64,000 nucleotides of DNA from a virus. Lineage: Duplodnaviria > Caudoviricetes. The stretch covers positions 25,707 to 89,706 of IMG/VR virus record IMGVR_UViG_2930430511_000001. One strand, given 5' to 3'. Below, piece after piece: positions 1 to 64,000 of this stretch. Made by a program: the position numbers and the translations under genes. Each line of letters begins with the position of its first letter. Positions within the stretch are counted from its first letter, which is position 1. Below the pieces are notes generated by a model, which worked only from the letters and a program-made list of their open reading frames with translations, ran no database searches and had not been told where the DNA came from.

Positions 1-91
1 GATCGAAGTCGTTCTCGGTGCAGACCTTGTGGTGCTGCCAGTTGCTGGCGTCTACGCGGGGCCGCGCGGTAGACGAAGCGGGGGCGCTCAT
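1..91 (-). CDS. 5' end of a probable WhiB-family regulator (runs off window)
   Basis: ATG at 91 overlaps upstream stop (ATGA); MSAPASSTARPRVDASNWQHHKVCTENDFD resembles the WhiB N-terminal W-x5-C-x3-D motif. Confidence 0.5.
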   Translation of the reverse strand, partial: MSAPASSTARPRVDASNWQHHKVCTENDFD

Positions 92-900
92 GACTTGGCC
101 TCCTTAGTGATTGGTTCGGGGTTCTCAATGGCCTCGGCCTGGCGCTGGAAGCCCCGCACCCGCTCCCATTCGGCTGCGGTAAGTGCCCGCGCTCCGCGGC
201 TGCCATTGCAGAAGCCGTGGGTCCACCAAAGATTGGACGGCACATCAGGCCCGCCAAGGCTGACGGGAAGCAGGTGATCGGCTTGCGCGTCTTGGCTACT
301 CGCGATCACGTTCAGGCACAGGTAACAGACCTGCCCGGCAGGAGCGCCGTACGCCTCACGGCATATGCGACGGGCGTCGCGCCCGGCACAGTCCCGACAA
401 CGAGTGCGCAGCCCATCCGGCTGACCACGGTCAAGCCGGAACTCCGTTTCGGGTAGAAGCTGACCGCACTGGCCAGCACAGCGCTTGAGAACGTTGGGAT
501 CCTGAACCCGCCCGGAGTTCTTAGCCAAGTTGATCTGCCGAATCACGGCATGCCGATCTGCCGAATACTGACGACGGGCTGCTGCATTGGCCCAGTAGAA
601 GGCCACCGAACTGCGCCGCCGCGTCTCTAGGTACGCCAGATCGCCAGACTTCCGTGTGTGATAGTCGGCGTGGCAGCTCCGACAGTAGGAACTGCGGCCA
701 TCGGAGGAGCTGCTGTACCGGTTGAATGCCGGCAACGCCTTCACCGTCAGACAGCGAGAGCAGATCTTTACGGGGAGCCCTTTGGCCCTCAGCGCGTAGT
801 TCATCACGGTCCTCTTCTCCCGAACCGCGTACGGGTGGTTACTCGGCAATTCGGGGGTCAGCGCGGCCTCTCTCGTAGGGCGGCCGGTGAGGGTGCTCAT
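88..900 (-). CDS. HNH endonuclease with two Cys4 zinc-ribbon repeats
   Basis: CYLC...DHLLPVSLGG...NLWWTHGFCN HNH motif; two C-x2/3-C...F...DG...C-x2-C repeats; start at ATG 900 coupled to upstream stop. Confidence 0.85.
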   Translation of the reverse strand: MSTLTGRPTREAALTPELPSNHPYAVREKRTVMNYALRAKGLPVKICSRCLTVKALPAFNRYSSSSDGRSSYCRSCHADYHTRKSGDLAYLETRRRSSVAFYWANAAARRQYSADRHAVIRQINLAKNSGRVQDPNVLKRCAGQCGQLLPETEFRLDRGQPDGLRTRCRDCAGRDARRICREAYGAPAGQVCYLCLNVIASSQDAQADHLLPVSLGGPDVPSNLWWTHGFCNGSRGARALTAAEWERVRGFQRQAEAIENPEPITKEAKS

Positions 901-1439
901 TCGGGGGCTCCTGCAAGGGTGTAGAGGCGGATGAGGGCTCCGGGCGTGGGGAGGGCTTCGGGGTGTTCGCCGGGGTAGACCTTGCGGATGGCGAGTTCGG
1001 TGATCTGGGAGTCGTCGCGGATGACGCCGGACAGCGAGAGGGCGTCGAGGCATGCGCGGGCGTGGTGGTCGATGTCTGAGCTGGCTCGGGTGATGGGCCA
1101 GGTGCGGCGGCGCTTGGGTGCGCTCTTCGGCTTGGGGACGGTGATGGTGATGTCGACGGCGGTGGGGATGTTGGCATAGAGGCCGTGGTCGGGCTTGGGG
1201 GTTCGGCAGGTGAGGCAGATGCCGTTGAAGTCGGTGTAGCCGTGGCAGCCGGTGGTGTCGCGGGTGGCGAGGACGATGGCTTGGCGCCAGGGCTTGAGGG
1301 TTTTGTCGTTGGTGTGGCGGGCTCCGCGGCCTTTGCCGAGGAAGCTGATGGCTCCTTGGCCGGCGGGGGTGCCGTAGACGGCGATGGCAGCGCGGTGGTC
1401 CCAGGTGGGCGCTGCGGGTTCGGGGGCGGTGAGGGTCAT
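897..1439 (-). CDS. rusA: RusA-family Holliday junction resolvase
   Basis: G-x-P-x-x-QG N-terminus, KPWR, and DIDHHARACLDAL...GVIRDDSQI acidic motif; ATG 1439. Confidence 0.85.
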   Translation of the reverse strand: MTLTAPEPAAPTWDHRAAIAVYGTPAGQGAISFLGKGRGARHTNDKTLKPWRQAIVLATRDTTGCHGYTDFNGICLTCRTPKPDHGLYANIPTAVDITITVPKPKSAPKRRRTWPITRASSDIDHHARACLDALSLSGVIRDDSQITELAIRKVYPGEHPEALPTPGALIRLYTLAGAPE

Positions 1440-1669
1440 GCTGCGTATTCCTTGGCGAGGTGGTGGACGGGGGTGGGGCCGTTGGGGCCGGCGCGGAGGT
1501 GTGTGGCGTGGCCGCGTTGGTGGCCTATGTGGACGGCGCCGCAGAAGGTGCAGCGGTATTCGTCGAGAGGGCCGGCGCCTTCTCCGCGGAGTTGGCGTGC
1601 GCGGCGGCGGCCTGCTCGCCTGCTGGGGAATTCGGTCTTGAGGTAGCAGGCCGCCAGGTAGGTGTTCAT
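1436..1669 (-). CDS. Small phage protein with YRC-x2-C-x3-H motif
   Basis: MNTYLAACYLK...YRCTFCGAVHIGH; translationally coupled on both sides. Confidence 0.6.
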   Translation of the reverse strand: MNTYLAACYLKTEFPSRRAGRRRARQLRGEGAGPLDEYRCTFCGAVHIGHQRGHATHLRAGPNGPTPVHHLAKEYAA

Positions 1670-1815
1670 GGGTTGTCGTTGAGGCCGAGGGCCCGGACGA
1701 GTTCGCCGTATTCGTCGGTGAGCTGGTCGATGAGGCCGAGGAGGTAGGTGATGTCGTCGTCGGTCTGGAGGTGTTGGGCGGCTTCGTTGCGGATGCGGGT
1801 GAGGCGCTGGTCCAT
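1666..1815 (-). CDS. Hypothetical 49-aa protein
   Basis: AGGAG RBS, MDQRLTRIRNEAAQHL..., ATGA overlap with next gene. Confidence 0.5.
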   Translation of the reverse strand: MDQRLTRIRNEAAQHLQTDDDITYLLGLIDQLTDEYGELVRALGLNDNP

Positions 1816-1878
1816 TGCTGCTCCTGAAGGTTGGGGCGGGTGCCGGGCGGTGGGGTCGCCCGGCGGGTGGGGCTCGGG

Positions 1879-2286
1879 TCACGCGGCCGTCTTCGGCAGG
1901 GCGACGCAGATGCAGCCGGGGATGGTGTAGGCGGAGTCCAGGTCGAGGTCGAAGAGCTGGTGGCGCTGCTCGGCGAGGAGGGAGTCCTTCTTGCGGAAGG
2001 CCGCGGCCTGCTCGCGGGTGGCGGGGCGGACGGAGTAGGTGCCGTCCGTGGAACGGGTGATGAAGTCGCCGAAGCGGGCAACAATCCGGGGCTGCCGGGT
2101 CTCTCCGGTGCCGATTCGGAGGCCGGTGACGGTCAGGTAGCCGTCGACGTCCTCCCAGTAGCCCTTGGCGTAGATCCCGTCGCGGTCGATCTGGTCGTCG
2201 ATCTGGCTGAGGTTGTACCGGCTGAGCTGCCATTCGGTGGTGGTCTGGGTGGGGCGGTCGAGGGTGGTCATCACAGTCATCTCCAA
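1879..2286 (-). CDS. Hypothetical protein
   Basis: ORF with GC3-rich coding pattern in leftward operon. Confidence 0.6.
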   Translation of the reverse strand: MEMTVMTTLDRPTQTTTEWQLSRYNLSQIDDQIDRDGIYAKGYWEDVDGYLTVTGLRIGTGETRQPRIVARFGDFITRSTDGTYSVRPATREQAAAFRKKDSLLAEQRHQLFDLDLDSAYTIPGCICVALPKTAA

Positions 2287-2314
2287 TTGCGAGGGTGGGT
2301 GTGGTGGTGAGGTG

Positions 2315-2818
2315 TCAGGCGGCCGGGGCGGCGTGCTCGTCGGTCCAGAACTGGCGCTTCTCGGGGTCCTGGTGTTCGCCGCGGTGTCGGACCGGGAGGG
2401 TGCAGCGGGTGCCGTAGAGCTTGGCGACGGACGGGCAGATGGCTGCGTCCTCCAGTGCGGCGATGCGCTGCTTCAGCTCGTCGCGCTCGCGGTTGGCCGT
2501 CTGAAGGTCGGCGTACATCGCCTGGACGTGCCGCTTGTTGCTCTTGGCGACGGCGGTGAGGGTGTCGACGCGGTCGGCGAAGGCGTCCCGCTCGGAACGG
2601 ACCCGGTCCAGCTCGGCCAGTACCAGCGGTAGCGCGCGGGCAAGCTGTGCTCCGGCGTCCGCGGTGCTTCCAACCTCGTCTTCGGGCTCCGCGGACCGGT
2701 CGCCCCAGGTGCGGACGATGGCGTCCGCCATGGCGATCAGCTCGCTCGGGGTGGGGGCCACGTCCAGGCCGGCGGCGTGGGCGGCCTCCTGCGTGCAGAT
2801 GAGGGCGTCGTGGTTCAT
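2315..2818 (-). CDS. Hypothetical coiled-coil protein
   Basis: LAELDRVRSERD...ERDELKQRIAALE heptads; coupled to upstream gene. Confidence 0.6.
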   Translation of the reverse strand: MNHDALICTQEAAHAAGLDVAPTPSELIAMADAIVRTWGDRSAEPEDEVGSTADAGAQLARALPLVLAELDRVRSERDAFADRVDTLTAVAKSNKRHVQAMYADLQTANRERDELKQRIAALEDAAICPSVAKLYGTRCTLPVRHRGEHQDPEKRQFWTDEHAAPAA

Positions 2819-3093
2819 CGGGCGTCCTCGCTGAGGATCTGGCCGAAGATCTCGGCGGTGCGGAGGTTGCGGATCTGGGAGAGGTAGCCGGCGGAGTAGG
2901 CGGCGCTGAAGTCGCTGTAGCGGGGGTCTTCGATGAAGCCGTATCGGTCTGTCAGCCGGTCGACGCTGACGCCCTCCTCGTCGTAGGCCTTCCAGACGTC
3001 AGTGCAGGCCTGGAGGTAGTCCTTCTCCTCGGCGAGGGTCTGGGGCTCGTAGGGGTCGAAGTCTTCGTCGTTGATGAAGTCGATGGAGTCCAT
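2815..3093 (-). CDS. Hypothetical acidic protein
   Basis: AGGAG RBS, operon context. Confidence 0.6.
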   Translation of the reverse strand: MDSIDFINDEDFDPYEPQTLAEEKDYLQACTDVWKAYDEEGVSVDRLTDRYGFIEDPRYSDFSAAYSAGYLSQIRNLRTAEIFGQILSEDAR

Positions 3094-3115
3094 GGCGGGT
3101 TCTCCTGGCGGGTGG

Positions 3116-3547
3116 TCAGGCGGCGAGGCGCGGGGTGGGGATGTCGGTGAGGTTGTCGGCGGTCTCCTGGGCGCGGATCAGGAGGCCGATGACGTCGCTG
3201 ACGTTGGGGCGTCGGCCGGTGAAGAAGTCCTCTTCGTCGAGCCACCGGTCGAGGTGCACCAGGTGGTCGTCGGCGCCGGTTTCCATGTCCGTCGGGGGCT
3301 CGGTGGGGAGCACTGCGGAGATCCAGCGCACGGTTTCCATGACGGTCTCGTTGCTCTCGATGAGCAGCAGTGCCATTTGCGGGTGCTTGTAGAAGCTCTC
3401 CGGGGTGGTGCCGGTGACGGCGCGGTAGACGGCTGCCGCGAGGTGGAGGCGGCCGTCGCGGTGGGCGAAGTGCCAGCTGCTGGTGGCGAGGCCGTGGTAG
3501 TTGACGATGTCTCGGGTGGTTTCGAGGACGAGTCCGGTGCTGGACAT
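3116..3547 (-). CDS. Hypothetical phage protein
   Basis: AGGAG RBS, GC3 bias. Confidence 0.65.
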   Translation of the reverse strand: MSSTGLVLETTRDIVNYHGLATSSWHFAHRDGRLHLAAAVYRAVTGTTPESFYKHPQMALLLIESNETVMETVRWISAVLPTEPPTDMETGADDHLVHLDRWLDEEDFFTGRRPNVSDVIGLLIRAQETADNLTDIPTPRLAA

Positions 3548-3678
3548 GGCTGTCTCCTGCGGGGTGCGCGGTGGTGGTGTCCGGCCCGGCCGGGGGAGCT
3601 ACTGCCGGCGGGGTTGTGGTGGTGGGGCCGTCGGGTGTTCGACCGGGGCCGGGCCGGAGCGGGTGGGGCGACTGTCGG

Positions 3679-4014
3679 CTAGTCGCTGGTGATGCGGTGG
3701 TGCTTTGCGCAAGCGGGGCACTGCGGGCGCTGGGTCTCGCCGTCGAGGTACACAGCGCAGAGGCTGAGCGGGGCGATGCGGTCGCAGGCGTCGGGGCACA
3801 TCTCGCAGCTGCATTCGACGAGTTCGTCACCGTCGGGGAGCTGGATGCCGAGCCAGGTGGCGGCTGCGCGGTGGAGGGCCTTGATGGTGAAGGCGTCCGT
3901 GGCGTCGTAGGTGTCGGTGAGGAGCTGGTCCCAGCCGGCTTTCTGCTGGGGGGTGAGGTCTCGGTAGGAGATGGCGGTCCGGGTGGTCACGGGCCTGTCC
4001 AGGGTCAGAGTCAT
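3679..4014 (-). CDS. Hypothetical Cys-rich protein, first gene of leftward early operon
   Basis: AGGAG RBS before ATG 4014; CSCEMCPDAC and CPAC motifs. Confidence 0.6.
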   Translation of the reverse strand: MTLTLDRPVTTRTAISYRDLTPQQKAGWDQLLTDTYDATDAFTIKALHRAAATWLGIQLPDGDELVECSCEMCPDACDRIAPLSLCAVYLDGETQRPQCPACAKHHRITSD

Positions 4015-4067
4015 GTGAGAGCTCCTGTAGCTGGAGGGCTGTTGGGCCCGTCCCTTGCTGACTCTTC

Positions 4068-4100
4068 GAGCATGACACATTGATAGTGCACATGCAATAG
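4068..4100 (-). promoter_or_regulatory. Housekeeping-type promoter TTGCAT-N17-CATGCT with overlapping palindromic operator
   Basis: Minus strand reads CTATTGCATGTGCACTAT (4083-4100) then CATGCT 17 nt after TTGCAT. Confidence 0.5.
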
Positions 4101-4124
4101 GAATGTGTGAGGTCATGAAGAAGA

Positions 4125-4151
4125 CCCCGCCCCCTGGGGGTTGGGGCGGGG
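4125..4151. terminator. GC-rich hairpin, probable terminator
   Basis: CCCCGCCCC...GGGGCGGGG inverted repeat downstream of 4176 gene. Confidence 0.5.
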
Positions 4152-4175
4152 CCAGCTATGAGGTTGAGCCGCAGG

Positions 4176-4406
4176 TCAGGAGCCGAGACGGTCCAGCTCG
4201 TCGCGCTGCGCCCTAAGCGCTGCCGACATGCTGATCAGGTTCTTGCGGCCGCGCCTGACGACCGTCAGCCACTCGTACCGGTCGATCCAGCGGTACAACG
4301 TCGACACCGACACGCTGTGGCCGGACTGAGAGAGGAACGCCGACGCGTCCTTCAGGGGGACGAGATCGTCGACTGCGGGGGCGGGGCTCGGTATCGCGAT
4401 GGCCAC
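4176..4406 (-). CDS. Small HTH DNA-binding protein (excisionase/MerR-like fold)
   Basis: LVPLKDASAFL...SVSVSTLYRWI...RRGRKNLI; GTG start. Confidence 0.6.
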   Translation of the reverse strand: MAIAIPSPAPAVDDLVPLKDASAFLSQSGHSVSVSTLYRWIDRYEWLTVVRRGRKNLISMSAALRAQRDELDRLGS

Positions 4407-4543
4407 GCGGCACACTCCAGGGCTATGGCCGTGGCGGTCGCAGCTCCGGCAGGCCTGGATGGTGTTGGTCGTGCGTGCCGGGTGGAGGCCGGCGGTGATG
4501 CGCGGATGCTGGGGACACCCGGTGAAGCGGTGGTGCGGTGGTG

Positions 4544-5089
4544 CTAGTTGGCGGCCCGCTGGGGACGGGACGTCACGTGGTGGTGGGCGATCTGACGCAA
4601 TTCCCACTGGGATGCCCGGCCGAGCTCGTCGCGACACTCGTCCTGAATGCATACGGCGCGTTCGATCGGTGCGCGCCACATCAGTGAGTAGCAGCGGCAG
4701 GCGGGGCAGCGGTGCGTGCGGATGACGCGGCGGTCCCCGGTGAGGATCTTCTGCTCGAGGACCTTGCCGTAGGCGATGGCCTCCCGTACCTGCCGTTTCT
4801 CTTCAGCGAGGTGCGCGGTGGCGTCCGCGGCCCACTGGAAAATACCTTCGTCCGCGGGCGGCGGCGGCACGTTCCTGCACGGCTCCCCGGCGAGGAGGAT
4901 CCGGGTCGTCTCGATCAGTTCGCTTCGGGTGGACCGCAGGTGGTCGAGGATTTCGATGTCGCAGGGTGGCTGCCCGTGGACTCGTGTGGCCCGGGGCCTG
5001 TTTCCGATAGCACGCGGCCGCATGGCGGTGAGTTCCTCGCGGAGGTACCGCATGCCGGCTGCTGCTGTGGCGCTTTCCTGGTCGCCCAT
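4544..5089 (-). CDS. Hypothetical protein with C-terminal zinc ribbon
   Basis: CPACRCYSL...CIQDEC; GGGGA RBS. Confidence 0.6.
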   Translation of the reverse strand: MGDQESATAAAGMRYLREELTAMRPRAIGNRPRATRVHGQPPCDIEILDHLRSTRSELIETTRILLAGEPCRNVPPPPADEGIFQWAADATAHLAEEKRQVREAIAYGKVLEQKILTGDRRVIRTHRCPACRCYSLMWRAPIERAVCIQDECRDELGRASQWELRQIAHHHVTSRPQRAAN

Positions 5090-5317
5090 GTGGTCCCCGT
5101 CCGTTCTGGGCCCTGGGGGCGCGTGGCGGGGGCAGGTGGGGCTGCGGGTCGCGCGCCGGGGCCGGAATGCGTTACTCCCGGTTGTTCCGGACGCCCCATT
5201 CTGGCACTAGTTGTCGCGCGTTCAACAGCATTCGGACGCATCCGCTGAGCGGCGCGGATGGTTGTGGTCGAACGGTCATAATCGCCGCTGCTGGTAGACA
5301 GATTGCCTACTCGTCAG

Positions 5318-5692
5318 TCACAGAGCGTCGGGGGCGCGTTGCGCTGCCAGGAGGGTGCCGCGGAGCCGGGTGTGGGCGTCGGTGGTGATGTAGCCGCGGT
5401 CGAGGGCCCCGTCGATGGCGTTGAGGGCGAGGGCGAGGGCGATGCGGTGCGCGGCCGCGGTGGCTGGCGTGGTGAGGGTCATGCCCTGGCTGATGTACAG
5501 GGCCTCCGCCTCGACCGCGTACTGCTCGCCGACGGGGTCGGCGGGTGGTTCGGGTGCTGCTGCCATGGTCGCGTCCTGCCTGCTCGAGGTTCGGGCGAGG
5601 GCGCGTGCGTGTAGGTCGATGACATCCGCCTCGGGCGCTGAGGTGGGTGTGGGGGGCGGTGGGGTGGAGCCGGCCGCCTCGGGTCCGGGCAT
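5318..5692 (-). CDS. Hypothetical protein
   Basis: GGAG RBS, GC3 bias. Confidence 0.5.
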   Translation of the reverse strand: MPGPEAAGSTPPPPTPTSAPEADVIDLHARALARTSSRQDATMAAAPEPPADPVGEQYAVEAEALYISQGMTLTTPATAAAHRIALALALNAIDGALDRGYITTDAHTRLRGTLLAAQRAPDAL

Positions 5693-6256
5693 GGGGTCTC
5701 CGCTCGCTGTCCGGCGCTGGGAAGGGTGGCGGAGGGGTGCCGGTGTCCCCGTCCGCGGGGCGCTGTGTGCACTGTCCCATCCAGCAACGGGCTGTGGAAC
5801 TTAGGGGCGCCTTTTTGATGCGAATTTGCGCATTCGGTGCCGCTGCGCGACGAGTCTCAGCCACACAGTCACCGTGAGCGCCCGTCTGGGGGTGGATATG
5901 AGTGCGCCCCCGCCTTGGCCGAGGGAAGTGCCGACAACCCTTGGTGGCCCTGGCGGGGGCGCGGAGACCTCATGTGAGCGGCCCCGGAGGGCGCGTCCGT
6001 GAGAACACGGCCAGTGTAGCGGCGGAACTGTCCATGCTGGTAGTGGATGCACCCCGTGGTTTCGGTGGGGTTGTCGGGGCCCGGGTCGGCTGCTCCACAG
6101 CGGCCACGTCTGCGAGCCGCCAGCCGCCCAGACCCCGTCGCCGCTCCCACAGCGGCACACCCCAGGCAAGAACCGCCGCACCTGCGGGGCAAGAGCGCCG
6201 GGGCGGTGTACTCGGACAGGTGACGGAGAACCCCCGGCAATCCGCGCCCAACGCAC

Positions 6257-6295
6257 AAAACGGCCCCGCTCCCCCACCGCGGGGAATCGGGGCCG
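6257..6295 (-). terminator. Intrinsic terminator after parB
   Basis: CGGCCCCG...CGGGGCCG stem followed by UUUU on minus strand. Confidence 0.6.
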
Positions 6296-6301
6296 CCCGC
6301 C

Positions 6302-7357
6302 TCAGATCAGGGTCTGGGCCACCTTCACCATCTGCTCAAAGTTCGACGGCGTCATTCGTTCCTGAAGCGCGCGCGCCAGCACCTCAGGCTTCTGAAGGGG
6401 TAGCCAATTCTCGTGCACGCTTTCCAGGCTATCCCGAAGGTCTCGGGTGCCCTCACCATCCTTGGCGACCTGATCGTGGCGATCTGGCTGACCGTCCTCT
6501 CCCAGCGTCCTCGGGGCCGGGGGCTTCAAAACCGGGTTTTGAACACTCGCCGGTTGCTCCGGAACCGCCGCTTCTTCGGCGGGCTTCAAAACCGGGTTTT
6601 GAGCCTGAGCCTGCTTCGGCTGCCGCTTAGCCTTCGGTTTGGAGGCCTCTTCCTGCATCTTGGTGACCGCAGCACGCTGCGCCTCAGGATCCTGAGTTCT
6701 TCCCGCCAACGCCCGAGCTTCCTTGATCTTGAAGCCCGGGGTGCCGACCTGCTCTTGCACGTCGGGAGCCAACTTCAGCAACGCCAGTCGGTGAGAGACG
6801 TACATCTGCGACTTGCCGATCCGCGCGGCTACGTTGTCCTGAGAACCGTGCTTCTCCACCATGCGCTGCAAGAACTCGGCCTCTTTGATCGGGTCGATGT
6901 TCTTGCGGTGGATGTTCTCGATGATGACGGCCTCGTCGATCTGCCCGTCGTCGTCACCGAGATGGTCCTGCACCCGGATATCGACGCGAGTCCACCCCAG
7001 TTGCCGGGCGGCGGCAAGCCGACGGTTTCCAGTGACGACGACCCAGTCGACAGCCTCGAGGGATTTCGCGTGCTGTGGCTTGAGACGCAGGTACACGTCT
7101 CGCGAAACGACGGACAGTCCCTGAAGCTGGCCGATCTCCCGCATGGAGGCTTTGAGCTCACGGAACTCGTCGTCCTCGTCGGAGTAGTCCGCGTCGGTAC
7201 GCGGGTTCTCCGGGTTACGGGCGATGGTGTGCATCAGCACCGTAACGGGCGGCTCTTGAGGTTCCGTTGGGCCGCTGCCTGTGTCCTCGCCGTCACCCGC
7301 AGCTTTGGGGTTGTTGGTGCCGAGGAGGGAGGTCCAGCTGTCCTTCTTCTTCGCCAT
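6302..7357 (-). CDS. parB: ParB partition protein
   Basis: NPR, GNRRLAA (ParB box II), IENIHRKNIDPIKEA, HTH VAARIGKSQMYVS; downstream of parA. Confidence 0.95.
   Translation of the reverse strand: MAKKKDSWTSLLGTNNPKAAGDGEDTGSGPTEPQEPPVTVLMHTIARNPENPRTDADYSDEDDEFRELKASMREIGQLQGLSVVSRDVYLRLKPQHAKSLEAVDWVVVTGNRRLAAARQLGWTRVDIRVQDHLGDDDGQIDEAVIIENIHRKNIDPIKEAEFLQRMVEKHGSQDNVAARIGKSQMYVSHRLALLKLAPDVQEQVGTPGFKIKEARALAGRTQDPEAQRAAVTKMQEEASKPKAKRQPKQAQAQNPVLKPAEEAAVPEQPASVQNPVLKPPAPRTLGEDGQPDRHDQVAKDGEGTRDLRDSLESVHENWLPLQKPEVLARALQERMTPSNFEQMVKVAQTLI
6525..6602. repeat. Two parS-like palindromes inside parB
   Basis: TTCAAAACCGGGTTTTGAA at 6525-6543 and TTCAAAACCGGGTTTTGA at 6585-6602. Confidence 0.75.
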
Positions 7358-8091
7358 CAGCGCCGGTCCTTCTTGCCGGCGCCGATCTCGACCGCGAGCT
7401 GGTAGAAGTCCTCACGGGCTTCCATGGCAACCCGGTTCTTGCGGTACTGGGTGACCACAGTCCCTTCGAGGGCTGCACGCGTGTGGACCTTGTAGTGGCG
7501 GATCACGGTGTTGGCGAGCTTCCAGCCCTGCGCCTCTACGAACGCCTGGGTCTGCTCGAGGTCGGCTGTTCCGTCGCGGGGGTCCCAGTTGTTGATGACA
7601 ACGAGGTAGGGCAGCCCGAGAGGCTTGACGACCTCTTCGATGGTGTCCTTCGTCGGCATGAAGCCGAGGGGTTCCGGCTCGATGGGGACGATGATGTCGT
7701 CGGCGTTGGCCAGGACCGCGCGCATGGCGTCGGCTGCGGCGCTGTTACCGAAGGGGTCGCCGGCCTTCTGCTTCTCGTCGTCGGGGAGGTCCATCCAGCC
7801 GGGGGTGTCGATGAAGGCGTGCTTGACCTTGCGGGACTTCTTCAGCTCGGGGAAGTACTCGAGGTCCGAGCGTGACTTGGTCTGGATGAAGGAGAAGGGC
7901 AGGTCGTCTCCGACGCGTTCGGACCACCAGGTGGCTGAGCCTTGGGGGTCGGCGGAGACTGCGGCGACGTAGTTGGGTTCGCCTTCTGGGGCTGTTCCGA
8001 GGACGTGGGCTGTGATGGCCGCTGTGTTCACGGTGAGGGTGGACTTGCCGACCCCGCCCTTGCGGTTGATGAGCGCGGTGATCCGTGCCAT
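7357..8091 (-). CDS. parA: ParA Walker-type ATPase
   Basis: KGGVGKST deviant Walker A, DPQGS, IDTPG. Confidence 0.95.
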   Translation of the reverse strand: MARITALINRKGGVGKSTLTVNTAAITAHVLGTAPEGEPNYVAAVSADPQGSATWWSERVGDDLPFSFIQTKSRSDLEYFPELKKSRKVKHAFIDTPGWMDLPDDEKQKAGDPFGNSAAADAMRAVLANADDIIVPIEPEPLGFMPTKDTIEEVVKPLGLPYLVVINNWDPRDGTADLEQTQAFVEAQGWKLANTVIRHYKVHTRAALEGTVVTQYRKNRVAMEAREDFYQLAVEIGAGKKDRR

Positions 8092-8213
8092 GTGTTGCTC
8101 CGTAGCTTCCGTATGCTTCCCGGCCCCGTGGGGCCAGTACTGGCGGACCGGGACAGCATGCCACGGCCTGTGGAGGGGGCTGGGCGTCGGGCGCGGCGAG
8201 TCGCTGCGGGGCT

Positions 8214-8280
8214 TTCAAAACCCGGTTTTGAACCCTCCCGCAGCGCAGGGCAGGCCGTGGTGTCAAAACCGGGTTTTGAA
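8214..8280. repeat. Two parS-like palindromes upstream of parA
   Basis: TTCAAAACCCGGTTTTGAA at 8214-8232 and TCAAAACCGGGTTTTGAA at 8263-8280. Confidence 0.75.
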
Positions 8281-8299
8281 ACCATGTGCCTCTCTCTTC

Positions 8300-9109
8300 T
8301 CAGGCAGTGCGTTGGAAGACGGTGGTAGGGAGGGCGGGGCCACGGTCGGCTCGTTCGGCGCGGGCTCGCCGGATGGCGACCTGCCGGGCCTGTTCCCGCG
8401 CGGCGGCGGCCTTCTCCTCGAGGTCCGAGGTGAACCACACGGCGTCGCGATGACCCGCCGGGTCCTCCCGCTTGGCGCGGAGTGCTTCCGTCTGGGCGTG
8501 GGCGGCGGCCTGGATGCGCTGCTGTATCTCGGTGACGGGCCGTTCGGCAGCGTGTGCCTGATGCGCGGCGAGCGCGGCCCGGTAACCGGGAGACGCGGTC
8601 TCCCTCCTTTTCACGGGCAGCTCCGGCGCTGGAGCGAGCTCCTCCTCCTGCTGGACCGGGTCGGTTATGGGACCGACGTTGGTGACTCGGATGGCCCGCA
8701 CGGCAGCACCCTGCTCCTGTAGGTGCTTCACGAGCGTCGGCCCGTACATGGTGCGTAGGTAGGCGGCCACTGTCGGGTTAGCCGGCTTCAGCAGCAGACA
8801 GGCGCGGGCCTTGGCGTAGCCGACGGGCTCGATCTTGCCGCGCAAGCCCTCGGGGCAGAGCTGGTTCCAGCGGTCGCGGATGCTGCCGCCTTGGGTGCCG
8901 GCCTTCAGGTCGCCGTCCTCAGCGAGTTGGTCGATGACGGCGCTGAGAGGCTTGGGATCGCGGCCGTCGCCGTACCGGGCGCCAACCCGCTTACTCTGGT
9001 TCCGGCCGTGAGCCGCTTTGGTCGCTGGCACCTGCTTGGCGAGGGCCTTGTACTGGGCCAGGGCCTGCCGGGCGAGATCCTTGCCGGATGACTCACGGGT
9101 GGCAGTCAT
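8300..9109 (-). CDS. dciA: DciA (DUF721)-family helicase loader
   Basis: SGKDLARQAL...RDPKPLSAVIDQL...GGSIRDRWNQL, the actinobacterial DciA pattern; next to rep. Confidence 0.7.
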   Translation of the reverse strand: MTATRESSGKDLARQALAQYKALAKQVPATKAAHGRNQSKRVGARYGDGRDPKPLSAVIDQLAEDGDLKAGTQGGSIRDRWNQLCPEGLRGKIEPVGYAKARACLLLKPANPTVAAYLRTMYGPTLVKHLQEQGAAVRAIRVTNVGPITDPVQQEEELAPAPELPVKRRETASPGYRAALAAHQAHAAERPVTEIQQRIQAAAHAQTEALRAKREDPAGHRDAVWFTSDLEEKAAAAREQARQVAIRRARAERADRGPALPTTVFQRTA

Positions 9110-9477
9110 GACGCCGCCGTCGATGAGGCTGAATAATCGACGACGCTGTCCCATAGGCCGTCGGAGCGCAGCCTCAGGGCTCCGATGCGGAGGTCTTCCT
9201 CGAGGAACGCCGCGAACTCTTCCGTAGTGACCGGCTCTTCTCCGTCGGCCGCCAGCCCAGCGTTGATGTGCTCGCGGATCTGCGTGATGGTTACGTCGCG
9301 GGCCTCCCCGTCATCGCACATCATCCGCAGGGATCCGGTGGCCATGGCCTGAGTGAAGGCCGCGAGGGTGGAGTCCCAGTCGGTGCTGACGTGGTTCTGC
9401 TGGCGGGCCGCACGGGCTTGGGCTTGGCGTCGAACCTTGGCGGCGCGGCTGCTGGTGTTGCGCTTCTTACGGCTCAT
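9106..9477 (-). CDS. Hypothetical protein
   Basis: ATGA-coupled between rep and dciA. Confidence 0.6.
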   Translation of the reverse strand: MSRKKRNTSSRAAKVRRQAQARAARQQNHVSTDWDSTLAAFTQAMATGSLRMMCDDGEARDVTITQIREHINAGLAADGEEPVTTEEFAAFLEEDLRIGALRLRSDGLWDSVVDYSASSTAAS

Positions 9478-10868
9478 GCGTAGATCTCCTGGTTGGCGAG
9501 GTAGCGGTCGACGGCGGCGTTCGTGTACAGGCGGCGGGCCTTGTCCTCGCCCATGAGGTCGACGGCCATGCAGATCAGGTCGGGGTCCTTAGCGGCCGCC
9601 GCGCGCATGTCGATGACCTCGTCGCGGGTCAGGTCCTCGAGGACCATGGCGGGGCTGTCGGCTGTGATCTCGTCCATGACGTGGGTCTCCTCGATCTGCT
9701 GGGTGGGGATGCGGCGGAAGGCTTCCTGGACGAGGCGCTGGACGCTGGCGCTGGACGGGCCGGGCCCGAACGTCTCGTACTGCGCGCGGTCGTGCTCGCT
9801 GCGGGCGGCTTGCTGGGAGTCGCGCCACGCTTGGACGCACTCCTGCCGGGCCTGTGGGGTGCGGAGGATGCGGGTTGCACCGCGGAGGCGGCGGGCGAGG
9901 ACCCCGGAGGGACGGCGGATGCCGTCGGCCGGACCGAGGGCGAACTGGTCGAGGTAGGCGGCGACTTCGGTGCTGCTCCAGCCGGCGTCGGCGACTTCGC
10001 GGGCTACCCAGGCGATGCGGTCGGGGTTGGCGTTGCCGAGCCACGGCACCTGGCCGATGAGTTCACGGGCGAGCTGGTGGCGGCGGCCGACACGGTTGAG
10101 GGTACGGCGGGCCCTCTGCTTGGGGATCTTCGGGGTGGGGCAATTGCTGGTCCCGCTGGCGAGCTTGCTCTCAGAGGGATAGGTAGATGTACCCGCAGTG
10201 GAAGACGCTGAGGTACCACCCTGCATTAGGGTGCAACGGCCCTCGGCGCTGGAGGCCTTCTTGGAGCGGGGGCGGCGGACCTTCCGGGCGGCCTTCTTCG
10301 ACAGCTTCCCGAGCACGTTCCGGGACTCCGGTGCGGCGCCGACCTGACGCCGTTGCACCCCTTCGCCGGTGGTGCGGATGCCGTGGTGCTCGTCGTAGGC
10401 GACGGGGATGACGCGCTCGAAGACGGACGCCTGCCCGCCGATGCCGGTGACGTTGGTGCCCTTGGTGCGGTACACGAGTAGCCCGGCCTCGCGCAGCATG
10501 CCGAGGTGGTATTCGACGGACCGCTCGCTCAGCTTCAGCTTCCGCATGAGGTAGGCGACGCCGGGCCGGCAGACCTTGAGGTTGGCGATCTCCTGGCAGA
10601 TGCGGAGGGTGGTGTGGTTCATGCCGCGGGGGCCGTGGCTGCTGCTGGGGGTGTAGCGCTTGGCTTTGGTGTCGGCGGCCCAGTGGACGGCCATCATCCA
10701 GGGCTGCCCTTTGGCGATGCGGCCGGTGGTGGTGCTGAGCCACTGGTGGCTGGGGGCGACACGGAGTGCCGGCCTGGCGCCGTGGTTGCGCTGTCCGGGG
10801 AGGGAAATCCGGGACGAATCGCCCGTTCCGGCATCGCTGAGCTGACAAGTGGTGTGAACGTCGTGCAC
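9474..10868 (-). CDS. Probable plasmid replication initiator with N-terminal winged HTH
   Basis: RPGVAYLMRKLKLSERSVEYHLGMLREAGLL HTH; low-complexity linker; operon with dciA-parA-parB; GTG 10868 chosen as start (AGGA upstream). Confidence 0.65.
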   Translation of the reverse strand: MHDVHTTCQLSDAGTGDSSRISLPGQRNHGARPALRVAPSHQWLSTTTGRIAKGQPWMMAVHWAADTKAKRYTPSSSHGPRGMNHTTLRICQEIANLKVCRPGVAYLMRKLKLSERSVEYHLGMLREAGLLVYRTKGTNVTGIGGQASVFERVIPVAYDEHHGIRTTGEGVQRRQVGAAPESRNVLGKLSKKAARKVRRPRSKKASSAEGRCTLMQGGTSASSTAGTSTYPSESKLASGTSNCPTPKIPKQRARRTLNRVGRRHQLARELIGQVPWLGNANPDRIAWVAREVADAGWSSTEVAAYLDQFALGPADGIRRPSGVLARRLRGATRILRTPQARQECVQAWRDSQQAARSEHDRAQYETFGPGPSSASVQRLVQEAFRRIPTQQIEETHVMDEITADSPAMVLEDLTRDEVIDMRAAAAKDPDLICMAVDLMGEDKARRLYTNAAVDRYLANQEIYA

Positions 10869-10901
10869 TATGTACCCGTCCTGTTCTTGGAAGAGGGCAT
10901 G

Positions 10902-10930
10902 AAAAAGCCCCTCGTGTTCGTGGGGTGCTT
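10902..10930 (-). terminator. Attenuator-like hairpin with U-run just before rep start
   Basis: Minus strand AAGCACCCCACG-AACA-CGAGGGGCTT-TTT. Confidence 0.45.
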
Positions 10931-10988
10931 CTCGGCAGAAGCGGATTGCTCGGAGCGCAACCGGGGTGGTACTCGGGGCGGTCCGAAC

Positions 10989-11054
10989 GCTGGAGGGCTG
11001 GTAACCCGTCCAGCAGCAGAGGGGCCGTAGTCCGGCCGGTGCTGGTAACACCGG
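10989..11054 (-). promoter_or_regulatory. Two leader hairpins with identical UUACCAG loops
   Basis: GCTGGA-GGG-CTGGTAA-CCC-G-TCCAGC (10989-11014) and CCGGTG-CTGGTAA-CACCGG (11036-11054) on plus strand. Confidence 0.6.
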
Positions 11055-11102
11055 TTGGCGGAGGCGGCCCGGGGCGGTCGAGGAATCTCCCGCCGGTTAG
11101 CG

Positions 11103-11468
11103 CTACGTCATCTGATCTCCATCACTCGGTGGGGCCTGTCCCGGTGCGGTGCGCACGACCATGTAGCTGGTCGTCTCAGCGACGATCCGCATCGGAGTCT
11201 CGGGGAATCGGGCCTTCAGCTGTCCCATGCGCAGCTCGGCCTCGGCGATGGTGTCCTTGGCGCCGGACATCATGGTCCAGGCGTCGTACTCCCAGCCCTC
11301 AACTCGGTAGACCTGGGTTGCTCGGTGCTCAAGCCATCCTGGGCAGCGCTGCGCGTCCTCGCCTTCGAGCACCCCGCAGTACTCGCACATGCCGCTAGTC
11401 GCGGACGCGCGGGAAGGTCGGTGCAGGGTGGGGTCGATGGCCGGCGTGCTTCCGGCCGGGGCGCTCAC
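11103..11468 (-). CDS. Hypothetical protein
   Basis: ORF with CEYC motif; GTGA-coupled to upstream small ORF. Confidence 0.5.
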   Translation of the reverse strand: MSAPAGSTPAIDPTLHRPSRASATSGMCEYCGVLEGEDAQRCPGWLEHRATQVYRVEGWEYDAWTMMSGAKDTIAEAELRMGQLKARFPETPMRIVAETTSYMVVRTAPGQAPPSDGDQMT

Positions 11469-11584
11469 AGTGAGCCGTTGGTAGTGGTGACAGGGTCCGC
11501 GCTGTCCAGCACCGGTGTGATCTTCACGGTGATGGCTGGGGTCCCACTGCCGTTAGGCCCGGATGTCCGGGTACTCTGAGCCAT
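11465..11584 (-). CDS. Small hypothetical protein (39 aa)
   Basis: AGGAAAGG RBS, MAQSTRTSG... Confidence 0.4.
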   Translation of the reverse strand: MAQSTRTSGPNGSGTPAITVKITPVLDSADPVTTTNGSL

Positions 11585-11599
11585 GTCGTCGGCCTTTCC

Positions 11600-11700
11600 T
11601 GTATGTGGTTGGCGATGGCCGGGTTGGCGCCCGGCAACGGCCTCGCTTTGATCCCGGTTACCAGCCGGGGGAGCGGGGCCGCTCCATTTGCAGTTTGAGT
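11600..11700 (-). ncRNA. Candidate structured antisense/regulatory RNA
   Basis: Nested stems GGCCCCGCT/AGCGAGGCC enclosing CCCGG-CUGGUAA-CCGGG, plus GCCGGG-CGCCAA-CCCGGC; loop is complementary to rep-leader loops. Confidence 0.45.
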
Positions 11701-11843
11701 GGCCGTCAGTACCTGAATGGTCGTCTGGCGCAGGCCCCAGCCTACCGGTTTTGCTCTCCACCCCTCCACCCTTCCGGGGGTCGTGTCGATTAATGGTGGT
11801 CTGGCCGTATGACCAGCTCATCGGCTCGTCTCACGTGCCCGCG

Positions 11844-11908
11844 CCCCTGTCCTATAGTTTTGGGAAAGAAATAACGGGATCTTGCGCAGGTCAGCAGCCT
11901 GCGGCTTT
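11844..11908 (+). repeat. Left copy of 65-bp inverted repeat (partner 21663-21727)
   Basis: CCCCTGTCCTATAGTTTTGGGAAAGAAATAACGGGATCTTGC...; 55/65 identical to reverse complement of right copy. Confidence 0.9.
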
Positions 11909-11911
11909 GCA

Positions 11912-12310
11912 CTACGAGACATCGGCTAGCACCGAGAACTTGGTTGTTGCGGTGCGTGGTTGGACCACCGGCAGTGGGTGAACCTGTGCGGTTCTGTCGT
12001 CTCGGGTGGTGTCGCGGTGTGCGGCGCGGGCTGCGGTGGCTTCGGCTCGGCAGCAAGGGCGGCGGCAGCCGTGGTTGTTGTAGCCGCCGGGTGTGCCGTG
12101 CGGGATGCGGGCGACGCTGCCCGCGGTCTTGGCGGCGGCAAGACGCTCAGCGAAGCCCCGGTCCCGGGTCTTGAGTTGCGTCGGGGTGCGGCGGCTGACG
12201 CCCAGCTTGTCGGCGGCCTCCCCGATGCGGACGCCGGAGGCGACGAGGCGCAGGAACTCCGCCTGGGCGGGCTCGTCGAACGTGACGGGGCGCCCGCGGC
12301 CGGCGGTCAC
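11912..12310 (-). CDS. HTH protein with HG-x4-Y-x3-GC-x3-CC motif
   Basis: IGEAADKLGVSRRT HTH; HGTPGGYNNHGCRRPCC; GTG start coupled to upstream stop. Confidence 0.6.
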   Translation of the reverse strand: MTAGRGRPVTFDEPAQAEFLRLVASGVRIGEAADKLGVSRRTPTQLKTRDRGFAERLAAAKTAGSVARIPHGTPGGYNNHGCRRPCCRAEATAARAAHRDTTRDDRTAQVHPLPVVQPRTATTKFSVLADVS

Positions 12311-12714
12311 TCGTGGTCTCCCCACAGCAGCAGGTCCTCGTCGGCGGGGTGCGTACGGCGGCCGCACTGCGCGGCGACGGCCACCCCGCCTGCCATGGCG
12401 CGGTGCCCGGCCTCGTCGAGGGCCCGCTGGAACCCGTCCAGCTCTTCGGGTCGCCACTGTGGGCGCAGCATCGCCTTGCCGGCCCAGATGCCGACGGTGA
12501 GCGCCATGTTCCATATCGCCTGCACGGCGTCCTCCGGCACGTCGGGGAACATCGCGGTGGGGAGCTTGTCGGGGCGCCCGGCGTGGTTGAGGAGGCCCGC
12601 GTCGAGGATGCCCGCGATGACCGCGGCGGAGCGCAGGTTGCGGCCGTGCAGGGCCTCGTCGATGGCGGCCACGTCGAGCGGGGTGGTGGTGGGGAGTTGG
12701 GGTCCGGTGGTCAT
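12307..12714 (-). CDS. Hypothetical protein
   Basis: ATGA-coupled to WhiB gene. Confidence 0.6.
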   Translation of the reverse strand: MTTGPQLPTTTPLDVAAIDEALHGRNLRSAAVIAGILDAGLLNHAGRPDKLPTAMFPDVPEDAVQAIWNMALTVGIWAGKAMLRPQWRPEELDGFQRALDEAGHRAMAGGVAVAAQCGRRTHPADEDLLLWGDHE

Positions 12715-13583
12715 GCGGCAGGCTCCAGCGTGGTGGTGGCGGGAAGGAGGATGTCGAACGTGAGCGGCTCGGCGACGATGCGGACGACGCGCAGCCGGGG
12801 ACCGGCCGGCCGGGTGGTGCGGCGGGGGCGGGGTACGCGGAGCAGCTGCTCGTAGCCGGGGAGGATCAGCTGCACCGAGCTGGTGGGCAGGCGTCGGCCG
12901 CGAGCGAGACGCCGCTGTCGGGAGCCGTCCGTATTCGGCGCGGCGGCGATCGGCACGTCCCCGTCTGGAACGACCCGCACGCCGGCCGGGAGCACGCCGA
13001 GGGTGCGGGCGGTGTCGAGAAGCTGCTGGCGGGTGGCGCGTTCCTTGTCCAGGCCGAGCAGCCCGCACAGCAAGCTCCGGTGCCAGTTGGCGGTGCGCAC
13101 GTCCATGCCGGCCCCGTACGCCACCAGCTCCTCGTCCACGTTGGTGGCCAGCGACCGGAGGACGGCCTGCTTCTGGTCGGTGCGGGCCTCGTCCAGCCGC
13201 TTGGCGTCGATCGTGGCCGCGGCTGCCGCAGGGGTCTTGGCGGTGCGGCGGGCGACGAGGTCACGGTGGCGGGCCAGGGGCAGCATGCCGCCCCACACCC
13301 CCTCCGGCTCGCTGAGCTTGCCGTCGCCGGTCTCCGACAGGGCATACGCCTCGCACTCAGCGCGCACCGGGCAGGAGCCGCACACACGCTGGGCGGCGGC
13401 TTGGCGGGCGTTGCGGGCCGACGGGGTCTCCTGCTCGTCCTCCGTGTACGGCAACCACGCATTCACGCTCACCGCAGTGTCGCCCTGCGCGCGGTCGGGC
13501 TGGTCGGGGTCCGGTGCGCAGCCGCGGTAGGCGTAGAACCGGTGATCTATCAGCGTGTAGTAGGCGCGGTTACGGCTGCTCAT
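12711..13583 (-). CDS. WhiB-family Fe-S transcription regulator with C-terminal extension
   Basis: C...CGSCPVRAEC four-Cys pattern and GVWGG turn. Confidence 0.85.
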   Translation of the reverse strand: MSSRNRAYYTLIDHRFYAYRGCAPDPDQPDRAQGDTAVSVNAWLPYTEDEQETPSARNARQAAAQRVCGSCPVRAECEAYALSETGDGKLSEPEGVWGGMLPLARHRDLVARRTAKTPAAAAATIDAKRLDEARTDQKQAVLRSLATNVDEELVAYGAGMDVRTANWHRSLLCGLLGLDKERATRQQLLDTARTLGVLPAGVRVVPDGDVPIAAAPNTDGSRQRRLARGRRLPTSSVQLILPGYEQLLRVPRPRRTTRPAGPRLRVVRIVAEPLTFDILLPATTTLEPAA

Positions 13584-13863
13584 CGCCGTCTCCCTTCCGG
13601 TCGGGGTGTGTGGGGTGGTGGCCGTACATGGCGAGCGCCTGGTCGAGAACCCGGTGGGCGTCGTCCAAAACGCGGACCGCGGCCGCCCTGTAGAGGGCGC
13701 CCGCGGTGAGGGCTTCGTTGTCTCGTTGTAGCTGCGCCAAGAGGAGGCGCTGGGCGGTGCGTTCGGCGGCGAGGCGACGGCGCCATCCCCGCACGGCCCG
13801 GTACAGGCCGGTCAGGAGGAGGAGCGCCACGACCGCCGTAGGGGCTATGAGCATGGCGCTCAC
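13570..13863 (-). CDS. Small membrane-anchored protein
   Basis: N-terminal hydrophobic helix LIAPTAVVALLLLTGLY. Confidence 0.55.
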   Translation of the reverse strand: MSAMLIAPTAVVALLLLTGLYRAVRGWRRRLAAERTAQRLLLAQLQRDNEALTAGALYRAAAVRVLDDAHRVLDQALAMYGHHPTHPDRKGDGDEQP

Positions 13864-13870
13864 TCCGTCT

Positions 13871-14119
13871 CTATGCGGTTGGGTGCGGTGTCGATTCGTA
13901 GAAGGCCTTGTAGGCGGCGGCCAGGATCTGTTCGGTGACGGCCTGCGGGTCCTCGGCGGCGGTGACGTCGCGGGCCACCTGGCGGGTCAGCTTCTGGTGC
14001 AGGCTGCGGTCGCGGCGCTGATGCCAGGCGTAGATGGTCCGGTCGGTGAGGCGGACGAGGGTTTCGAGGGGCCACATCACCACAGCAGTAGCGGCGGCGT
14101 GGAGTCGGTGGAGTCGCAC
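13871..14119 (-). CDS. Hypothetical protein
   Basis: GGGAGG RBS, operon context. Confidence 0.5.
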   Translation of the reverse strand: MRLHRLHAAATAVVMWPLETLVRLTDRTIYAWHQRRDRSLHQKLTRQVARDVTAAEDPQAVTEQILAAAYKAFYESTPHPTA

Positions 14120-14283
14120 AGCAGGACCTCCCTCGGGAGCGGTACGGGTATCTGGCCGGGGCAGGGTTCCGGCGGCGGTGGTGCGGGCTTCTTCTTCGGC
14201 GCGGGGGCCGATGGAGGGGCGGGTGGGCCGACCGTGGTGGCCGGCACCTCCCGCCCCTCCACATCCAGTTGGGCGGCCGCCAT
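14077..14283 (-). CDS. Small Pro-rich hypothetical protein
   Basis: TGATG coupling at 14283. Confidence 0.35.
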   Translation of the reverse strand: MAAAQLDVEGREVPATTVGPPAPPSAPAPKKKPAPPPPEPCPGQIPVPLPREVLLCDSTDSTPPLLLW

Positions 14284-14621
14284 CAGGCGCCTTCGGGTTG
14301 CTTGTGCTCGAAGGCGCGCTCCTGATCCTCTGGGGTGAGCGTGCGGTAGCAGGCTGCGCACAACTGATCGTCGCTGAACCGGTCGGTACCCTGGTGGTCC
14401 TTCTCGGCCTGCGGGAACGTCCGCCTTCCGCAGCGGGTGACCGTGGGGTGAAGGGCTAGCGCAATGAACGCCGATCCTCCAGAAGAGACGGCGCTGACCT
14501 GCGGACTGCGAGCGATGTCGTACGTCCCGTATTTGACAGCGATGTGTACTGTCCCGCTGCTCACGGCCTCGATGAATCGCAGTTCGGCGTCGGAGGGGAT
14601 TGGTTCCTTCCCGGCTGCCAT
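14283..14621 (-). CDS. Hypothetical protein with C/C-x2-C motif
   Basis: TGATG coupling to annealase gene; lower GC3. Confidence 0.55.
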   Translation of the reverse strand: MAAGKEPIPSDAELRFIEAVSSGTVHIAVKYGTYDIARSPQVSAVSSGGSAFIALALHPTVTRCGRRTFPQAEKDHQGTDRFSDDQLCAACYRTLTPEDQERAFEHKQPEGA

Positions 14622-15610
14622 CAGGCGGCGTTCCTCTCCTGCCGGGCGGCCTTCAGCTCCGCCAGTCGGTTCTTGAGCAGGTCCTCGATACGCGTCGGGA
14701 TCTTGTCGGGGCCAGCCGGAATAACCTCGTTCAGCAGGGACTTCGCTGTGGCCTCCAGAAGGTTCTGTTGAGTGGCGCCGGCGTTGTTCCACCCGTTGAG
14801 GACCTTCGGCTTGAACTCCTCCAGGGCCATCGCCTGAGACTGCTCCGGAGTCATGGCCGGCCGATCCGACGCGGTCTCGGACTGCTGGGCGGGCGCCGAA
14901 CGCGATTGCCGCTGCGGTTGCGCTGGCGGGGTGGCCTCAGGTCCCTTGGCCGGGGCGGGCGTCGGCTGGGGCGCAGGGCCTGGGCTGGTCCCCAGTTCGG
15001 CGGCCAGTTCTGGCGTCAGTTCCACGCCCGGCTCAATGATCTCCAGATCAGAGGAGGTCCACAGGTTCAGTGCCATGCCGAAGCGCATGCCGGCGTTGCG
15101 GATGGCGTCGCCGATGATCTCCTTGATGGCATTCGCGCCGGCTTTGCCGGTGGCGTCTCCGTATCCGATGCGGGTCATGCCGCATACCGTGAGACGAATC
15201 CACAGGCCAGGCACGTTGTCGAACTGCGGCAGGCCCCGCTCGTCGTAGGACAGCGGCTCCCAGTCCCAGAACGGGTCGGCATTAAGCAGCCGGTTCGTTG
15301 CCTCGGCGTGCCCGATGTACTTCAGGCAGATGTGCGCTTCGGTGATCTTCTGGCCGTTGCAGCGGTGGCACTTGATCTCGGTGTGCCGTTCACAGACCTT
15401 GGGCCAGCCCGTAGCGTTGCTGCACTTCTTGCAATAGGGCTGGGGCCGGTAGCGGACCTCGGACTGCACGAACGGCTCGCGAAGCTTGTGGAGGGCGAGA
15501 ATCTGCTGTTCGCGGGTGTATCCGTAGGTGCCGGCGGGGCGGTCGCTCTGGTTTTGGGTGTGCTGAGTGGGGCCCTCCGCAGTTGCGGGGGCCTGGGTGC
15601 CGTTCGGCAT
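14621..15610 (-). CDS. Rad52/Sak-like single-strand annealing protein
   Basis: LREPF...YIGHAEATNRLLNADPFWDW...LWIRLTVCGMTRIGYG...KEIIGDAIRNAGMRFGMALNLW; inserted zinc ribbon. Confidence 0.8.
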   Translation of the reverse strand: MPNGTQAPATAEGPTQHTQNQSDRPAGTYGYTREQQILALHKLREPFVQSEVRYRPQPYCKKCSNATGWPKVCERHTEIKCHRCNGQKITEAHICLKYIGHAEATNRLLNADPFWDWEPLSYDERGLPQFDNVPGLWIRLTVCGMTRIGYGDATGKAGANAIKEIIGDAIRNAGMRFGMALNLWTSSDLEIIEPGVELTPELAAELGTSPGPAPQPTPAPAKGPEATPPAQPQRQSRSAPAQQSETASDRPAMTPEQSQAMALEEFKPKVLNGWNNAGATQQNLLEATAKSLLNEVIPAGPDKIPTRIEDLLKNRLAELKAARQERNAA

Positions 15611-15686
15611 GAGGTCTCCAGATATTCGTGATGTGTGGTGCTGCGGGGCGCGGTGGGTGTCGGCTCCCGACGCGCCCCGCCAGGGG

Positions 15687-16268
15687 CTACTCGCCGGCGT
15701 CAGCCTCGGGTGCCGGGTACTTCTTCAGCAGGTACTGCTTGGCGACGACCCCCGGCGTCGGCGTCCAGCCCAGCTCCTCCGCCAGGGCCTTGCCGTGTGC
15801 CTTTGCCGCGTCGTGGAGGCCCTTGTCCGGGCGGACGTTGATGTTCTTCTGCGACTCACCGCCCGTCCCCCACGCCTTGCGTCCAGGCTGCTTCGGCGTG
15901 AACGTCCCGTCGACGAACGCCCGGAATGCCTCCTCGGCGTCGGCGGTGAGGGTGCTGCCGGCGGCCTTGGCGGCCTGGTGCAGGCGGGCCCGCTCCGTCT
16001 CGGTGGAGGCGATGGGCAGGTTGGGGTTTTTGACGTTGTGCTGCCGGTAGACGGCGGCGGCGATGTAGTCGTCGGTGAGGGTGTAGGCGACGGCGTCCGC
16101 GAGGTGTTCGGTGGTCTTGTTCTTACGGAGTCGTTCGGCTGCCTGGTTGACCAGGTCGCGGGTGGCTTCGTAGTCGCGGCGCTTTTTCGGGGGCACTCGG
16201 GGTCCTCTCGGCGGTGTGCGCCGTTCGGACCGGGGGCGGTTCGGCGGGCGCGTGGGGGTCGTCGCCAT
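15687..16268 (-). CDS. Probable DNA-binding regulator (two RHH-like segments)
   Basis: AGGAGG RBS; NPNLPIASTE and KNINVRPDKGLH beta-helix repeats; divergent from WYL gene across palindromic operators. Confidence 0.5.
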   Translation of the reverse strand: MATTPTRPPNRPRSERRTPPRGPRVPPKKRRDYEATRDLVNQAAERLRKNKTTEHLADAVAYTLTDDYIAAAVYRQHNVKNPNLPIASTETERARLHQAAKAAGSTLTADAEEAFRAFVDGTFTPKQPGRKAWGTGGESQKNINVRPDKGLHDAAKAHGKALAEELGWTPTPGVVAKQYLLKKYPAPEADAGE

Positions 16269-16286
16269 CCAGTGTCCTCCTTTTGT

Positions 16287-16387
16287 CTATTGCACTGGCA
16301 AGCGGTGTGCCCGCCGTCGGGACTGTCCCGGTGTGGTGCCCACCTTACGGCATGCCTATTGCACGCGCAATAGAGAACCGCTATTGT
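16287..16387. promoter_or_regulatory. Divergent promoter region with CTATTGCA operators; rightward TTGCAC-N17-TATTGT
   Basis: CTATTGCACGCGCAATAG palindrome 16356-16373; partial copy 16287-16302; -35 16359-16364, -10 16382-16387. Confidence 0.6.
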
Positions 16388-16414
16388 GGGGCACACGCCA
16401 CCAAGGGGGACCCG

Positions 16415-16702
16415 ATGCGACACACCCGCCGAGCCATTCACGCCGCACTCACCACCACCCGGGCCTTCGCCTACACCACCCTCGGCCCCCGCGCCTTCCT
16501 CCGCTTCACCCTTGAGACCGCCCGTCGTGTCCGCATCGCCTACGTCAAGGCTGACGGCGAAGCCTCCGTTCGGGACATCGAGCCGCACTTCGTGAAGCCC
16601 AACAAGAAGACCGGCCGCCTCTACGTCCACGCCTACGACCACCTGCGGGGCGAATCCCGGAACTTCACCCTCGACTGCATCGCCAACCTGGAGATCGCCT
16701 GA
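16415..16702 (+). CDS. Stand-alone WYL-domain protein
   Basis: VRIAYVKADGEASVRDIEP...YVHAYDHLRGESRNFTLDCI. Confidence 0.85.
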   Translation: MRHTRRAIHAALTTTRAFAYTTLGPRAFLRFTLETARRVRIAYVKADGEASVRDIEPHFVKPNKKTGRLYVHAYDHLRGESRNFTLDCIANLEIA

Positions 16703-16734
16703 CCGGGCAACACCAGCTGCCCTACCGCGACACC

Positions 16735-17028
16735 ATGAACCACGAGACAGAGGAGCCCCATATGGCCACCAGCCGCGTCACTAGCACGTCGGTCATTCAC
16801 GTCATCGAGTGCGCCGTCTCCGACGCGCACCTGAAGAGCGACTTCGTCTACTGGGACGTCATCAAAGCCCAGATCACCTACAAGAACCGTGAGGTGTCCG
16901 AACTTCGACTGACAGCCATCGCCGAGGACACCCGCGAGCAGGGAGAGTTCACGATGCCGGTCGATGTACCCGACTGCTGGCACCCATGGCAGTTGGAGCT
17001 GGTCGACCTCCACCGCCCGGCGGTCTGA
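16735..17028 (+). CDS. Hypothetical protein
   Basis: GAGGAG RBS suggests true start at ATG 16762. Confidence 0.6.
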   Translation: MNHETEEPHMATSRVTSTSVIHVIECAVSDAHLKSDFVYWDVIKAQITYKNREVSELRLTAIAEDTREQGEFTMPVDVPDCWHPWQLELVDLHRPAV

Positions 17029-17150
17029 GCCCAGGCATGACGAAGGCCACCGCCCCGAACCGGGTGGTGGCCTGAACACACGAAACGCGCAACACGCAGT
17101 GTACTCGCGGAACTCACCACCCCGCCACTACTTCGCAGAAGGGGCACCAC

Positions 17151-17294
17151 ATGAACCGCGCAGACATCCTCCGAGAAGCCATCGAAGCCGTACGAGCGGA
17201 GCGCCTCACCGACGAAACTGACACCCCCGAAGACGAGGCTTACAACCAGGCCATCGACGACGCGATCAGCGCGATCGAAGCCATCGGCCAGTGA
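17151..17294 (+). CDS. Small acidic protein (47 aa)
   Basis: AAGGGG RBS; MNRADILREAIEAV... Confidence 0.55.
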   Translation: MNRADILREAIEAVRAERLTDETDTPEDEAYNQAIDDAISAIEAIGQ

Positions 17295-17491
17295 CCTCGC
17301 GTCCCGCACAGCAGCCGTCCCTGCCCATCCCCGAGCAGGGACGCCGCCGCGTCTGGTGCCGAGCCTGCGGACGCGAACTCCACGACCCCGACGCACGCTT
17401 CCGGGGATACGGAGCCGACTGCGATCCCGCCAACCGCACCCGCTGCCGCCGACCGGACGACATCGACCAGGACACCATTCCCGGCACCTAG
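17291..17491 (+). CDS. DUF6011-like zinc-binding protein
   Basis: CRACGRELHDPDARFRGYGADC. Confidence 0.7.
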   Translation: MTSRPAQQPSLPIPEQGRRRVWCRACGRELHDPDARFRGYGADCDPANRTRCRRPDDIDQDTIPGT

Positions 17492-18456
17492 CGCGCGGCG
17501 GCCTGTTCCTGTGCCCACTCCACCCCGCGCCGCCACTGCTCCACCCGGGCCGGCAACGGCACCCACGGACCCGGCCCCTCCCACCGGCCCGCCAACGCCT
17601 CATTCAGACGCGCCATGCCCTTCGCGAAGCCCATCCGCAGACCCTGCGCCCGCAGCGGCAGGCCCGCCTCATACGTCTGATACACGCCCCCCACCGGGCG
17701 GGCACGGGCATGCACCGTCACCCACAACGCCCCATGATCCGCACCCTCAAGCCCCCCAACCAGCCGCTCACGCACCCGCAGCCATCGCCGCAACGCCACC
17801 ACCGTCCCCGGACGCAACGGCACACGCTCCTCACGCCGCCGCCCCGACCCCTGGCGATGCCACACCGCATCCACCCACGGATCGCCCTCATCCAGACTCA
17901 CGTCCTCCACCCGGCGCGTCACCAAATCCCCCGACCGCATCCGCGAATCCAACACCAGCCCCGCACACGCCAACGACCGCGCCATCAGCGCACTCCCCGC
18001 CGCATCCGCGTCCACCAGCCGCCTGTACAGCAACTCCAACTGCTCCTGCCCGGCCACAGGCGCGAGGTCGAGGCGCTCCCGGTACACCTGCGGCACCGTC
18101 ACCTCCACCCCCACCTCCTCCCCGAGGATCACCAGGCAGTCCCGCAGCATCCCCAGCGACGACCACGACAGCGGCGTACCCACCGCCGCCGGATTCCGCC
18201 TGTCCCGGAACGTCCCCTGACTGGCAAGCTCGAGGAACGCGTCCACGCTCTCCGGCGCCAGCAGGGCCTGCACCGACCGGCCGCACCGCTCCGGCATCCC
18301 GCTATCCCCCGTGGCCAGCTCCAGCTGCCGCAGAGTTGCCCGCAGCTGCCTGGCCCGCGACCGTGACACCAGCCGGCCCCGCCGCAGCGGCGGCCGCACC
18401 TCCCACAGCCCCGGGTCCCGCGGCGCCACCCGCTCCACGACGTTCTCCAGCCGCAC
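17488..18456 (-). CDS. Tyrosine-recombinase-like protein, apparently lacking the C-terminal catalytic residues
   Basis: LVLDSRMRSGDL box I and VPL...ALRRWL...LWV fold motifs; no H-x-x-R or Tyr box; start approximate. Confidence 0.6.
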   Translation of the reverse strand: MRLENVVERVAPRDPGLWEVRPPLRRGRLVSRSRARQLRATLRQLELATGDSGMPERCGRSVQALLAPESVDAFLELASQGTFRDRRNPAAVGTPLSWSSLGMLRDCLVILGEEVGVEVTVPQVYRERLDLAPVAGQEQLELLYRRLVDADAAGSALMARSLACAGLVLDSRMRSGDLVTRRVEDVSLDEGDPWVDAVWHRQGSGRRREERVPLRPGTVVALRRWLRVRERLVGGLEGADHGALWVTVHARARPVGGVYQTYEAGLPLRAQGLRMGFAKGMARLNEALAGRWEGPGPWVPLPARVEQWRRGVEWAQEQAAAR

Positions 18457-18482
18457 AATGCCCCGCGGACTCCGCTCAGCGC

Positions 18483-19547
18483 TCACAGCCCGATCCCGAT
18501 CAGCGCGTTGTCCTGCTCGTCCCACTGGTCCACGATCTGCATGTACCCGTCCAGCACCTTCGACCCTTCCTTGTGCCCCGTGATCGCGGCGATGGCCTTC
18601 CGGTCCTTGCCGGCCCGCCGCGCCTCCGTCGCCAGCCCGGAGCGCACTGAGTGGCCAGTGAACAGCACCTCGATGTCCGCGCGCAGCCCAGCCGCGGTGA
18701 TGAGGTCCCCGGCGCGCTGCGGGGTGAGGCCCTGCGGCTGCACGGCGCCGGTGTGGTGGATGCGGCGGAACGCGTGCCGGTCCGGGTCGGCGATCTGCGC
18801 GGCCTCCTGCCACGCCTTCCAGGCCCGCACTGGGCAGGTGGCCGGGTTGGTGCCGTACGGGACAGGTACGGTCCGCGGGTCGGTCTTCGATACGCGAACG
18901 TCGACCAGGAGACCGTTGTCGTCATCGCGGATGTTCCGCAGGCGCAGCCCAGCGAGCTCGGCGCGGCGTGCGGCGATGGAGAACCCGAGGAGCAGCATGG
19001 CCTGGTCGCGGAGGCCGAAGATGTCGGTGTCGCACTTCGACACGATCAGCCGCAGTGAGTCCAGGCGCATCGCCGGGGCCTTCCCGCGGCCCCGGGCGGG
19101 TTCCTCCGCTTCCTCGGCCTTCTTGCGGTAGTCCTTCAGCAACTCGCGGGCGGCCTTGGTCGCTTCGGGGTCCACCACGACGCTGTACTGCTGCCGCAGG
19201 GTCACGGTGACGCCGGCGAGCTTGCGGTCGATGGTGGAGTAGGCGCGCTTCTCCCGGTTCCACAGGTAGTCGACGAAGGCGCGGAGGGTGCCGCGGGTGG
19301 CGGCGGTGGTGGGGATCTGGAGCTGGGTGCAGAACGCGGTCCAGGTCTTCCAGTCCGCGGCGTAGGAGCGGGTGGTGTTGTCGGGGCGCTGGTTCTGGGC
19401 ATGCTCGTCGGACGCGGCATCGAGTGCGGCGAGGCGTGCGCGAAGGTCCTCGTCGAACTCGGCGGGCAGTAGCGAGCGTACGGTGGGCAGGTGGTCGACG
19501 TCGATCAGTCTGGCGTCGACCACCTGCCCGTCAGCCTCCGAGTTCAT
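18483..19547 (-). CDS. Cre/TnpS-like tyrosine recombinase (resolvase)
   Basis: NTTRSYAADW; RDQAMLLLGFSIAARRAEL (R); SKT (K); GHSVRSG (H-x-x-R); TGH; GY; start uncertain (19523-19574). Confidence 0.9.
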   Translation of the reverse strand: MNSEADGQVVDARLIDVDHLPTVRSLLPAEFDEDLRARLAALDAASDEHAQNQRPDNTTRSYAADWKTWTAFCTQLQIPTTAATRGTLRAFVDYLWNREKRAYSTIDRKLAGVTVTLRQQYSVVVDPEATKAARELLKDYRKKAEEAEEPARGRGKAPAMRLDSLRLIVSKCDTDIFGLRDQAMLLLGFSIAARRAELAGLRLRNIRDDDNGLLVDVRVSKTDPRTVPVPYGTNPATCPVRAWKAWQEAAQIADPDRHAFRRIHHTGAVQPQGLTPQRAGDLITAAGLRADIEVLFTGHSVRSGLATEARRAGKDRKAIAAITGHKEGSKVLDGYMQIVDQWDEQDNALIGIGL

Positions 19548-19987
19548 CACGGAACGCACGGGTGCGCTCTTCACGGGCCTGAACCTCGGCCTTCACCGCT
19601 TCGTCCTTCAACTGGTCAATGGGGTGCAGCAGTTTCCCGGCTCGGTACTGTTGGGCGAATGCCACGGCAGCGGTGGCGACCTTCTGGCCGTCCAAGTCGC
19701 TTCCGGTGAACCGCGTGAACGGCTCGCCGCCGTCGGGGTCGTCCTCGGTCTCTTGGAGACGCCGCTCAAGTCGCTCCAGGTACCGGCGGACATCAGCAGC
19801 CTTCTCCCACGCGTACAAGTCGCTCCAGGTACCGGCGGACATCAGCAGCCTTCTCCCACGCGTAGCGGATGTTGCCATCCTCCATGGCGCTCGCGAGACG
19901 CCCAAAGAGGTCGAGTGCTCCGACGTACTCCTCGGCCAGGTTGTTCTCCGGAGTGCTGCCACCCAGCAGTTCGTACAGGTCCGCCAT
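19531..19987 (-). pseudogene. Hypothetical gene upstream of recombinase, frameshifted by a 49-bp tandem duplication
   Basis: Exact repeat 19767-19815/19816-19864; removing one copy joins ORFs 19793-19987 and 19531-19962 into one 135-aa ORF. Confidence 0.8.
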
Positions 19988-20004
19988 GATCGCTCCTCAA
20001 GTCA

Positions 20005-20036
20005 TGATCCTTGATATGTGAGCTTATCCCGCATCA
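20005..20036. promoter_or_regulatory. Candidate tyrosine-recombinase crossover site
   Basis: TGATCCTTGATAT-GTGAGC-TTATCCCGCATCA, imperfect 13-6-13 dyad directly upstream of recombinase operon. Confidence 0.4.
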
Positions 20037-20183
20037 GACGCAAGATCAGGAGACCGTTGCCCCAGCCGAGTGGGGCCCACCCTCGGCCAACCGGAGGCGT
20101 ACTGCCATTTGTTCGCCCAGATCGATCCTAAGCGTGGGCCCCTTTAACGGCGGATCGGCACCTCACCTCCCAAGTCAACCCGA

Positions 20184-20235
20184 ATCCTTGGATTACACCC
20201 TTGCCTTGCATCCAAGGATCGCTATCATGGGTGCA
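20184..20235 (+). promoter_or_regulatory. Promoter for small-gene array (probably leaderless) with dyad operator
   Basis: ATCCTTGGAT-N16-ATCCAAGGAT; TTGCCT...TATCAT, with the ATG at 20235 lying 7 nt after the -10 and no RBS. Confidence 0.5.
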
Positions 20236-20477
20236 TGGAGACCAATCAGACCCACGCCGAACCCGCCGTACAGGGCAGTCACTTCTGGTTCGCGACCATC
20301 ACGGTCCCGAACGCCCAGGGCTACTGGATGAACGGATACCAGGGCACCCTCACCCCGCCGCCGGGGGCTACGCGGCTCGACATGTTCAATGCCATTCGCG
20401 CGGAGATCGACGAACGGGACCCCCGCGCTCGGGGTGGCCTCATGACGACCTTCGACATCCAGCCCAACCAGTTCTGA
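20235..20477 (+). CDS. Small hypothetical protein (array gene 1)
   Basis: Clean 80-aa ORF. Confidence 0.65.
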   Translation: METNQTHAEPAVQGSHFWFATITVPNAQGYWMNGYQGTLTPPPGATRLDMFNAIRAEIDERDPRARGGLMTTFDIQPNQF

Positions 20478-20489
20478 GGATCGCGCACC

Positions 20490-20795
20490 ATGACGGACAG
20501 CACGAAGAAGCCCCGCCTCCTCCCCACCGGCAACTGCTGGTGCGGCTGCGGCAAAGAAGTCGGCCTCGGCAAGTTCTTCGCCGCCGGCCACGACAAAGCC
20601 GCCGAAGCAGCCCTCATCGCCGTCAAGTACGGCGGCTCCGTACCCGAATTCCTCCACGCCCACGGCTACGGCCCCCAGCACTCCGTCAGCCACGCCGCCG
20701 TCGACGCGGGAGTCTGGACGAAGTGCCAGCACTGCGACTACATGGGCGCCGAGGCCAGCGTCCGCAACCACACCCGCAAGTACCACGAGCAGTGA
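20490..20795 (+). CDS. Small Cys/His zinc-binding protein (array gene 2)
   Basis: CWCGCG...FAAGHD and CQHC...H..H motifs. Confidence 0.7.
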   Translation: MTDSTKKPRLLPTGNCWCGCGKEVGLGKFFAAGHDKAAEAALIAVKYGGSVPEFLHAHGYGPQHSVSHAAVDAGVWTKCQHCDYMGAEASVRNHTRKYHEQ

Positions 20796-20806
20796 GGAGC
20801 ACGACC

Positions 20807-21133
20807 ATGCCCGAGCAGATGGCGCGCCTGAGCATCGACCACGTCGAGTACCTGCTGGCCGAAGAGATCGGCGCCGACGAAGTCACCTGGAACGCCGAGT
20901 TGATCGGCCTCTCCGGCTGGGACGGCAGCGACTTCGCGATGCTCGCCGTAGTCCGGGACGGGGAGCCGTGGACGTACCTGTCCGACGACATCGACTACGT
21001 GCGGATGCTTGACCAGGCTGGCACCGACGGTATCCCCGTCGAGCTGACGCACGACATCGCTGCCGCGAAGCTGCCCATCAACCGACCCGGCTGGCCGAGC
21101 GAGTGGATGCTCCAGGCCGCCACCCAACAGTGA
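20807..21133 (+). CDS. Small acidic hypothetical protein (array gene 3)
   Basis: Starts and ends within linker repeats. Confidence 0.7.
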   Translation: MPEQMARLSIDHVEYLLAEEIGADEVTWNAELIGLSGWDGSDFAMLAVVRDGEPWTYLSDDIDYVRMLDQAGTDGIPVELTHDIAAAKLPINRPGWPSEWMLQAATQQ

Positions 21134-21144
21134 GGAGCACGACC

Positions 21145-21369
21145 ATGCCCACCAAGCCCCGCAAGCCGTGGCGCGTCATCCTGACGCAGGGCGGGATTCA
21201 GCTCGTCGAAATCGAGCACACCAGTAAGGCCAAGGCATACGACCACGTCCGCATGGGACTCCGGTCCGGCGCCGACACCGCGCAGGTCATGCAGTGGGAG
21301 GGTGGCCGCTGGTGGCACTTCGAGACCGTCCGCTCCGACGAACTCCCCGACCAGCACGCCGAGCAGTGA
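21145..21369 (+). CDS. Small hypothetical protein (array gene 4)
   Basis: Starts and ends within linker repeats. Confidence 0.7.
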   Translation: MPTKPRKPWRVILTQGGIQLVEIEHTSKAKAYDHVRMGLRSGADTAQVMQWEGGRWWHFETVRSDELPDQHAEQ

Positions 21370-21380
21370 GGAGCACGACC

Positions 21381-21569
21381 ATGGCACGCGAGGAGATCGA
21401 AAAGAAGCAGCGACGCATCGAAGGGGCGGTGTACAGCGCGCTGAACACGTTCCAGCAGACTGCCGACTGGCCCCAGCTGCGGCTTGCTCAGATGCGGCAA
21501 CACCTTGCTGAACACATCGCACGAGAGCTAGCGTTTGCGCCTGCTGCTGACGAGGCGGACAAGCAGTGA
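21381..21569 (+). CDS. Small hypothetical protein (array gene 5)
   Basis: Starts in linker, ends CAG-TGA-GGA. Confidence 0.65.
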   Translation: MAREEIEKKQRRIEGAVYSALNTFQQTADWPQLRLAQMRQHLAEHIARELAFAPAADEADKQ

Positions 21570-21595
21570 GGACGCCTACGTACAGGGTAGATCAC

Positions 21596-21630
21596 GAAGG
21601 CCCCCGCGCCACCGAGGCGTTGGGGCCTTC
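21596..21630. terminator. Hairpin closing the small-gene array
   Basis: GAAGGCCCC...GGGGCCTTC. Confidence 0.6.
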
Positions 21631-21662
21631 CGTGTTGCTTGCGGGCCGCGAAGCGGCAGGTC

Positions 21663-21727
21663 GAAACCGCAGGTTAGTGGCTTGTGCAAGATCCCGTTAT
21701 TTAATTCCCAAAACTATAGGACAGGGG
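21663..21727 (-). repeat. Right copy of 65-bp inverted repeat (partner 11844-11908)
   Basis: ...GCAAGATCCCGTTATTTAATTCCCAAAACTATAGGACAGGGG. Confidence 0.9.
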
Positions 21728-21728
21728 T

Positions 21729-23594
21729 TTAGGCGGGGAGCGCCTCACGCCACGCCGCCACAATCCGCCGCGACAGATACACATGACCCGCATCCGTCGG
21801 ATGCACGTTGTCCCCGCCCACATAGCTCGCCGCGTTGCCCGACGTGATGAACGCCCCGTGCGTCGCCAGCAGCGTCCCCGACCCGTCGTACACCGCGCCC
21901 GTCAAAGGCGACACGAACGGGAGCCCCGCCGCGGCAGCCTGTGTGCGCAGCGTTGTGTCCGTGTTCGTGATCGACCCGGCCGGGCTCGCTGTCGGCGCCC
22001 AACAACCGAGCACCAGTACCTGACATGAGGGCAACCCGGTCTTCACCGCGGAGAACAGCGACGCCGCAGCCGAACCGATCGACGACTGGCTGCCCGTGTT
22101 GTCGTTGTACCCGCCCCAGATCACCAACCTGGTCGGCGCCCACCCGACCACGTCCGCGGCCACCCGGTCCCCGAACGTCGCGTACGCGCCCGGCGTGATG
22201 TACCCCGTACCGCCCCGGCCCTCATCCCACGCATCCGTGCACCCCAGCAGCCGCGCTGCGCGATGGAACCAGGTGCCAGCGCCCCCACCCGTGTTCATGG
22301 CGGAGCCGTCCGAGATGCTGTCGCCAAGGACCATCAGCCGGCCGCCCCGCGGCGGGACGCGCCACATCGTCGCAGACGGCGGCAGGTACACCCCGCCGAA
22401 CGGGACCGTGTAGAAGTCCAACCGGATCGCCCGCGGAGCGGCGCTGCCCAGGTCAATCGTCATCAGGTGGGTGCTGCCCGCGGTGGTGCCTCCCACCGAA
22501 GTCATCAGGTCAGCGACCTTGCGGCCGTCGATGTTCAGCCGGTACAGCCCCGCCGTCTGGTAGTTAAAGCGGAGCTGGAACGTCTGCGCATCGGTTCCGA
22601 ACTCCACCGACCAGACAGCTTGAGAGCTGGTCAGCGTGCCGCGAGTGTTGGGGTAACGGGACGTCGGCAAGATGTAGGTGGAGTCCGGCGTGCCCGTGCC
22701 GACCTGGAAGGCTCCGGCGCCGAGGTAACTGAACGGTCCGGTCACGTCGGATCCGCTGAGGGTGACGCCGGCTGGCGCGTACTTGATGTAGCCGGACGTG
22801 GGCGTGCTGGTCTGCGCCACACTGATGGCCGGTGCGGAGCCCGCGTACACAGCGTCAGCGACGACCGGGTCAGGCAGGTCGCGGCGTCGCCATGCGGTGG
22901 CTACCGGGCCCTGAGGTCCGGTAGCGCCAGTCGCTCCCGTGGCACCAGCCGGCCCCTGTGGGCCCGTTGCGCCAGTAGCGCCGGTAGCTCCGGTTGGACC
23001 TTGGGGCCCTGTGTCTCCAGTGTCGCCCTTCGGCCCTTGCGGCCCCTGGTCGCCTGGCTCGCCCTGCGGCCCCTGTGCGCCGTCCGCGCCCGCAGGCCCA
23101 GCCGGCCCGGTCGGTCCGGTCGCGCCCTGAGGTCCGGCATCGCCCGTGTCGCCCTTCGGGCCAGCCGGCCCCGTCGCCCCAGTGGCGCCCGGTTCGCCCT
23201 GGGGCCCCACAGGCCCAGCCGCGTAGACGATCGTGGACGTGCCCGTCGGCGTGCCCGGGATGTCGACGCGCAGATCCCCCAGCCAGTACGGGCCACCAGT
23301 CTCCGGCACCACGATGTACGTGACGATCGGCGTGCCATCAAGAGCACGCCCCTCCATCACCGCCCACGCCGTATCCCCCGCGGCCGCAGAGACGCCCACG
23401 TTCGGCGTCAGGTCCATCTCCCACACGCCCGTGCCGTCCGGTGTGACGCTGACCGGGCCGACGATCTCCCCCGGCTCGGCCGCCACATAGCCGACAGCCC
23501 GCTCCCCCGCCATGTCCACCAGCGTCGCCGTCACCTGCACCCGCTGCGGGTCGGACAGGCCGAGCAGCTTGCCCTGCACCGTGGTCATCGCCAT
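21729..23594 (-). CDS. Collagen-repeat virion appendage with C-terminal SGNH/GDSL hydrolase
   Basis: (G-X-Y)n tract; GDSIS, GGTGY, GGYND, DNVHP blocks. Confidence 0.85.
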
Positions 23595-23600
23595 CTCCTG

Positions 23601-24278
23601 TCAGTACCTTCTGCGGTCCGGCGCCAAGCCGAGCAGCCTGTCGCCCTGCTTGTTGTCCGTGGGCGTGGGGGTTGGCTTTGGGTCAGGCGCGCCATCGCGG
23701 CGGCATACCAACGCGTCCGGGTCATAGCTGGGGGCCTGCGGTGAGTAGCCGTCCGGGCATGTCGCCCCCGCCTCGCCAGGCTCACCCCGCTCCCCCTTGT
23801 CGCCCTTCTCCCCGCGCTCCCCCTGCGGGCCCTGCGGTCCCGGAGGTCCTGCGGCGCCATCCCTGCCGTCCGAACCCCTCGCCCCATCGGAGCCGTTCAA
23901 GCCCGCGGGCCCCGGGGAGCCGTCGGTGCCGTCAGTGCCGTCTTTGCCGGGCGGGCCCGAAGGGCCGCTCTTCCCGTCCTTGCCGTCCGATCCGTCATCG
24001 CCTGCCGAACCGTTTCTGCCGTCCTTGCCTGGAGGGCCCGACGGGCCGATGTCGCCCGGCCCGCCGCGCGATCCCGGCGGGCCGGCCACGGGTGTCGCGC
24101 CCAGGCCCTGTACCTGCGCAGCGAGCTGGTCGCGCGCCTCGTTCGCGTCGGACAACTGTCGCGACAGGAGCAGAAACCCCGTCACAACGGCGGCCAGCGC
24201 CATGGCGGCGACGATCGCGCCGGCCGCAGCCAGGTAATCGCCCCTCCGCCGCTCCTTGCGAATTTGTGCCCGGCTCAT
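23601..24278 (-). CDS. Membrane-anchored collagen-like protein of lysis cassette
   Basis: N-terminal TM, coiled coil, (G-X-Y)n, CPDGY...C end. Confidence 0.75.
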   Translation of the reverse strand: MSRAQIRKERRRGDYLAAAGAIVAAMALAAVVTGFLLLSRQLSDANEARDQLAAQVQGLGATPVAGPPGSRGGPGDIGPSGPPGKDGRNGSAGDDGSDGKDGKSGPSGPPGKDGTDGTDGSPGPAGLNGSDGARGSDGRDGAAGPPGPQGPQGERGEKGDKGERGEPGEAGATCPDGYSPQAPSYDPDALVCRRDGAPDPKPTPTPTDNKQGDRLLGLAPDRRRY

Positions 24279-24589
24279 GCTCCCGCTCCTCGCAGCATCA
24301 CAATCAGGGGGAGCACGATGCCGATGAGCGGGACGATGACCGAGGCGACCATCCAGCGGCGGGTCTGCGTGACGCGCTCGGCGTCCCGCTCCCGCTGCGC
24401 CTGAAGGGCTTCGACCACCTTGGCCACATCCGCTATCTCCTTGACCAGCCCGGCCTTCTCTACCGTGTACACGTCGTTGGAGACCATGCGATCCAGCCGG
24501 GCGTTAATCCCCGCCATGTCGTCGCGGATATCGCCCCGAAGGGCCTGGATGAGCCGCCCCAGCTCTCCCAGAGACGGCTCATCGGCCAT
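24275..24589 (-). CDS. Membrane protein of lysis cassette
   Basis: MADEPSLGELGR..., coiled coil, C-terminal TM. Confidence 0.7.
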   Translation of the reverse strand: MADEPSLGELGRLIQALRGDIRDDMAGINARLDRMVSNDVYTVEKAGLVKEIADVAKVVEALQAQRERDAERVTQTRRWMVASVIVPLIGIVLPLIVMLRGAGA

Positions 24590-24618
24590 GTCGTGCTCCG
24601 AAGTGGGGTGTAAGCCGG

Positions 24619-24984
24619 TCAAGACACCGGATTGACGGGACGCTTCACAGCGGACGCCGGAACCGGTGCGGTGACCCGGTCGCGGACCAGCCAGAAGTGA
24701 GCGAGGACCGTCACGAGCGCCATGGCAGCGGCCTGCTTGTCCGCGGACCAGCCGAGTCCAAGGTTCATGCCAAGTGCGATTCCGGCCTGCGCAAACCCGG
24801 TCAGGGCGGCGATGACGCCGTCTCCCACCTGGAAGGCAAGGATGAGGCCTATTGCAGCGGCTGCCACGGCGTTGACGGCGGTCTGCGTGTCCGCATCGAC
24901 CTTTAGGCCGAAAGCAGACACGAACTGGACGATCACGGCCACCAGGCCGAGGATTGCGGACGGCTCGCGGCCGAGGATCTTCAC
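24619..24984 (-). CDS. Holin
   Basis: MKILGREP start, four hydrophobic segments, R-x-x-VT-x-P tail; follows endolysin. Confidence 0.8.
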   Translation of the reverse strand: MKILGREPSAILGLVAVIVQFVSAFGLKVDADTQTAVNAVAAAAIGLILAFQVGDGVIAALTGFAQAGIALGMNLGLGWSADKQAAAMALVTVLAHFWLVRDRVTAPVPASAVKRPVNPVS

Positions 24985-25008
24985 GATGTTCTCCGATGGG
25001 TTGAGTGG

Positions 25009-26322
25009 TTAGACCTTGGGAACCTTGAGAGCTGCCCACGACTTCGCGCCGGGGATGCCGTCAGCTGCCGATCCGGAGTACCCGAGCTTGCGTTGAAAAG
25101 CCGCGTAACTGGCCTTGTCAGCGTTGGTCCAGTTCGGGCCGGGGCCGTTTCGGTACCTTCCGCATCCCTCGGCGACGAGCCGGCGGCCCATGGCCGTAAT
25201 CACGGGACTGTGTCGTCCGCCGTGGAAGAAGCCGCTGCCGGGGAACGGCTCGTAGGTCGGGGAGCTGGGCTTGCTGGTCGCACCCGGCATCTTCAGCTTC
25301 TGTCCCACGGACAGCTTGTCGGCGTCCTTCAGTCCGTTGAGGGATACGAGCTTGGCGACGGTCGTCTTGTACCGGGAGGCGATCGAGGAGAGCGTGTCGC
25401 CCTTCTTCACCGTGTACGTCGTGGTGCTGGTACCGCTGTCCGTCGACCCTGTGTCGCCACCGCCGGGCGCCTTGCCGGGGACCTTGGCGATGTCGATCGC
25501 TCCCGGATCTCCGTGATCATTGCCAGGGACTTGCGAGTGGCCGTAGTGCCCGGCCTTCTCCTGCCAGATCGACCGGGAACGGGAGGAGCTGCCGCTCGGG
25601 TAGGCCGGCGGCTTGCCCGCGGGCCAGGTGTCGGGGATACCCCAGGCGCGGCCGGCGGCGAGGAGCTTGCGGAAGTTCGGCTTCTTCGCCGGGTCGAAGC
25701 CATTCGTCCACGGCGTGGCGGCGCGACCGAGTACCTCGACCTGGATGTTGACCTTGCCCTCGCGGTTCGTACGGCGGGCACCGTCGTTGCGCAACGCCCG
25801 GCCGGACTGGATGAGCGGGCCGAACTGCCCGAGCCTGTCGTTCGTGGGGTCGTAGATGACCTGCGGTTCCGCGCCGACCCGCACCAGGTAGGAGCCGATC
25901 GACGTCAGGTAGCTGCCGCCGGCCGGGGACTCCGTGGTGTGCCAGGTGAACCGCGGGCCGGATTCGGGGTGGTCCATGGCGCCGCCGATGGACTGGTCGC
26001 CGATCCGGACCGCGCCGGATATGTACGCCGGGCCGGACGCCTGCCGAGGCATGCTCTCCTCGGCCGGGCCAGGGTCGGGCTGACGGACCTCGAACGGCTC
26101 GGCGTCGACCGGCACGTACACGTCCAGGTCACCGTCATCCCGCAGGACGCAGAACGATCCGGCCTGCCGCGGGTGCTCCTTGACGAAGCGGGGGCTGTCG
26201 TCGAGGGCTGCGATGGCACGGACCTCATCCACGTGCGCCTGGTCGACGGTGCCGAGGTAGGTGGTCGTAGTCTCGCCGGTCTCGGCATCGAGGCTGTCGA
26301 CGGCGACGTGGTACTCGGTCAT
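25009..26322 (-). CDS. Endolysin: amidase + LysM + peptidoglycan-binding domain
   Basis: [22 protein letters not shown] zinc amidase; [13 protein letters not shown] LysM; ADGIPG PG-binding. Confidence 0.9.
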
Positions 26323-27152
26323 GAGAGCGTCCTGGAGGAGTCGAGGCGGGGCTGGATAAGGTCCACCTGAGCCCTGAGGGCCTGGTAGAGGGCTAGGGAC
26401 ATCCGAAAGCTTCCGCCGTCCGCCCATGAGGCTGACCAGCTATTACGGCATCGGATGACGGTGTGCTCGTAAGAGAAATCGCCCTCGACCTCAGCGACGG
26501 ACTCCAGCGCGGTGATGAGTACCTCGTGGCCGCCGACGACCGGCGACTGCTGCCAGTTGGGGATCTCGTCGAGGAGTGCAGTGCTGGACGCAGGGCTGCT
26601 GAACGCGTCATGCCAGGGCATTCCCATCAGGACAGGCCCGGTCTGGAGGAGGACGCAGAGCTCCTCCGCGGTGGTGGCGTGCCCGTACTGGTCGATGAGG
26701 GCGCGGCGCCGGAGGGCCTTGGTGACACCGAGGCCGGAGGAGCCGCAGTCGTCGCTGGGCCACGTGTAGTCGAGCCACTCATCGGCGGTGGTGGCGTCGG
26801 CGTACAGGCTGATGGCGAACCGCTCGGCGGCCGCGGCATCGGTGGTGTCCAGGCCGGCTGCGGCGCAGGCATCTGCCGTGAGGAGGACGGACAGGGCCGC
26901 GGTGGCGGCGTTGGCGGTGCAGGACCCGAGGGCGTCGACGTCCTGGACGCCGTCGAACAGCTCGGACGTCTTGATGCCCTGGGCGAGGAGGTTCTGCTGG
27001 TCCAGGACCGGTACCCGGGGCGCCCATTCGACGGTGCGGATGGTCTCGCCGCTGTAGTGCCGGCGGTAGGCGAGGCTGCGCGGGTCCAGCACCTTGTGAC
27101 GCCCGAGTTGGGGCGTTACGTCGTACTGGGTGATGTCGAGGTCGGGCGGCAA
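26319..27152 (-). CDS. Papain-like (C1-type) cysteine peptidase
   Basis: DQ...GSCTANA (Cys), GGHEV (His), RNSW (Asn). Confidence 0.8.
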
Positions 27153-27313
27153 CCCCTAGCTCCTGCACTCCCCGCGCCTGAGCTGATGCTGATCTGGTGT
27201 CTGCGCGTCGCCCAGCGGTGACGCCTGGGGCGCGGCAGTCCCTCGGGGATGCGGCGGAGGGTCGCCTGAGACCCAGAGTACGGACAATCGGCCCGTATGT
27301 TGCCCCGGCTGTG

Positions 27314-29209
27314 TCACGGGCTGAGCCGGGTGAACCGAACCCAGGAACCGACGCCCATGCGGGTAGCGGTTGCCGACGAGGCGGACTGCGTCCACTGAAG
27401 GGCGAAAGTTCCCGTGGTCGCGCCCATGGTGACGATGCCGGTCTCGATGGCGTAGAGCAGGTTGCTGTTGGCGTTCCGACGGCCGTACGTAACGGTCGTG
27501 GTGAAAGCATGCGAGCCGAAGCGCCCGGTGATGTTGTCGCCCGCGTTGGTGAGGGTGTCGGTGCCTGCGGCGACGGAGGACGGGCCGTGCACAGCCTTGA
27601 GTCCGGTAGCGCCGGAGGGGACTTTCCAGGCGGTGGTCATCAGGCCCGTGGTTCCGGCCCCGACGAGCAGATGGAGTTCGACGAGGTAGGTCTCGCCCGC
27701 GATGAACGTTCCAACGAGGTCGGGGTCGTCGGCAAGCGTCGTGGTGGAGGCCCGGTCCGTGGACGTCGTCTTGTAGACGAAGGAGGGGGTGTTGCGTGCG
27801 GAGATGGCTCCGGCGACGGATAGGCCAGACGAGCTGAAAACGTGCCCCGAGCCGTTGGCGGTGATCGTCACGTGGTCGCCAGTGGTGTAGACGGTGCTCT
27901 GCTTGCCGGTGTCGCTGCCGTCCTTGGCAGTGAGACTGATGAAGGAGGTGTCGCTGGTTGTGGCGGCGGAGGTGGCAGTGAGCCTGGCGTATCCGGTGTC
28001 GCTGGTCCCGGGGTTGTTGCTCGTGCCCAGCACGGTGCTAGCCCCGAACGTGCCGGGCTTGGCGGAAAGCATCGTGAGTTGCGATGTCTGGGTGGCGCCG
28101 GTCGAGTCGACACCCGTCATAGGTGCGGTGAGGACTGTCACTGCCTGGTTGGGGGTGATCGTGGACTCGCCACTGTTGAAGACCGCGGGCCAGTTCTCGC
28201 CAGTGACGCCTGAGTACATGAGGACCGAGGGTCGCTGAATGATGCCGACCGGAGGGGTGGGCGTGATGACGGTTCGGGCGCCAGTGCTACCTGTTCGAAG
28301 GGTTCCGCCGGTGACGGTGGAGCCGATGATGTCCGTACCCGTGATGGTGCCGCCGGTGATGGCCTTGCCGGTGATCGCGTCCGCCTTGATGGCGGTGGCG
28401 TCCACGGAGCCCGCGGCGAGCTTGCTGGTGGTGACCGCGTTCGCGTCGAGCTTGTCGGTGGTGATGGCGAGGGCCGCGATTTTTGCCGCTGTCACGGCCT
28501 CTGCGGCGAGCTTGTCGGTGAGGACTGCGCCGGCGGCTATCTGACCGGCGAGGATCGCCCCGGCCACGATCTTCTGCGTGGTGACGGCGTCATCGGAGAT
28601 CTCGGTCGTGCCGACAGCTCCCGCGGCGATTTTCGCTGCGGTGACCGCGTCGGCAGCCAGCTTCACCTCGGTGATGATGCCGTCGAGGACGTCGGAGGCC
28701 ACCACGGGCGCCGGCCCGTAGGGGCCCGCCTCGACGCTGGGGGGTGAGGCGGCACCGGACGTGTTGCGGGCCAGCAGTTGTACGTACACCGGGTCGTCCG
28801 TCATTACGGCGAAGGTGGCGCCCTGCGCCGTCTCGATCGTGGACTGTAGCGTCGCCGAGGTCGGCGTGAACCCGGAGCTGGTGGAGGCGTGGACCTCTAC
28901 TCGGGCCCAGTCCAGGGGAATGACGGCACCGTCGGCGAACTGGCCGTCCCACGAAACGGTGACCCCGCCCAGCACGGACGCGACGATCGGCGTGGAGGGG
29001 GCTGGCGGGGGCGGGCCGTTGACGACCTGGATGCCGGATGTGCCGTCGGCCTGTTGCCCGTAGATGGCGCGCAGGCTGCCGGAGTCGTCGCGGACCTCGA
29101 GGGCCGCATTCTCGATGCTGGCGCCGTGAGCGAGGCGCTGGCCCTTGGCGATCTGATCCATGCGCCGCTTGAGACGGTTGAGCTCGCCGGGTACTGACCG
29201 GTCGTACAT
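27314..29209 (-). CDS. Minor tail protein / tail fibre
   Basis: FnIII-like segment, (A-V-T-x-x-K-I/L)n repeats, Thr/Ser-rich C-terminus; position. Confidence 0.75.
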   Translation of the reverse strand: MYDRSVPGELNRLKRRMDQIAKGQRLAHGASIENAALEVRDDSGSLRAIYGQQADGTSGIQVVNGPPPPAPSTPIVASVLGGVTVSWDGQFADGAVIPLDWARVEVHASTSSGFTPTSATLQSTIETAQGATFAVMTDDPVYVQLLARNTSGAASPPSVEAGPYGPAPVVASDVLDGIITEVKLAADAVTAAKIAAGAVGTTEISDDAVTTQKIVAGAILAGQIAAGAVLTDKLAAEAVTAAKIAALAITTDKLDANAVTTSKLAAGSVDATAIKADAITGKAITGGTITGTDIIGSTVTGGTLRTGSTGARTVITPTPPVGIIQRPSVLMYSGVTGENWPAVFNSGESTITPNQAVTVLTAPMTGVDSTGATQTSQLTMLSAKPGTFGASTVLGTSNNPGTSDTGYARLTATSAATTSDTSFISLTAKDGSDTGKQSTVYTTGDHVTITANGSGHVFSSSGLSVAGAISARNTPSFVYKTTSTDRASTTTLADDPDLVGTFIAGETYLVELHLLVGAGTTGLMTTAWKVPSGATGLKAVHGPSSVAAGTDTLTNAGDNITGRFGSHAFTTTVTYGRRNANSNLLYAIETGIVTMGATTGTFALQWTQSASSATATRMGVGSWVRFTRLSP

Positions 29210-29211
29210 GG

Positions 29212-30309
29212 CTAGGCCACCTCCGGGGCGCCGTAGTGGAAGCTGTCGGCTCGGGCCAGGGTGAGGACGGCCTGGTCGGCGGCGTCCCTGGGGCGGTACG
29301 ACTCGGCGGTGATACGGCACCAGCCCGCAAAGTCCGCCCAGTCGTTGTGGACGGTGACGTACACGTCGTCACCGATCTGCCAGCTACCGAAAGGCGCGTT
29401 GGGGTGGTCCCGCACGGTGATGGAGTCGATCTCGCCCATGGTGCGGCGCCGCTTGCGTTCGGCGGCGATGCGCCGGCCGAGGACGTCGGTGCCGTTGACG
29501 GTCGGTAGCTGCATGACGGCTTCCATGCGCAGGCGGCCGTCGCGGACGGAGTCGACGGCGAAGCGGGTGGCGGTGCCTTCGCCGCTGCCGGTGCCGATGA
29601 CGGTGTTCGCGAATACGTCGCCGTCGTAGGTGGGCTTCGGCGGCTCGACGATGTTCACGCCAGTGGCGAAACTGATGTCCGTGCGCCTCGCCCCGAGGCG
29701 GGGGTAGCCCAGGACGATGCGGCGTCGCACGGTCCCGTTGGACTGGTACTCGGTGGCGTTGGTGTACTGCGGGGCGCCGTCCTCCCCCACCAGGTCGTCG
29801 ATGTGGTCGCCGAGGGACGGGGTCTCGTACCAGTACGAGTGCCAGGGTTCCGCGGTTGTGCCGGTCTTCGCGCTCGAGCTCGTCGCGTCCACGACGACGT
29901 CCAGGTCGCCGTCGGGCTGCTCCTGGGCGTAGGCCCAGATGTCGCGGATGATTTTGCAGGGGTCGGCGTTGACGTACGGGCCGCGGCCGCGGAGCTCCCC
30001 GTGGTGGTCGTGGCGACGGTTGAGGTACGAGGACCAGCCGGCGGCTTCGACGCGCAGCTCGCGGTCCTCGGCCTCCAGGCTCCAGACGAGGCCGCCCCAA
30101 CGGATGAAGCCGTCGGCTTCCGCGTAGATCAGCGCGATGCTCGGCAGGAGGAAGTTGCCGCTGGACTTCAGCCAGCGCGGGGACAGGGTGCCGGAGAACG
30201 ACCCGGGCCCATTGAGCTCCCGGCCGAACTCCACATCGTGCATCGGCAGCGCAGGGTGCAGCACGGCGCCGGTCAGCGCGTGCTGCGCCCAGTACCGCCA
30301 CCGGCCCAT
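29212..30309 (-). CDS. Tail tip/hub minor tail protein
   Basis: ELNGPGSFSGTL...WGG...IGDDV actinophage minor-tail pattern. Confidence 0.75.
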   Translation of the reverse strand: MGRWRYWAQHALTGAVLHPALPMHDVEFGRELNGPGSFSGTLSPRWLKSSGNFLLPSIALIYAEADGFIRWGGLVWSLEAEDRELRVEAAGWSSYLNRRHDHHGELRGRGPYVNADPCKIIRDIWAYAQEQPDGDLDVVVDATSSSAKTGTTAEPWHSYWYETPSLGDHIDDLVGEDGAPQYTNATEYQSNGTVRRRIVLGYPRLGARRTDISFATGVNIVEPPKPTYDGDVFANTVIGTGSGEGTATRFAVDSVRDGRLRMEAVMQLPTVNGTDVLGRRIAAERKRRRTMGEIDSITVRDHPNAPFGSWQIGDDVYVTVHNDWADFAGWCRITAESYRPRDAADQAVLTLARADSFHYGAPEVA

Positions 30310-31253
30310 CAGAGACGGCCCTCGGTGAACTCGATGTCGATTTTGAACGTGGTGGTGGCGTCGACGCCGATGCTGCCGGCGTTGGCGGAGCGGGTGCGCA
30401 TGCGGGAGATGAACGCGGCGTTGGTGCCGCGCAGGGCTGCGCCGGCGGTGGTGGTCAGGTCGATGGTCTCGACCATCTCGCAGTAGGTGCGGCGCGGTGC
30501 GCTGCCTTGGTTGTCGTCGATGTTGACCCACTGGGCGGCTTCGATGCCGCCGAGCATGAACCGGAAGCCTCCCCAGACGTTGCCGTCATCCAGGCGGATG
30601 TTCGACCCCGAGAAGATCACCTTCGCAGAGGCGGCCCACACCGGGATAGCGATCGTGGCCATCGTCAGGTTGGGGAAGGACTTCCACGTCTCCGAGGTGC
30701 CGGAGATCTCCACCAGCGGGTCTTGGGCGTAGTACGGGTAGAGGATCCGCTCCCGGCGCGGGTTGGCCACCCGCCGCAGGTCCACGATCATCGCGCTGGT
30801 GATCGTGGCCGTGGATGACGGTATGTCGATCCGGGCCAGCGGGATCGCCGAGTAGCCAGCCGGCACCGTCGTCGCCGAGCTGGAAACGTTAGAGATCACG
30901 TCGAAGTAGGCGCAGTTCGACGGGTCGCGGGAGCCCTCGTATTCAGGGTCTTCGACTCGCAGCACCAGCATGTCGGAGCGGGTCGTGCCGCCGGTCGCGG
31001 AGATACTGACCGTGGCAGCGCCGATGTTGTACGTGTTGTAGCTGCCCTGTACCGGGCTGACCCGGCCGATGATCGTGGCCGAGCCGTCCGCGACCTGCAC
31101 ACCCGCGCCGGGCGTGGACAGAGCCGTCACCTTCAGGTGGTCGCCTTCGGTGATGCCCTCATTTGCCCTGGACAAGTCGCGGACCATCATCCTGAACATC
31201 TGCGCGGTGTGCTCGCCGCCAGTGACCGCGATCGGGGTGGGCTCGAGTGCCAT
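30309..31253 (-). CDS. Minor tail protein
   Basis: RSDMLVLRVEDP...IPLARIDIP...IVDLR; position. Confidence 0.7.
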   Translation of the reverse strand: MALEPTPIAVTGGEHTAQMFRMMVRDLSRANEGITEGDHLKVTALSTPGAGVQVADGSATIIGRVSPVQGSYNTYNIGAATVSISATGGTTRSDMLVLRVEDPEYEGSRDPSNCAYFDVISNVSSSATTVPAGYSAIPLARIDIPSSTATITSAMIVDLRRVANPRRERILYPYYAQDPLVEISGTSETWKSFPNLTMATIAIPVWAASAKVIFSGSNIRLDDGNVWGGFRFMLGGIEAAQWVNIDDNQGSAPRRTYCEMVETIDLTTTAGAALRGTNAAFISRMRTRSANAGSIGVDATTTFKIDIEFTEGRL

Positions 31254-31261
31254 CTGTGCTC

Positions 31262-32158
31262 CTAGAGGGCCTTGTAGGCGGGCCACCAGGTGACGGCCAG
31301 CGTGGACGTGAGGGTCAGGTCAACAGCCGTCCACTGGATCTCGTTCAGGCCCGGTGTCAGGACGAACTGGTCGATGCGCGAGGTGGGCGTCAGTGAGGCG
31401 CCGCCGCCGTTGTTGCGCAGGACGGTGCGCCAACCTGGGCGGGTGTCGATCTGCACCCACTCCCCCGCGGCGATCGACGCCTGAACCTCGAGGACCCGCC
31501 CGGAGGCAACGTGCGTGATGCGGGGGTTCGCGCACGGCCCGTTGATCTGGATGACCGGCCAGGTATCCGCGGTCCCCTCCACCTCGAGGAACCCGGGCCG
31601 GCCGACGGCGGCGGGGTCGCCCGCGATCTCGAAGGGGAACGCCAAGGGGAAGCTCATGCCGCCTTCGGTGAGCCCGCCGAGCGGCATGGACGTGGTGCCG
31701 GGCTCGTCGGCGTAGTAGAGGTAGTCGCCGGCCTGGAACTCGATGTCCAGCGGGACCCAGCCATGCCGGTAGCGGGCCACGTCCGGCTCCAGCTTGCGGA
31801 GGCGCCCGCGGACCGTGCGGGCCGGGCGGCCGGGGAACTTGAGGCGGAGGTCCATGGTGGTGCCGCCCGCGCCACGCACCGCCGGAGTGTCCGCGTCGGC
31901 CTGGAGGTCGGCGAGAACGTCCCACACGGTGGTGGCGTCGCCGGGGACTTTGACAGCGGCGTCGAGGCGGAGGGTGCGGCCGGCGTAGTAGTCGACGCCG
32001 AGCCACGTGCCGTCCTCCCCCGCCGGTTCGACGTCGCCGGTGCGCAGGGGCGGCTGACCTAGGCCCTCGATCGCGGCGATCGTGACCGGGGTGCCCTTGC
32101 CGATGAGGAGGCCGCCGAGCTGATGCTGGCCGTCCTCGAGCTCTACGGGTGTGGTCAT
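31262..32158 (-). CDS. Distal tail (Dit-like) protein
   Basis: Immediately after tape measure; WPVIQINGP...LTPGLN. Confidence 0.75.
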   Translation of the reverse strand: MTTPVELEDGQHQLGGLLIGKGTPVTIAAIEGLGQPPLRTGDVEPAGEDGTWLGVDYYAGRTLRLDAAVKVPGDATTVWDVLADLQADADTPAVRGAGGTTMDLRLKFPGRPARTVRGRLRKLEPDVARYRHGWVPLDIEFQAGDYLYYADEPGTTSMPLGGLTEGGMSFPLAFPFEIAGDPAAVGRPGFLEVEGTADTWPVIQINGPCANPRITHVASGRVLEVQASIAAGEWVQIDTRPGWRTVLRNNGGGASLTPTSRIDQFVLTPGLNEIQWTAVDLTLTSTLAVTWWPAYKAL

Positions 32159-35100
32159 CGGGCTGCCGCCCCTCCTCGGGCCAGGCGCCGCAGCTGGTAG
32201 GCGTTGCGGGCGTCGATGTCGCGGGCCAGGTCCTTGGAGCGGCCGTGGTCGGCGACGTGGAAGTGGGTCTCGCCGACGAGGGGGCCCTGTTCGCGGATGA
32301 CGACGATGCGGCCGGCGTTGGCGTCGGTGAGGCCGACGCCGAACCTGTTGGCAACTTCGGACAGGACGTTGGTGGCGCTCGCGCGCTTGTTGGCGCCGAG
32401 GGGGATGTACGCCTCGCCGCCGGTGGCCGGCTCCGCAAAGGTGACGGCGCCGGCGCGGGTGCCGTAGATGCCGGGCCGGATGCCGCCGTTGGCGTAGGCC
32501 AGCCCCTTCTGCGCCTTGGTCAGATCGGAGAGGAAGCGGGTGGAGCGGGACCCGAGGCTGCTCTTGATCTGGGTGGCGGCCTTGGTGGCGACGGCGACGA
32601 TGTCCTCCTCGCCGAGGCCGGTGGTGGCGGCGACGTCGTGGATGCCGGTCTTGCTGGACTTGACTGCGGCGATGATCTGCACCAGCTGGGACAGCTCGTC
32701 GCCGGTCAGGGTCTTGCTGGCGTTCTTCGCCGATGTGTTCGCTTCCTTGGCCTTGGAGCTGGACTTGGCTGCCTGCGCGGCGATCTTCTGCGCGGCCTCG
32801 TCACCCTGCCCTGCCAGCTGCATGGCGAGGTCGCCGTAGCCCATGCCGGCGAGCTTCGCGAGGTTCGCCTGGAACGCGCTGGACGTCTTCGTCGAGGCGT
32901 TGAGCTGCTTGGTGTAGTCCGCGAGGGTCGCCTTGGCAAGCGGGGCGAGCTTGCGGAGGTTGGCGACGATGTCCGCGAACTGCTTCTTGCTGGCCCGCGC
33001 GAGGGCGGAGACCATTGCGGCGCCGTCGTTGCCCATGTCGCGGAGCTGGTCGATGACGTCAGCTCCCGCGCCTCGGGCTGCGATCTTTGTGAGGTTCGAT
33101 TCCCAGCTCGAGTTCGCCGACACCGCGCTCTTCAGCGTCTTCTGCCAGTCGGAGAGGGAGAACGTCTTCTTGTACCGGCTCTCGGCGTTGCGGGCTTTGT
33201 CGGTGGCGGTGGCCAGGGAGCGGCGGGCCTTGGCCACCGAGTTCTCGGCGGACACCAGCTGGGCGTGGGTGTGCTTGTGACGGCGGACCTGACGCAGGCG
33301 GGCCTCCGCCGCGCGCAGCGTGTCCACGGCGTTGGCGCGGCCGCGGATCGCTTTGTTGTAGTCGTCCTTGCTGATCGACTGGTGGGCGTCGCTGTAGGTG
33401 GACTGGACGTCGGAGACGGTCTTGCGCATCCCGGTCGGGGTGTAGGAGAAGCCGCCGGAGTCGAACTGCTGGGCGTGCACAGCGCCGTCGGCGTTCCAGG
33501 CGATGCCTTTGCCGCCGAGCCGGCGCACGGTCTCTTCGGCGATGGCGCGGGAGCGGCTGCGCTTGGTCGCGGCCAGGGGGATGTATGCCTCGCCGCCGGT
33601 CTCGTCCTCGGCCCACACGCGCCATTCGCCTGGCCGTGCAATCTGCGCTACGTGCTGCTCGCGCATGCCGCCGCCGGCGAAGTGGCTGACCTGGACGGAG
33701 CCGTCGGCATCGAACCTGTACCCGCCCGCGTATGGGCCCGGGTTCGACTTGCGGACGATGGTGTCGATGAACGTCTTCTTGTAGATGCTGATGGTCGCCG
33801 AGCTGCCCCGCACGCTGTTGATCGCGGATTGGATTGCAGCAACCTGTGCCCTGGGGCCTCCGGTCGGCACGCTGACGGTGACGGTTTTCCCGTTCGTCGA
33901 CTTGATTTTGAAGCCGAGGAGTTCCAGTTGACGGCGGCCCTCCGCGGTGGGCACGTTCATCGTGATGGTCTTGCCGTGCTGCTGTTGTACCGCTGCCTTG
34001 AGGTTCTCGAGGTCGCGGAGTGCACCCGCGGTCTTCGCTGACATGCTGAGGGCCTTGCCGCCCGGTATCGCCTGCATCTGCTTGAGGAGGTTGGCGAGGT
34101 CGGCTTTCGCGGCCGCGGTTTTGGCGGTGACCTTGTATTCGCGGGTGCCGGGGATGAGCTTTACGGTGTAGCCGAGCTCCTCGAGCTTCTTCTTCGCGTC
34201 GTCGGAGAGCGTGTCGACCTTGACGGTCTTCGACTTGGGGACCTTCGCGAACTCGGCTTGGACGGCGAGGAGCTCGGCGAGGGTGGAGTCGACGCCCTTG
34301 GTCTGGAGGAGGATCGACACCTGGCCGGGGATGAGGCCCATGGCGTCGGCGACACCCTGGGCCTGCTTCGTCGACAGGCCGTAGCCCTCACCCAGCTTGA
34401 TGGCGGCGTCGCGCGCCCGCTGCATCTCCGCCTGCGACGCCTTGAGTGACTCGGGCAGGCTTTTGTTCTGTGACTGGGCGAACTCGAACGCCTTGATCGC
34501 GGCGTCGCTGGATCCGTCGGCGATGTTGTTGAGGGTGTTGAAGAGGGACTGTCCGTTCTTCGTGGTCGTGTCGATCGTGCCGTTGGTCTTGACGAGGGCT
34601 TTTCCCCAGCCGTCGGCCTTGTTGACGCCGGCGGACATCGCTTCGTTGGCCTGCGTGATGGCTTCGTTGACGCGGGCCTGGGCGGCTTGGAGGCTGATGC
34701 TGCCGCCGGACAGTAGGTCGAGGGAGGCGCGCAGGGCGCGGGTGCGGGAGTCGGCGTCGCCGGTCTTGTCGGCGAGCTCAGCAACGGAGTCCTTGAGCCG
34801 CTGGTAGGCGGAGACGCCGTCATCCGATCCCTTCTGCGCTGCCGCCAGCTCCTTGGCGGCCTGGGCGGAGTCCTTCATCTCCCCCTTCATGCCGGCGAGG
34901 GCCTGGGCGGCGTCCTTGGCGGACTTGCCCACGGGGTCGATGTCGGTGACCACGCCGCCGCCGGAGGCGACGGAGACTTTGGTGTGGGCCTCGGCGACCG
35001 CTTCCAACTGCTTCTGGAGGGTGCCCAGGCTCTTACCTTCGCCGAGGTAGGAGTCGGTGAGGCTCTTGAGGGAGACGCCGGAGCGACGCATGACGTCGAC

Positions 35101-37572
35101 GAGTTTCTGGCGGCCGTCGCCGACCTTCATGTCCTGGATCTGCTGCGCGGCCACCGCGCGGACGTTCTCGTCGATGGCGCCCTTGGACTCGCGCAGCGCC
35201 TGGGCAAGGCTGGCGATGCGGTGGTCGTGCTCGGCGGCGGCCTGGGCTGCCTTTTGCTGGGCGCTGGCGAGCAGGCCGAGACCGACGGTCGCGACGCCGA
35301 TGGCTACGCCCCATGGTCCGCCGAGGGCGGAGACCAGTCCTCCCATGGCGGACCGCAGGCCGGTTCCCGCGGCCGCGGCGACGCCCCGGAGGGTGCCGGT
35401 GAACCCGGATCCGGCGGCGGCCGCGGTGCGGAAGCTCCCGGCCATCTGCCCGATGACGGGTACGCGGGCTTGGAGGACGGAGAAGGCGGCGCCGTAGCGG
35501 GAGAGGGACTGGCCGGCGGTTGCGGCGAGGTTGCGCTGGACGGCCATTTGCTGTGCCAGGGACTGGAAGGCTCCGGTGACGCGGCCGCGGACGGTGCTGG
35601 CGATTCCTGACAGTGGCCCCTGGACGGTGCGGAACAGGAGCATCGCGGCAACGGCGGCCTGCACTGGCCCGGGGAGGGAGCCGAAGGCGGAGACAATCCC
35701 GCCTATGACGTGACCGATGGGGCCGAGGATGCCGGACAGCCAGCCGAGCACGGAGAGGATCGCGTCCAGCGCCATCGTGGCGATGTCGATGGCGCTGCCC
35801 AGGCCAGACGATCCGTGGGCAAGGGAGGAGAAGCCGCTCACGACGGGCTGGATGAAGGAAACGATGTTGTCGAAGACCTCGCCGGCGGTGTCGCCGATGG
35901 ACAGCAGCGCGTGCAGGACCTGAGCGAGGGCGTGCTCACCGAAATCTTTGAGGGGGCCGACCATTCCGGAGACGCTCTTGCCGATGGCGGAGAACTTGCT
36001 GGACAGGGCGGCACCGATCTCCGGGCCGAAGAGCGTGGCCGCGCTGTTGAGGTACTGGAAGAATTTTTCGATCTTCGGGGTGGCGGCGGACAGTCCCTTA
36101 GTGATGCCGCGGGTCAGCCACTCCATCCCCGGGGCCATGCCCTGGTAGATGGCGAGACCGGTCTGGCGCGCCTGAGTTTTGAGGCCGAGCATGGCGCCGG
36201 CGAGGCCCTTGCCCTTGGCGGCGGCAATGTCGGCAGCCGAGCCGCTCTGCTTGACCGCGACCATCAGCGCATCGAAGGAATCGACGCCCTGGTGGGCCAT
36301 GGCTATGGCACCGGACATCGCCGGCTTGCCCATGCTCTTCTTTACGGCGGCCGCGAAGTCCTGCTGCGTCATCTCGTGCTGGGCGTGGCTCAATCCGTCG
36401 ATGACGTAGCGCAAGCCCTTGAACTGTCCGGATGCGTCCCACGCTTCGATGCCCATGGCCTTGAGGCCTTCGATCATCTGCGGGGTCGGGGCGGCCAGGT
36501 TGGCCATCATGCCGCGCAGCGTCGTACCGGCGGTCTGGCCGAGGATGCCGGCCTTGCCGAGCATGCCGACCGCGGACGCGGTCTCCTCGATGCTGACGCC
36601 GAGGCCGTGCGCGACCGGCCCGGCGTATTTCATGGCGTAGTAGATGTCCTGGATGTCACCGGAGGCGGCGTTCGCGGTGGAGGCCAGGGTGTCGGCGGCG
36701 CGGGATGCCTGGTCTGCGCCCATGCCGAATTGGTCCATGATGTCGCCGAGGTATTTGGCGCTGTCGGCGGCGTTGACCTGGGCGGCGGACGCCAGGCGCA
36801 GGGATGCGCTGGTCGCGCTGATGGCCTGGTCGGTCCTGAATCCCGCCTTGGCCAGCTCGACCATCGCCTCGGCGGCGTCTCCGGCGGTCGCGCCCGGCAG
36901 GGACAGGTCGTTGCCGAGCTGGTTGGCGGTGGCCGCGGCGCGCTTCATCTGCATCTGCGTCGCGCCGGTCACCGCGCCGAAGCTGTTCATCTGCTGCTGG
37001 TACTCGTTGCCCTCCTTGACCATCTCCCCCAGGCCCATGACCAGCGCTCCGCCGGACAGGAGCGCGGCCATGCTGCGGAGCTGGCCGTGGGCGCGGCCGG
37101 TCTCGCCAGCGAAGCGGCGCATGGAGGCGACGCCGCGGGCGCCGACCCGGTCGGTCTGGGTGGCTGCGGTGCGGGCGGCGACGGCCAGGCGCTGGAGGTC
37201 GTGCACGGCGGTGGTGATCTGGCCACGCATGCGGGAGATGTCCCGGGAAGCGTTGCGGCTGTTGGAGCCGAGGCGGTCCATGTTCCGCTGGGCGGTGCGG
37301 GCGGCGTCGCCGTAGCGGTGCAGGTTGCGGCCAGCGTCGCGGGCGGCGTTACCCAGGCGCTGGATGTCGCGGGCGGCTGCGCGGGCCTCGTTGCCGAGGG
37401 AGCGGAGGTTGCCGCGGGCGGAGCGTGCGGCGGTGTCGAGTTGGCGGACGCCGGTCCGGGCCCGAGTAAGGGACTGGTCGAGGGTGCGGGCGTGGGTGGC
37501 GGACTCGCGGAGGGCACGGGCCAGCGACGTGCCGTTGCCCCGCAGGTCAACGGACAGGTTCCAGTTCGCCAC
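32155..37572 (-). CDS. Tape measure protein
   Basis: 1805 aa, Ala-rich; TP901-type core (AEAMVELAKAG...MKYAGPVA...AGTTLR); AE-x-x-TGGEAYIPL twice. Confidence 0.95.
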   Translation of the reverse strand: MANWNLSVDLRGNGTSLARALRESATHARTLDQSLTRARTGVRQLDTAARSARGNLRSLGNEARAAARDIQRLGNAARDAGRNLHRYGDAARTAQRNMDRLGSNSRNASRDISRMRGQITTAVHDLQRLAVAARTAATQTDRVGARGVASMRRFAGETGRAHGQLRSMAALLSGGALVMGLGEMVKEGNEYQQQMNSFGAVTGATQMQMKRAAATANQLGNDLSLPGATAGDAAEAMVELAKAGFRTDQAISATSASLRLASAAQVNAADSAKYLGDIMDQFGMGADQASRAADTLASTANAASGDIQDIYYAMKYAGPVAHGLGVSIEETASAVGMLGKAGILGQTAGTTLRGMMANLAAPTPQMIEGLKAMGIEAWDASGQFKGLRYVIDGLSHAQHEMTQQDFAAAVKKSMGKPAMSGAIAMAHQGVDSFDALMVAVKQSGSAADIAAAKGKGLAGAMLGLKTQARQTGLAIYQGMAPGMEWLTRGITKGLSAATPKIEKFFQYLNSAATLFGPEIGAALSSKFSAIGKSVSGMVGPLKDFGEHALAQVLHALLSIGDTAGEVFDNIVSFIQPVVSGFSSLAHGSSGLGSAIDIATMALDAILSVLGWLSGILGPIGHVIGGIVSAFGSLPGPVQAAVAAMLLFRTVQGPLSGIASTVRGRVTGAFQSLAQQMAVQRNLAATAGQSLSRYGAAFSVLQARVPVIGQMAGSFRTAAAAGSGFTGTLRGVAAAAGTGLRSAMGGLVSALGGPWGVAIGVATVGLGLLASAQQKAAQAAAEHDHRIASLAQALRESKGAIDENVRAVAAQQIQDMKVGDGRQKLVDVMRRSGVSLKSLTDSYLGEGKSLGTLQKQLEAVAEAHTKVSVASGGGVVTDIDPVGKSAKDAAQALAGMKGEMKDSAQAAKELAAAQKGSDDGVSAYQRLKDSVAELADKTGDADSRTRALRASLDLLSGGSISLQAAQARVNEAITQANEAMSAGVNKADGWGKALVKTNGTIDTTTKNGQSLFNTLNNIADGSSDAAIKAFEFAQSQNKSLPESLKASQAEMQRARDAAIKLGEGYGLSTKQAQGVADAMGLIPGQVSILLQTKGVDSTLAELLAVQAEFAKVPKSKTVKVDTLSDDAKKKLEELGYTVKLIPGTREYKVTAKTAAAKADLANLLKQMQAIPGGKALSMSAKTAGALRDLENLKAAVQQQHGKTITMNVPTAEGRRQLELLGFKIKSTNGKTVTVSVPTGGPRAQVAAIQSAINSVRGSSATISIYKKTFIDTIVRKSNPGPYAGGYRFDADGSVQVSHFAGGGMREQHVAQIARPGEWRVWAEDETGGEAYIPLAATKRSRSRAIAEETVRRLGGKGIAWNADGAVHAQQFDSGGFSYTPTGMRKTVSDVQSTYSDAHQSISKDDYNKAIRGRANAVDTLRAAEARLRQVRRHKHTHAQLVSAENSVAKARRSLATATDKARNAESRYKKTFSLSDWQKTLKSAVSANSSWESNLTKIAARGAGADVIDQLRDMGNDGAAMVSALARASKKQFADIVANLRKLAPLAKATLADYTKQLNASTKTSSAFQANLAKLAGMGYGDLAMQLAGQGDEAAQKIAAQAAKSSSKAKEANTSAKNASKTLTGDELSQLVQIIAAVKSSKTGIHDVAATTGLGEEDIVAVATKAATQIKSSLGSRSTRFLSDLTKAQKGLAYANGGIRPGIYGTRAGAVTFAEPATGGEAYIPLGANKRASATNVLSEVANRFGVGLTDANAGRIVVIREQGPLVGETHFHVADHGRSKDLARDIDARNAYQLRRLARGGAAAR

Positions 37573-37587
37573 CGGCCCCGCTCCCTT

Positions 37588-37994
37588 CTATTCGTCGTCT
37601 TCGAACTTGCGTCGCTGCTTGGCTTGCAGCTGCTTCATCGCTTCTGTCGCGGCGTGCACCGCTGCGGGGATGAGCAGGACTTTCTTGCCGTGGCTGCTGG
37701 AGTCGTCGGTCTTGAGTGAGTCCTGTTTGTCGGCGATGACCCGGCAGCCGATGCACAGGTGGGTGACGGCGACGTAGGCGTCCTCGGTGTCGTCGTCTCC
37801 GCCCTGGTCCCAGTCCTCAGCGCGGGTGCCGCACTGCGAGCACACCGAGCGTTGGTAGTCGCGGTAGGCGAGTGCCTTAGCGCGGTCGCGGGATGTCCAT
37901 TCGCCGGTGCCCAGGCCGCGGAACTGTGAGTGGGGGATGCCCCACCGGTCGCACAGTTCGAGTTCGCCGCGTAGTCGGGCATCGGCGATCAGCC
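37588..37994 (-). CDS. Tail assembly chaperone, -1 frameshift extension
   Basis: No own start; in -1 frame after GGGAAAA at 37995-38001. Confidence 0.75.
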
Positions 37995-38534
37995 TTTTCC
38001 CAGGTCCAGGCGCGACTCCAACTGCACGTTCCATGCGGTGGAGAACAGGGCGCCGGCCTCGGCGTCGGACCAGGTGTCGAGGAACTCGCGGGCCTGCTCC
38101 TCGGTCATCCCGTCGAGGTTGGAGGCGGCGACGAGCGCCGGGCCGAGGGTGTCGGCGTTGATTTCGAAGCCGTCTTCAGCCTGCTCCTCGGTCGGCGGGT
38201 GGGCCTTCTTCAGCTCGTCGAGGGCGGTGCGCTCCAGTGCCCGGAACGTCAGGACGATGGAAGCTTCGTCGACGGCGGTCTGCGCCTTCGCGACGGCTGC
38301 CTCAGCGGTGCGCAGTGCCTTCTTCGCGTCGGCCGAGTTGTCGTCCTCGACGAGGCGCTTGGCGTTGCGCTGCTCGTACTGCGCGATACCGAGGGCGGTC
38401 TTGGCGTCCTGGTCGTCGCAGATGGTGAGCGTGGCGGTGGGACGCTGCCGGTTGCGGAGGCGTTCCAGGGTGTTGGCCCAGTGGGCGTCTTTGGCGACGG
38501 CGTCGGCCGGGGGCTGGGGCAGGGTGGTGGTCAT
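37989..38534 (-). CDS. Tail assembly chaperone
   Basis: Between tail tube and tape measure; ends LDLGKG over slippery site. Confidence 0.8.
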   Translation of the reverse strand: MTTTLPQPPADAVAKDAHWANTLERLRNRQRPTATLTICDDQDAKTALGIAQYEQRNAKRLVEDDNSADAKKALRTAEAAVAKAQTAVDEASIVLTFRALERTALDELKKAHPPTEEQAEDGFEINADTLGPALVAASNLDGMTEEQAREFLDTWSDAEAGALFSTAWNVQLESRLDLGKG

Positions 38535-38619
38535 GGGTGTTCTCCAGTGGGAAGGGGCCCGGCCGGCACCGCGGCACCCCTTCCCAAAAGCGGAGGGCAC
38601 CGGCCGGGGGCTGGGTGGG

Positions 38620-39093
38620 TCAGGTGGCGGCCGGGACGGCTGCGCCCTGCACCGGGGTGTCGGTGATCGAGAACTTCGCCATCCACTTGGCCGCCTCGTT
38701 GTCGGCGGTGATCTCCGAGCTGCGGGAGGCGACACGCACCGGGTAGACGTCCATGGACATGCTGGCGGGGACGTCGCCCTTGCGGAGGATGATGATGAAG
38801 CCGACGGTTCCCTTGGCGAGGGCTTCCTCGAGGTCGCTGTCGGTGTCGTCCTCGTAGAACGTCAGGCTGGAGTCGGCGGCCTGGTCGGAGCCGGGGATCT
38901 TGGAGTCGAACGTGGACTCCATGTCGGGGGTTTCGATCTCCTGGTTTTCCAGGGAGAACCCGTCGACGGCGGCGATGGCCTTGGTGAGCTTGGTGGCGCC
39001 GGTGATTTCGGCGCGGGTGGGGATGTAGCTGGTGGATGTGATGGTTTCGGCGAACAGGATCTTCGTTACGCCCTTGCGGGAAAACCTGGCCAT
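38620..39093 (-). CDS. Major tail (tube) protein
   Basis: PTRAEI...IETPDMESTFDSKIPG...VYPV; position. Confidence 0.8.
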   Translation of the reverse strand: MARFSRKGVTKILFAETITSTSYIPTRAEITGATKLTKAIAAVDGFSLENQEIETPDMESTFDSKIPGSDQAADSSLTFYEDDTDSDLEEALAKGTVGFIIILRKGDVPASMSMDVYPVRVASRSSEITADNEAAKWMAKFSITDTPVQGAAVPAAT

Positions 39094-39213
39094 AGTGGTG
39101 GGCCCCTTGAATCCGGGCCCGGCCTGGGCCCATGCGCGGATTGGTGTGGCGGCCACCTCTGGGGTGGCGTCCGCGTGGGGTCCCGCCGCGGTGCGGTGAT
39201 GCCCGACGATTCG

Positions 39214-39669
39214 TCAGGCGGGCGTCAGGTCGAACCTGAATCGCTGCACATAGCTGATGATGCCATCGGTGGGATCATTCATTGCCCCTGCTTCGACCTC
39301 CAGCTCCCGACACATGCACCGCACGCCCGTGACTGCAAGGGCGTTGATCCACTGGCCGGTCGTGGGGTTGCGGGCGAGGAACGCGGTGCGGGCTTTGTCG
39401 GCGAGGCCCTCGGCCTGCTCGAGGGTGCCTACGCTGCCGGGGCGGCTCTTGTCTGGCGCGGACACTGAGGTGACCTGCACGACGAGGGACATGTCCTCGC
39501 TCAGGTCGGTGTAGGGCGCGCCGGAGACGGTGGAGTCCAGGGGCGTCAGGACGTAGTAGGCGGTGGCGTTGACGGGGCTGGCCGGCAGGACGCCGCGACC
39601 GACGGGCAGGCTGGTGGCCCCGCCGAGGAGCGCGGCGAGGGCGTTGGTGACGGTCCGGCGTTCGATCAC
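39214..39669 (-). CDS. Tail terminator
   Basis: Size and position before tail tube; VQVTSV. Confidence 0.65.
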   Translation of the reverse strand: MIERRTVTNALAALLGGATSLPVGRGVLPASPVNATAYYVLTPLDSTVSGAPYTDLSEDMSLVVQVTSVSAPDKSRPGSVGTLEQAEGLADKARTAFLARNPTTGQWINALAVTGVRCMCRELEVEAGAMNDPTDGIISYVQRFRFDLTPA

Positions 39670-40052
39670 CGCAGGGCCTCCGCGACAGCAGACATCATCC
39701 CGAACCGCAGGGCCGCCGTCATCGCGGGCAGGGACGGCTGGACGTGCGGGAACGGCGGCTGGGCATAGACCCTTCCCAGGCCGTCGGCGCCGACGAAGCC
39801 GAATTCCAGGCGGCGGCCGTAGGGCTCCATGGTGCCGATGGTGCACTGCGCGCCGTAGGGCAGGTGCCGCGTCTCGATCTGCCAGCTGTTGCGGTACTGG
39901 CCGGTGATGACGTTCGGTCCCGGCCGGCCGGAGGCGTGCCCCTTGATCTGGGCGCGGCCGAGCTCGGCGGCGTGCTCGACGCTGTCCCTGACGGCGGGGC
40001 CGATGCGGTGCGCGGCGGCTTCGAGACGATCGGCGAGCTGGTCGGGCGTCAC
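39666..40052 (-). CDS. HK97 gp10-like tail completion protein
   Basis: TGQYRNS...PYGRRLEFG...PFPHVQP. Confidence 0.8.
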   Translation of the reverse strand: MTPDQLADRLEAAAHRIGPAVRDSVEHAAELGRAQIKGHASGRPGPNVITGQYRNSWQIETRHLPYGAQCTIGTMEPYGRRLEFGFVGADGLGRVYAQPPFPHVQPSLPAMTAALRFGMMSAVAEALR

Positions 40053-40498
40053 AGTGCCTCCCGCGGTGCCTGGATCTGGTCGAGCGGCGTGATGCGGACG
40101 ACTTCGGTGGTGGCGGCGCGTGCGGGGTCCTGCGTGATCCAGGACCGGCCGATCAGCGCGGTGTTCGCGGTGTTGTGGACGCCGATGACGGTCACGATGG
40201 CGTCCTTCGGGGCGAGCGGCGCGGACAGTGGCGTCATGAGCCGGTAGCGAGACTTGGTTTCCTGCACCCACATCTGGCCGGCGTCCGGGGTGGCGCTCAT
40301 CTCGGACTGTGCGGTGCCGCCCTGCACCGCGCCGGGCCCCTCGTAGAGGACGTGGCCCTCGGGGTATTCGTTCTGGCCGGTGTCCGGGTTGTAGACCGGG
40401 CCGTCGGTCGCGGGGAGAGTGATGCGGACCGTGTCCACCAGCAGGTTGACGCCGATCCACTGGGCGACGCCGGCGAGTGCGGCATCCAGGCCGGTCAC
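40049..40498 (-). CDS. Head-tail stopper (DUF6093-like)
   Basis: DTVRIT...NPDTG...LYEGP. Confidence 0.7.
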   Translation of the reverse strand: MTGLDAALAGVAQWIGVNLLVDTVRITLPATDGPVYNPDTGQNEYPEGHVLYEGPGAVQGGTAQSEMSATPDAGQMWVQETKSRYRLMTPLSAPLAPKDAIVTVIGVHNTANTALIGRSWITQDPARAATTEVVRITPLDQIQAPREAL

Positions 40499-40875
40499 GA
40501 TGCCGCTCCTCTCTCCTCGGCCCAGTCGGCGAGCTGCGCCAGCATGGCCCGGGTCAGGTCGTAGCGTTCGTTGCCGAGGTCGTCTCGTTCGAGGGCGGCC
40601 TGCTCCAGCTGGATCGGGTTGACGGTGCGAAGGAACGCGCGGATTGTCTCGGTGGGTGGCGTGGTGTCGGCGACCATGACGTGCGCGAGGCCCTCGAAGG
40701 CGACGCCGACGGACTGCCGGGTGTGGAGGACCAGCTGCGGCAAGGCACCGTGCACGTCGTGCTGGATGGTGTAGCCGATGACATCGGGCCCGATCTCGGC
40801 GCCGTCGAGGCGGATGCTGACACTGCCGGGCTGCGCGTCGATCAGGACGCCGTATGCGGTGGGCTCAGTGGGCAC
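40495..40875 (-). CDS. Hypothetical protein
   Basis: AGGAGG RBS; coupled to neighbours. Confidence 0.6.
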   Translation of the reverse strand: MPTEPTAYGVLIDAQPGSVSIRLDGAEIGPDVIGYTIQHDVHGALPQLVLHTRQSVGVAFEGLAHVMVADTTPPTETIRAFLRTVNPIQLEQAALERDDLGNERYDLTRAMLAQLADWAEERGAAS

Positions 40876-41041
40876 CTTGTTCCTCCTTCTCTCGCCCGTC
40901 CAGGGAGTTGTGCACGACGACCCAGTTGATAGCTCCGTCGTCGGCCTTTACGGGGCGTTCGGTGGGGCCGCACACACAGGAGGTGCCTGTGTCCTCATGC
41001 TCGATCAGGTCGTTGATCGGGAGGACGTGCATCGTGGTCAT
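40865..41041 (-). CDS. Small protein (HVLPINDLIEH...CVCGP...VVHNSLDGRE)
   Basis: 58-aa ORF coupled to upstream stop; not in supplied ORF track. Confidence 0.55.
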   Translation of the reverse strand: MTTMHVLPINDLIEHEDTGTSCVCGPTERPVKADDGAINWVVVHNSLDGREKEEQGAH

Positions 41042-41871
41042 GCTGGGTCTCCGTCCGAGATGTCCGTGCGTCCGTTGAGGTCAGGGCGGGGCACCCACTG
41101 TCGAATACAGCCGTGATGGGCCAGGGGGTACATGGATGCTTCGTCGATGGATCGGAGGGTCCCGTTGGCGTGATCGGTGTCCGGGTGCGACGTAAATCCA
41201 CACTCCGACCCATCGATGCACTCCATCCACTGCGTTTCGAGCTCGTCGCGGGCGGTGTTGATGGCGCCGTGGTTGGCGGTGACGACGCCTTGCCAGGACA
41301 GGGCGGCCCCGGCCCAGGAGTGGATGGGGTGCCGGGCCTGGTTGGCGTAGATGACGGTGTCGAGGGGGTGCTCCTCGAGGAGCCGTTCCGTCTGGACGCC
41401 GAGGACGCTGCGGGCGGCGTCCTGCGCGGCGCGCGCGAAGGCCTGTGCGCGGCGGACGGCCTCAACGACGCGGCGGATCAGGTCGGCCCAGAACGGCGCG
41501 GTGAGCCCGGTGATGGCTGCCTGGTGGTTCGCGGTCCAGGTGAACAGGTCGCGGCTGGCCTCGGCGCGTTCGAGGGCGCGGACGGCTCCGTCGCGGTAGG
41601 CGACGGGCAGGTCCTGCGCGGCCCAGCGTTCGACGAAGGCGCGGGTGCGGCGGTCGAACTCGGCGACGGCGGCGTTGAACGTGACCAGCGCGGTGCGGAT
41701 CTGCTGGGTGGCACCAGCTGTGCGGCCGCCCTGGATCTGGGTAAGGCGGTCGAGGAGGGTGCGTTGGCTGGTGTGGAGGATGGACCAGGCGGTGGTGAGC
41801 TGCGCCGCGCCGGCGGTGATGAGGGCGGTCAGCTCGGTGCGGTCGTCGCGCGTGCGGACGGGGGTGGTCAT
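41038..41871 (-). CDS. MuF-like minor head protein
   Basis: C-terminal DGSEC...ANG...HHGCIR resembles MuF H-P-x-C-R; position. Confidence 0.6.
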   Translation of the reverse strand: MTTPVRTRDDRTELTALITAGAAQLTTAWSILHTSQRTLLDRLTQIQGGRTAGATQQIRTALVTFNAAVAEFDRRTRAFVERWAAQDLPVAYRDGAVRALERAEASRDLFTWTANHQAAITGLTAPFWADLIRRVVEAVRRAQAFARAAQDAARSVLGVQTERLLEEHPLDTVIYANQARHPIHSWAGAALSWQGVVTANHGAINTARDELETQWMECIDGSECGFTSHPDTDHANGTLRSIDEASMYPLAHHGCIRQWVPRPDLNGRTDISDGDPA

Positions 41872-42224
41872 CGGCGGGGCCGTTCGACGAGGCGCACGAT
41901 CGACCAGCCGGATTCGGTGTCGTTGTCGCTGGTGTCCTCGGCGGGCTCGTCTGGGGCGGGCGGCGCGTCCTCGGCCTCGAGGGCGAGGATTTGCCGTTCG
42001 AGGGCCTTGATGTTCTCGGTGTAGGTGACGCCGACGACGGAGGAGACATTGACGCTGGCCGGCTGCGCGATGAGGTCGGCTTTGCGCTGGGTGAGCACCT
42101 CGATGGCGACGGCGCGCGCCCGGCCGAGGCGGGTGTAGCGGGTTTCGAGGTCGGCGAGGTCGGTTGCGGTGCCGAGCTGGGCGTAGAGCCAGCTGCGTGT
42201 GGCTACGTCCACTGCGGCCTCCAT
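41868..42224 (-). CDS. Head-tail adaptor
   Basis: Size and position after capsid; start uncertain. Confidence 0.55.
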   Translation of the reverse strand: MEAAVDVATRSWLYAQLGTATDLADLETRYTRLGRARAVAIEVLTQRKADLIAQPASVNVSSVVGVTYTENIKALERQILALEAEDAPPAPDEPAEDTSDNDTESGWSIVRLVERPRR

Positions 42225-42294
42225 GGTCATACGGGTTGGGAAGGGGGTGTGGGTGCGGGCCCTGAGCGCCCCTGCCGGGGCCCGCACCCGTGTG

Positions 42295-42612
42295 TCAGCT
42301 GCTGCCCTCGTCAGCTGACTTCCGGCCCCGAGCCGGTCGGTTGGCCGCCGTCTTCTTGGCGGCCGGCTTGTCGCCCTCGGCATCAGCGTCGGAACCGGAG
42401 GCATTGCCAGAGCCTTCGCCCTGGCCGTTTCCCTGGTCTCCGTCGTCGGCCTGGGCCTTCTTCGCGGCGGTCGGCAGCTTGCCGTCCACCCATGCGGCCG
42501 GGTTCGTCACCAGCGCCGCCAGGCGGGCCGGGGGGTTGGTCCCCGGCTCCAGCGTCACGGTCTGGTGGGTTTCCGGGTCGGTGACGTACACGGTGCTCGC
42601 GAGCTGGGCCAT
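42295..42612 (-). CDS. Small virion-associated protein
   Basis: Follows capsid; P..LA.LVTNP..W then low-complexity tail. Confidence 0.6.
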   Translation of the reverse strand: MAQLASTVYVTDPETHQTVTLEPGTNPPARLAALVTNPAAWVDGKLPTAAKKAQADDGDQGNGQGEGSGNASGSDADAEGDKPAAKKTAANRPARGRKSADEGSS

Positions 42613-42615
42613 GGG

Positions 42616-43680
42616 TCACCACACCGTCGCGGCGATGTGGATGTCCGGGGTGTACATGACCGGCATGGCGGCCGCGTTGCACTTGGTCCACACCTGCACC
42701 GGGTCGTCCTGGTATCCGCTGGTGACGATGATGCCCGGCGCTTCCTGCGCGGTGATGGCCGGGTTGCTGCCACGGGAGAGAACGATGCCCTCGGCGGTCA
42801 GCCCGTACTGGGTCTCGGCCATCAGGCGGGGGTTGGGCGGCAGCAGGAAGAACATGTTCTCCGGCAGGACCCGGGTGTCGTTGCCGTTGTCCAGCGGCAC
42901 GGTGACGTCGTACGTGGTGATCGGGGGGAGGCCGTAGCGGCCGCGGACGACGTTGACGTCGCTGGGGGAAAGGACAGCGGTGGGGATGGTCGACGCCGAG
43001 TTCACCGAACCGTAGTAGGCGGCCCGGTAGGAGTCGTTGCCCATGGCCAGCGCCATCGTCTTGTAGGACGTCAGGGCGCGGGCGGGCGTCGGGGCTCCGG
43101 AGGAGCGCAGGACCTCCATCCAGCGCATCTCGTCGCCGAGCATGTCGGCGGTCGGGTCGGTCCAGGCGGTTGGTGCGGTCGGCATGTTCGCGGCCGGCAC
43201 GTTGTAGTTGGCCTCGACGCTGAGGCCGTTTTCGTTGGTGAGGGTGAACTTGCCGTCGATGAGGAGGTCGCCGGCGGCCAGTTCCATGCGGTGCTTGATG
43301 GAAAGGACATGGGAGGCGACGTCGTCGTAGACGGCGCGGATGGCCTCTTCGCTGTCCCGGCCGTGGGCGACGGACTCCAGGATCGTCTCCAGCTCGCCGA
43401 GGATGTACTTCTGACTCAGCGGGAGGATCTTGCCTTCGGTGACGATCTGGGAGATCTCGCGGGTGGCGACCTTCGCCTGGGCGTCCCACGCACGGTAGGA
43501 GGCGGCGGCGACCCGGCGGCGGCTGGTGCGATTCTGCCACTTGACGGAGTTGACGGTCCGCTCGGGAACGACCGACTGCGTCAGCTCGTAGTCGTCCGGG
43601 GTCTGGATCTGCCGGACGAACGCGTTGATCTGGGTGGGGGTGATGTCGCGGAGCAGGAGCTCCAGCATGTCGTTAGGCAT
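42616..43680 (-). CDS. Major capsid protein
   Basis: 354 aa; lambda-E-like pattern (YRAWDA...LSQK...RME...DPVQVWTK..A.AMP). Confidence 0.85.
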   Translation of the reverse strand: MPNDMLELLLRDITPTQINAFVRQIQTPDDYELTQSVVPERTVNSVKWQNRTSRRRVAAASYRAWDAQAKVATREISQIVTEGKILPLSQKYILGELETILESVAHGRDSEEAIRAVYDDVASHVLSIKHRMELAAGDLLIDGKFTLTNENGLSVEANYNVPAANMPTAPTAWTDPTADMLGDEMRWMEVLRSSGAPTPARALTSYKTMALAMGNDSYRAAYYGSVNSASTIPTAVLSPSDVNVVRGRYGLPPITTYDVTVPLDNGNDTRVLPENMFFLLPPNPRLMAETQYGLTAEGIVLSRGSNPAITAQEAPGIIVTSGYQDDPVQVWTKCNAAAMPVMYTPDIHIAATVW

Positions 43681-43690
43681 GGGAGTCTCC

Positions 43691-44425
43691 TCAGACCTTG
43701 TAGACGAACTGGGTGTTGGAGCCGGCGGGGGCGTCGGCCGGGTCGAAGGCGACGGGGAGCTTGGCGACGTCGATCTGGCCGTGGACCATCAGCGGCGCGC
43801 CAGCCTTGGTGGAGCCGGGATAGAAGGAGACTTCGGTGAAGAGGAAGCCTGCGAACTTCTGGGTGCCGTCGGATGCGGTGGCGGTGCCGCCGGCGGTGGT
43901 GGTGGCCACGGTAACGCCGGGGGTGCTCCCTCCGGTCAGGGAGGCGGTGGCGGTGAGCTGGGCGACGTTGTCGCCGAGGTACTGGCCGCCGAAGGTCAGG
44001 GTGTAGGGGCCGCCTGCGTTCCCGGTGACGGTGATGTCGCCGGGGTTGACGTTGGACAGGGCCACCAGCGCGGTCTGTACTGCTGCGGCGGTGGCGTTGT
44101 AGGCGATGGCGGCGGTGGTCTGACCGGAGTAGGTCAGCGTGAACGTGCCGCCGGTGGGCCCGCCGGTGACGGTGGCGGTCTGGACCTCGTTGGTCACCGC
44201 GGCGTACGGCTCGTACAGGCCCGAGGTGGCGTTCTTGCCGAGCGGGATGCCGGACTTGAGCTTGCGCTCGGGCTGGTACTTGGACGCCTCGGTCCAGTGG
44301 AGGGTCTCATCGAATGCGGTGAGGTCGAGGGTGACGGTCTGGTTGGCTTCGATACCCAGCATGCTCATCAGCCACGGGCGGCCGACGGCGAGGGTCTCGG
44401 TGCTGGTGTACGGCTGGATGTCCAC
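43691..44425 (-). CDS. Capsid decoration protein with inserted beta-rich domain
   Basis: LKSGIPLGK...GLYEPY and DG...AGFL...HG...LP halves split by NEVQT...GGTFTLT insert. Confidence 0.7.
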   Translation of the reverse strand: MDIQPYTSTETLAVGRPWLMSMLGIEANQTVTLDLTAFDETLHWTEASKYQPERKLKSGIPLGKNATSGLYEPYAAVTNEVQTATVTGGPTGGTFTLTYSGQTTAAIAYNATAAAVQTALVALSNVNPGDITVTGNAGGPYTLTFGGQYLGDNVAQLTATASLTGGSTPGVTVATTTAGGTATASDGTQKFAGFLFTEVSFYPGSTKAGAPLMVHGQIDVAKLPVAFDPADAPAGSNTQFVYKV

Positions 44426-44532
44426 GCCGTAGCCCCTTTCGCGAGATCGCGGAATTGTTGTGAGGGCGCTGGTGGCGCCGTCCACGGGGGGTGCGGGCGT
44501 GGTCCCTAGGTGGTGCGGGTGGTGCGGGTGGT

Positions 44533-45339
44533 TCAGGCCGCGTCGTCGGCGGGCCTGAGGCCCATGGCGATCGCGCGTTCTCGGGCGGCGGTGTTGATGG
44601 CGTCCTTGTTGCCGACCTGCGGGCGCGGCGCGGACGCTCCTGCGGGGGAGCCGCCGGGTGCCGGTGGGAGTGTGGCGGGTTCGGCGGGGGCCTTGATGCC
44701 GAAGAAGTCGGGGCGGCGTTCCTTGAGGGCGGTGGCTGCCTCGGTGATGGCGTCGGTGTCGGCGCCTTCGGGGATGCGTCGCTCGAGGAGGTCGTAGGCG
44801 TCCTGGAGGTCATCGTCTGCGGCTCCGAGCCGGACGAGGGCTGCCTGGATGCTGGTCTGTCGGGCGAGGCGGACGGCTTCGGTTTCGCGCTGTTCGATGG
44901 CCTTTTCGCGCTTGTCGAGGGCTTCGAGGCGGCGCTGCTCTTCGGTGAGGGCGGCCTGGCGGGTTTCGGCGGCGTCCTTGAAGAGCTGGCTGAGCTGGGG
45001 AAGGTCGACGTCGTCCGCGTCGAGGCCGGCGGCTTCGGCGATGCTGCGCATGACGGAGCGGCGGGCAGCTTCCTTGGTGTCCTTCATGATCAGGTTGAGG
45101 CGACGTTGTGTGAGGGTGACGTGGTTGGGGTCGTCATCCGGGTTGGGCGGTGTGTAGCTGCCGCTCTGGTCGTTCTGGTCGGCGCGCTGCGCTACCTGGG
45201 CGGGGGTGGGCGTCTGCGTGTCACCGGTGGCATCGGTGTCGTAGGTGTCGCCGTCGGCGTAGAAGATACTGCCGAAGATCCCCGTCGGGTACGGGTGAGA
45301 CCAGCCGGGCATCTGCTGGCGGTTCGGCTCGGGGCGCAT
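44533..45339 (-). CDS. Capsid scaffolding protein
   Basis: Coiled-coil, acidic, P-x-F-F motif; between portal and capsid. Confidence 0.75.
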   Translation of the reverse strand: MRPEPNRQQMPGWSHPYPTGIFGSIFYADGDTYDTDATGDTQTPTPAQVAQRADQNDQSGSYTPPNPDDDPNHVTLTQRRLNLIMKDTKEAARRSVMRSIAEAAGLDADDVDLPQLSQLFKDAAETRQAALTEEQRRLEALDKREKAIEQRETEAVRLARQTSIQAALVRLGAADDDLQDAYDLLERRIPEGADTDAITEAATALKERRPDFFGIKAPAEPATLPPAPGGSPAGASAPRPQVGNKDAINTAARERAIAMGLRPADDAA

Positions 45340-45403
45340 GGGTCTAGCCCTCCCAAAGGAGTAGTGGTCGGCCCCGCGCCTGTGATCAGGGTAGGCATAA
45401 ATG

Positions 45404-47326
45404 TCATCGGGTATTGCCCCTGCCCTGCCTCGGCCTGCTGTTTGCGCTGGTGGCGGTGTCGCTGGCGTCCTGGTCGTCGGCTTCCGGATCGTCAGTGGTG
45501 GCCTGGTCGGCTGCGGTTGGCGGCAGGACGACGGTGGGCGGGGCGGGGTCCGGGTTGAGGTCGAGGCCGAGGTAGTCGCCGACGGCGCTGCTGTCGCCGG
45601 TGGCGTCGGCGAGGTTCTTGGCGTCCTCGAAGGCCCTGGACTGGATCCGCGCGATCTCTTCTGTCACGTCCTCGATAGGGAAGCCGGCCTCGTCGAGCAT
45701 CCGCACAACGGTCTCCAGTGACAGGACCCGGTCCTTGTAGCCGTTGCGGGCCTGTTCCAGGACGGCGGCCTTGTCGGTGGGGGTGTACGGGCCGCGGACC
45801 AGCTTGGCGGACTGGACGGTCACGTCGGCCCAGTCGGGGTGCTGCCCTGCGAGGTAGAGGCGCTGGGCGAACTTGGGGATGAGAACGTCGGTGTGGTCGC
45901 GGGCCAGACGCATGCCGCCGATGAGGGAGTCCAGCGGGCCGAGGGACAGCTGGAAGGCGAACCCGGACGGTAGCTTGGCCGGGTCCATGGTGCCGAGTGC
46001 CACGGCGGGCAGGCGAGTGACGTTCGCGGCGCGCTCTTGCAGGTCGTGGCGGTGATTGCGGAGTTCGGCCAGTTGTGGGGCGGTGTTGACGGTGTCCATG
46101 CGGCCGGACTCGCCGAGTTCGAAGACCATGCCGGGCGCGACGGTGCGTTGCCGTTCGCCGCGGCCGGGTTGCTGGCCGGAGATGCCGATGATGGGTGCGC
46201 CGGTGGTGGCGGAGGCGCGGCTGCTGTCGGTGTCGGCGCCGGCCAGCTCGTCGAAGACCTGGAGGGCCTTGGCGAGGGACGACTGCCCCCAGTGTTCCTC
46301 GGCCGGCGGGACAGTGTTGGCGACGTGCACGACCGGGATGAAGTCCAGCAGCAGGTCGAGGTGGTCGAGGACCTCTCCGTCGGAGCGGGTGGCGAAGGTC
46401 GCCTTGTCCAGCGGGAGCGTGTCGACGTCGACGGGGCCCTTGATGTCGCCGAGGTTCCAGGTGGCGTCGGTGAGGTAGCAGGTGTCGAAGCTGGGTTCGT
46501 CGTTCCATGCGTAGAGGCGGGAGATCGCCCCGGTCTCGGTGAGGACGTCGCCCGTGGTCAGGCGCGGCGTCGCCTCTTCGTCTTCCTCGACTGCCTCAGC
46601 GGGTAGAGGGGCGCGTACGGCGCGGCCTCCTTGGTCGACGCCGGGCGCGGTGGCGGGGCGGATCCAGTCCAGCTCATAGGTGATGCGCCGGATCCGGGGC
46701 TTGAGGCCCCGCTTGGGGTCCTCGGGCAGCTCCCACGCGAAGTGGACTCGGCGGGGGAATTCGCCGCCGTCGTCGTCCTCGCCGATGATCGGGAAGTAGA
46801 AGCCGGGGTCGGTGACGCGGATCGTCGGCCTCTTCTTGGCGGGGTCCCATGCCAGGCGGTATACGCCATCGCCCAAGGCGACGGCCTTGCGTTCGCACTG
46901 CTGCATCCGCATCGGCAGCTGCTCGGCCTCCGCCCAGTCCCGCAGGAGGTCTTGGACGCGGGCCTTCATCGCGGAGTCCGGGGCGGGGTCGTCGGCGCCT
47001 TCGTCTTCAGCCCCGGGGACGACGATGTGCTGTTCGCGGCCCAGGACGTGGGAGACGAGGGTGTCGACGAACATGCTGGGATCGCCGAACTCGCGGCGGT
47101 CGCGTGCGTCGGGGTCGCCGCCGATGGCGGCCATCTCGCCGGCCTGGTTGGAGTCGTAGGCGGCGAGGAGCTTGTAGGCGGCGAGGCGCTTCTCGTCCTC
47201 GGCCGGTACCCACATTGCGACGGACTCGGGGAAGGCCCTGCGGTTGGGCATGCCGAGCTGGTCGCTGTAGATCGGCTTGTAGTTCAGCCACGACCAGGCG
47301 TGGATGACGACCTCGCGCAGGCCCAC
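45404..47326 (-). CDS. Portal protein
   Basis: 640 aa after terL; A..LGDG, SG-x-A motif. Confidence 0.8.
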   Translation of the reverse strand: MGLREVVIHAWSWLNYKPIYSDQLGMPNRRAFPESVAMWVPAEDEKRLAAYKLLAAYDSNQAGEMAAIGGDPDARDRREFGDPSMFVDTLVSHVLGREQHIVVPGAEDEGADDPAPDSAMKARVQDLLRDWAEAEQLPMRMQQCERKAVALGDGVYRLAWDPAKKRPTIRVTDPGFYFPIIGEDDDGGEFPRRVHFAWELPEDPKRGLKPRIRRITYELDWIRPATAPGVDQGGRAVRAPLPAEAVEEDEEATPRLTTGDVLTETGAISRLYAWNDEPSFDTCYLTDATWNLGDIKGPVDVDTLPLDKATFATRSDGEVLDHLDLLLDFIPVVHVANTVPPAEEHWGQSSLAKALQVFDELAGADTDSSRASATTGAPIIGISGQQPGRGERQRTVAPGMVFELGESGRMDTVNTAPQLAELRNHRHDLQERAANVTRLPAVALGTMDPAKLPSGFAFQLSLGPLDSLIGGMRLARDHTDVLIPKFAQRLYLAGQHPDWADVTVQSAKLVRGPYTPTDKAAVLEQARNGYKDRVLSLETVVRMLDEAGFPIEDVTEEIARIQSRAFEDAKNLADATGDSSAVGDYLGLDLNPDPAPPTVVLPPTAADQATTDDPEADDQDASDTATSANSRPRQGRGNTR

Positions 47327-48012
47327 TTGTGGTCTCCGTCCACTGTCAGGCCCCGCGCCTACCGATCAGGGTACGGGCGGATCGTGTGGACGTTGCCCCG
47401 GCAGGGTGGTCGAGCGCGAAAGGTTCCCGTTGCGCGTGGATCAACCCATTAGTTCATCCGTACGGGTGACGGCCATTCAGGGACGATCCGTGCGCACACG
47501 ATTGATGGCCTCTGGGGCCTTTTCGTGGGGTTAGAGTGACGCCTAGCGGACGACTCGATGCCCTCCACTCCCAGCGCTCCCGGCACACGTGTCCGGGAGC
47601 ACAAGGCCCCGGCTGAACAAATGGGAGTGAAGATGCTCGGGGACGAACCGCCGGACCAGGTGGGGCTACTGAGCCTGTATCTCGCGATGATCCAGTTGGC
47701 GCTCGACATCGCGCAGGTTCTCAGCACCCGGTAGCCCGGACCGGCGTCCGCACCGCGGTGGCACCAGCCCACAAGGCCAGGACCGCCGTCTCCATATCGC
47801 TGAGGGCCTCGCTACCGCGGGGCTCTCAGCTTTTTCATTCCCGGTTCAATGCAAGGGCTCTTGCGTTGGAACGACTCCGTCACTGTAGCCCGGGAGACAC
47901 GAGGTTTGTAATCGAGTCCGTAACTGGGAACCGAAAGTGTCATCCGTGATTCGCCCATTAATACGGGGACCAGTTTTGCCCAAAGGATTCACTTCAGGCT
48001 GCTTGTAGCGGC

Positions 48013-49560
48013 TCAGCGGCGCCCTGAGAGCCGCCTGTCGGTGTACGACGACGTGCCAACGGCTGCTGCGGCCGGGTCGGCGAGCTCAGTGAGGGCATGC
48101 ACAGCCGCATCCATCCGGTCCGGGGAGTCAAGGCCGGGCAGCCAGGTCACCATCTGCGTCTCCAGCTGCGGGAGCTCCCCCACGTGGTGGACGAGGCCCT
48201 GCTCATAGAGCTGCGCGATCGGCTCGGCCCTCAGGCGCTTGCCCTTTTTCGCGTTGACTTCGATGATCCGTGGCGCCACGCGGCCGTTGGTGAGGTTCTC
48301 GCGCTGAAGCTGCTCCCAGCCCTGGACGACGGCCTGCTTGGCCATGTCGCCTCCGTAGTTCGTCTCCACCACGATCGCGTCGGCGTCCAGCTCAAGGGCG
48401 AGCAGGCAGGCTTCGCGGCCGCGGTCGTTGGGGCCGTGTCGTCCGGACCGGTCGGCCAGGACGTAGTACTCGCCCGCGGCGCTGCGGCCGGCGGCGACGA
48501 TGCCGGACTCGTCGTTGGTGGCACTGTCTCCGCCGGAGGGGTCGATGGCAACGACAATGCGCGTGAGGTCGACGCCACGAAAGGCCACGGGGCTGACGCG
48601 GTGTGCGGTGATCCAAGCCCATTGCCACACGCCGCCTTCGAGCGGGCGGGGTTGCTGCTGATAGAGGGCCCACCACACGCGTTCGCCGACGGATTTACGG
48701 ATGCGGGCGTAGTCGTCGGCGCTGTATCGGTCGGGCCAGAGGGCTTCGCCTGGTTTCCGGCCGAGCGGGTCGTCGTCGGTGAGGGCGAGGGCGGGCAGGT
48801 CGATGACGATCCAGTCTTCGGGCTCTTCCTTCAGGAGGCGCCCGGAGAGGTCGTCGTCGTCCCAGCGGGTGTTCACGAGCAGGACGGAGCCTTGGGGCTC
48901 GAGGCGGGTGAGGAGGACGGACTGCCACCAGTCCCACACCCTGTCGCGTTGGGTGGGGGATCCGGCGTCTTCGGATCCTTTGAAGGGGTCGTCCACGGCT
49001 GCTACGTGCGCGCCGCGGCCGGTCAAGGCCCCTCCGACGCCTGCGGTGACCATGCCGCCTTCATGGCCGGCGATGTCGAATCGGTTGGCGGCTTGGGAGC
49101 CGTAGCGCAAGTCGATGCCGAGGGTGGGGGCGTGTTCGCTGATGGTGTTGCGGACCCATCGGCCGTGGTCGTCGGCGAGGTGTGCGGCGTAGGAGGCGAG
49201 CATGAAGCGGTGGTCGGGCTGCCGGCGCAGGTACCAGACGGGCCCCCAGCGGGAGGTCCGGCGCGACTTTCCGGCACGCGGGGGCATGGTCACCATGACC
49301 TTGAGGCGTTCACCGGCGGCTATGCGCTGGTAGATCCGGTCGATGATGTCCAGGTGGGGCGCCTGCATCTCCTTGCCGCCGGTGAGCACGCTGGACAGGG
49401 CCCCGGGTGAGCGGTCGAGGGCCATGCGGCGTTCGACGTGGGCCAGGCGCAGGCGCAGGTCGGGGCTGGCGCTTTGGGCGATGCGGCGCCGCTCCTGCCG
49501 GGGCAGGGCGCGGTACTCGGCGAGGACGGCGTCCTCGAGGTCAGTGGTCGGTGTCGCCAT
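48013..49560 (-). CDS. terL: Terminase large subunit
   Basis: MPPRAGKS Walker A, VDDP Walker B, TRW, YQQ-x-P, IDP, DRMDA nuclease acidic residues. Confidence 0.95.
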   Translation of the reverse strand: MATPTTDLEDAVLAEYRALPRQERRRIAQSASPDLRLRLAHVERRMALDRSPGALSSVLTGGKEMQAPHLDIIDRIYQRIAAGERLKVMVTMPPRAGKSRRTSRWGPVWYLRRQPDHRFMLASYAAHLADDHGRWVRNTISEHAPTLGIDLRYGSQAANRFDIAGHEGGMVTAGVGGALTGRGAHVAAVDDPFKGSEDAGSPTQRDRVWDWWQSVLLTRLEPQGSVLLVNTRWDDDDLSGRLLKEEPEDWIVIDLPALALTDDDPLGRKPGEALWPDRYSADDYARIRKSVGERVWWALYQQQPRPLEGGVWQWAWITAHRVSPVAFRGVDLTRIVVAIDPSGGDSATNDESGIVAAGRSAAGEYYVLADRSGRHGPNDRGREACLLALELDADAIVVETNYGGDMAKQAVVQGWEQLQRENLTNGRVAPRIIEVNAKKGKRLRAEPIAQLYEQGLVHHVGELPQLETQMVTWLPGLDSPDRMDAAVHALTELADPAAAAVGTSSYTDRRLSGRR

Positions 49561-50059
49561 CCGGGCCCTCGGCGGTTGGCTCGTCCTGGCCGGCGTTGTC
49601 GATGAGGGCGTTCAGCTCGGCGAGGGTGTTGCCCAAGGGGATGGCGCCGCCGTCGGGTCCGGAGACCTCGCTCTTGACGGGCATGTCGAGGCCGTTGAGT
49701 TTGGCGCGGCGGTCCATGAGGCGCAGGACGGTGTCGACGGCACGCATGTCGAGTTCCTCGCCGACTACTTGGCCGTCCTTGCTGTACACGGGGGTGGGTT
49801 GTGTGGCGCGGGGCCATGCGGCTTCGAGCAGCGCGTCGAGGCGTTCGTTCTCCTGCTGCCGGTAGATGGAGACTTCGGTGGCTTCTTCGTCGCGGTGGGC
49901 TTCGAGGGCGCGGTTGAGGTCGCGGCGTGCGGCGGCGGGGCTGGCGTAGCCGAGGACGAGGATGCGTTCGTCGTCGTAGCGGATGCCTTGGCGGCGGAGG
50001 CGCAGGAGGGCGGTGCGGCGTTGCCGGGTTTCGTCTTGCTTGAGTTTGCTGGTGGCCAT
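49541..50059 (-). CDS. terS: Terminase small subunit
   Basis: N-terminal HTH, ERLDAL...RRAKLNGLD, EVSGPDGGAI; directly upstream of terL. Confidence 0.8.
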   Translation of the reverse strand: MATSKLKQDETRQRRTALLRLRRQGIRYDDERILVLGYASPAAARRDLNRALEAHRDEEATEVSIYRQQENERLDALLEAAWPRATQPTPVYSKDGQVVGEELDMRAVDTVLRLMDRRAKLNGLDMPVKSEVSGPDGGAIPLGNTLAELNALIDNAGQDEPTAEGPDGDTDH

Positions 50060-50179
50060 GGCGGTCGGGGCTCCCGCTGTGTGTCGTGTCGATGGTGCAG
50101 GCCCCGCGCCTGGTTGAATCTTCCCGCATTTCGGGCGTTCCGTTCCCCCGTGCTCGGTGGCGGTGGGATCCTCCGCCGT

Positions 50180-50608
50180 ATGGGACGTGTGCGTGTGGTG
50201 GGGATGACAGTGGCGGCCGCGGCGGTACTGGCGCTGGTCGGGGGCTGCTCTGACGGGTCTGGAGGTGGCGGGGGTAAGGCGTCGGCGAGCCCGTCGGCCG
50301 CGGTGTCGTTGCCGGCGGCTATGGGTGTGGATGAGGCGTGGTCCCGGTATCAGGAGGTGGTGGCGCCGGGCTGTTCCGCGGAGGACTGCACCTCGTTCAT
50401 GGAGGCGAAGCTCGGTGCGGCGCGGGATCTGCGGGTGGCGTTGGCGGCGGAGGACAAGGCGCGGTTCGCGGAGCCGATCTCCGATCTGCGGGCGGGTGAG
50501 CAGGCGGCGGACCACTATGGCTGGGACAACCTGAATGCGCGGGGCAATGCGGCGGCGGTGAATGTTCCGATCCAGCGGGCGATCGCCTGGCTGCGGATGA
50601 ACCGCTGA
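50180..50608 (+). CDS. Lipoprotein
   Basis: Signal peptide with lipobox LVGG-C, Ser/Gly/Pro linker. Confidence 0.7.
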   Translation: MGRVRVVGMTVAAAAVLALVGGCSDGSGGGGGKASASPSAAVSLPAAMGVDEAWSRYQEVVAPGCSAEDCTSFMEAKLGAARDLRVALAAEDKARFAEPISDLRAGEQAADHYGWDNLNARGNAAAVNVPIQRAIAWLRMNR

Positions 50609-51047
50609 AAGAGGGGCGGCCCCGCGCCTGGCTGTTGGCAGGGGCGGGGCCGCGGCCCGGGGAGAGTGCACTCCTGCCGGGCGGTGCGCCGGGTCTGGGG
50701 GAACGACGGGCGCACGGTCAGTGAGCACGGCCCGGTGGCGCGGTTCCTCGGCGCGGGGACACTAAGGGTCGCGTTCCCGGGCCGTGCTGTTCCGATGGTG
50801 GGGCACGATCCGGGGTTTGTCCGACGTGCATTGCCCCGGTTACTGGCCGATGCCGCCTTGGCACTGCTCGCGGCTGCCGCCGGGCTTCTGGTGCGGGGTG
50901 ACTGGCGTTCCGGGGGGACTGCCGACGATCTGGTTGCACGTCGGGCATGTGGCGTTGGCTAAGCGGACCTCGATCTGCATGCTGCCTCCAGCACGAAGGG
51001 TGCCGCCCCCGTGTGGGGCGACACCCTGGGCTACCCGGCAGCGGTGA

Positions 51048-51539
51048 TCAGAACGCGTCTTGCAGGTCGAAGGCCCTGTTGCCTTTGCCCTGGCCGGGGC
51101 GGGCGGTGTGGATGAACGGCAGGAAGCCGCGGCCCTTGGAGTGGAATTCGATGCCGACGCCGGGGTGGGCGGTGGGGCGGGTGGGGGTGGCGCCCTCGGA
51201 GTATGCGTAGGTTCGCTTGATCTCGGGGCAGCCGCTGTTGTTGAGGACGGCGGCGATGTAGGCCTCCGCCGACGCGGGAGTGACCTTGCCGCCTTGGAGG
51301 AGCTCGGGGACGGCGACCTCGGCGGGCGGGGCGTCGGTGACGGACTTCTCGGGCTGGTCGTAGCTTTCGCCGGGGGCTGCCTGCGCCATTACGCCGAGCC
51401 ACATCTCGGAGCCGGTCACGAAGGTGACCTGGACGCCGAAGGGGCGGATGGTGCCCTCCTGCCACACCTCGGCACGCTGCACCTCGGGGGCTTTCCCGAG
51501 GGTTTCGGCGACGAATTCCATGAGGCCTTGGGGGCGCAT
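51048..51539 (-). CDS. Hypothetical protein
   Basis: GAAGGA RBS, GC3 bias. Confidence 0.6.
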   Translation of the reverse strand: MRPQGLMEFVAETLGKAPEVQRAEVWQEGTIRPFGVQVTFVTGSEMWLGVMAQAAPGESYDQPEKSVTDAPPAEVAVPELLQGGKVTPASAEAYIAAVLNNSGCPEIKRTYAYSEGATPTRPTAHPGVGIEFHSKGRGFLPFIHTARPGQGKGNRAFDLQDAF

Positions 51540-51591
51540 GCGGCGGTCCTTCCGGTGGGGAGCGAGCAAGTCTACGAGGCTGGGCGTGTGA

Positions 51592-52125
51592 TCACTTGTG
51601 GGTGTTGGTGGTCGTGCTGGTGGTGGAGCGGCCGAACCACTTGCTGTTGTTCGTGGCGTTCACGGTGGTCGTGTTGTGGATGTTGTTCGTGATGTTCGTG
51701 GTCTTGCGTCCCATAGACGGCAGCTTCCAGGCGATGACGGCGACGGCGGCAGCGACGATGCCGCCGGTGGTGATCCCGGCTCCCGATCCGATCTGGAGGA
51801 CGTGGCCGGTGGCCCAGCCTGCGGCGACGGAGGCGGGGGTGGAGGCGAGGAGGATCTGCGCGGTGCGGTCCATGCCGCGTTTCGGGGTCGGGGTGGGGGT
51901 GGTGGGCTGGTGGAGGCGGACGAGGTCGGCGATCTGCGCGGCGGTCATGGGGATCATCTGGTTGCCGGCGGGGACGTAGCGGATGGGTTCGCGTTGGCCG
52001 GTGATGGGGTCGAGGACGGGTTCGCCGTGGGTGGGCGGGAGGGGGTCGGGGAGCGGGGGCCCGTCGTAGCCGCCGGGGGCGAAGGAGTCGGCGGTGAGGG
52101 ATCGGGTCTGGTCGGGGGCGGTCAT
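51592..52125 (-). CDS. Spd-like membrane protein
   Basis: Pro-rich N-terminus, two TM segments, Thr/Asn-rich tail; downstream of traB. Confidence 0.55.
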   Translation of the reverse strand: MTAPDQTRSLTADSFAPGGYDGPPLPDPLPPTHGEPVLDPITGQREPIRYVPAGNQMIPMTAAQIADLVRLHQPTTPTPTPKRGMDRTAQILLASTPASVAAGWATGHVLQIGSGAGITTGGIVAAAVAVIAWKLPSMGRKTTNITNNIHNTTTVNATNNSKWFGRSTTSTTTNTHK

Positions 52126-52167
52126 GGGGTCTCCGTGGGTGCGGCGGCGGGCGGTGGTGGCGGATAC

Positions 52168-52200
52168 AAAAAGCCCCCGGGTACGACCCGGGGGCTTTCT
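52168..52200. terminator. Bidirectional intrinsic terminator
   Basis: AAAAAGCCCCCGGGT-ACG-ACCCGGGGGCTTT. Confidence 0.75.
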
Positions 52201-52214
52201 GGTCGTGTGGTGGT

Positions 52215-52391
52215 TCAGTCGTCGTCCGACTCGTCGACGGAGCTCGACTGCTCGTTGAAGTAGATCGCCGCGAAGCGCACGGCGGAGTTTTCGCTGAGGC
52301 CGGCCTTCTTCAAGGCTGCGATCAGCTCACTCACGTGGAGCATCGCCGCTTCCATGGGCGTCATCTTCAGGTCCGGGAACTCGTCCGACAT
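52215..52391 (-). CDS. Small hypothetical protein overlapping traB 3' end
   Basis: GAGG RBS; MSDEFPDLKMTPMEAA... Confidence 0.45.
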   Translation of the reverse strand: MSDEFPDLKMTPMEAAMLHVSELIAALKKAGLSENSAVRFAAIYFNEQSSSVDESDDD

Positions 52392-54513
52392 GGGTAACCT
52401 CACCGCATCCGTTTGCCGCGTAGGTTCCATCATGCCCGTTGCTGAGCTTGTCCTGTAGTGCGAGTTTCGCGCACAGGTCACGGAAGGTGCGCCCCGACTT
52501 TTCGTAGCCGGCCTTCACCATCAGCGGGTACACCTCGCCGGGCTTCGCCGGTCGGCCGAGACTCGCGAACAGCTCGACGGCGAGGGCGTCGTTCGACTTC
52601 GGCGAGACGCGCGTCTTGGCGAGTTCGATAGCCGCGTCCTGCGCTGCGGCCCGCTCGAGCTCGTCTTCGTCGAGCATGGTCTCGGTGAGTCGCGGGATCG
52701 CCATGGAAGCCCCCTGTGCGGTGATGGTGCCGCCGTCTTCGTCGATGGCGCGGCCGAGCAGCACGTCGTACGAAGCGGGTGTGGGCCATGACCGGTAGAG
52801 CTCCCATACCGATTCGTGCATACGGTCGGGGCCAACGTTGCCGTAGGCGTCGCCGCGGAGGTTGGGGATGCATCGGGCCCAGCGCTGCCCGTAGGCGAGG
52901 CCGGCGGCGCGCGCCGATACCTCGTCGAGGTCGGGCCGGATGCTGGAGAGCTGGCGGGCGGCGTCCATGAACAGCGTCTGCATCCGCTCATAGTCGGTGC
53001 TGCCCTCGGTGAAGGGTTCGGCCATGGTGGCGTAGGCCTTCGCGGGGGCGGGCTGGAACGGGCCCTTTGTGGCGCTCATGTAGACCACGGTTCCGGGGTC
53101 GGTGAAGATCGCCATGTCGGGGGCGCCGAACCCGGGGAACAGCATGGCGAGCTCGCTGGCGTTGTTGGTGCGCAGTCCGATGCGGCCGGGGGTGAGCTCG
53201 TCCATGGCTGAGGTGATGTATTCGCGGGTGGCGCGCAGGCCCGTGTTGGACACGCGGACGTTGACCGAGCGGCCTTCCTCGATGATGAAGTCGATTCCTT
53301 CGAGGACGTCGTCGGGCATCGACTTCGTCTCGTCTACGCGGATGTGGATCGCGGGGATTTCGGGGCGTGCCGGGAGGTTGTCGATGTCCTCGTCCTCGAG
53401 GAGGTCGGCGTACTCGGTCTTCCGGGCGGCGATGATGTTGCGGGCGGCCTGCACCATGAGGCGGCACTCGTCCTCGTTGGTGGCGGGCCAGTCGATGAGG
53501 GGTACGCCGATGCCGTAGCGGAGGTAGGGATTGATGAAGACGGCGGACATCTTCGCCGAGGTGTCCATGTCCCACACGATGCCGTCGATGCAGCGGATCA
53601 GCCCCAGGCCGAGGGTCTTCATCAGGGCCGTCTTACCGGACCCCTGCGCGCCGATCGCGATGACCCCCTCGTCCTTCAGGTTCAGGGCGGCCTCGGTGCC
53701 GTTGCCGATGACGCCGAACCCGACGGGCTTGTTGATCGTTGTCGGGGTGAGCTTCGGGTACGGGATCGCGCCCGACATCATGTTCTTCCGCGTGATGGCG
53801 ATGAAGACGACGTTACGGGGCACCTCGGGGCCGCCGGCCGAGAAGGAGACGCCGCCCCCCTTGGGCAGGTGCAGTGCGCCGGCCAGCTCGGCCTCGTATC
53901 CGCGCAGGGCGTCGATGTTCATGTGCGCCGGGAGTGTGATCTTCACGGTCTCGCCGGCGCCGGAGGGCCAGCGGTCGATGATCGGGTCGGCGACGGCGCC
54001 TTCGATTCCGCAGATGTCGTACAGGAGCTTCGCCCAGCCCTGCTGGGCCTTCGCGATCTCTTCGCCCTGCGCGAGGCGGCGGTCGAGTTCCTTCTCTGCC
54101 TCGCGGGTCGTCTCGCCCCACTTGTCCATGCCGATGTTCACGGCGGCGCCGGCCCCCCACACGGAGACGCCGATCACCATGGTCGTCAGGGTCGGGCGGG
54201 TGGCGAGCGCGTACGACAGCCATCCGGTAGTGGCCAGCCACGACGAGGCGCGTGCCGCCATTACGCGCCGCCAGGACCCGCGGGCCTTCTCGTACAGGAC
54301 GGCCGCGCCTGTGCAGAGGACTCCGGCGGTGGCGCCAGCTTCCCAGGGAATGTCGGCGAGGGGGGCGACGAGGGCGCTTGCGCAGGCGAGTTCGGCGCCC
54401 CATGCGGTGAGGCGTCCGGGGGTGACGGCGTCGCGGCTGAAGTCCCAGCGCTTGGGCTTGTCGGTCGGCGTCTCGAGCCCTGCGGGAATGCTTGTGGTGG
54501 TCACGGTCTTCAT
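52327..54513 (-). CDS. traB: TraB FtsK/SpoIIIE-like conjugative DNA translocase
   Basis: N-terminal TMs, GAQGSGKT Walker A, IRVDE Walker B, GRSVNV, C-terminal winged helix. Confidence 0.85.
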   Translation of the reverse strand: MKTVTTTSIPAGLETPTDKPKRWDFSRDAVTPGRLTAWGAELACASALVAPLADIPWEAGATAGVLCTGAAVLYEKARGSWRRVMAARASSWLATTGWLSYALATRPTLTTMVIGVSVWGAGAAVNIGMDKWGETTREAEKELDRRLAQGEEIAKAQQGWAKLLYDICGIEGAVADPIIDRWPSGAGETVKITLPAHMNIDALRGYEAELAGALHLPKGGGVSFSAGGPEVPRNVVFIAITRKNMMSGAIPYPKLTPTTINKPVGFGVIGNGTEAALNLKDEGVIAIGAQGSGKTALMKTLGLGLIRCIDGIVWDMDTSAKMSAVFINPYLRYGIGVPLIDWPATNEDECRLMVQAARNIIAARKTEYADLLEDEDIDNLPARPEIPAIHIRVDETKSMPDDVLEGIDFIIEEGRSVNVRVSNTGLRATREYITSAMDELTPGRIGLRTNNASELAMLFPGFGAPDMAIFTDPGTVVYMSATKGPFQPAPAKAYATMAEPFTEGSTDYERMQTLFMDAARQLSSIRPDLDEVSARAAGLAYGQRWARCIPNLRGDAYGNVGPDRMHESVWELYRSWPTPASYDVLLGRAIDEDGGTITAQGASMAIPRLTETMLDEDELERAAAQDAAIELAKTRVSPKSNDALAVELFASLGRPAKPGEVYPLMVKAGYEKSGRTFRDLCAKLALQDKLSNGHDGTYAANGCGEVTHVGRVPGPEDDAHGSGDAPRE

Positions 54514-54528
54514 CTCCTCTCTTGTGTC

Positions 54529-56796
54529 CTAGCCCTTGCGGCCGCGGACGACGTCCCACGCCTTTTCGGCGTGGGCTCCCTTGCGGGGCTTCGCGTTGAG
54601 CTTCAATTCGCGCTGGTGGGCTCGTTCCGCTGCCTTGACGGCCTTCCGCAACTCGTCAGCGATCGCCTTGACCTTGGAGGCGGTCGCGCGCACGGTGTCG
54701 TCGACCACGTCCTCGGTCGGCCAGGTATTGGCCATGCGGCGGTACAGCTTCGTGACCGAGTCGGCGACGACGTCGACGCCGCCAGCCGCTCCGGCGACCT
54801 CGGACAGGCAGATGACCATGTGTCCGCGGTCGAAGCCCTTCATCAGGCTGATGAGCTTCTTGGTGCTGCCGTCGGAGGCCGGGACGAGCTTGCCCGAGCC
54901 GCTGCTGGTCGAGCTGATCGTCGAGCTGCCGCCGGGTAGGGCAAGGCGCTGCTGGCCCGCGGACAGGATCGCAGCGCGGAGCTTGGCGGCATCGAGGGTT
55001 CCGGAGGCGTTGCGAATATTCCAGCGTTCCTCGCCGACGCGGGGCTCCATCACGCGGTAGATGTCCTCGCGGTGTGCCTGGACGAACACCGTGATGATCG
55101 TGTCCGCCATGCGTGCTGCGGTCAGAGCCGACACCGCTGCGTTGTTCAGATGCTTGACGACCGAGGGGTGAAGCGGCGCCGTCTTCGCGAGGGCTGAGGC
55201 AGCCTCGCGTACAGCCTGCGACAGGTTCCGGCACATGTTGGGGATGCCGGCGAGCTCGACGACGCGGTCCGCCATGTCGGCGTCCTGGTCGTTGTGCAGA
55301 CCGTTCGCGAGCTGTTCCGCCATGGCAACGAGCAGGCGGTAGGCGGTCGAGCCGCGCACGTCGACCTGTCGGGCGACCGCGACGCCGGCCGTGCGGGTTC
55401 CCGCGGGCTGGGTCGTGGCTACGGGGTAGGTCACGGGGGTGCTCCTTCGCTGTTCGGTCCCCGCCGCGAGGGCGAGCAGTTGGTCTACGCGGTGCAGCTC
55501 GAGGTCGACCTTCTCGGTCTCTTCACGGATCACTTCGAGCTTCACCGTTCGGGGGTCGCCGAGGTTGCCGTCGCGGGCTGCTTCCTTCTCGGCCTTCCTG
55601 CCGGCAGCGATCGCTTCACGGCGGCGATCCCTCTCGCGCTTGGCCTTGACGAGGGCGATCCGGTCCTCGTCGATCGCCTCGGCGTCGATGACCTCGCCGG
55701 GTGCGCCGTCCGGCTTCGGGGGCAGGTCGTCGTCGACGAGCTCGGCGTCGATGTACTCGTCCGGGTCGTAATCCGGCCTCGGCGGAAGGTCATCGCCGCC
55801 GCCGTCCTTGGGGCCCTTCGGGTCTTTCGGGTCGAGGCCGTCGCGCGCCGTCGAGCTTGAGGCGTCGTCGTCCCTGCCCTTCCGATCCTTGCGCCTGCGG
55901 TCCTTCTTGTCCTTCGGCTTCTTCGGGTCGAGGCCGTCGGGTGAGCTCGCCCACGGGTCGCCTGCGCTCGCGTCCTTCTTCGCCTTGTCGGCCTTGTCTT
56001 TCCTGCTGCCGTCCTTGCCCTTCGGGTCGGTGCCGCCAGCCTGCTCGCCGTCGCGCTTGCCGTTCTTCGGACCCTTGTCCTTGGTGCCCTTGGGGTCCTT
56101 GTCGCGGTTCTTGAACTTGTCCGCGAGGTCCTTCCTGGCCTTCGCGAGCTTGTCGGCGACCGGGTCCTTCACCTTCGGCTTCCGGTCCTTGCCGCCGCTT
56201 CCGAGGCCCGTCCCGTTCCCGTTGCCGGTCCCCGGGCCCTTCGGCGTCTTGTGCCGGCCACTGCCGCCCGAGGCGTTGGGTGAGCGGTGCCGACCGCCGC
56301 CGTTCCCACGACCACCGCCCGATCCCGATCCCGATCCTGAGCGGTCGCGGCCCGAGCTCGACCTGTCGGCGCCGCCGTTCCCGCCGGTCCCGTTGGTCCC
56401 GCTGTTGGCGTTCTCGTCGTGCTCGCGGCGGCGTGCACGCCACAGGGAGGCGGCGGCGAGGACGGGCAGTGTGGCCCCGCCGACGATGGCGCCGACGGGT
56501 CCCGCGATGAGGAATCCGAGGCCGATTGCTGCTGTTTCGCCGCTCACGCTGTGTGAGATCGCGGCGTATCCGTTTCGCAGTGAGTTGTCCGTGTTGCCCT
56601 GGGATCGACGCGGGGCGGGGCGGGGCGGGGCGGCGCTCCGGGGCTGCTGAACGACCACGAGGGGCCCTTGTGCGGGGTTTTCGCTTCCGCCCCGCCCCGC
56701 CCCGCCGCCGCCGATGTCACTCACAGTGGCGTCCTGAGGCGGGATGGAGAAGCCAGACGCAACCGGGTTAATCGTCTCTGCGCTCACCTCCTGCAC
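54529..56796 (-). CDS. TraA-like transfer protein
   Basis: TM, long Gly/Lys/Asp-rich linker, two tandem helical domains ending PR...E..W; directly upstream of traB. Confidence 0.6.
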   Translation of the reverse strand: MQEVSAETINPVASGFSIPPQDATVSDIGGGGAGRGGSENPAQGPLVVVQQPRSAAPPRPAPRRSQGNTDNSLRNGYAAISHSVSGETAAIGLGFLIAGPVGAIVGGATLPVLAAASLWRARRREHDENANSGTNGTGGNGGADRSSSGRDRSGSGSGSGGGRGNGGGRHRSPNASGGSGRHKTPKGPGTGNGNGTGLGSGGKDRKPKVKDPVADKLAKARKDLADKFKNRDKDPKGTKDKGPKNGKRDGEQAGGTDPKGKDGSRKDKADKAKKDASAGDPWASSPDGLDPKKPKDKKDRRRKDRKGRDDDASSSTARDGLDPKDPKGPKDGGGDDLPPRPDYDPDEYIDAELVDDDLPPKPDGAPGEVIDAEAIDEDRIALVKAKRERDRRREAIAAGRKAEKEAARDGNLGDPRTVKLEVIREETEKVDLELHRVDQLLALAAGTEQRRSTPVTYPVATTQPAGTRTAGVAVARQVDVRGSTAYRLLVAMAEQLANGLHNDQDADMADRVVELAGIPNMCRNLSQAVREAASALAKTAPLHPSVVKHLNNAAVSALTAARMADTIITVFVQAHREDIYRVMEPRVGEERWNIRNASGTLDAAKLRAAILSAGQQRLALPGGSSTISSTSSGSGKLVPASDGSTKKLISLMKGFDRGHMVICLSEVAGAAGGVDVVADSVTKLYRRMANTWPTEDVVDDTVRATASKVKAIADELRKAVKAAERAHQRELKLNAKPRKGAHAEKAWDVVRGRKG

Positions 56797-56869
56797 TTCC
56801 TTTCAACGGGTTCCGGCTGGGTGGTTGGGATGGTCCTGCTGGCCTTGCTCTTCATCTGCTGAGTTCAGG

Positions 56870-57346
56870 TCAGGTGTTGAGGGCCTGGCCGTAGCACTTG
56901 CTGGCGTGTTCCTCGACGTGCGTCGTGGCGTTGACGAACAGGGCAGAGACGTGGCCCTTCGGGCAGCCGTGGCAGGTCCAGCGGACGTACACCTCGGCGG
57001 CGTCGCGGCTGTCGGCGGGGCGGGGCTGCGTGCCGATGACTTCTACGGGGGCGCCGACGCGGTTGTTGATGCGGAGCCAGACGTGGCCGTTTCCGCTGGT
57101 GGGGAGGTCGGGGCGGAGGGTGTAGACGGCGGGGCGGTGGGTTTCGTGGAGGAGTCCGCTGGAGTGCAGGGCGTGGAGGGCGTTGTAGGCGCTGGTGTAG
57201 CCGGCGGTGGGGAGGCCGGTGCTGCGCTGGAACTCGATGACGGTGAAGGGGGTGATGCGCTCGTCGGCGTCGGCGAGCTTGGCGAGGTTGCCGTGCAGGG
57301 CCTCGATCAGCTGGTCGGTGCTCAGGGGCTGGGCAGTCGTGGTCAT
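56870..57346 (-). CDS. Hypothetical protein (winged-helix-like N-terminus, C-x2-C...H...C end)
   Basis: AGGAG RBS; motif inspection. Confidence 0.6.
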   Translation of the reverse strand: MTTTAQPLSTDQLIEALHGNLAKLADADERITPFTVIEFQRSTGLPTAGYTSAYNALHALHSSGLLHETHRPAVYTLRPDLPTSGNGHVWLRINNRVGAPVEVIGTQPRPADSRDAAEVYVRWTCHGCPKGHVSALFVNATTHVEEHASKCYGQALNT

Positions 57347-57427
57347 GGCGTTCTCCTTCGGGTTCGGTCTGGGGCGATAGGTTCGGGGTGGACCGCCCCG
57401 GTTGCGTCGGGGCGGTCCTTTCGTGTG

Positions 57428-58474
57428 TCAGGTGTTCTTCGCTTCGGCGATGAGCTGCTGGCCCCAGCGGGGGGTGTGTCCGTAGCGGCGGCCGAGTTCG
57501 GCTCCGGTGAGCGGCTTGCCGTTCGCGACGCTTTCGCGGTAGGTGGCGAGGGCCGCTTCGCGGTTGTTCGCCTTCGCTTCCTGGGAGGGCGAAGGCTTCG
57601 TCTTGTTCTTCGCGTTCGCCTGTGCGGGGTGCGAAGCGCGGGACTTGCGGGTGGGTGCGATTTCGCGGCGCGTTTCGCCCTGGAGGGCGGCGGCGAACCC
57701 GAACGCTTCGCGCGAAGAGGTGGTCTGAGCTGCGGCGTTCGCATCGTCGGCGCGAAGGAGTTCGCCTGCGAAGGCGGGGGCGATTTCGCGTTCGCTCCCA
57801 CGTGTGGAGGCTTCGCTGAGGCGGAGGACTCGTTCGCTGTTCGCGTCCGGCTCTTCGCTCGGCTGGCTGGCCGCTTCGCTTGCGGGCAGTTCGATGGGGC
57901 GTCGGCGGAACAGGTCGCGCGCCATGTCCTGGCGCTTCGTCTCGATGCGGTAGTCGGTTTCGACTTCCTTGAGGATGAGGTCGCCGTTCATTTCGCGGCG
58001 GTCCATCTCGATGCCGTGCTTCTCCTTCTCCATCTTCATGTTGCGCTGGAGTTCGGCGAGCTTCGCCTTGTCGGTGTCGGTGAGGTCGGCGGGGTCGCGC
58101 AGGTCGGCGAGGGCGAGGGCCCAGACGCCCTTCGCTCCGATGGGGAGGAAGGGGCCGGCGACGGCCATGGCGGGGATGTTCTTGTTGATGCCGTGCCAGG
58201 CGAGGAACCCGGCGACGACGAGGAGTGCGGCCCAGCCGATGAGGGGGACGAGGTTGGCCTTGCGCTTGCCGAGGGTGAGGCGGAGGCCGCGGGCTTCGGC
58301 GACGATGACGGAGCCCCAGATGATGTCGGAGCCGGCTGCGACGGTGAGGCCGACGGGGCCTGCGCCGAGGAGGTCGACGAGGGACCAGGTGGTCCAAGCG
58401 AGGCTGGCGGTGGAGAGGGTGATGGCGGGGATGAGGAGGGGGGAGGGGAGTTTGGGGGTGCGGCGGGGGTTCAC
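57428..58474 (-). CDS. SpdB-type spread protein
   Basis: Four TM segments, coiled coil, C-terminal HTH TGAELGRRYGHTPRWG. Confidence 0.75.
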   Translation of the reverse strand: MNPRRTPKLPSPLLIPAITLSTASLAWTTWSLVDLLGAGPVGLTVAAGSDIIWGSVIVAEARGLRLTLGKRKANLVPLIGWAALLVVAGFLAWHGINKNIPAMAVAGPFLPIGAKGVWALALADLRDPADLTDTDKAKLAELQRNMKMEKEKHGIEMDRREMNGDLILKEVETDYRIETKRQDMARDLFRRRPIELPASEAASQPSEEPDANSERVLRLSEASTRGSEREIAPAFAGELLRADDANAAAQTTSSREAFGFAAALQGETRREIAPTRKSRASHPAQANAKNKTKPSPSQEAKANNREAALATYRESVANGKPLTGAELGRRYGHTPRWGQQLIAEAKNT

Positions 58475-58510
58475 GGTGTTCTCCGGTTTCGGGTTGCCCC
58501 GGGGCGGGGG

Positions 58511-58753
58511 TCAGGCGGTGGCCTGGGTGGCGGTTTCGCCGCGGGAGACGCGGGCGGCGTCGAGGAACTTCTGCGCTTCGCCGAGGTCGATGTCGATCTG
58601 GTGGCCGAAGGCGTGGGAGACGAGGTCCTGGGCGGTGACGTCGGCGGAGGTGTGGCGGCGGAGGAACGCCTCGCGGAGGAGTCCGTTGGCGAGGTTCAGA
58701 AGCGCCCGGTGACGGCGTTGGGTCTTCTTCTTGGCGGAGCGCTTGGCGAACAT
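58511..58753 (-). CDS. Small hypothetical protein
   Basis: AAAGGA RBS. Confidence 0.6.
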   Translation of the reverse strand: MFAKRSAKKKTQRRHRALLNLANGLLREAFLRRHTSADVTAQDLVSHAFGHQIDIDLGEAQKFLDAARVSRGETATQATA

Positions 58754-58824
58754 CGGATCGGTTCCTTTCGGGTGGTTGGGGTGCGGGGCCCGGTGTCGGC
58801 TGCCGGGCCCCGCGGGGCGGGTGG

Positions 58825-59127
58825 TCAGAAGTCGCTGGGGTCGACCTGGCTGAGGTGCCGGTCGGCGTTGCGGAGCAGAACGCCCTTGTCCGGGTCGCTG
58901 TCGTCCAGCTCGATGGCGTCGGTCAGGTGTGTCAGGGCGGCTTCGAAGGCAGTGCCCTCGCGGTGCAGGGTGCTTCCGGTGGAGAAGGCTTCGTATGCCT
59001 CTTCGAGCTGCTGGATGAAGGAGGTGGGGGTGAGGGGGCCGAGGTTGGTGTAGGCGGCGGCGGACAGGGTCGGGGTGTGGCGGGCGATGATCTGCTGGAA
59101 GGTCAGGGGCTGGGTGGTGGTGGCCAT
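58825..59127 (-). CDS. Hypothetical protein
   Basis: AAAGGA RBS. Confidence 0.6.
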   Translation of the reverse strand: MATTTQPLTFQQIIARHTPTLSAAAYTNLGPLTPTSFIQQLEEAYEAFSTGSTLHREGTAFEAALTHLTDAIELDDSDPDKGVLLRNADRHLSQVDPSDF

Positions 59128-59168
59128 GAGCGGTGGTCCTTTCGGTCGTTGCGGGCGGGTGCGGGCGG

Positions 59169-59357
59169 TCAGGTACGGCGGCGCTGGAGCTCGTTGTGCT
59201 CGGCGAGAAGCTGGCCCGCGGTCGGGGTGCGGTGGGTGCCCTCGCAGTCGCTGGCCCAGGTCTGGTGCTGGTAGCAGGTCTGCCGGTCGTCGGCGTGCAT
59301 TCCGGCGTCTTCGCGCTGGTTGTCGCGTTCGATGGCGGCGGCGAGCTTCTTGTTCAT
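59169..59357 (-). CDS. Small hypothetical protein
   Basis: AGGAG RBS; C..H..W...C...H. Confidence 0.6.
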   Translation of the reverse strand: MNKKLAAAIERDNQREDAGMHADDRQTCYQHQTWASDCEGTHRTPTAGQLLAEHNELQRRRT

Positions 59358-59429
59358 CGGGCTGCTCCTATGCGGGTCGAGGGGTGGGGCCCGGCCTGTC
59401 GGCTCGACCGGGCCCCACGGGAGGGGTGG

Positions 59430-59837
59430 CTAGCGGTCGTCGCTCGGGTGGGGGCAGTCGATGTCTGCTGCGCCGGCGGCCTCGGCGAGGAGGCCGCGCG
59501 GGGCGAAGTCGGCGTCGTAGGCGGCGTACTGGCGGGTGAGGGACCGGATGGCGTGGGCGCGGCGCGGGGTGAGCTCCCGCAGGCCGGGGTTGGTGGCGGG
59601 GTCGCCGATGTGCTGGACGACGAGGGCCTTGAGGTGCTCGACGTCGGGGTCGCCGCCGACTCCGAACCCTCCGAGGACAGCGAAGATGAAGGAGGTCTGG
59701 TCGGCGGTCCAGGTGCCGGTGGCCAGCTCCATGTACCCCTCGACGATCTTCGCGATCGGGGCGAGGGTGCTGGAGAGGGCTGCGGCCTGGTCTCGCATCT
59801 CGTCGCTGACCGGGGCGGCGGTGAAGGTGGCCATCAC
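59430..59837 (-). CDS. Hypothetical protein
   Basis: GGAGG RBS; coupled. Confidence 0.6.
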   Translation of the reverse strand: MMATFTAAPVSDEMRDQAAALSSTLAPIAKIVEGYMELATGTWTADQTSFIFAVLGGFGVGGDPDVEHLKALVVQHIGDPATNPGLRELTPRRAHAIRSLTRQYAAYDADFAPRGLLAEAAGAADIDCPHPSDDR

Positions 59838-60034
59838 AGGTCGCCTCCGTCGTCGGTGACGCCGAGCTCGTGGGCGAGGGTGTAGAGGGCGTGGGGCTGG
59901 TAGGCGGAGCGGACGACGTCCATGACGTCGGGCTCCCAGCGGCCGAGGTTGGCGATCTCGTAGTCGACGAAGATGGCGTTGACGGCGTTCGCGAGCTGCG
60001 GTTCGACCGGCTCGGGCTGGGCGGCGGCGTTCAT
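59834..60034 (-). CDS. Small hypothetical protein
   Basis: GGAGG RBS; ATGA coupling. Confidence 0.55.
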   Translation of the reverse strand: MNAAAQPEPVEPQLANAVNAIFVDYEIANLGRWEPDVMDVVRSAYQPHALYTLAHELGVTDDGGDL

Positions 60035-60276
60035 CGGGCGGCCTCCGTCTTCGGCTCGTAGCCGGCCCAGACGGCGACGGTGACCGCGGCCGAGGTGAGG
60101 AAAGCTGCGGTGATCGCGTTGGCGGTGTTGTCGAGGGCGATCCAGCGGAGGGTGTAGAGGGCTCCGGGGATTCCGACGCTCCAGGCCAGGGGCTTGAAGT
60201 CGTCGCGGAGGATGAGGGCGAGGCCGATGAGGATGATGGATGCGGCGTCGCCGAGCTGGTTGTAGATCTCGCTCAT
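60031..60276 (-). CDS. Small membrane protein
   Basis: Three hydrophobic segments; ATGA coupling. Confidence 0.6.
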   Translation of the reverse strand: MSEIYNQLGDAASIILIGLALILRDDFKPLAWSVGIPGALYTLRWIALDNTANAITAAFLTSAAVTVAVWAGYEPKTEAAR

Positions 60277-60575
60277 CGGGCACCGTCCGGGCGGGGCATG
60301 GCGCGGCACTTCTCGGCGTGGGACTGGGCCCAGGTGCGGGCCGCGGGCAGCGCCTCCTCGACACGCTCGGCCTCGAGCTCCGGCGGGTCATCGAGGCGTC
60401 CGTGGGTCTCGGTGTCTTCGTCCTGCTCGCATCCGCGGCAGGTTGCGGTGAGCCATCCGCTGTGGCTGGTGTAGGTGATCTCTACCGCCAGCTCCGGGTC
60501 AGCGATAGCCACCCCGGCGACGGTGATGTAGCGGGCGATGACGCCCTCCGGCCAGGCGGCCTGCGTGTTGCTCAT
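60273..60575 (-). CDS. Hypothetical protein
   Basis: WPEGVIARYITVAG...CRGC...AQSHAEKCRAMPRP. Confidence 0.65.
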   Translation of the reverse strand: MSNTQAAWPEGVIARYITVAGVAIADPELAVEITYTSHSGWLTATCRGCEQDEDTETHGRLDDPPELEAERVEEALPAARTWAQSHAEKCRAMPRPDGAR

Positions 60576-60814
60576 CGGACACCGCCCGTCTTGCGGTCCT
60601 TGCGGTAGTAGCTGACGGTCGCCGGGACCAGGAGAACCAGGCCAGTCGTGGCGACGCCGGACCAGAACTGGTTGTGGGTGGCGATGTTGTAGGCCAGCTG
60701 GAACGCGACGCCGATGGCGACGAGGCCCGTGGACTTGTGGCGCGGGATGCGGCCGGTGGTGATCAGGCCGGCGGCGATGAGCAGGAGGCCGATGACGGCG
60801 AGGGCGATGCTCAT
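60572..60814 (-). CDS. Small membrane protein
   Basis: Three hydrophobic segments; ATGA coupling. Confidence 0.6.
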   Translation of the reverse strand: MSIALAVIGLLLIAAGLITTGRIPRHKSTGLVAIGVAFQLAYNIATHNQFWSGVATTGLVLLVPATVSYYRKDRKTGGVR

Positions 60815-61188
60815 CGCGCACCGCCGGCGAGGGCAAGGAGCTGCGGGCGCGGCTCGGCGACCGCGTCCATCAGCGCCGTCAGGTCGTCGTCGCCGGTGAG
60901 CCGGTTCGTGGCCTCGCGGTACACGGCGGTCAGGGTGCGGACGACGTGGTCGGGGAGCTGCCCGCCGCCGATCAGGTTCCCGGTGTCGGGGTCGGTGATG
61001 GCGTGGACCGCGGCCGGGTCGCCGAGGCTCCCGGTCGGGGCGGCGGCCATGGCGGCCTGGACGAGGCCGGCGAACGCGACGGCGTGCTCAAGTCGCAGCG
61101 CCTCGGCCGTGGTGCGGATCGGGACCACCGGGCGCGCCGAACGCGGGGCGCGGGACCGGACGTCGGGGGTTGTGAGACCCTTGCTCAT
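60811..61188 (-). CDS. Hypothetical protein, first gene of transfer operon
   Basis: AGGAGG RBS before ATG 61188. Confidence 0.6.
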   Translation of the reverse strand: MSKGLTTPDVRSRAPRSARPVVPIRTTAEALRLEHAVAFAGLVQAAMAAAPTGSLGDPAAVHAITDPDTGNLIGGGQLPDHVVRTLTAVYREATNRLTGDDDLTALMDAVAEPRPQLLALAGGAR

Positions 61189-61317
61189 ACGGATCGGACC
61201 TCCTGGTAACGCAGGTAGGACTGGTCTGAGAGGCCCTGAGCCGTGGTGTGTCCGCACCACATCGCTCGGGGTCTCTTTGCGTTCAGGTGGCCCTGAACAC
61301 ATACCCATTAACTCGCA

Positions 61318-61341
61318 ACCTCCTTGACGTGTCAAGGAGGT
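61318..61341. promoter_or_regulatory. Perfect palindromic operator between transfer operon and GntR repressor
   Basis: ACCTCCTTGAC-GT-GTCAAGGAGGT; contains TTGAC -35-like hexamers on both strands. Confidence 0.75.
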
Positions 61342-61393
61342 ATGCCGGAAGATAGTCTGAAGTTGACAGGGTCCATCCACGAAAGGAGGTCAA

Positions 61394-62173
61394 ATGACTC
61401 AGGCCGAGATCATCAGGGCGCTCACGGACGCAATCGACCAGGGCGCGTACAAGTACGGGGAGTTCCTCCCATCCACTCGCGCACTGGCGGAGACGCATGG
61501 CACCACTCAGCAGACGGTCGCCGCGGCTCTCACCGTGATGGCCGGCATGGGCATGGTCCAGGTGCAGCGTGGATCTCGCGCGAAGGTCATTACGGGCAAG
61601 CCGCGCAGGATCAAGCTGGGCACCTATCGCTCCGCCAACAGGAAGGTTCCGACAGGAACTACGGCCTGGGCGAAGGACAACGGCGAGGGGGCGAAGGAGA
61701 GCCCGGCTTCCGTGAGTCAGGTTGTAACGACGGAAGCCGACAGCGATACCGGCATTCCGGCGGGCACTCAGGTCGTTGAGCGCACCCGGACTCGGTTCGA
61801 CGCGGACGAAGCACCTTGTCAGCACAAGCGGACTCTGGTGACCGTCGACATGGCCACGCTCACCCCCGAGGGGTGGACTGGCCTCCCGCCGATGATGAGC
61901 CCTGAGGACATCGCCCCGCCGGAGGGGATGAGCCTCGCGAAGTGGCTCGGTATGGGAGTTGAGCGGGTTCTTTATGACATCAGCACGGCACCAGCCATAG
62001 GGAACTCTGCGGCGGCCCTGACGCTGCCCGACGGGACTCCGTGCCTGCGCATCGTGTCGCGAGGCGTCAGGGAAGACGGGAGCGTCGCCTACGCGACCGT
62101 GACTACTGCCCCGATCCGGACGTCAATCTCGCTGGAGATCAAGGACGGCGACGCTATGGAGGGAGGCCGCTGA
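61394..62173 (+). CDS. GntR-family (HutC/UTRA) repressor, KorA/TraR type
   Basis: GEFLPSTRALAETHGTTQQTV..AL HTH, UTRA-like C-terminus; divergent from tra genes. Confidence 0.85.
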   Translation: MTQAEIIRALTDAIDQGAYKYGEFLPSTRALAETHGTTQQTVAAALTVMAGMGMVQVQRGSRAKVITGKPRRIKLGTYRSANRKVPTGTTAWAKDNGEGAKESPASVSQVVTTEADSDTGIPAGTQVVERTRTRFDADEAPCQHKRTLVTVDMATLTPEGWTGLPPMMSPEDIAPPEGMSLAKWLGMGVERVLYDISTAPAIGNSAAALTLPDGTPCLRIVSRGVREDGSVAYATVTTAPIRTSISLEIKDGDAMEGGR

Positions 62174-62350
62174 AACTATGAACGGCCGACCGGTGTGGAG
62201 ACCGGCCGACCGCCCTGTTTGACCGGCGCCACGAGTGGATCGCAGCCAGCGCCGGCTAGACGAACGTCCCTGCGAGAGGAAGGCCGTCTCTGTGAGCCTA
62301 GCGTCTTTGACGAGACACGTTAAAAGTCCGGCGTCGGCGGTGATCGCACG

Positions 62351-62644
62351 ATGACTGGAAGCAACATCAAGGTGCCCGAAGAGGTGACATTCGCGAAGGG
62401 AGCACAGCTCCTCCGCGACCTCGGGATCGATCCCTACGCCACCGCCGCGTCAGTCCGGCACGTCGCCCGAACCAGGGAAAACTGGCCCTTCTGCGACCCC
62501 GGCGGCGACAGGGAGTACGAGTACAGCCAGATCAGCAACGCCCGAACGATGGCCACCGAGCCGTTCCTGGAGTTCTTCCGGGAGAACCCGCCCCGCGGTC
62601 GAGGTCCAGACAGGAAGCCGCGCCCACCGAGGAAGACATCATGA
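62351..62644 (+). CDS. Small probable DNA-binding protein
   Basis: VTFAKGAQLL...SVRHVAR...WPF; basic RGRGPDRKPR tail. Confidence 0.55.
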   Translation: MTGSNIKVPEEVTFAKGAQLLRDLGIDPYATAASVRHVARTRENWPFCDPGGDREYEYSQISNARTMATEPFLEFFRENPPRGRGPDRKPRPPRKTS

Positions 62645-62874
62645 CCCGTTTACGGCAACAGGCCGGGGCTCGAGAAGGTCCTGGACATGCGAATGGCCGG
62701 CGAGTTAGCAGCTCAGCCGGCCATTCGAAGCACAACAGCGAGAGCGACCTCGCTGCCAGTAAGCCCACCCTGAAGAAAGCCAGGCTCGCCGATGACTGTA
62801 CCCGCACTACGCGTGCTACTCGATAGCGCCCCTCGCAGCATCTCTGTGATCCCCCGCACGGCGGAGGTGTCCGC

Positions 62875-63978
62875 GTGAGGAAGCGCCCGTCTCGGCCTGC
62901 GCGGTTCGCTGCGGTCGACAACAAGGCCATCGACACCATCTCGTCTCTCCTCGCAGTCGGGGTCCTTACCCGGCTCATCCGCGCCAAGGACGGCGACGAC
63001 GTCACCGTGGAGACGATGGCCCAGGACTACGACGAAGGCGAGAAGTCTCTCACCAAGGCCATGCGAATCTTGGTGAACGACGCCTTCGTTGTGAAGTTCA
63101 AGATCCAGCGAGCCAAGAGCGAAACGATCTCGTACGACGACGGGACCGAAGAGATCAAGCGGGGCGGGTCTTGGTACACCACGTTCAGCGTCGACTCCCT
63201 CGCCTTCACGGCGGAGGAAGTCGCCGAGATGGTGCAGGAGATCTACCGCGCCGGGAACGTGAAGGCTCTCCGGGTCGAGCCAGAGCACCTCGATCCCCGG
63301 AAGGGCACGCTCAAGGTGCCGCCTTCTCGACCGACCCCCCCAAAGGGGGGTGTCGGTCCCACCAGGGAAAACGCTGGTTCCGCAAACCCCGCCGAGGATC
63401 AGGACCCTGAAAACTCGGGACCTCGACCGACACCCCCTCAAGCGGGGGTCGGTGGACCGACCCCCGGTGGACCGACCCCCGGTGACGGCGGGGCTCTTTA
63501 TAGGAAGAAGACTTCTTCTTCTCTCTCTGATGACGTCGAGTCAGGCAGCACGGAGCCTGCCGCTACTGCTGGCAGCGAGACTGGAGAAGAGAGAGAAGAG
63601 CCAGCAGCCAAGGACAACGACGCTCCGGAGCAGACCGAAGCCGGTGACGATGCTGTCCAGGTGCTCGCCGCCTACGAAGAGGCCCGGGGTGCGAAGGCAG
63701 TCAACGGGACACGGCAGAGCATCCTTGCGGCAGCCGAGGAGCTGCTGGCAGGTGGTCGTCCCCTTAGCTGGCTCATCGACCGGGCCCGGGAACTCCCGCA
63801 GTACGGCACGGACCTCATCAAGCACGCGGAAATGTCCAAGGTCCCGTTCACGGTGAAGGCAACGCGCAAGGCTCCGACGGCCCGTGAAGCCCTCGGCCTC
63901 GATGATCCGGGCTACGTACCGGTGCAGCGCGACATGGGCAGCCTCAAGGCCATGATCGCCCGCAAGGCCGGCATCTGA
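62875..63978 (+). CDS. Probable second (phage-type) replication initiator
   Basis: FAAVDN...LLAVGVLTRL...TVETMA...GEKSLTKAMRIL winged-HTH N-terminus, Pro-rich repeat linker, helical C-terminus. Confidence 0.6.
   Translation: MRKRPSRPARFAAVDNKAIDTISSLLAVGVLTRLIRAKDGDDVTVETMAQDYDEGEKSLTKAMRILVNDAFVVKFKIQRAKSETISYDDGTEEIKRGGSWYTTFSVDSLAFTAEEVAEMVQEIYRAGNVKALRVEPEHLDPRKGTLKVPPSRPTPPKGGVGPTRENAGSANPAEDQDPENSGPRPTPPQAGVGGPTPGGPTPGDGGALYRKKTSSSLSDDVESGSTEPAATAGSETGEEREEPAAKDNDAPEQTEAGDDAVQVLAAYEEARGAKAVNGTRQSILAAAEELLAGGRPLSWLIDRARELPQYGTDLIKHAEMSKVPFTVKATRKAPTAREALGLDDPGYVPVQRDMGSLKAMIARKAGI
63329..63520. repeat. Iteron-like GACCGAC(C/A)CCC repeats followed by AT-rich tract
   Basis: Direct copies at 63329, 63425, 63455, 63470 plus inverted GTCGGT copies; then CTCTTTATAGGAAGAAGACTTCTTCTT. 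Confidence 0.55.
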
Positions 63979-64000
63979 CCCCGATCGTGCCGCGGCGCCC

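Follow-up and report, generated by a model that had tools for sequence, protein, structure and literature searches.

A conserved stop/start linker joins shuffled small genes in a circular relative of the Streptomyces plasmid-phage ZL12

Organization of the Locus

The window, a stretch of 64,000 nucleotides, is part of an 89.7-kb circular relative of the Streptomyces plasmid-phage ZL12 (full record 89,706 bp). It carries an array of five short open reading frames, here named orfA to orfE, with a Cre-like recombinase module on one side and the end of the tail-fibre operon on the other. The recombinase gene (18483-19574, minus strand) is divergent from the array. A preliminary description of this DNA had placed a Cre-like tyrosine recombinase back-to-back with the array, which was confirmed by a match to PF00589 (E-value of 6.8e-12; 45.9 bits at a cutoff of 27.1) and by P1 Cre as top PDB match (E-value of 4.6e-9). 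The box I arginine and the HxxR motif (GHSxR) align to P1 Cre; the catalytic tyrosine (..VLDGYMQ) lies outside the aligned part and was only read from the sequence. The gene shares 82.5% nucleotide identity with the ZL12 "integrase/recombinase" gene pZL12.36c, and its product most likely serves in the resolution of plasmid multimers or in integration of the element. An assignment to the IntI-type integrases was rejected, the best NCBIfam models being XerC/XerD at about 41 bits against cutoffs above 329. An archaeal XerA model, entitled "site-specific tyrosine recombinase/integron integrase", gave 31 bits at a cutoff of 220.

Downstream of the recombinase gene a second, weak tyrosine-recombinase-like ORF was found (17488-18480, minus strand; PF00589 with a sub-cutoff E-value of 1.6e-4), which matches phrog_6657, a family of unknown function (E-value of 3.7e-74). 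Upstream, a small ORF (19531-19987, minus strand), for which a homologue was not found among 16 related loci, is interrupted by an exact tandem duplication of 49 bp (19767-19815 and 19816-19864, 100% identity; repeat family D2) and appears as two overlapping ORFs (19793-19987 and 19531-19962). A further gene at 14621-15610 (minus strand) was assigned to the single-strand annealing proteins of phrog_3290 (E-value of 9.4e-47). This is the gene designated earlier as a Sak-like annealase; the Pfam model for Rad52/Sak (Rad52_Rad22) gave no match in the whole record, and NCBIfam gave no match for this protein.

All five array ORFs are open on the plus strand. Their GC3 values were 0.86-0.92, with 0.73 for the last one, orfE. 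They had been described as mutually dissimilar and indeed proved non-paralogous (lowest pairwise BLASTP E-value of 0.17), and searches of Pfam, PHROG and Atlas gave no lead for any of them, so that the anti-defence bank put forward in the preliminary description stays hypothetical. The first gene, orfA (20235-20477, 80 amino acids), has no Pfam or PHROG match. It is followed by orfB (20490-20795, 101 amino acids), a cysteine-rich member of a conserved "anchor" family (F00) with homologues in 98 clusters, every named one of which comes from Streptomyces or Streptacidiphilus. This family heads the linker-joined part of the array in the relatives, the preceding linker being absent in 12 of 12 contexts, and its C-terminal tails vary after a conserved ..RKYH. 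Then come orfC (20807-21133, 108 amino acids), an ORFan cassette without Pfam or PHROG match, orfD (21145-21369, 74 amino acids), a cassette assigned to family F05 by clustering, and orfE (21381-21569, 62 amino acids), the last ORFan cassette, again without Pfam or PHROG match. The last four proteins end in EQ, QQ, EQ and KQ, as had been noted before.

These genes are joined by three linkers (20779-20809, 21117-21147 and 21353-21383; repeat family D1), which contain the exact 20-mer CAGTGAGGAGCACGACCATG at 20790-20809, 21128-21147 and 21364-21383, all on the plus strand. The three copies reported initially compare with 0.01 expected, and this number was reached in 0 of 100 shuffles of the window. 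No fourth copy was found in the window with up to 3 mismatches, and no extra one in the whole 89,706-bp record with up to 2. The degenerate copies were recovered as well: TGAGGATCGCGCACCATG, read from the sequence, at the A/B junction (20475-20492, plus strand) and CAGTGAGGA at the array end (21564-21572), where tail codons precede it in a terminal half-linker that lacks spacer and ATG (21549-21572, plus strand; repeat family D3). The array-closing hairpin is likewise present (21596-21630; inverted repeat I6; 15-nt arms, 5-nt loop, 87% complementary). It lies between the array and the convergent tail-fibre gene, is kept in relatives and aligns with the related locus L196; it has no T-run and was therefore not listed by the terminator scan.

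Upstream of the array the promoter scan gave only one promoter-like site, TTGCCT-16-TATCAT (20201-20228, plus strand, within the region 20184-20234). It is flanked by the previously described dyad ATCCTTGGAT/ATCCAAGGAT (20184-20193 and 20210-20219), site and dyad both being pattern matches. The ATG of orfA stands 7 nt 3' of the -10 hexamer, suggesting a leaderless start, and the array ORFs are probably read as a single transcript.

A Linker Family Confined to Plasmid-Phages

The 20-mer of the window represents the local form of a junction found throughout the family, ..CACCGAGAAG-TGA-GGACACCGACC-ATG, in which upstream tail codons (..T-E-K/Q) lead into a TGA overlapping the Shine-Dalgarno (SD) core GAGGA, followed by a spacer of 4-10 nt and the ATG. 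Linker 1 shows the same order, with GAGGAG as SD sequence and a spacer of 8 nt. The consensus 19-mer AGTGAGGACACCGACCATG occurs in 28 viral stretches and 31 genome stretches, the latter comprising 24 from Streptomyces, 1 from Actinacidiphila and 6 unrelated single matches; many of all these stretches lie on contigs of 85-95 kb. In 74 fetched loci (673 kb), of which those fetched with the 19-mer are biased toward the consensus, 138 of the 160 AGTGAGGA words were stop/start junctions, at which one ORF (30 codons or more) ends and the next begins, with the SD core 4-10 nt ahead of the ATG; the reversed control word occurred 10 times in the same loci. A logo of 130 non-redundant contexts, part of whose downstream half is fixed by the search word, showed conservation from -10 to +16, weak out to -20, and gave CACCGAGAAGTGAGGACACCGACCATG as junction consensus. 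The motif is no generic Streptomyces start signal: the exact 17-mer gave only single chance matches in unrelated taxa, and of the 7 matches listed for an 11.2-Mb host genome (at most 1 mismatch), 4 fall on the plasmid-phage contig. The linker family is confined to this group of elements.

Outside the fixed 8-mer, copies agree at only about 62% of the 26 flanking positions, so that many linker pairs offer less than 27 bp of perfect identity. Similarity within arrays (0.628) hardly exceeded that between arrays (0.614), the observed value being reached in 281 of 2,000 permutations; there is thus no sign of frequent conversion inside arrays, and the presence of three identical copies in the window is still a local peculiarity.

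Could the junction be nothing but an expression signal like that of the Cluster K mycobacteriophages, a start-associated sequence which selection maintains for the sake of translation or because a host or phage factor binds it, with mosaicism arising from illegitimate recombination and selection and the linker uninvolved? The position of the SD core agrees with this, as do the missing homogenisation within arrays and a second junction class in the relatives, which likewise has its SD embedded in tail codons. The linkers are moreover asymmetric, of a single orientation and restricted to non-structural genes, much as the accessible text of PMC3203893 reports for start-associated sequences (SAS). 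However, pairing of the SD core with the verified host-type 16S tail (-10.7 kcal/mol) is ordinary, 84 ORF starts of this genome averaging -8.8 with a standard deviation of 3.1, and a role in translation leaves the conservation of tail codons and spacer unaccounted for. Conserved nucleotides reach into the tail codons even of unrelated proteins, whose amino acids are conserved no further than T-E-K/Q; the copies are therefore homologous DNA and not convergent signals. Together with the exchange data below, this makes a pure expression signal unlikely.

Gene Content Between the Linkers Is Shuffled

Clustering of 234 linker-flanked ORFs yielded 35 families and 73 singletons. The orfB family, in 12 contexts, had 10 different downstream neighbours and one array-end case; the orfD family, in 9 contexts, had 8 different neighbours and one array end. 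Across 16 recombinase-matched loci orfB was the only one of the five window ORFs to be found, and orfC is missing from the 16 fetched relatives. Gene content thus varies among relatives, whereas a fixed content had been named as an outcome contrary to the cassette interpretation. Neither this nor the two other contrary outcomes, paralogous ORFs and a generic start signal unlinked to the recombinase, was found in full.

Pairwise comparisons located the breaks. After orfB, which is 92% identical to its counterpart in L196 at the nucleotide level, the window has three cassettes and L196 one. In a related contig of 95.7 kb (X5), orfA retains both ends around a diverged middle, orfB and orfC are kept, the latter with about 90% identity, and orfD and orfE are replaced. 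The joints relative to the window lie at 21136, 21359, 21386 and 21579. Homology ends at 21136, inside linker 2; 490 other nucleotides stand for orfD and 911 others for orfE, and linker 3, matched at two places in X5, is the only common part between 21136 and 21579. At 21579 homology restarts with L196, X4 and X5 alike. Two further loci, L188 and L190, have one cassette in common (99% over 293 bp) between unrelated flanks, and the identity opens in one linker and closes in the next.

Overall, 16 of 29 ends of shared segments (at least 90% identity) fell inside linker windows against a background of 4.2% (12 of 23 after removal of 3 duplicate pairs), although selection alone would also put mosaic joints at gene borders, so that these break statistics by themselves do not prove crossover in the linker. 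For an expression signal the L188/L190 cassette, starting and stopping inside common linkers, is nevertheless difficult, and illegitimate joins would not recreate an identical 27-37 nt every time. Over 33 family pairs, median nucleotide identity was 0.65 in the ORF bodies as against 0.95 in the linker cores downstream and 0.83 in those upstream: the linker outlasts the genes it joins. The proposal that each ORF plus linker is an exchangeable cassette therefore stands as far as differing content and breaks in the junctions are concerned, but not with respect to a recombinase-driven, integron-like mechanism.

Slippage and template switching are known to be promoted by short direct repeats. The cassettes might have spread by replicative copy-choice at the linker, or as part of a small, so far unrecognised mobile element with linkers for ends. 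In one locus (L155) a cassette segment is duplicated inside one array, with exact repeats of 76 and 28 nt about 925 nt apart. However, no transposase or nuclease accompanies the cassettes, and exchange between different elements needs two DNA molecules, for which homologous recombination is the simpler account. We regard these other ways of copying as improbable.

Comparison With Known Systems

An integron-like site-specific system, in which the Cre-like recombinase excises and inserts ORF-linker units at the linker as its site, is suggested by a superficial match in layout: a divergent tyrosine recombinase, one promoter-like site and same-strand promoterless ORFs behind it, with content varying between relatives. 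Many relatives also have a tyrosine recombinase gene near the array. In contrast to integrons, however, attC hairpins are absent, as had been stated before (linker self-fold of -3.4 kcal/mol; no inverted repeat at the linkers; no Rfam match), the recombinase is Cre-like and not of the IntI type, and the linker has neither dyad nor inverted arms. Nor is the linker tied to a single recombinase: near-identical linkers also occur next to recombinases that share only 26-39% identity with that of the window (L158, L166, L171, L174, L188, L197, L198, L201, L204, L211, L213), one more linker of this type lies 30 kb away in the same genome, and the linker word is missing at that place in 5 of 13 distinct relatives whose recombinase is 78-91% identical. 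Movement of cassettes by the recombinase, as first proposed, is thus not supported; the data already refute it weakly, and we consider it highly improbable.

The closest known systems are the PeSL cassettes of T4-type phages and the SAS motifs of Cluster K mycobacteriophages. In the accessible text of Arbiol et al. (2010; PMC2839356), PeSLs (promoter-early stem-loops) are mobile regulatory cassettes, short conserved motifs that recur among the small, non-essential ORFans of a hyperplastic region. Relatives differ there by indels and replacements that have the motif at their borders, which is explained by recombination between its copies (PMC2839356). The same arrangement of ORFans, motif and motif-bounded replacements was found here. 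However, a PeSL combines a sigma-70 promoter with a terminator stem-loop and makes each gene its own transcription unit (PMC2839356), whereas the linker is a stemless stop/SD/start inside one operon and encodes the last codons of the upstream protein. The phage there is a virulent myovirus, here a temperate Streptomyces plasmid-phage. Mini-circles from recombination between neighbouring motifs are described for PeSLs in that text (PMC2839356).

The SAS (Pope et al., 2011; PMC3203893), according to the accessible text, are also asymmetric SD-bearing motifs a few bases before the ATG, found in one orientation at non-structural genes of different families, which sometimes overlap the stop of the preceding gene and seldom occur in the host genome. 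Their 13-bp consensus GGGATAGGAGCCC differs from CACCGAGAAGTGAGGACACCGACCATG, they are spread over half the genome whereas the linkers cluster in one array, and that text offers no tie of SAS to gene shuffling (PMC3203893). At 27-37 nt the linker is also longer than the SAS described there, and the stop codon is always part of it.

The modular theory of phage evolution of Susskind and Botstein reportedly placed boundary or "linker" sequences at module borders as sites of homologous exchange. Short conserved border sequences are thus common to both, but the lambdoid modules comprise several genes, whereas the present unit consists of one small gene, and dozens of elements have a single, well-defined linker sequence in common. 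The term "modular genome hypothesis" is found in the accessible text of PMC9836094.

Proposed Role of the Linker and Its Implications

The region is best explained as a hypervariable accessory-gene array of a ZL12-like Streptomyces plasmid-prophage, and its linker looks like a natural plug-in point for single-gene swaps rather than an integron. We think it reasonably probable that the junction is a translational-coupling linker which also serves as short homology patch for single-gene homologous exchange, possibly via the element's own annealase. Small ORFan genes would be transcribed from one promoter and chained by the family-wide junction, whose first job would be to couple translation of successive genes. 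In favour of a translational role are the pairing of the SD core with the 16S tail, the second SD-bearing junction class of the relatives and the variable ends of the orfB-family proteins. Because many co-circulating elements have this 27-37-nt sequence on either side of unrelated genes, it would also be a portable homology patch, and homologous recombination between the linkers of two elements could replace, insert or delete single genes. The catalyst might be host RecA or the single-strand annealing protein encoded at 14621-15610, a candidate for short-homology exchange and, with a patch so short, the more apt of the two. The accessible text of PMC3945230 gives minimal efficient pairing segments of 23-27 bp for Red-beta and 31-34 bp for RecA, with which the linker length is compatible. 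The tyrosine recombinase would play no part in cassette exchange. One option of the preliminary description, an annealase acting on short homology, comes close to this reading and fits the evidence.

A tentative and rather doubtful extension is that the linker is maintained for recombination, as a "recombineering" gene bank with a 27-37-nt connector sized for the element's own annealase, through which co-resident relatives trade single accessory genes. If true, each captured gene would pay with a linker-encoded C-terminal tail, and the array would do the work of an integron without an integrase, with a cargo of, for example, counter-defence genes.

For annotation, the linker marks small real genes that gene callers miss or mis-start; in many cases the GTG of ..AAGTGAGG.. 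shares its reading frame with the true ATG. The linker may also be of use in Streptomyces engineering, as a natural, host-adapted operon connector. It is an old and still open question whether phage mosaicism stems from short conserved border sequences or from illegitimate joins that selection has sieved. In the present case a single defined connector links at least 35 gene families and 73 singletons across dozens of Streptomyces plasmid-phages, swaps of single genes start and finish inside it, and the element has its own annealase. The question can therefore be tested directly, in a host that can be cultured.

The array and its linkers

The array comprised five small plus-strand ORFs (orfA to orfE, 20235-21569). 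Exact copies of one 20-mer, at 20790, 21128 and 21364 against an expectation of 0.01, formed linkers 1 to 3 between orfB/orfC, orfC/orfD and orfD/orfE. No further similar copy was found elsewhere in the window at up to 3 mismatches or in the whole record at up to 2. All statements of the preliminary description on the sequence of the array proved correct. The five ORFs were open, showed a Streptomyces-like GC3 and were not paralogues, the lowest pairwise E-value being 0.17. Pattern matches revealed a promoter-like site at 20201-20228 with a flanking 10-bp dyad upstream of orfA; a hairpin (21596-21630) was found downstream of orfE. Pfam and PHROG yielded no family for any of the five ORFs. In the Atlas, orfB hit clusters annotated as hypothetical protein only, and orfC gave nothing usable. 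Among 10 cassette representatives from related loci, 2 were above the Pfam cut-off (HTH_17 and DUF6354) and 2 had sub-threshold Phd/YefM-like N-termini. An Rfam search of 19900-21800 gave no match at E-values up to 0.1. A CRISPR-like array was rejected, as the "spacers" are coding ORFs of 190-330 nt. Fusion of neighboring ORFs by readthrough or frameshift was discarded, since the spacer length changes the downstream frame.

The linker as a family-wide junction

Related loci were retrieved with the recombinase protein as query (7 viral, 8 genomic; 13 distinct contigs, identity 78-91%). Of the ORFs in the window's array, solely orfB had homologues in those loci (3 of 16, including the related Streptomyces plasmid-phage ZL12; two of these are one contig). 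The relatives likewise carried small same-strand ORFs at this place, between the tail-fibre gene and the recombinase and divergent from the latter. They were joined by the junction ..CACCGAG(A/C)AG-TGA-GGACACCGACC-ATG, with eight junctions in one locus, four to five in another, three in a third and one or two in some others. The 20-mer of the window evidently is a local variant of this family-wide junction. Its version (spacer GCACGACC, tails ..EQ) occurred as single copies in three other arrays and in at least two copies in a 95.7-kb contig from another organism.

The exact 19-mer of the consensus matched 28 viral and 31 genome stretches; of the latter, 24 were from Streptomyces, 1 was from Actinacidiphila, and 6 were single matches in unrelated taxa, taken as chance. 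Many of these stretches were part of 85-95-kb contigs. The exact 20-mer was found in none of the viral contigs. The 17-mer TGAGGAGCACGACCATG matched at least 120 genome stretches in many phyla and 17 viral stretches, with one match per stretch, and these matches were taken as chance. A AGTGAGGA word was scored as a junction when it contained the stop of an ORF with 30 codons or more and the next ORF started 2-13 nt past GGA. By this criterion, 138 of 160 words were junctions (74 loci, 673 kb); the reversed word, used as control, occurred 10 times in the same loci. For 68 Streptomyces-type loci, some contigs being counted twice, at least one junction was found in 58, at least two in 32 and at least four in 14. 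A logo of 130 non-redundant contexts, whose downstream half was partly fixed by the retrieval of the loci, showed conservation between positions -10 and +16, counted from the T of the TGA, and weaker conservation to -20. The periodic C farther upstream was due to codon bias. The amino acids of the tails were poorly conserved except for T-E-K/Q; therefore, it is the DNA which is conserved and not the peptide.

The motif is evidently no general signal of Streptomyces. When a host genome of 11.2 Mb was searched with a 16-nt pattern at up to 1 mismatch, the plasmid-phage contig accounted for 4 of 7 among the matches listed. At 2 mismatches, 37-56 matches per strand versus 17-36 for the control were counted in hosts of 7.5-11 Mb, which was too noisy. 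An additional consensus-type linker, ..ACCACCGAGCAG-TGA-GGACACCGAC-ATG, was located outside the window at genome position ~15712-15746, with its junction at 15731, about 30 kb from the array, joining two plus-strand early genes. One relative (G005) also carried a linker copy ~28 kb from its own array.

Gene content between the linkers

A total of 234 linker-flanked ORFs formed 35 families and 73 singletons by single-linkage clustering, with certain upstream starts over-extended. The orfB family (12 contexts) had a linker upstream in 0 of 12, and downstream 10 different neighbors and one array-end case. The orfD family (9 contexts) varied in position, with 5 different upstream neighbors and three contexts without an upstream linker, and 8 different downstream neighbors and one end. 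A third family (F04, 7 contexts) was last in every case, preceded by 5 different neighbors or, in two contexts, by no linker. Therefore, an array has anchor genes at its ends, with variable content in between. Two cassettes in the array of locus L155 (1743-1888 and 2672-2813, reverse-complement coordinates within the first 6.2 kb) shared exact repeats of 76, 28, 20 and 16 nt, evidently a cassette duplication within the array, as would be expected from unequal exchange at linkers.

Homology breaks at the linkers

Comparison of related arrays showed where homology starts and ends. Two loci, L188 and L190, have one 85-codon cassette in common (99% over 293 bp), with the identity starting within the upstream and ending within the downstream linker. 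Their adjoining orfB-family genes were just 70% identical, and L188 carried an extra cassette in between. The window and locus L196 shared orfB at 92%, followed by orfC-D-E in the window versus a single unrelated cassette in L196; homology was found again from 21579, six bases past the terminal half-linker. Contigs from public runs showed the same pattern when compared with the window. In the 95.7-kb contig, 20450-21136 (orfB, linker and orfC) was retained at ~90%, orfD was replaced by 490 other letters (joint 21136 to 21359), the next match, present twice in the contig, was linker 3 alone (21359-21386), and orfE was replaced by 911 other letters (21386 to 21579). A 10.5-kb soil contig retained orfB, and 657 letters stood for 20780-21579.

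These breaks were counted using 15 shared segments (at least 90% identity, at least 100 bp) between non-collinear arrays. Of 29 scorable segment ends, 16 fell within a 49-nt linker window, compared to a sequence coverage of 4.2%; without three same-contig pairs the count was 12 of 23. Ends outside linker windows were mostly the 5' ends of orfB-family members, a family lacking an upstream linker. For 33 family pairs the median identity was 0.65 in the ORF bodies, 0.95 in the linker cores after and 0.83 in those before the ORF. By comparison alone, an exchange of cassettes at the linker is thus supported.

Some data counter a stronger version of this reading. Beyond a fixed 8-mer the flanks were just ~62% identical between copies, and similarity within arrays was 0.628 versus 0.614, with 281 of 2000 permutations reaching the observed value. 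Linker variants specific for an element, either stoperator-like or due to concerted evolution, were rejected, as similarity within arrays was not in excess. Thus, the three identical copies of the window are an exception, for which block acquisition or local conversion are possible origins.

Translation signals and protein tails

At the junction the TGA lies within the SD (GAGGA), 4-10 nt upstream of the ATG, as would be expected if translation were coupled. A short pattern served to locate the 3' end of a host-type 16S rRNA (..GGAUCACCUCCUUUCU), which Rfam confirmed; a model search of one draft host genome gave nothing. Pairing of GAGAAG-U-GAGG with this tail yielded -10.7 kcal/mol, slightly better than the mean of -8.8 (sd 3.1) for 84 ORF starts of this genome. 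With such an ordinary duplex energy, an extended SD was rejected as sufficient explanation. The conserved tail codons and spacer evidently go beyond what translation alone explains, and the linker copies are, judged from their sequence, homologous DNA.

A second, shorter junction class was found in the relatives (ZL12, L148, L155 and L196), ..AAGGAGAAC-TGA-CC-ATG, more generally ..(A)AGGAGAAC-TGA-(C/T)C-ATG, with the SD within the last codons and tails ..KEN or ..KED. At some orfB-family junctions this class replaced the long linker, and many orfB homologues ended with ..ED or ..EN. In a set of 70 full-length orfB homologues, the tails past the conserved ..RKYH varied in length (ending in EK in 6, in EQ in 6, in ED in 9 and in EN in 4, with no tail past RKYH in 2). 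With the SD in the last codons and varied orfB tails, the start signal of the downstream gene therefore determines how the upstream protein ends. The GTG of ..CAGTGAGG.., present at many junctions (e.g., 20792-20809), shared the frame of the true ATG in 15-nt-offset variants; therefore, simple ORF callers add five codons to the downstream gene (VRSTTM.. or VRTPTM..). The ATG is the likely start, because the GTG is out of frame at other spacer lengths.

The recombinase and the integron reading

The preliminary description had likened the array and its divergent recombinase to an integron. This reading was not borne out, as the linker has no dyad or hairpin, the recombinase is Cre-like and the linker is not tied to one recombinase. 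A search for a dyad or inverted repeat at the linker found none, and its self-fold was just -3.4 kcal/mol. The recombinase (18483-19574, minus strand) matched PF00589, and its best alignment, in which box I Arg and HxxR were both present, was with P1 Cre; NCBIfam XerC/XerD scored about 41 bits versus cut-offs above 329. At 11 distinct loci, L202 and L166 being counted as one, arrays with near-consensus linkers adjoined tyrosine recombinases only 26-39% identical to that of the window. The AGTGAGGA word was absent from 5 of 13 distinct close-recombinase loci, one of which (L144) carried a TAA version of the junction. ZL12 itself had a junction remnant only (..ACCGAGCAGTAA). By analogy with P1, the Cre-like enzyme of a ParAB plasmid-prophage would most simply serve as multimer resolvase or integrase. 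Directly downstream of the recombinase, an ORF at 17488-18480 (minus strand) matched PF00589 weakly (E 1.6e-4) and PHROG 6657, of function not known, strongly (E 3.7e-74), and could represent a degenerate or accessory partner of the recombinase. Within a small ORF located upstream of the recombinase gene, 49 bp are duplicated exactly in tandem (19767-19864). As this length is not divisible by 3, the ORF is broken into two frames that overlap (19793-19987 and 19531-19962, minus strand). The duplication is either a recent frameshifting event or an assembly artefact; a homologue of the ORF was found in 0 of 16 related loci.

The element carrying the array

The 89,706-bp virus record, of which the window covers bases 25707-89706, has direct terminal repeats. 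At the DNA level its recombinase gene is 82.5% identical to that of ZL12. PHROG matches identified ParB-/ParA-like partition proteins (6305-8091), a WhiB-like regulator (12714-13583) and an endonuclease VII/HNH protein with a Lar-like segment (91-1053), all on the minus strand and consistent with a plasmid-prophage lifestyle. A single-strand annealing protein (annealase; 14621-15610, minus strand) and collagen-like tail-fibre genes are also encoded. Taken together with the ZL12-like recombinase, the element is therefore a ZL12-like plasmid-prophage. The translated tail-fibre-like genes (21729-23594 and 23601-24278, minus strand) contain long collagen-like Gly-X-Y runs. The first is also variable, since it shows 42-73% identity among relatives. 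A GDSxSDG motif in the C-terminal part of its translated product suggests an SGNH/GDSL hydrolase domain.

Relation to known systems and proposed function

The idea of border "linkers" traces to modular theory. Literature searches did not find two 15-nt strings of the linker; among the papers listed, its 12-mers were found only in ones which were unrelated judging by title. Nothing relevant was found on intergenic repeats of Streptomyces phages and, judged by title, nothing on the array region of pZL12. Of the systems described so far, PeSL cassettes of T4-type phages are nearest; PMC2839356 describes for them regulatory motifs repeated between ORFans and recombination that shuffles genes and gives rise to mini-circles. 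Both systems share a repeated regulatory motif between small genes and shuffling; however, the PeSL motif described there is a promoter plus terminator, whereas the motif here is a stop/SD/start junction within an operon. Among described motifs, the SAS of Cluster K mycobacteriophages comes closest, having the same position and asymmetry as the linker (PMC3203893). Its sequence differs, and the passages of that paper make no connection between SAS and shuffling.

For the minimal efficient pairing segment, 23-27 bp (Red-beta) and 31-34 bp (RecA) are given in a passage of PMC3945230. The conserved length of the linker matches these values, and the element encodes an annealase. The linker would couple the translation of neighboring genes and would double as a crossover patch, allowing co-resident relatives to swap single genes by homologous recombination. 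Because its copies are homologous, its length matches and the element has its own annealase, the linker is most likely a coupling signal that also serves as a crossover patch for single-gene exchange.
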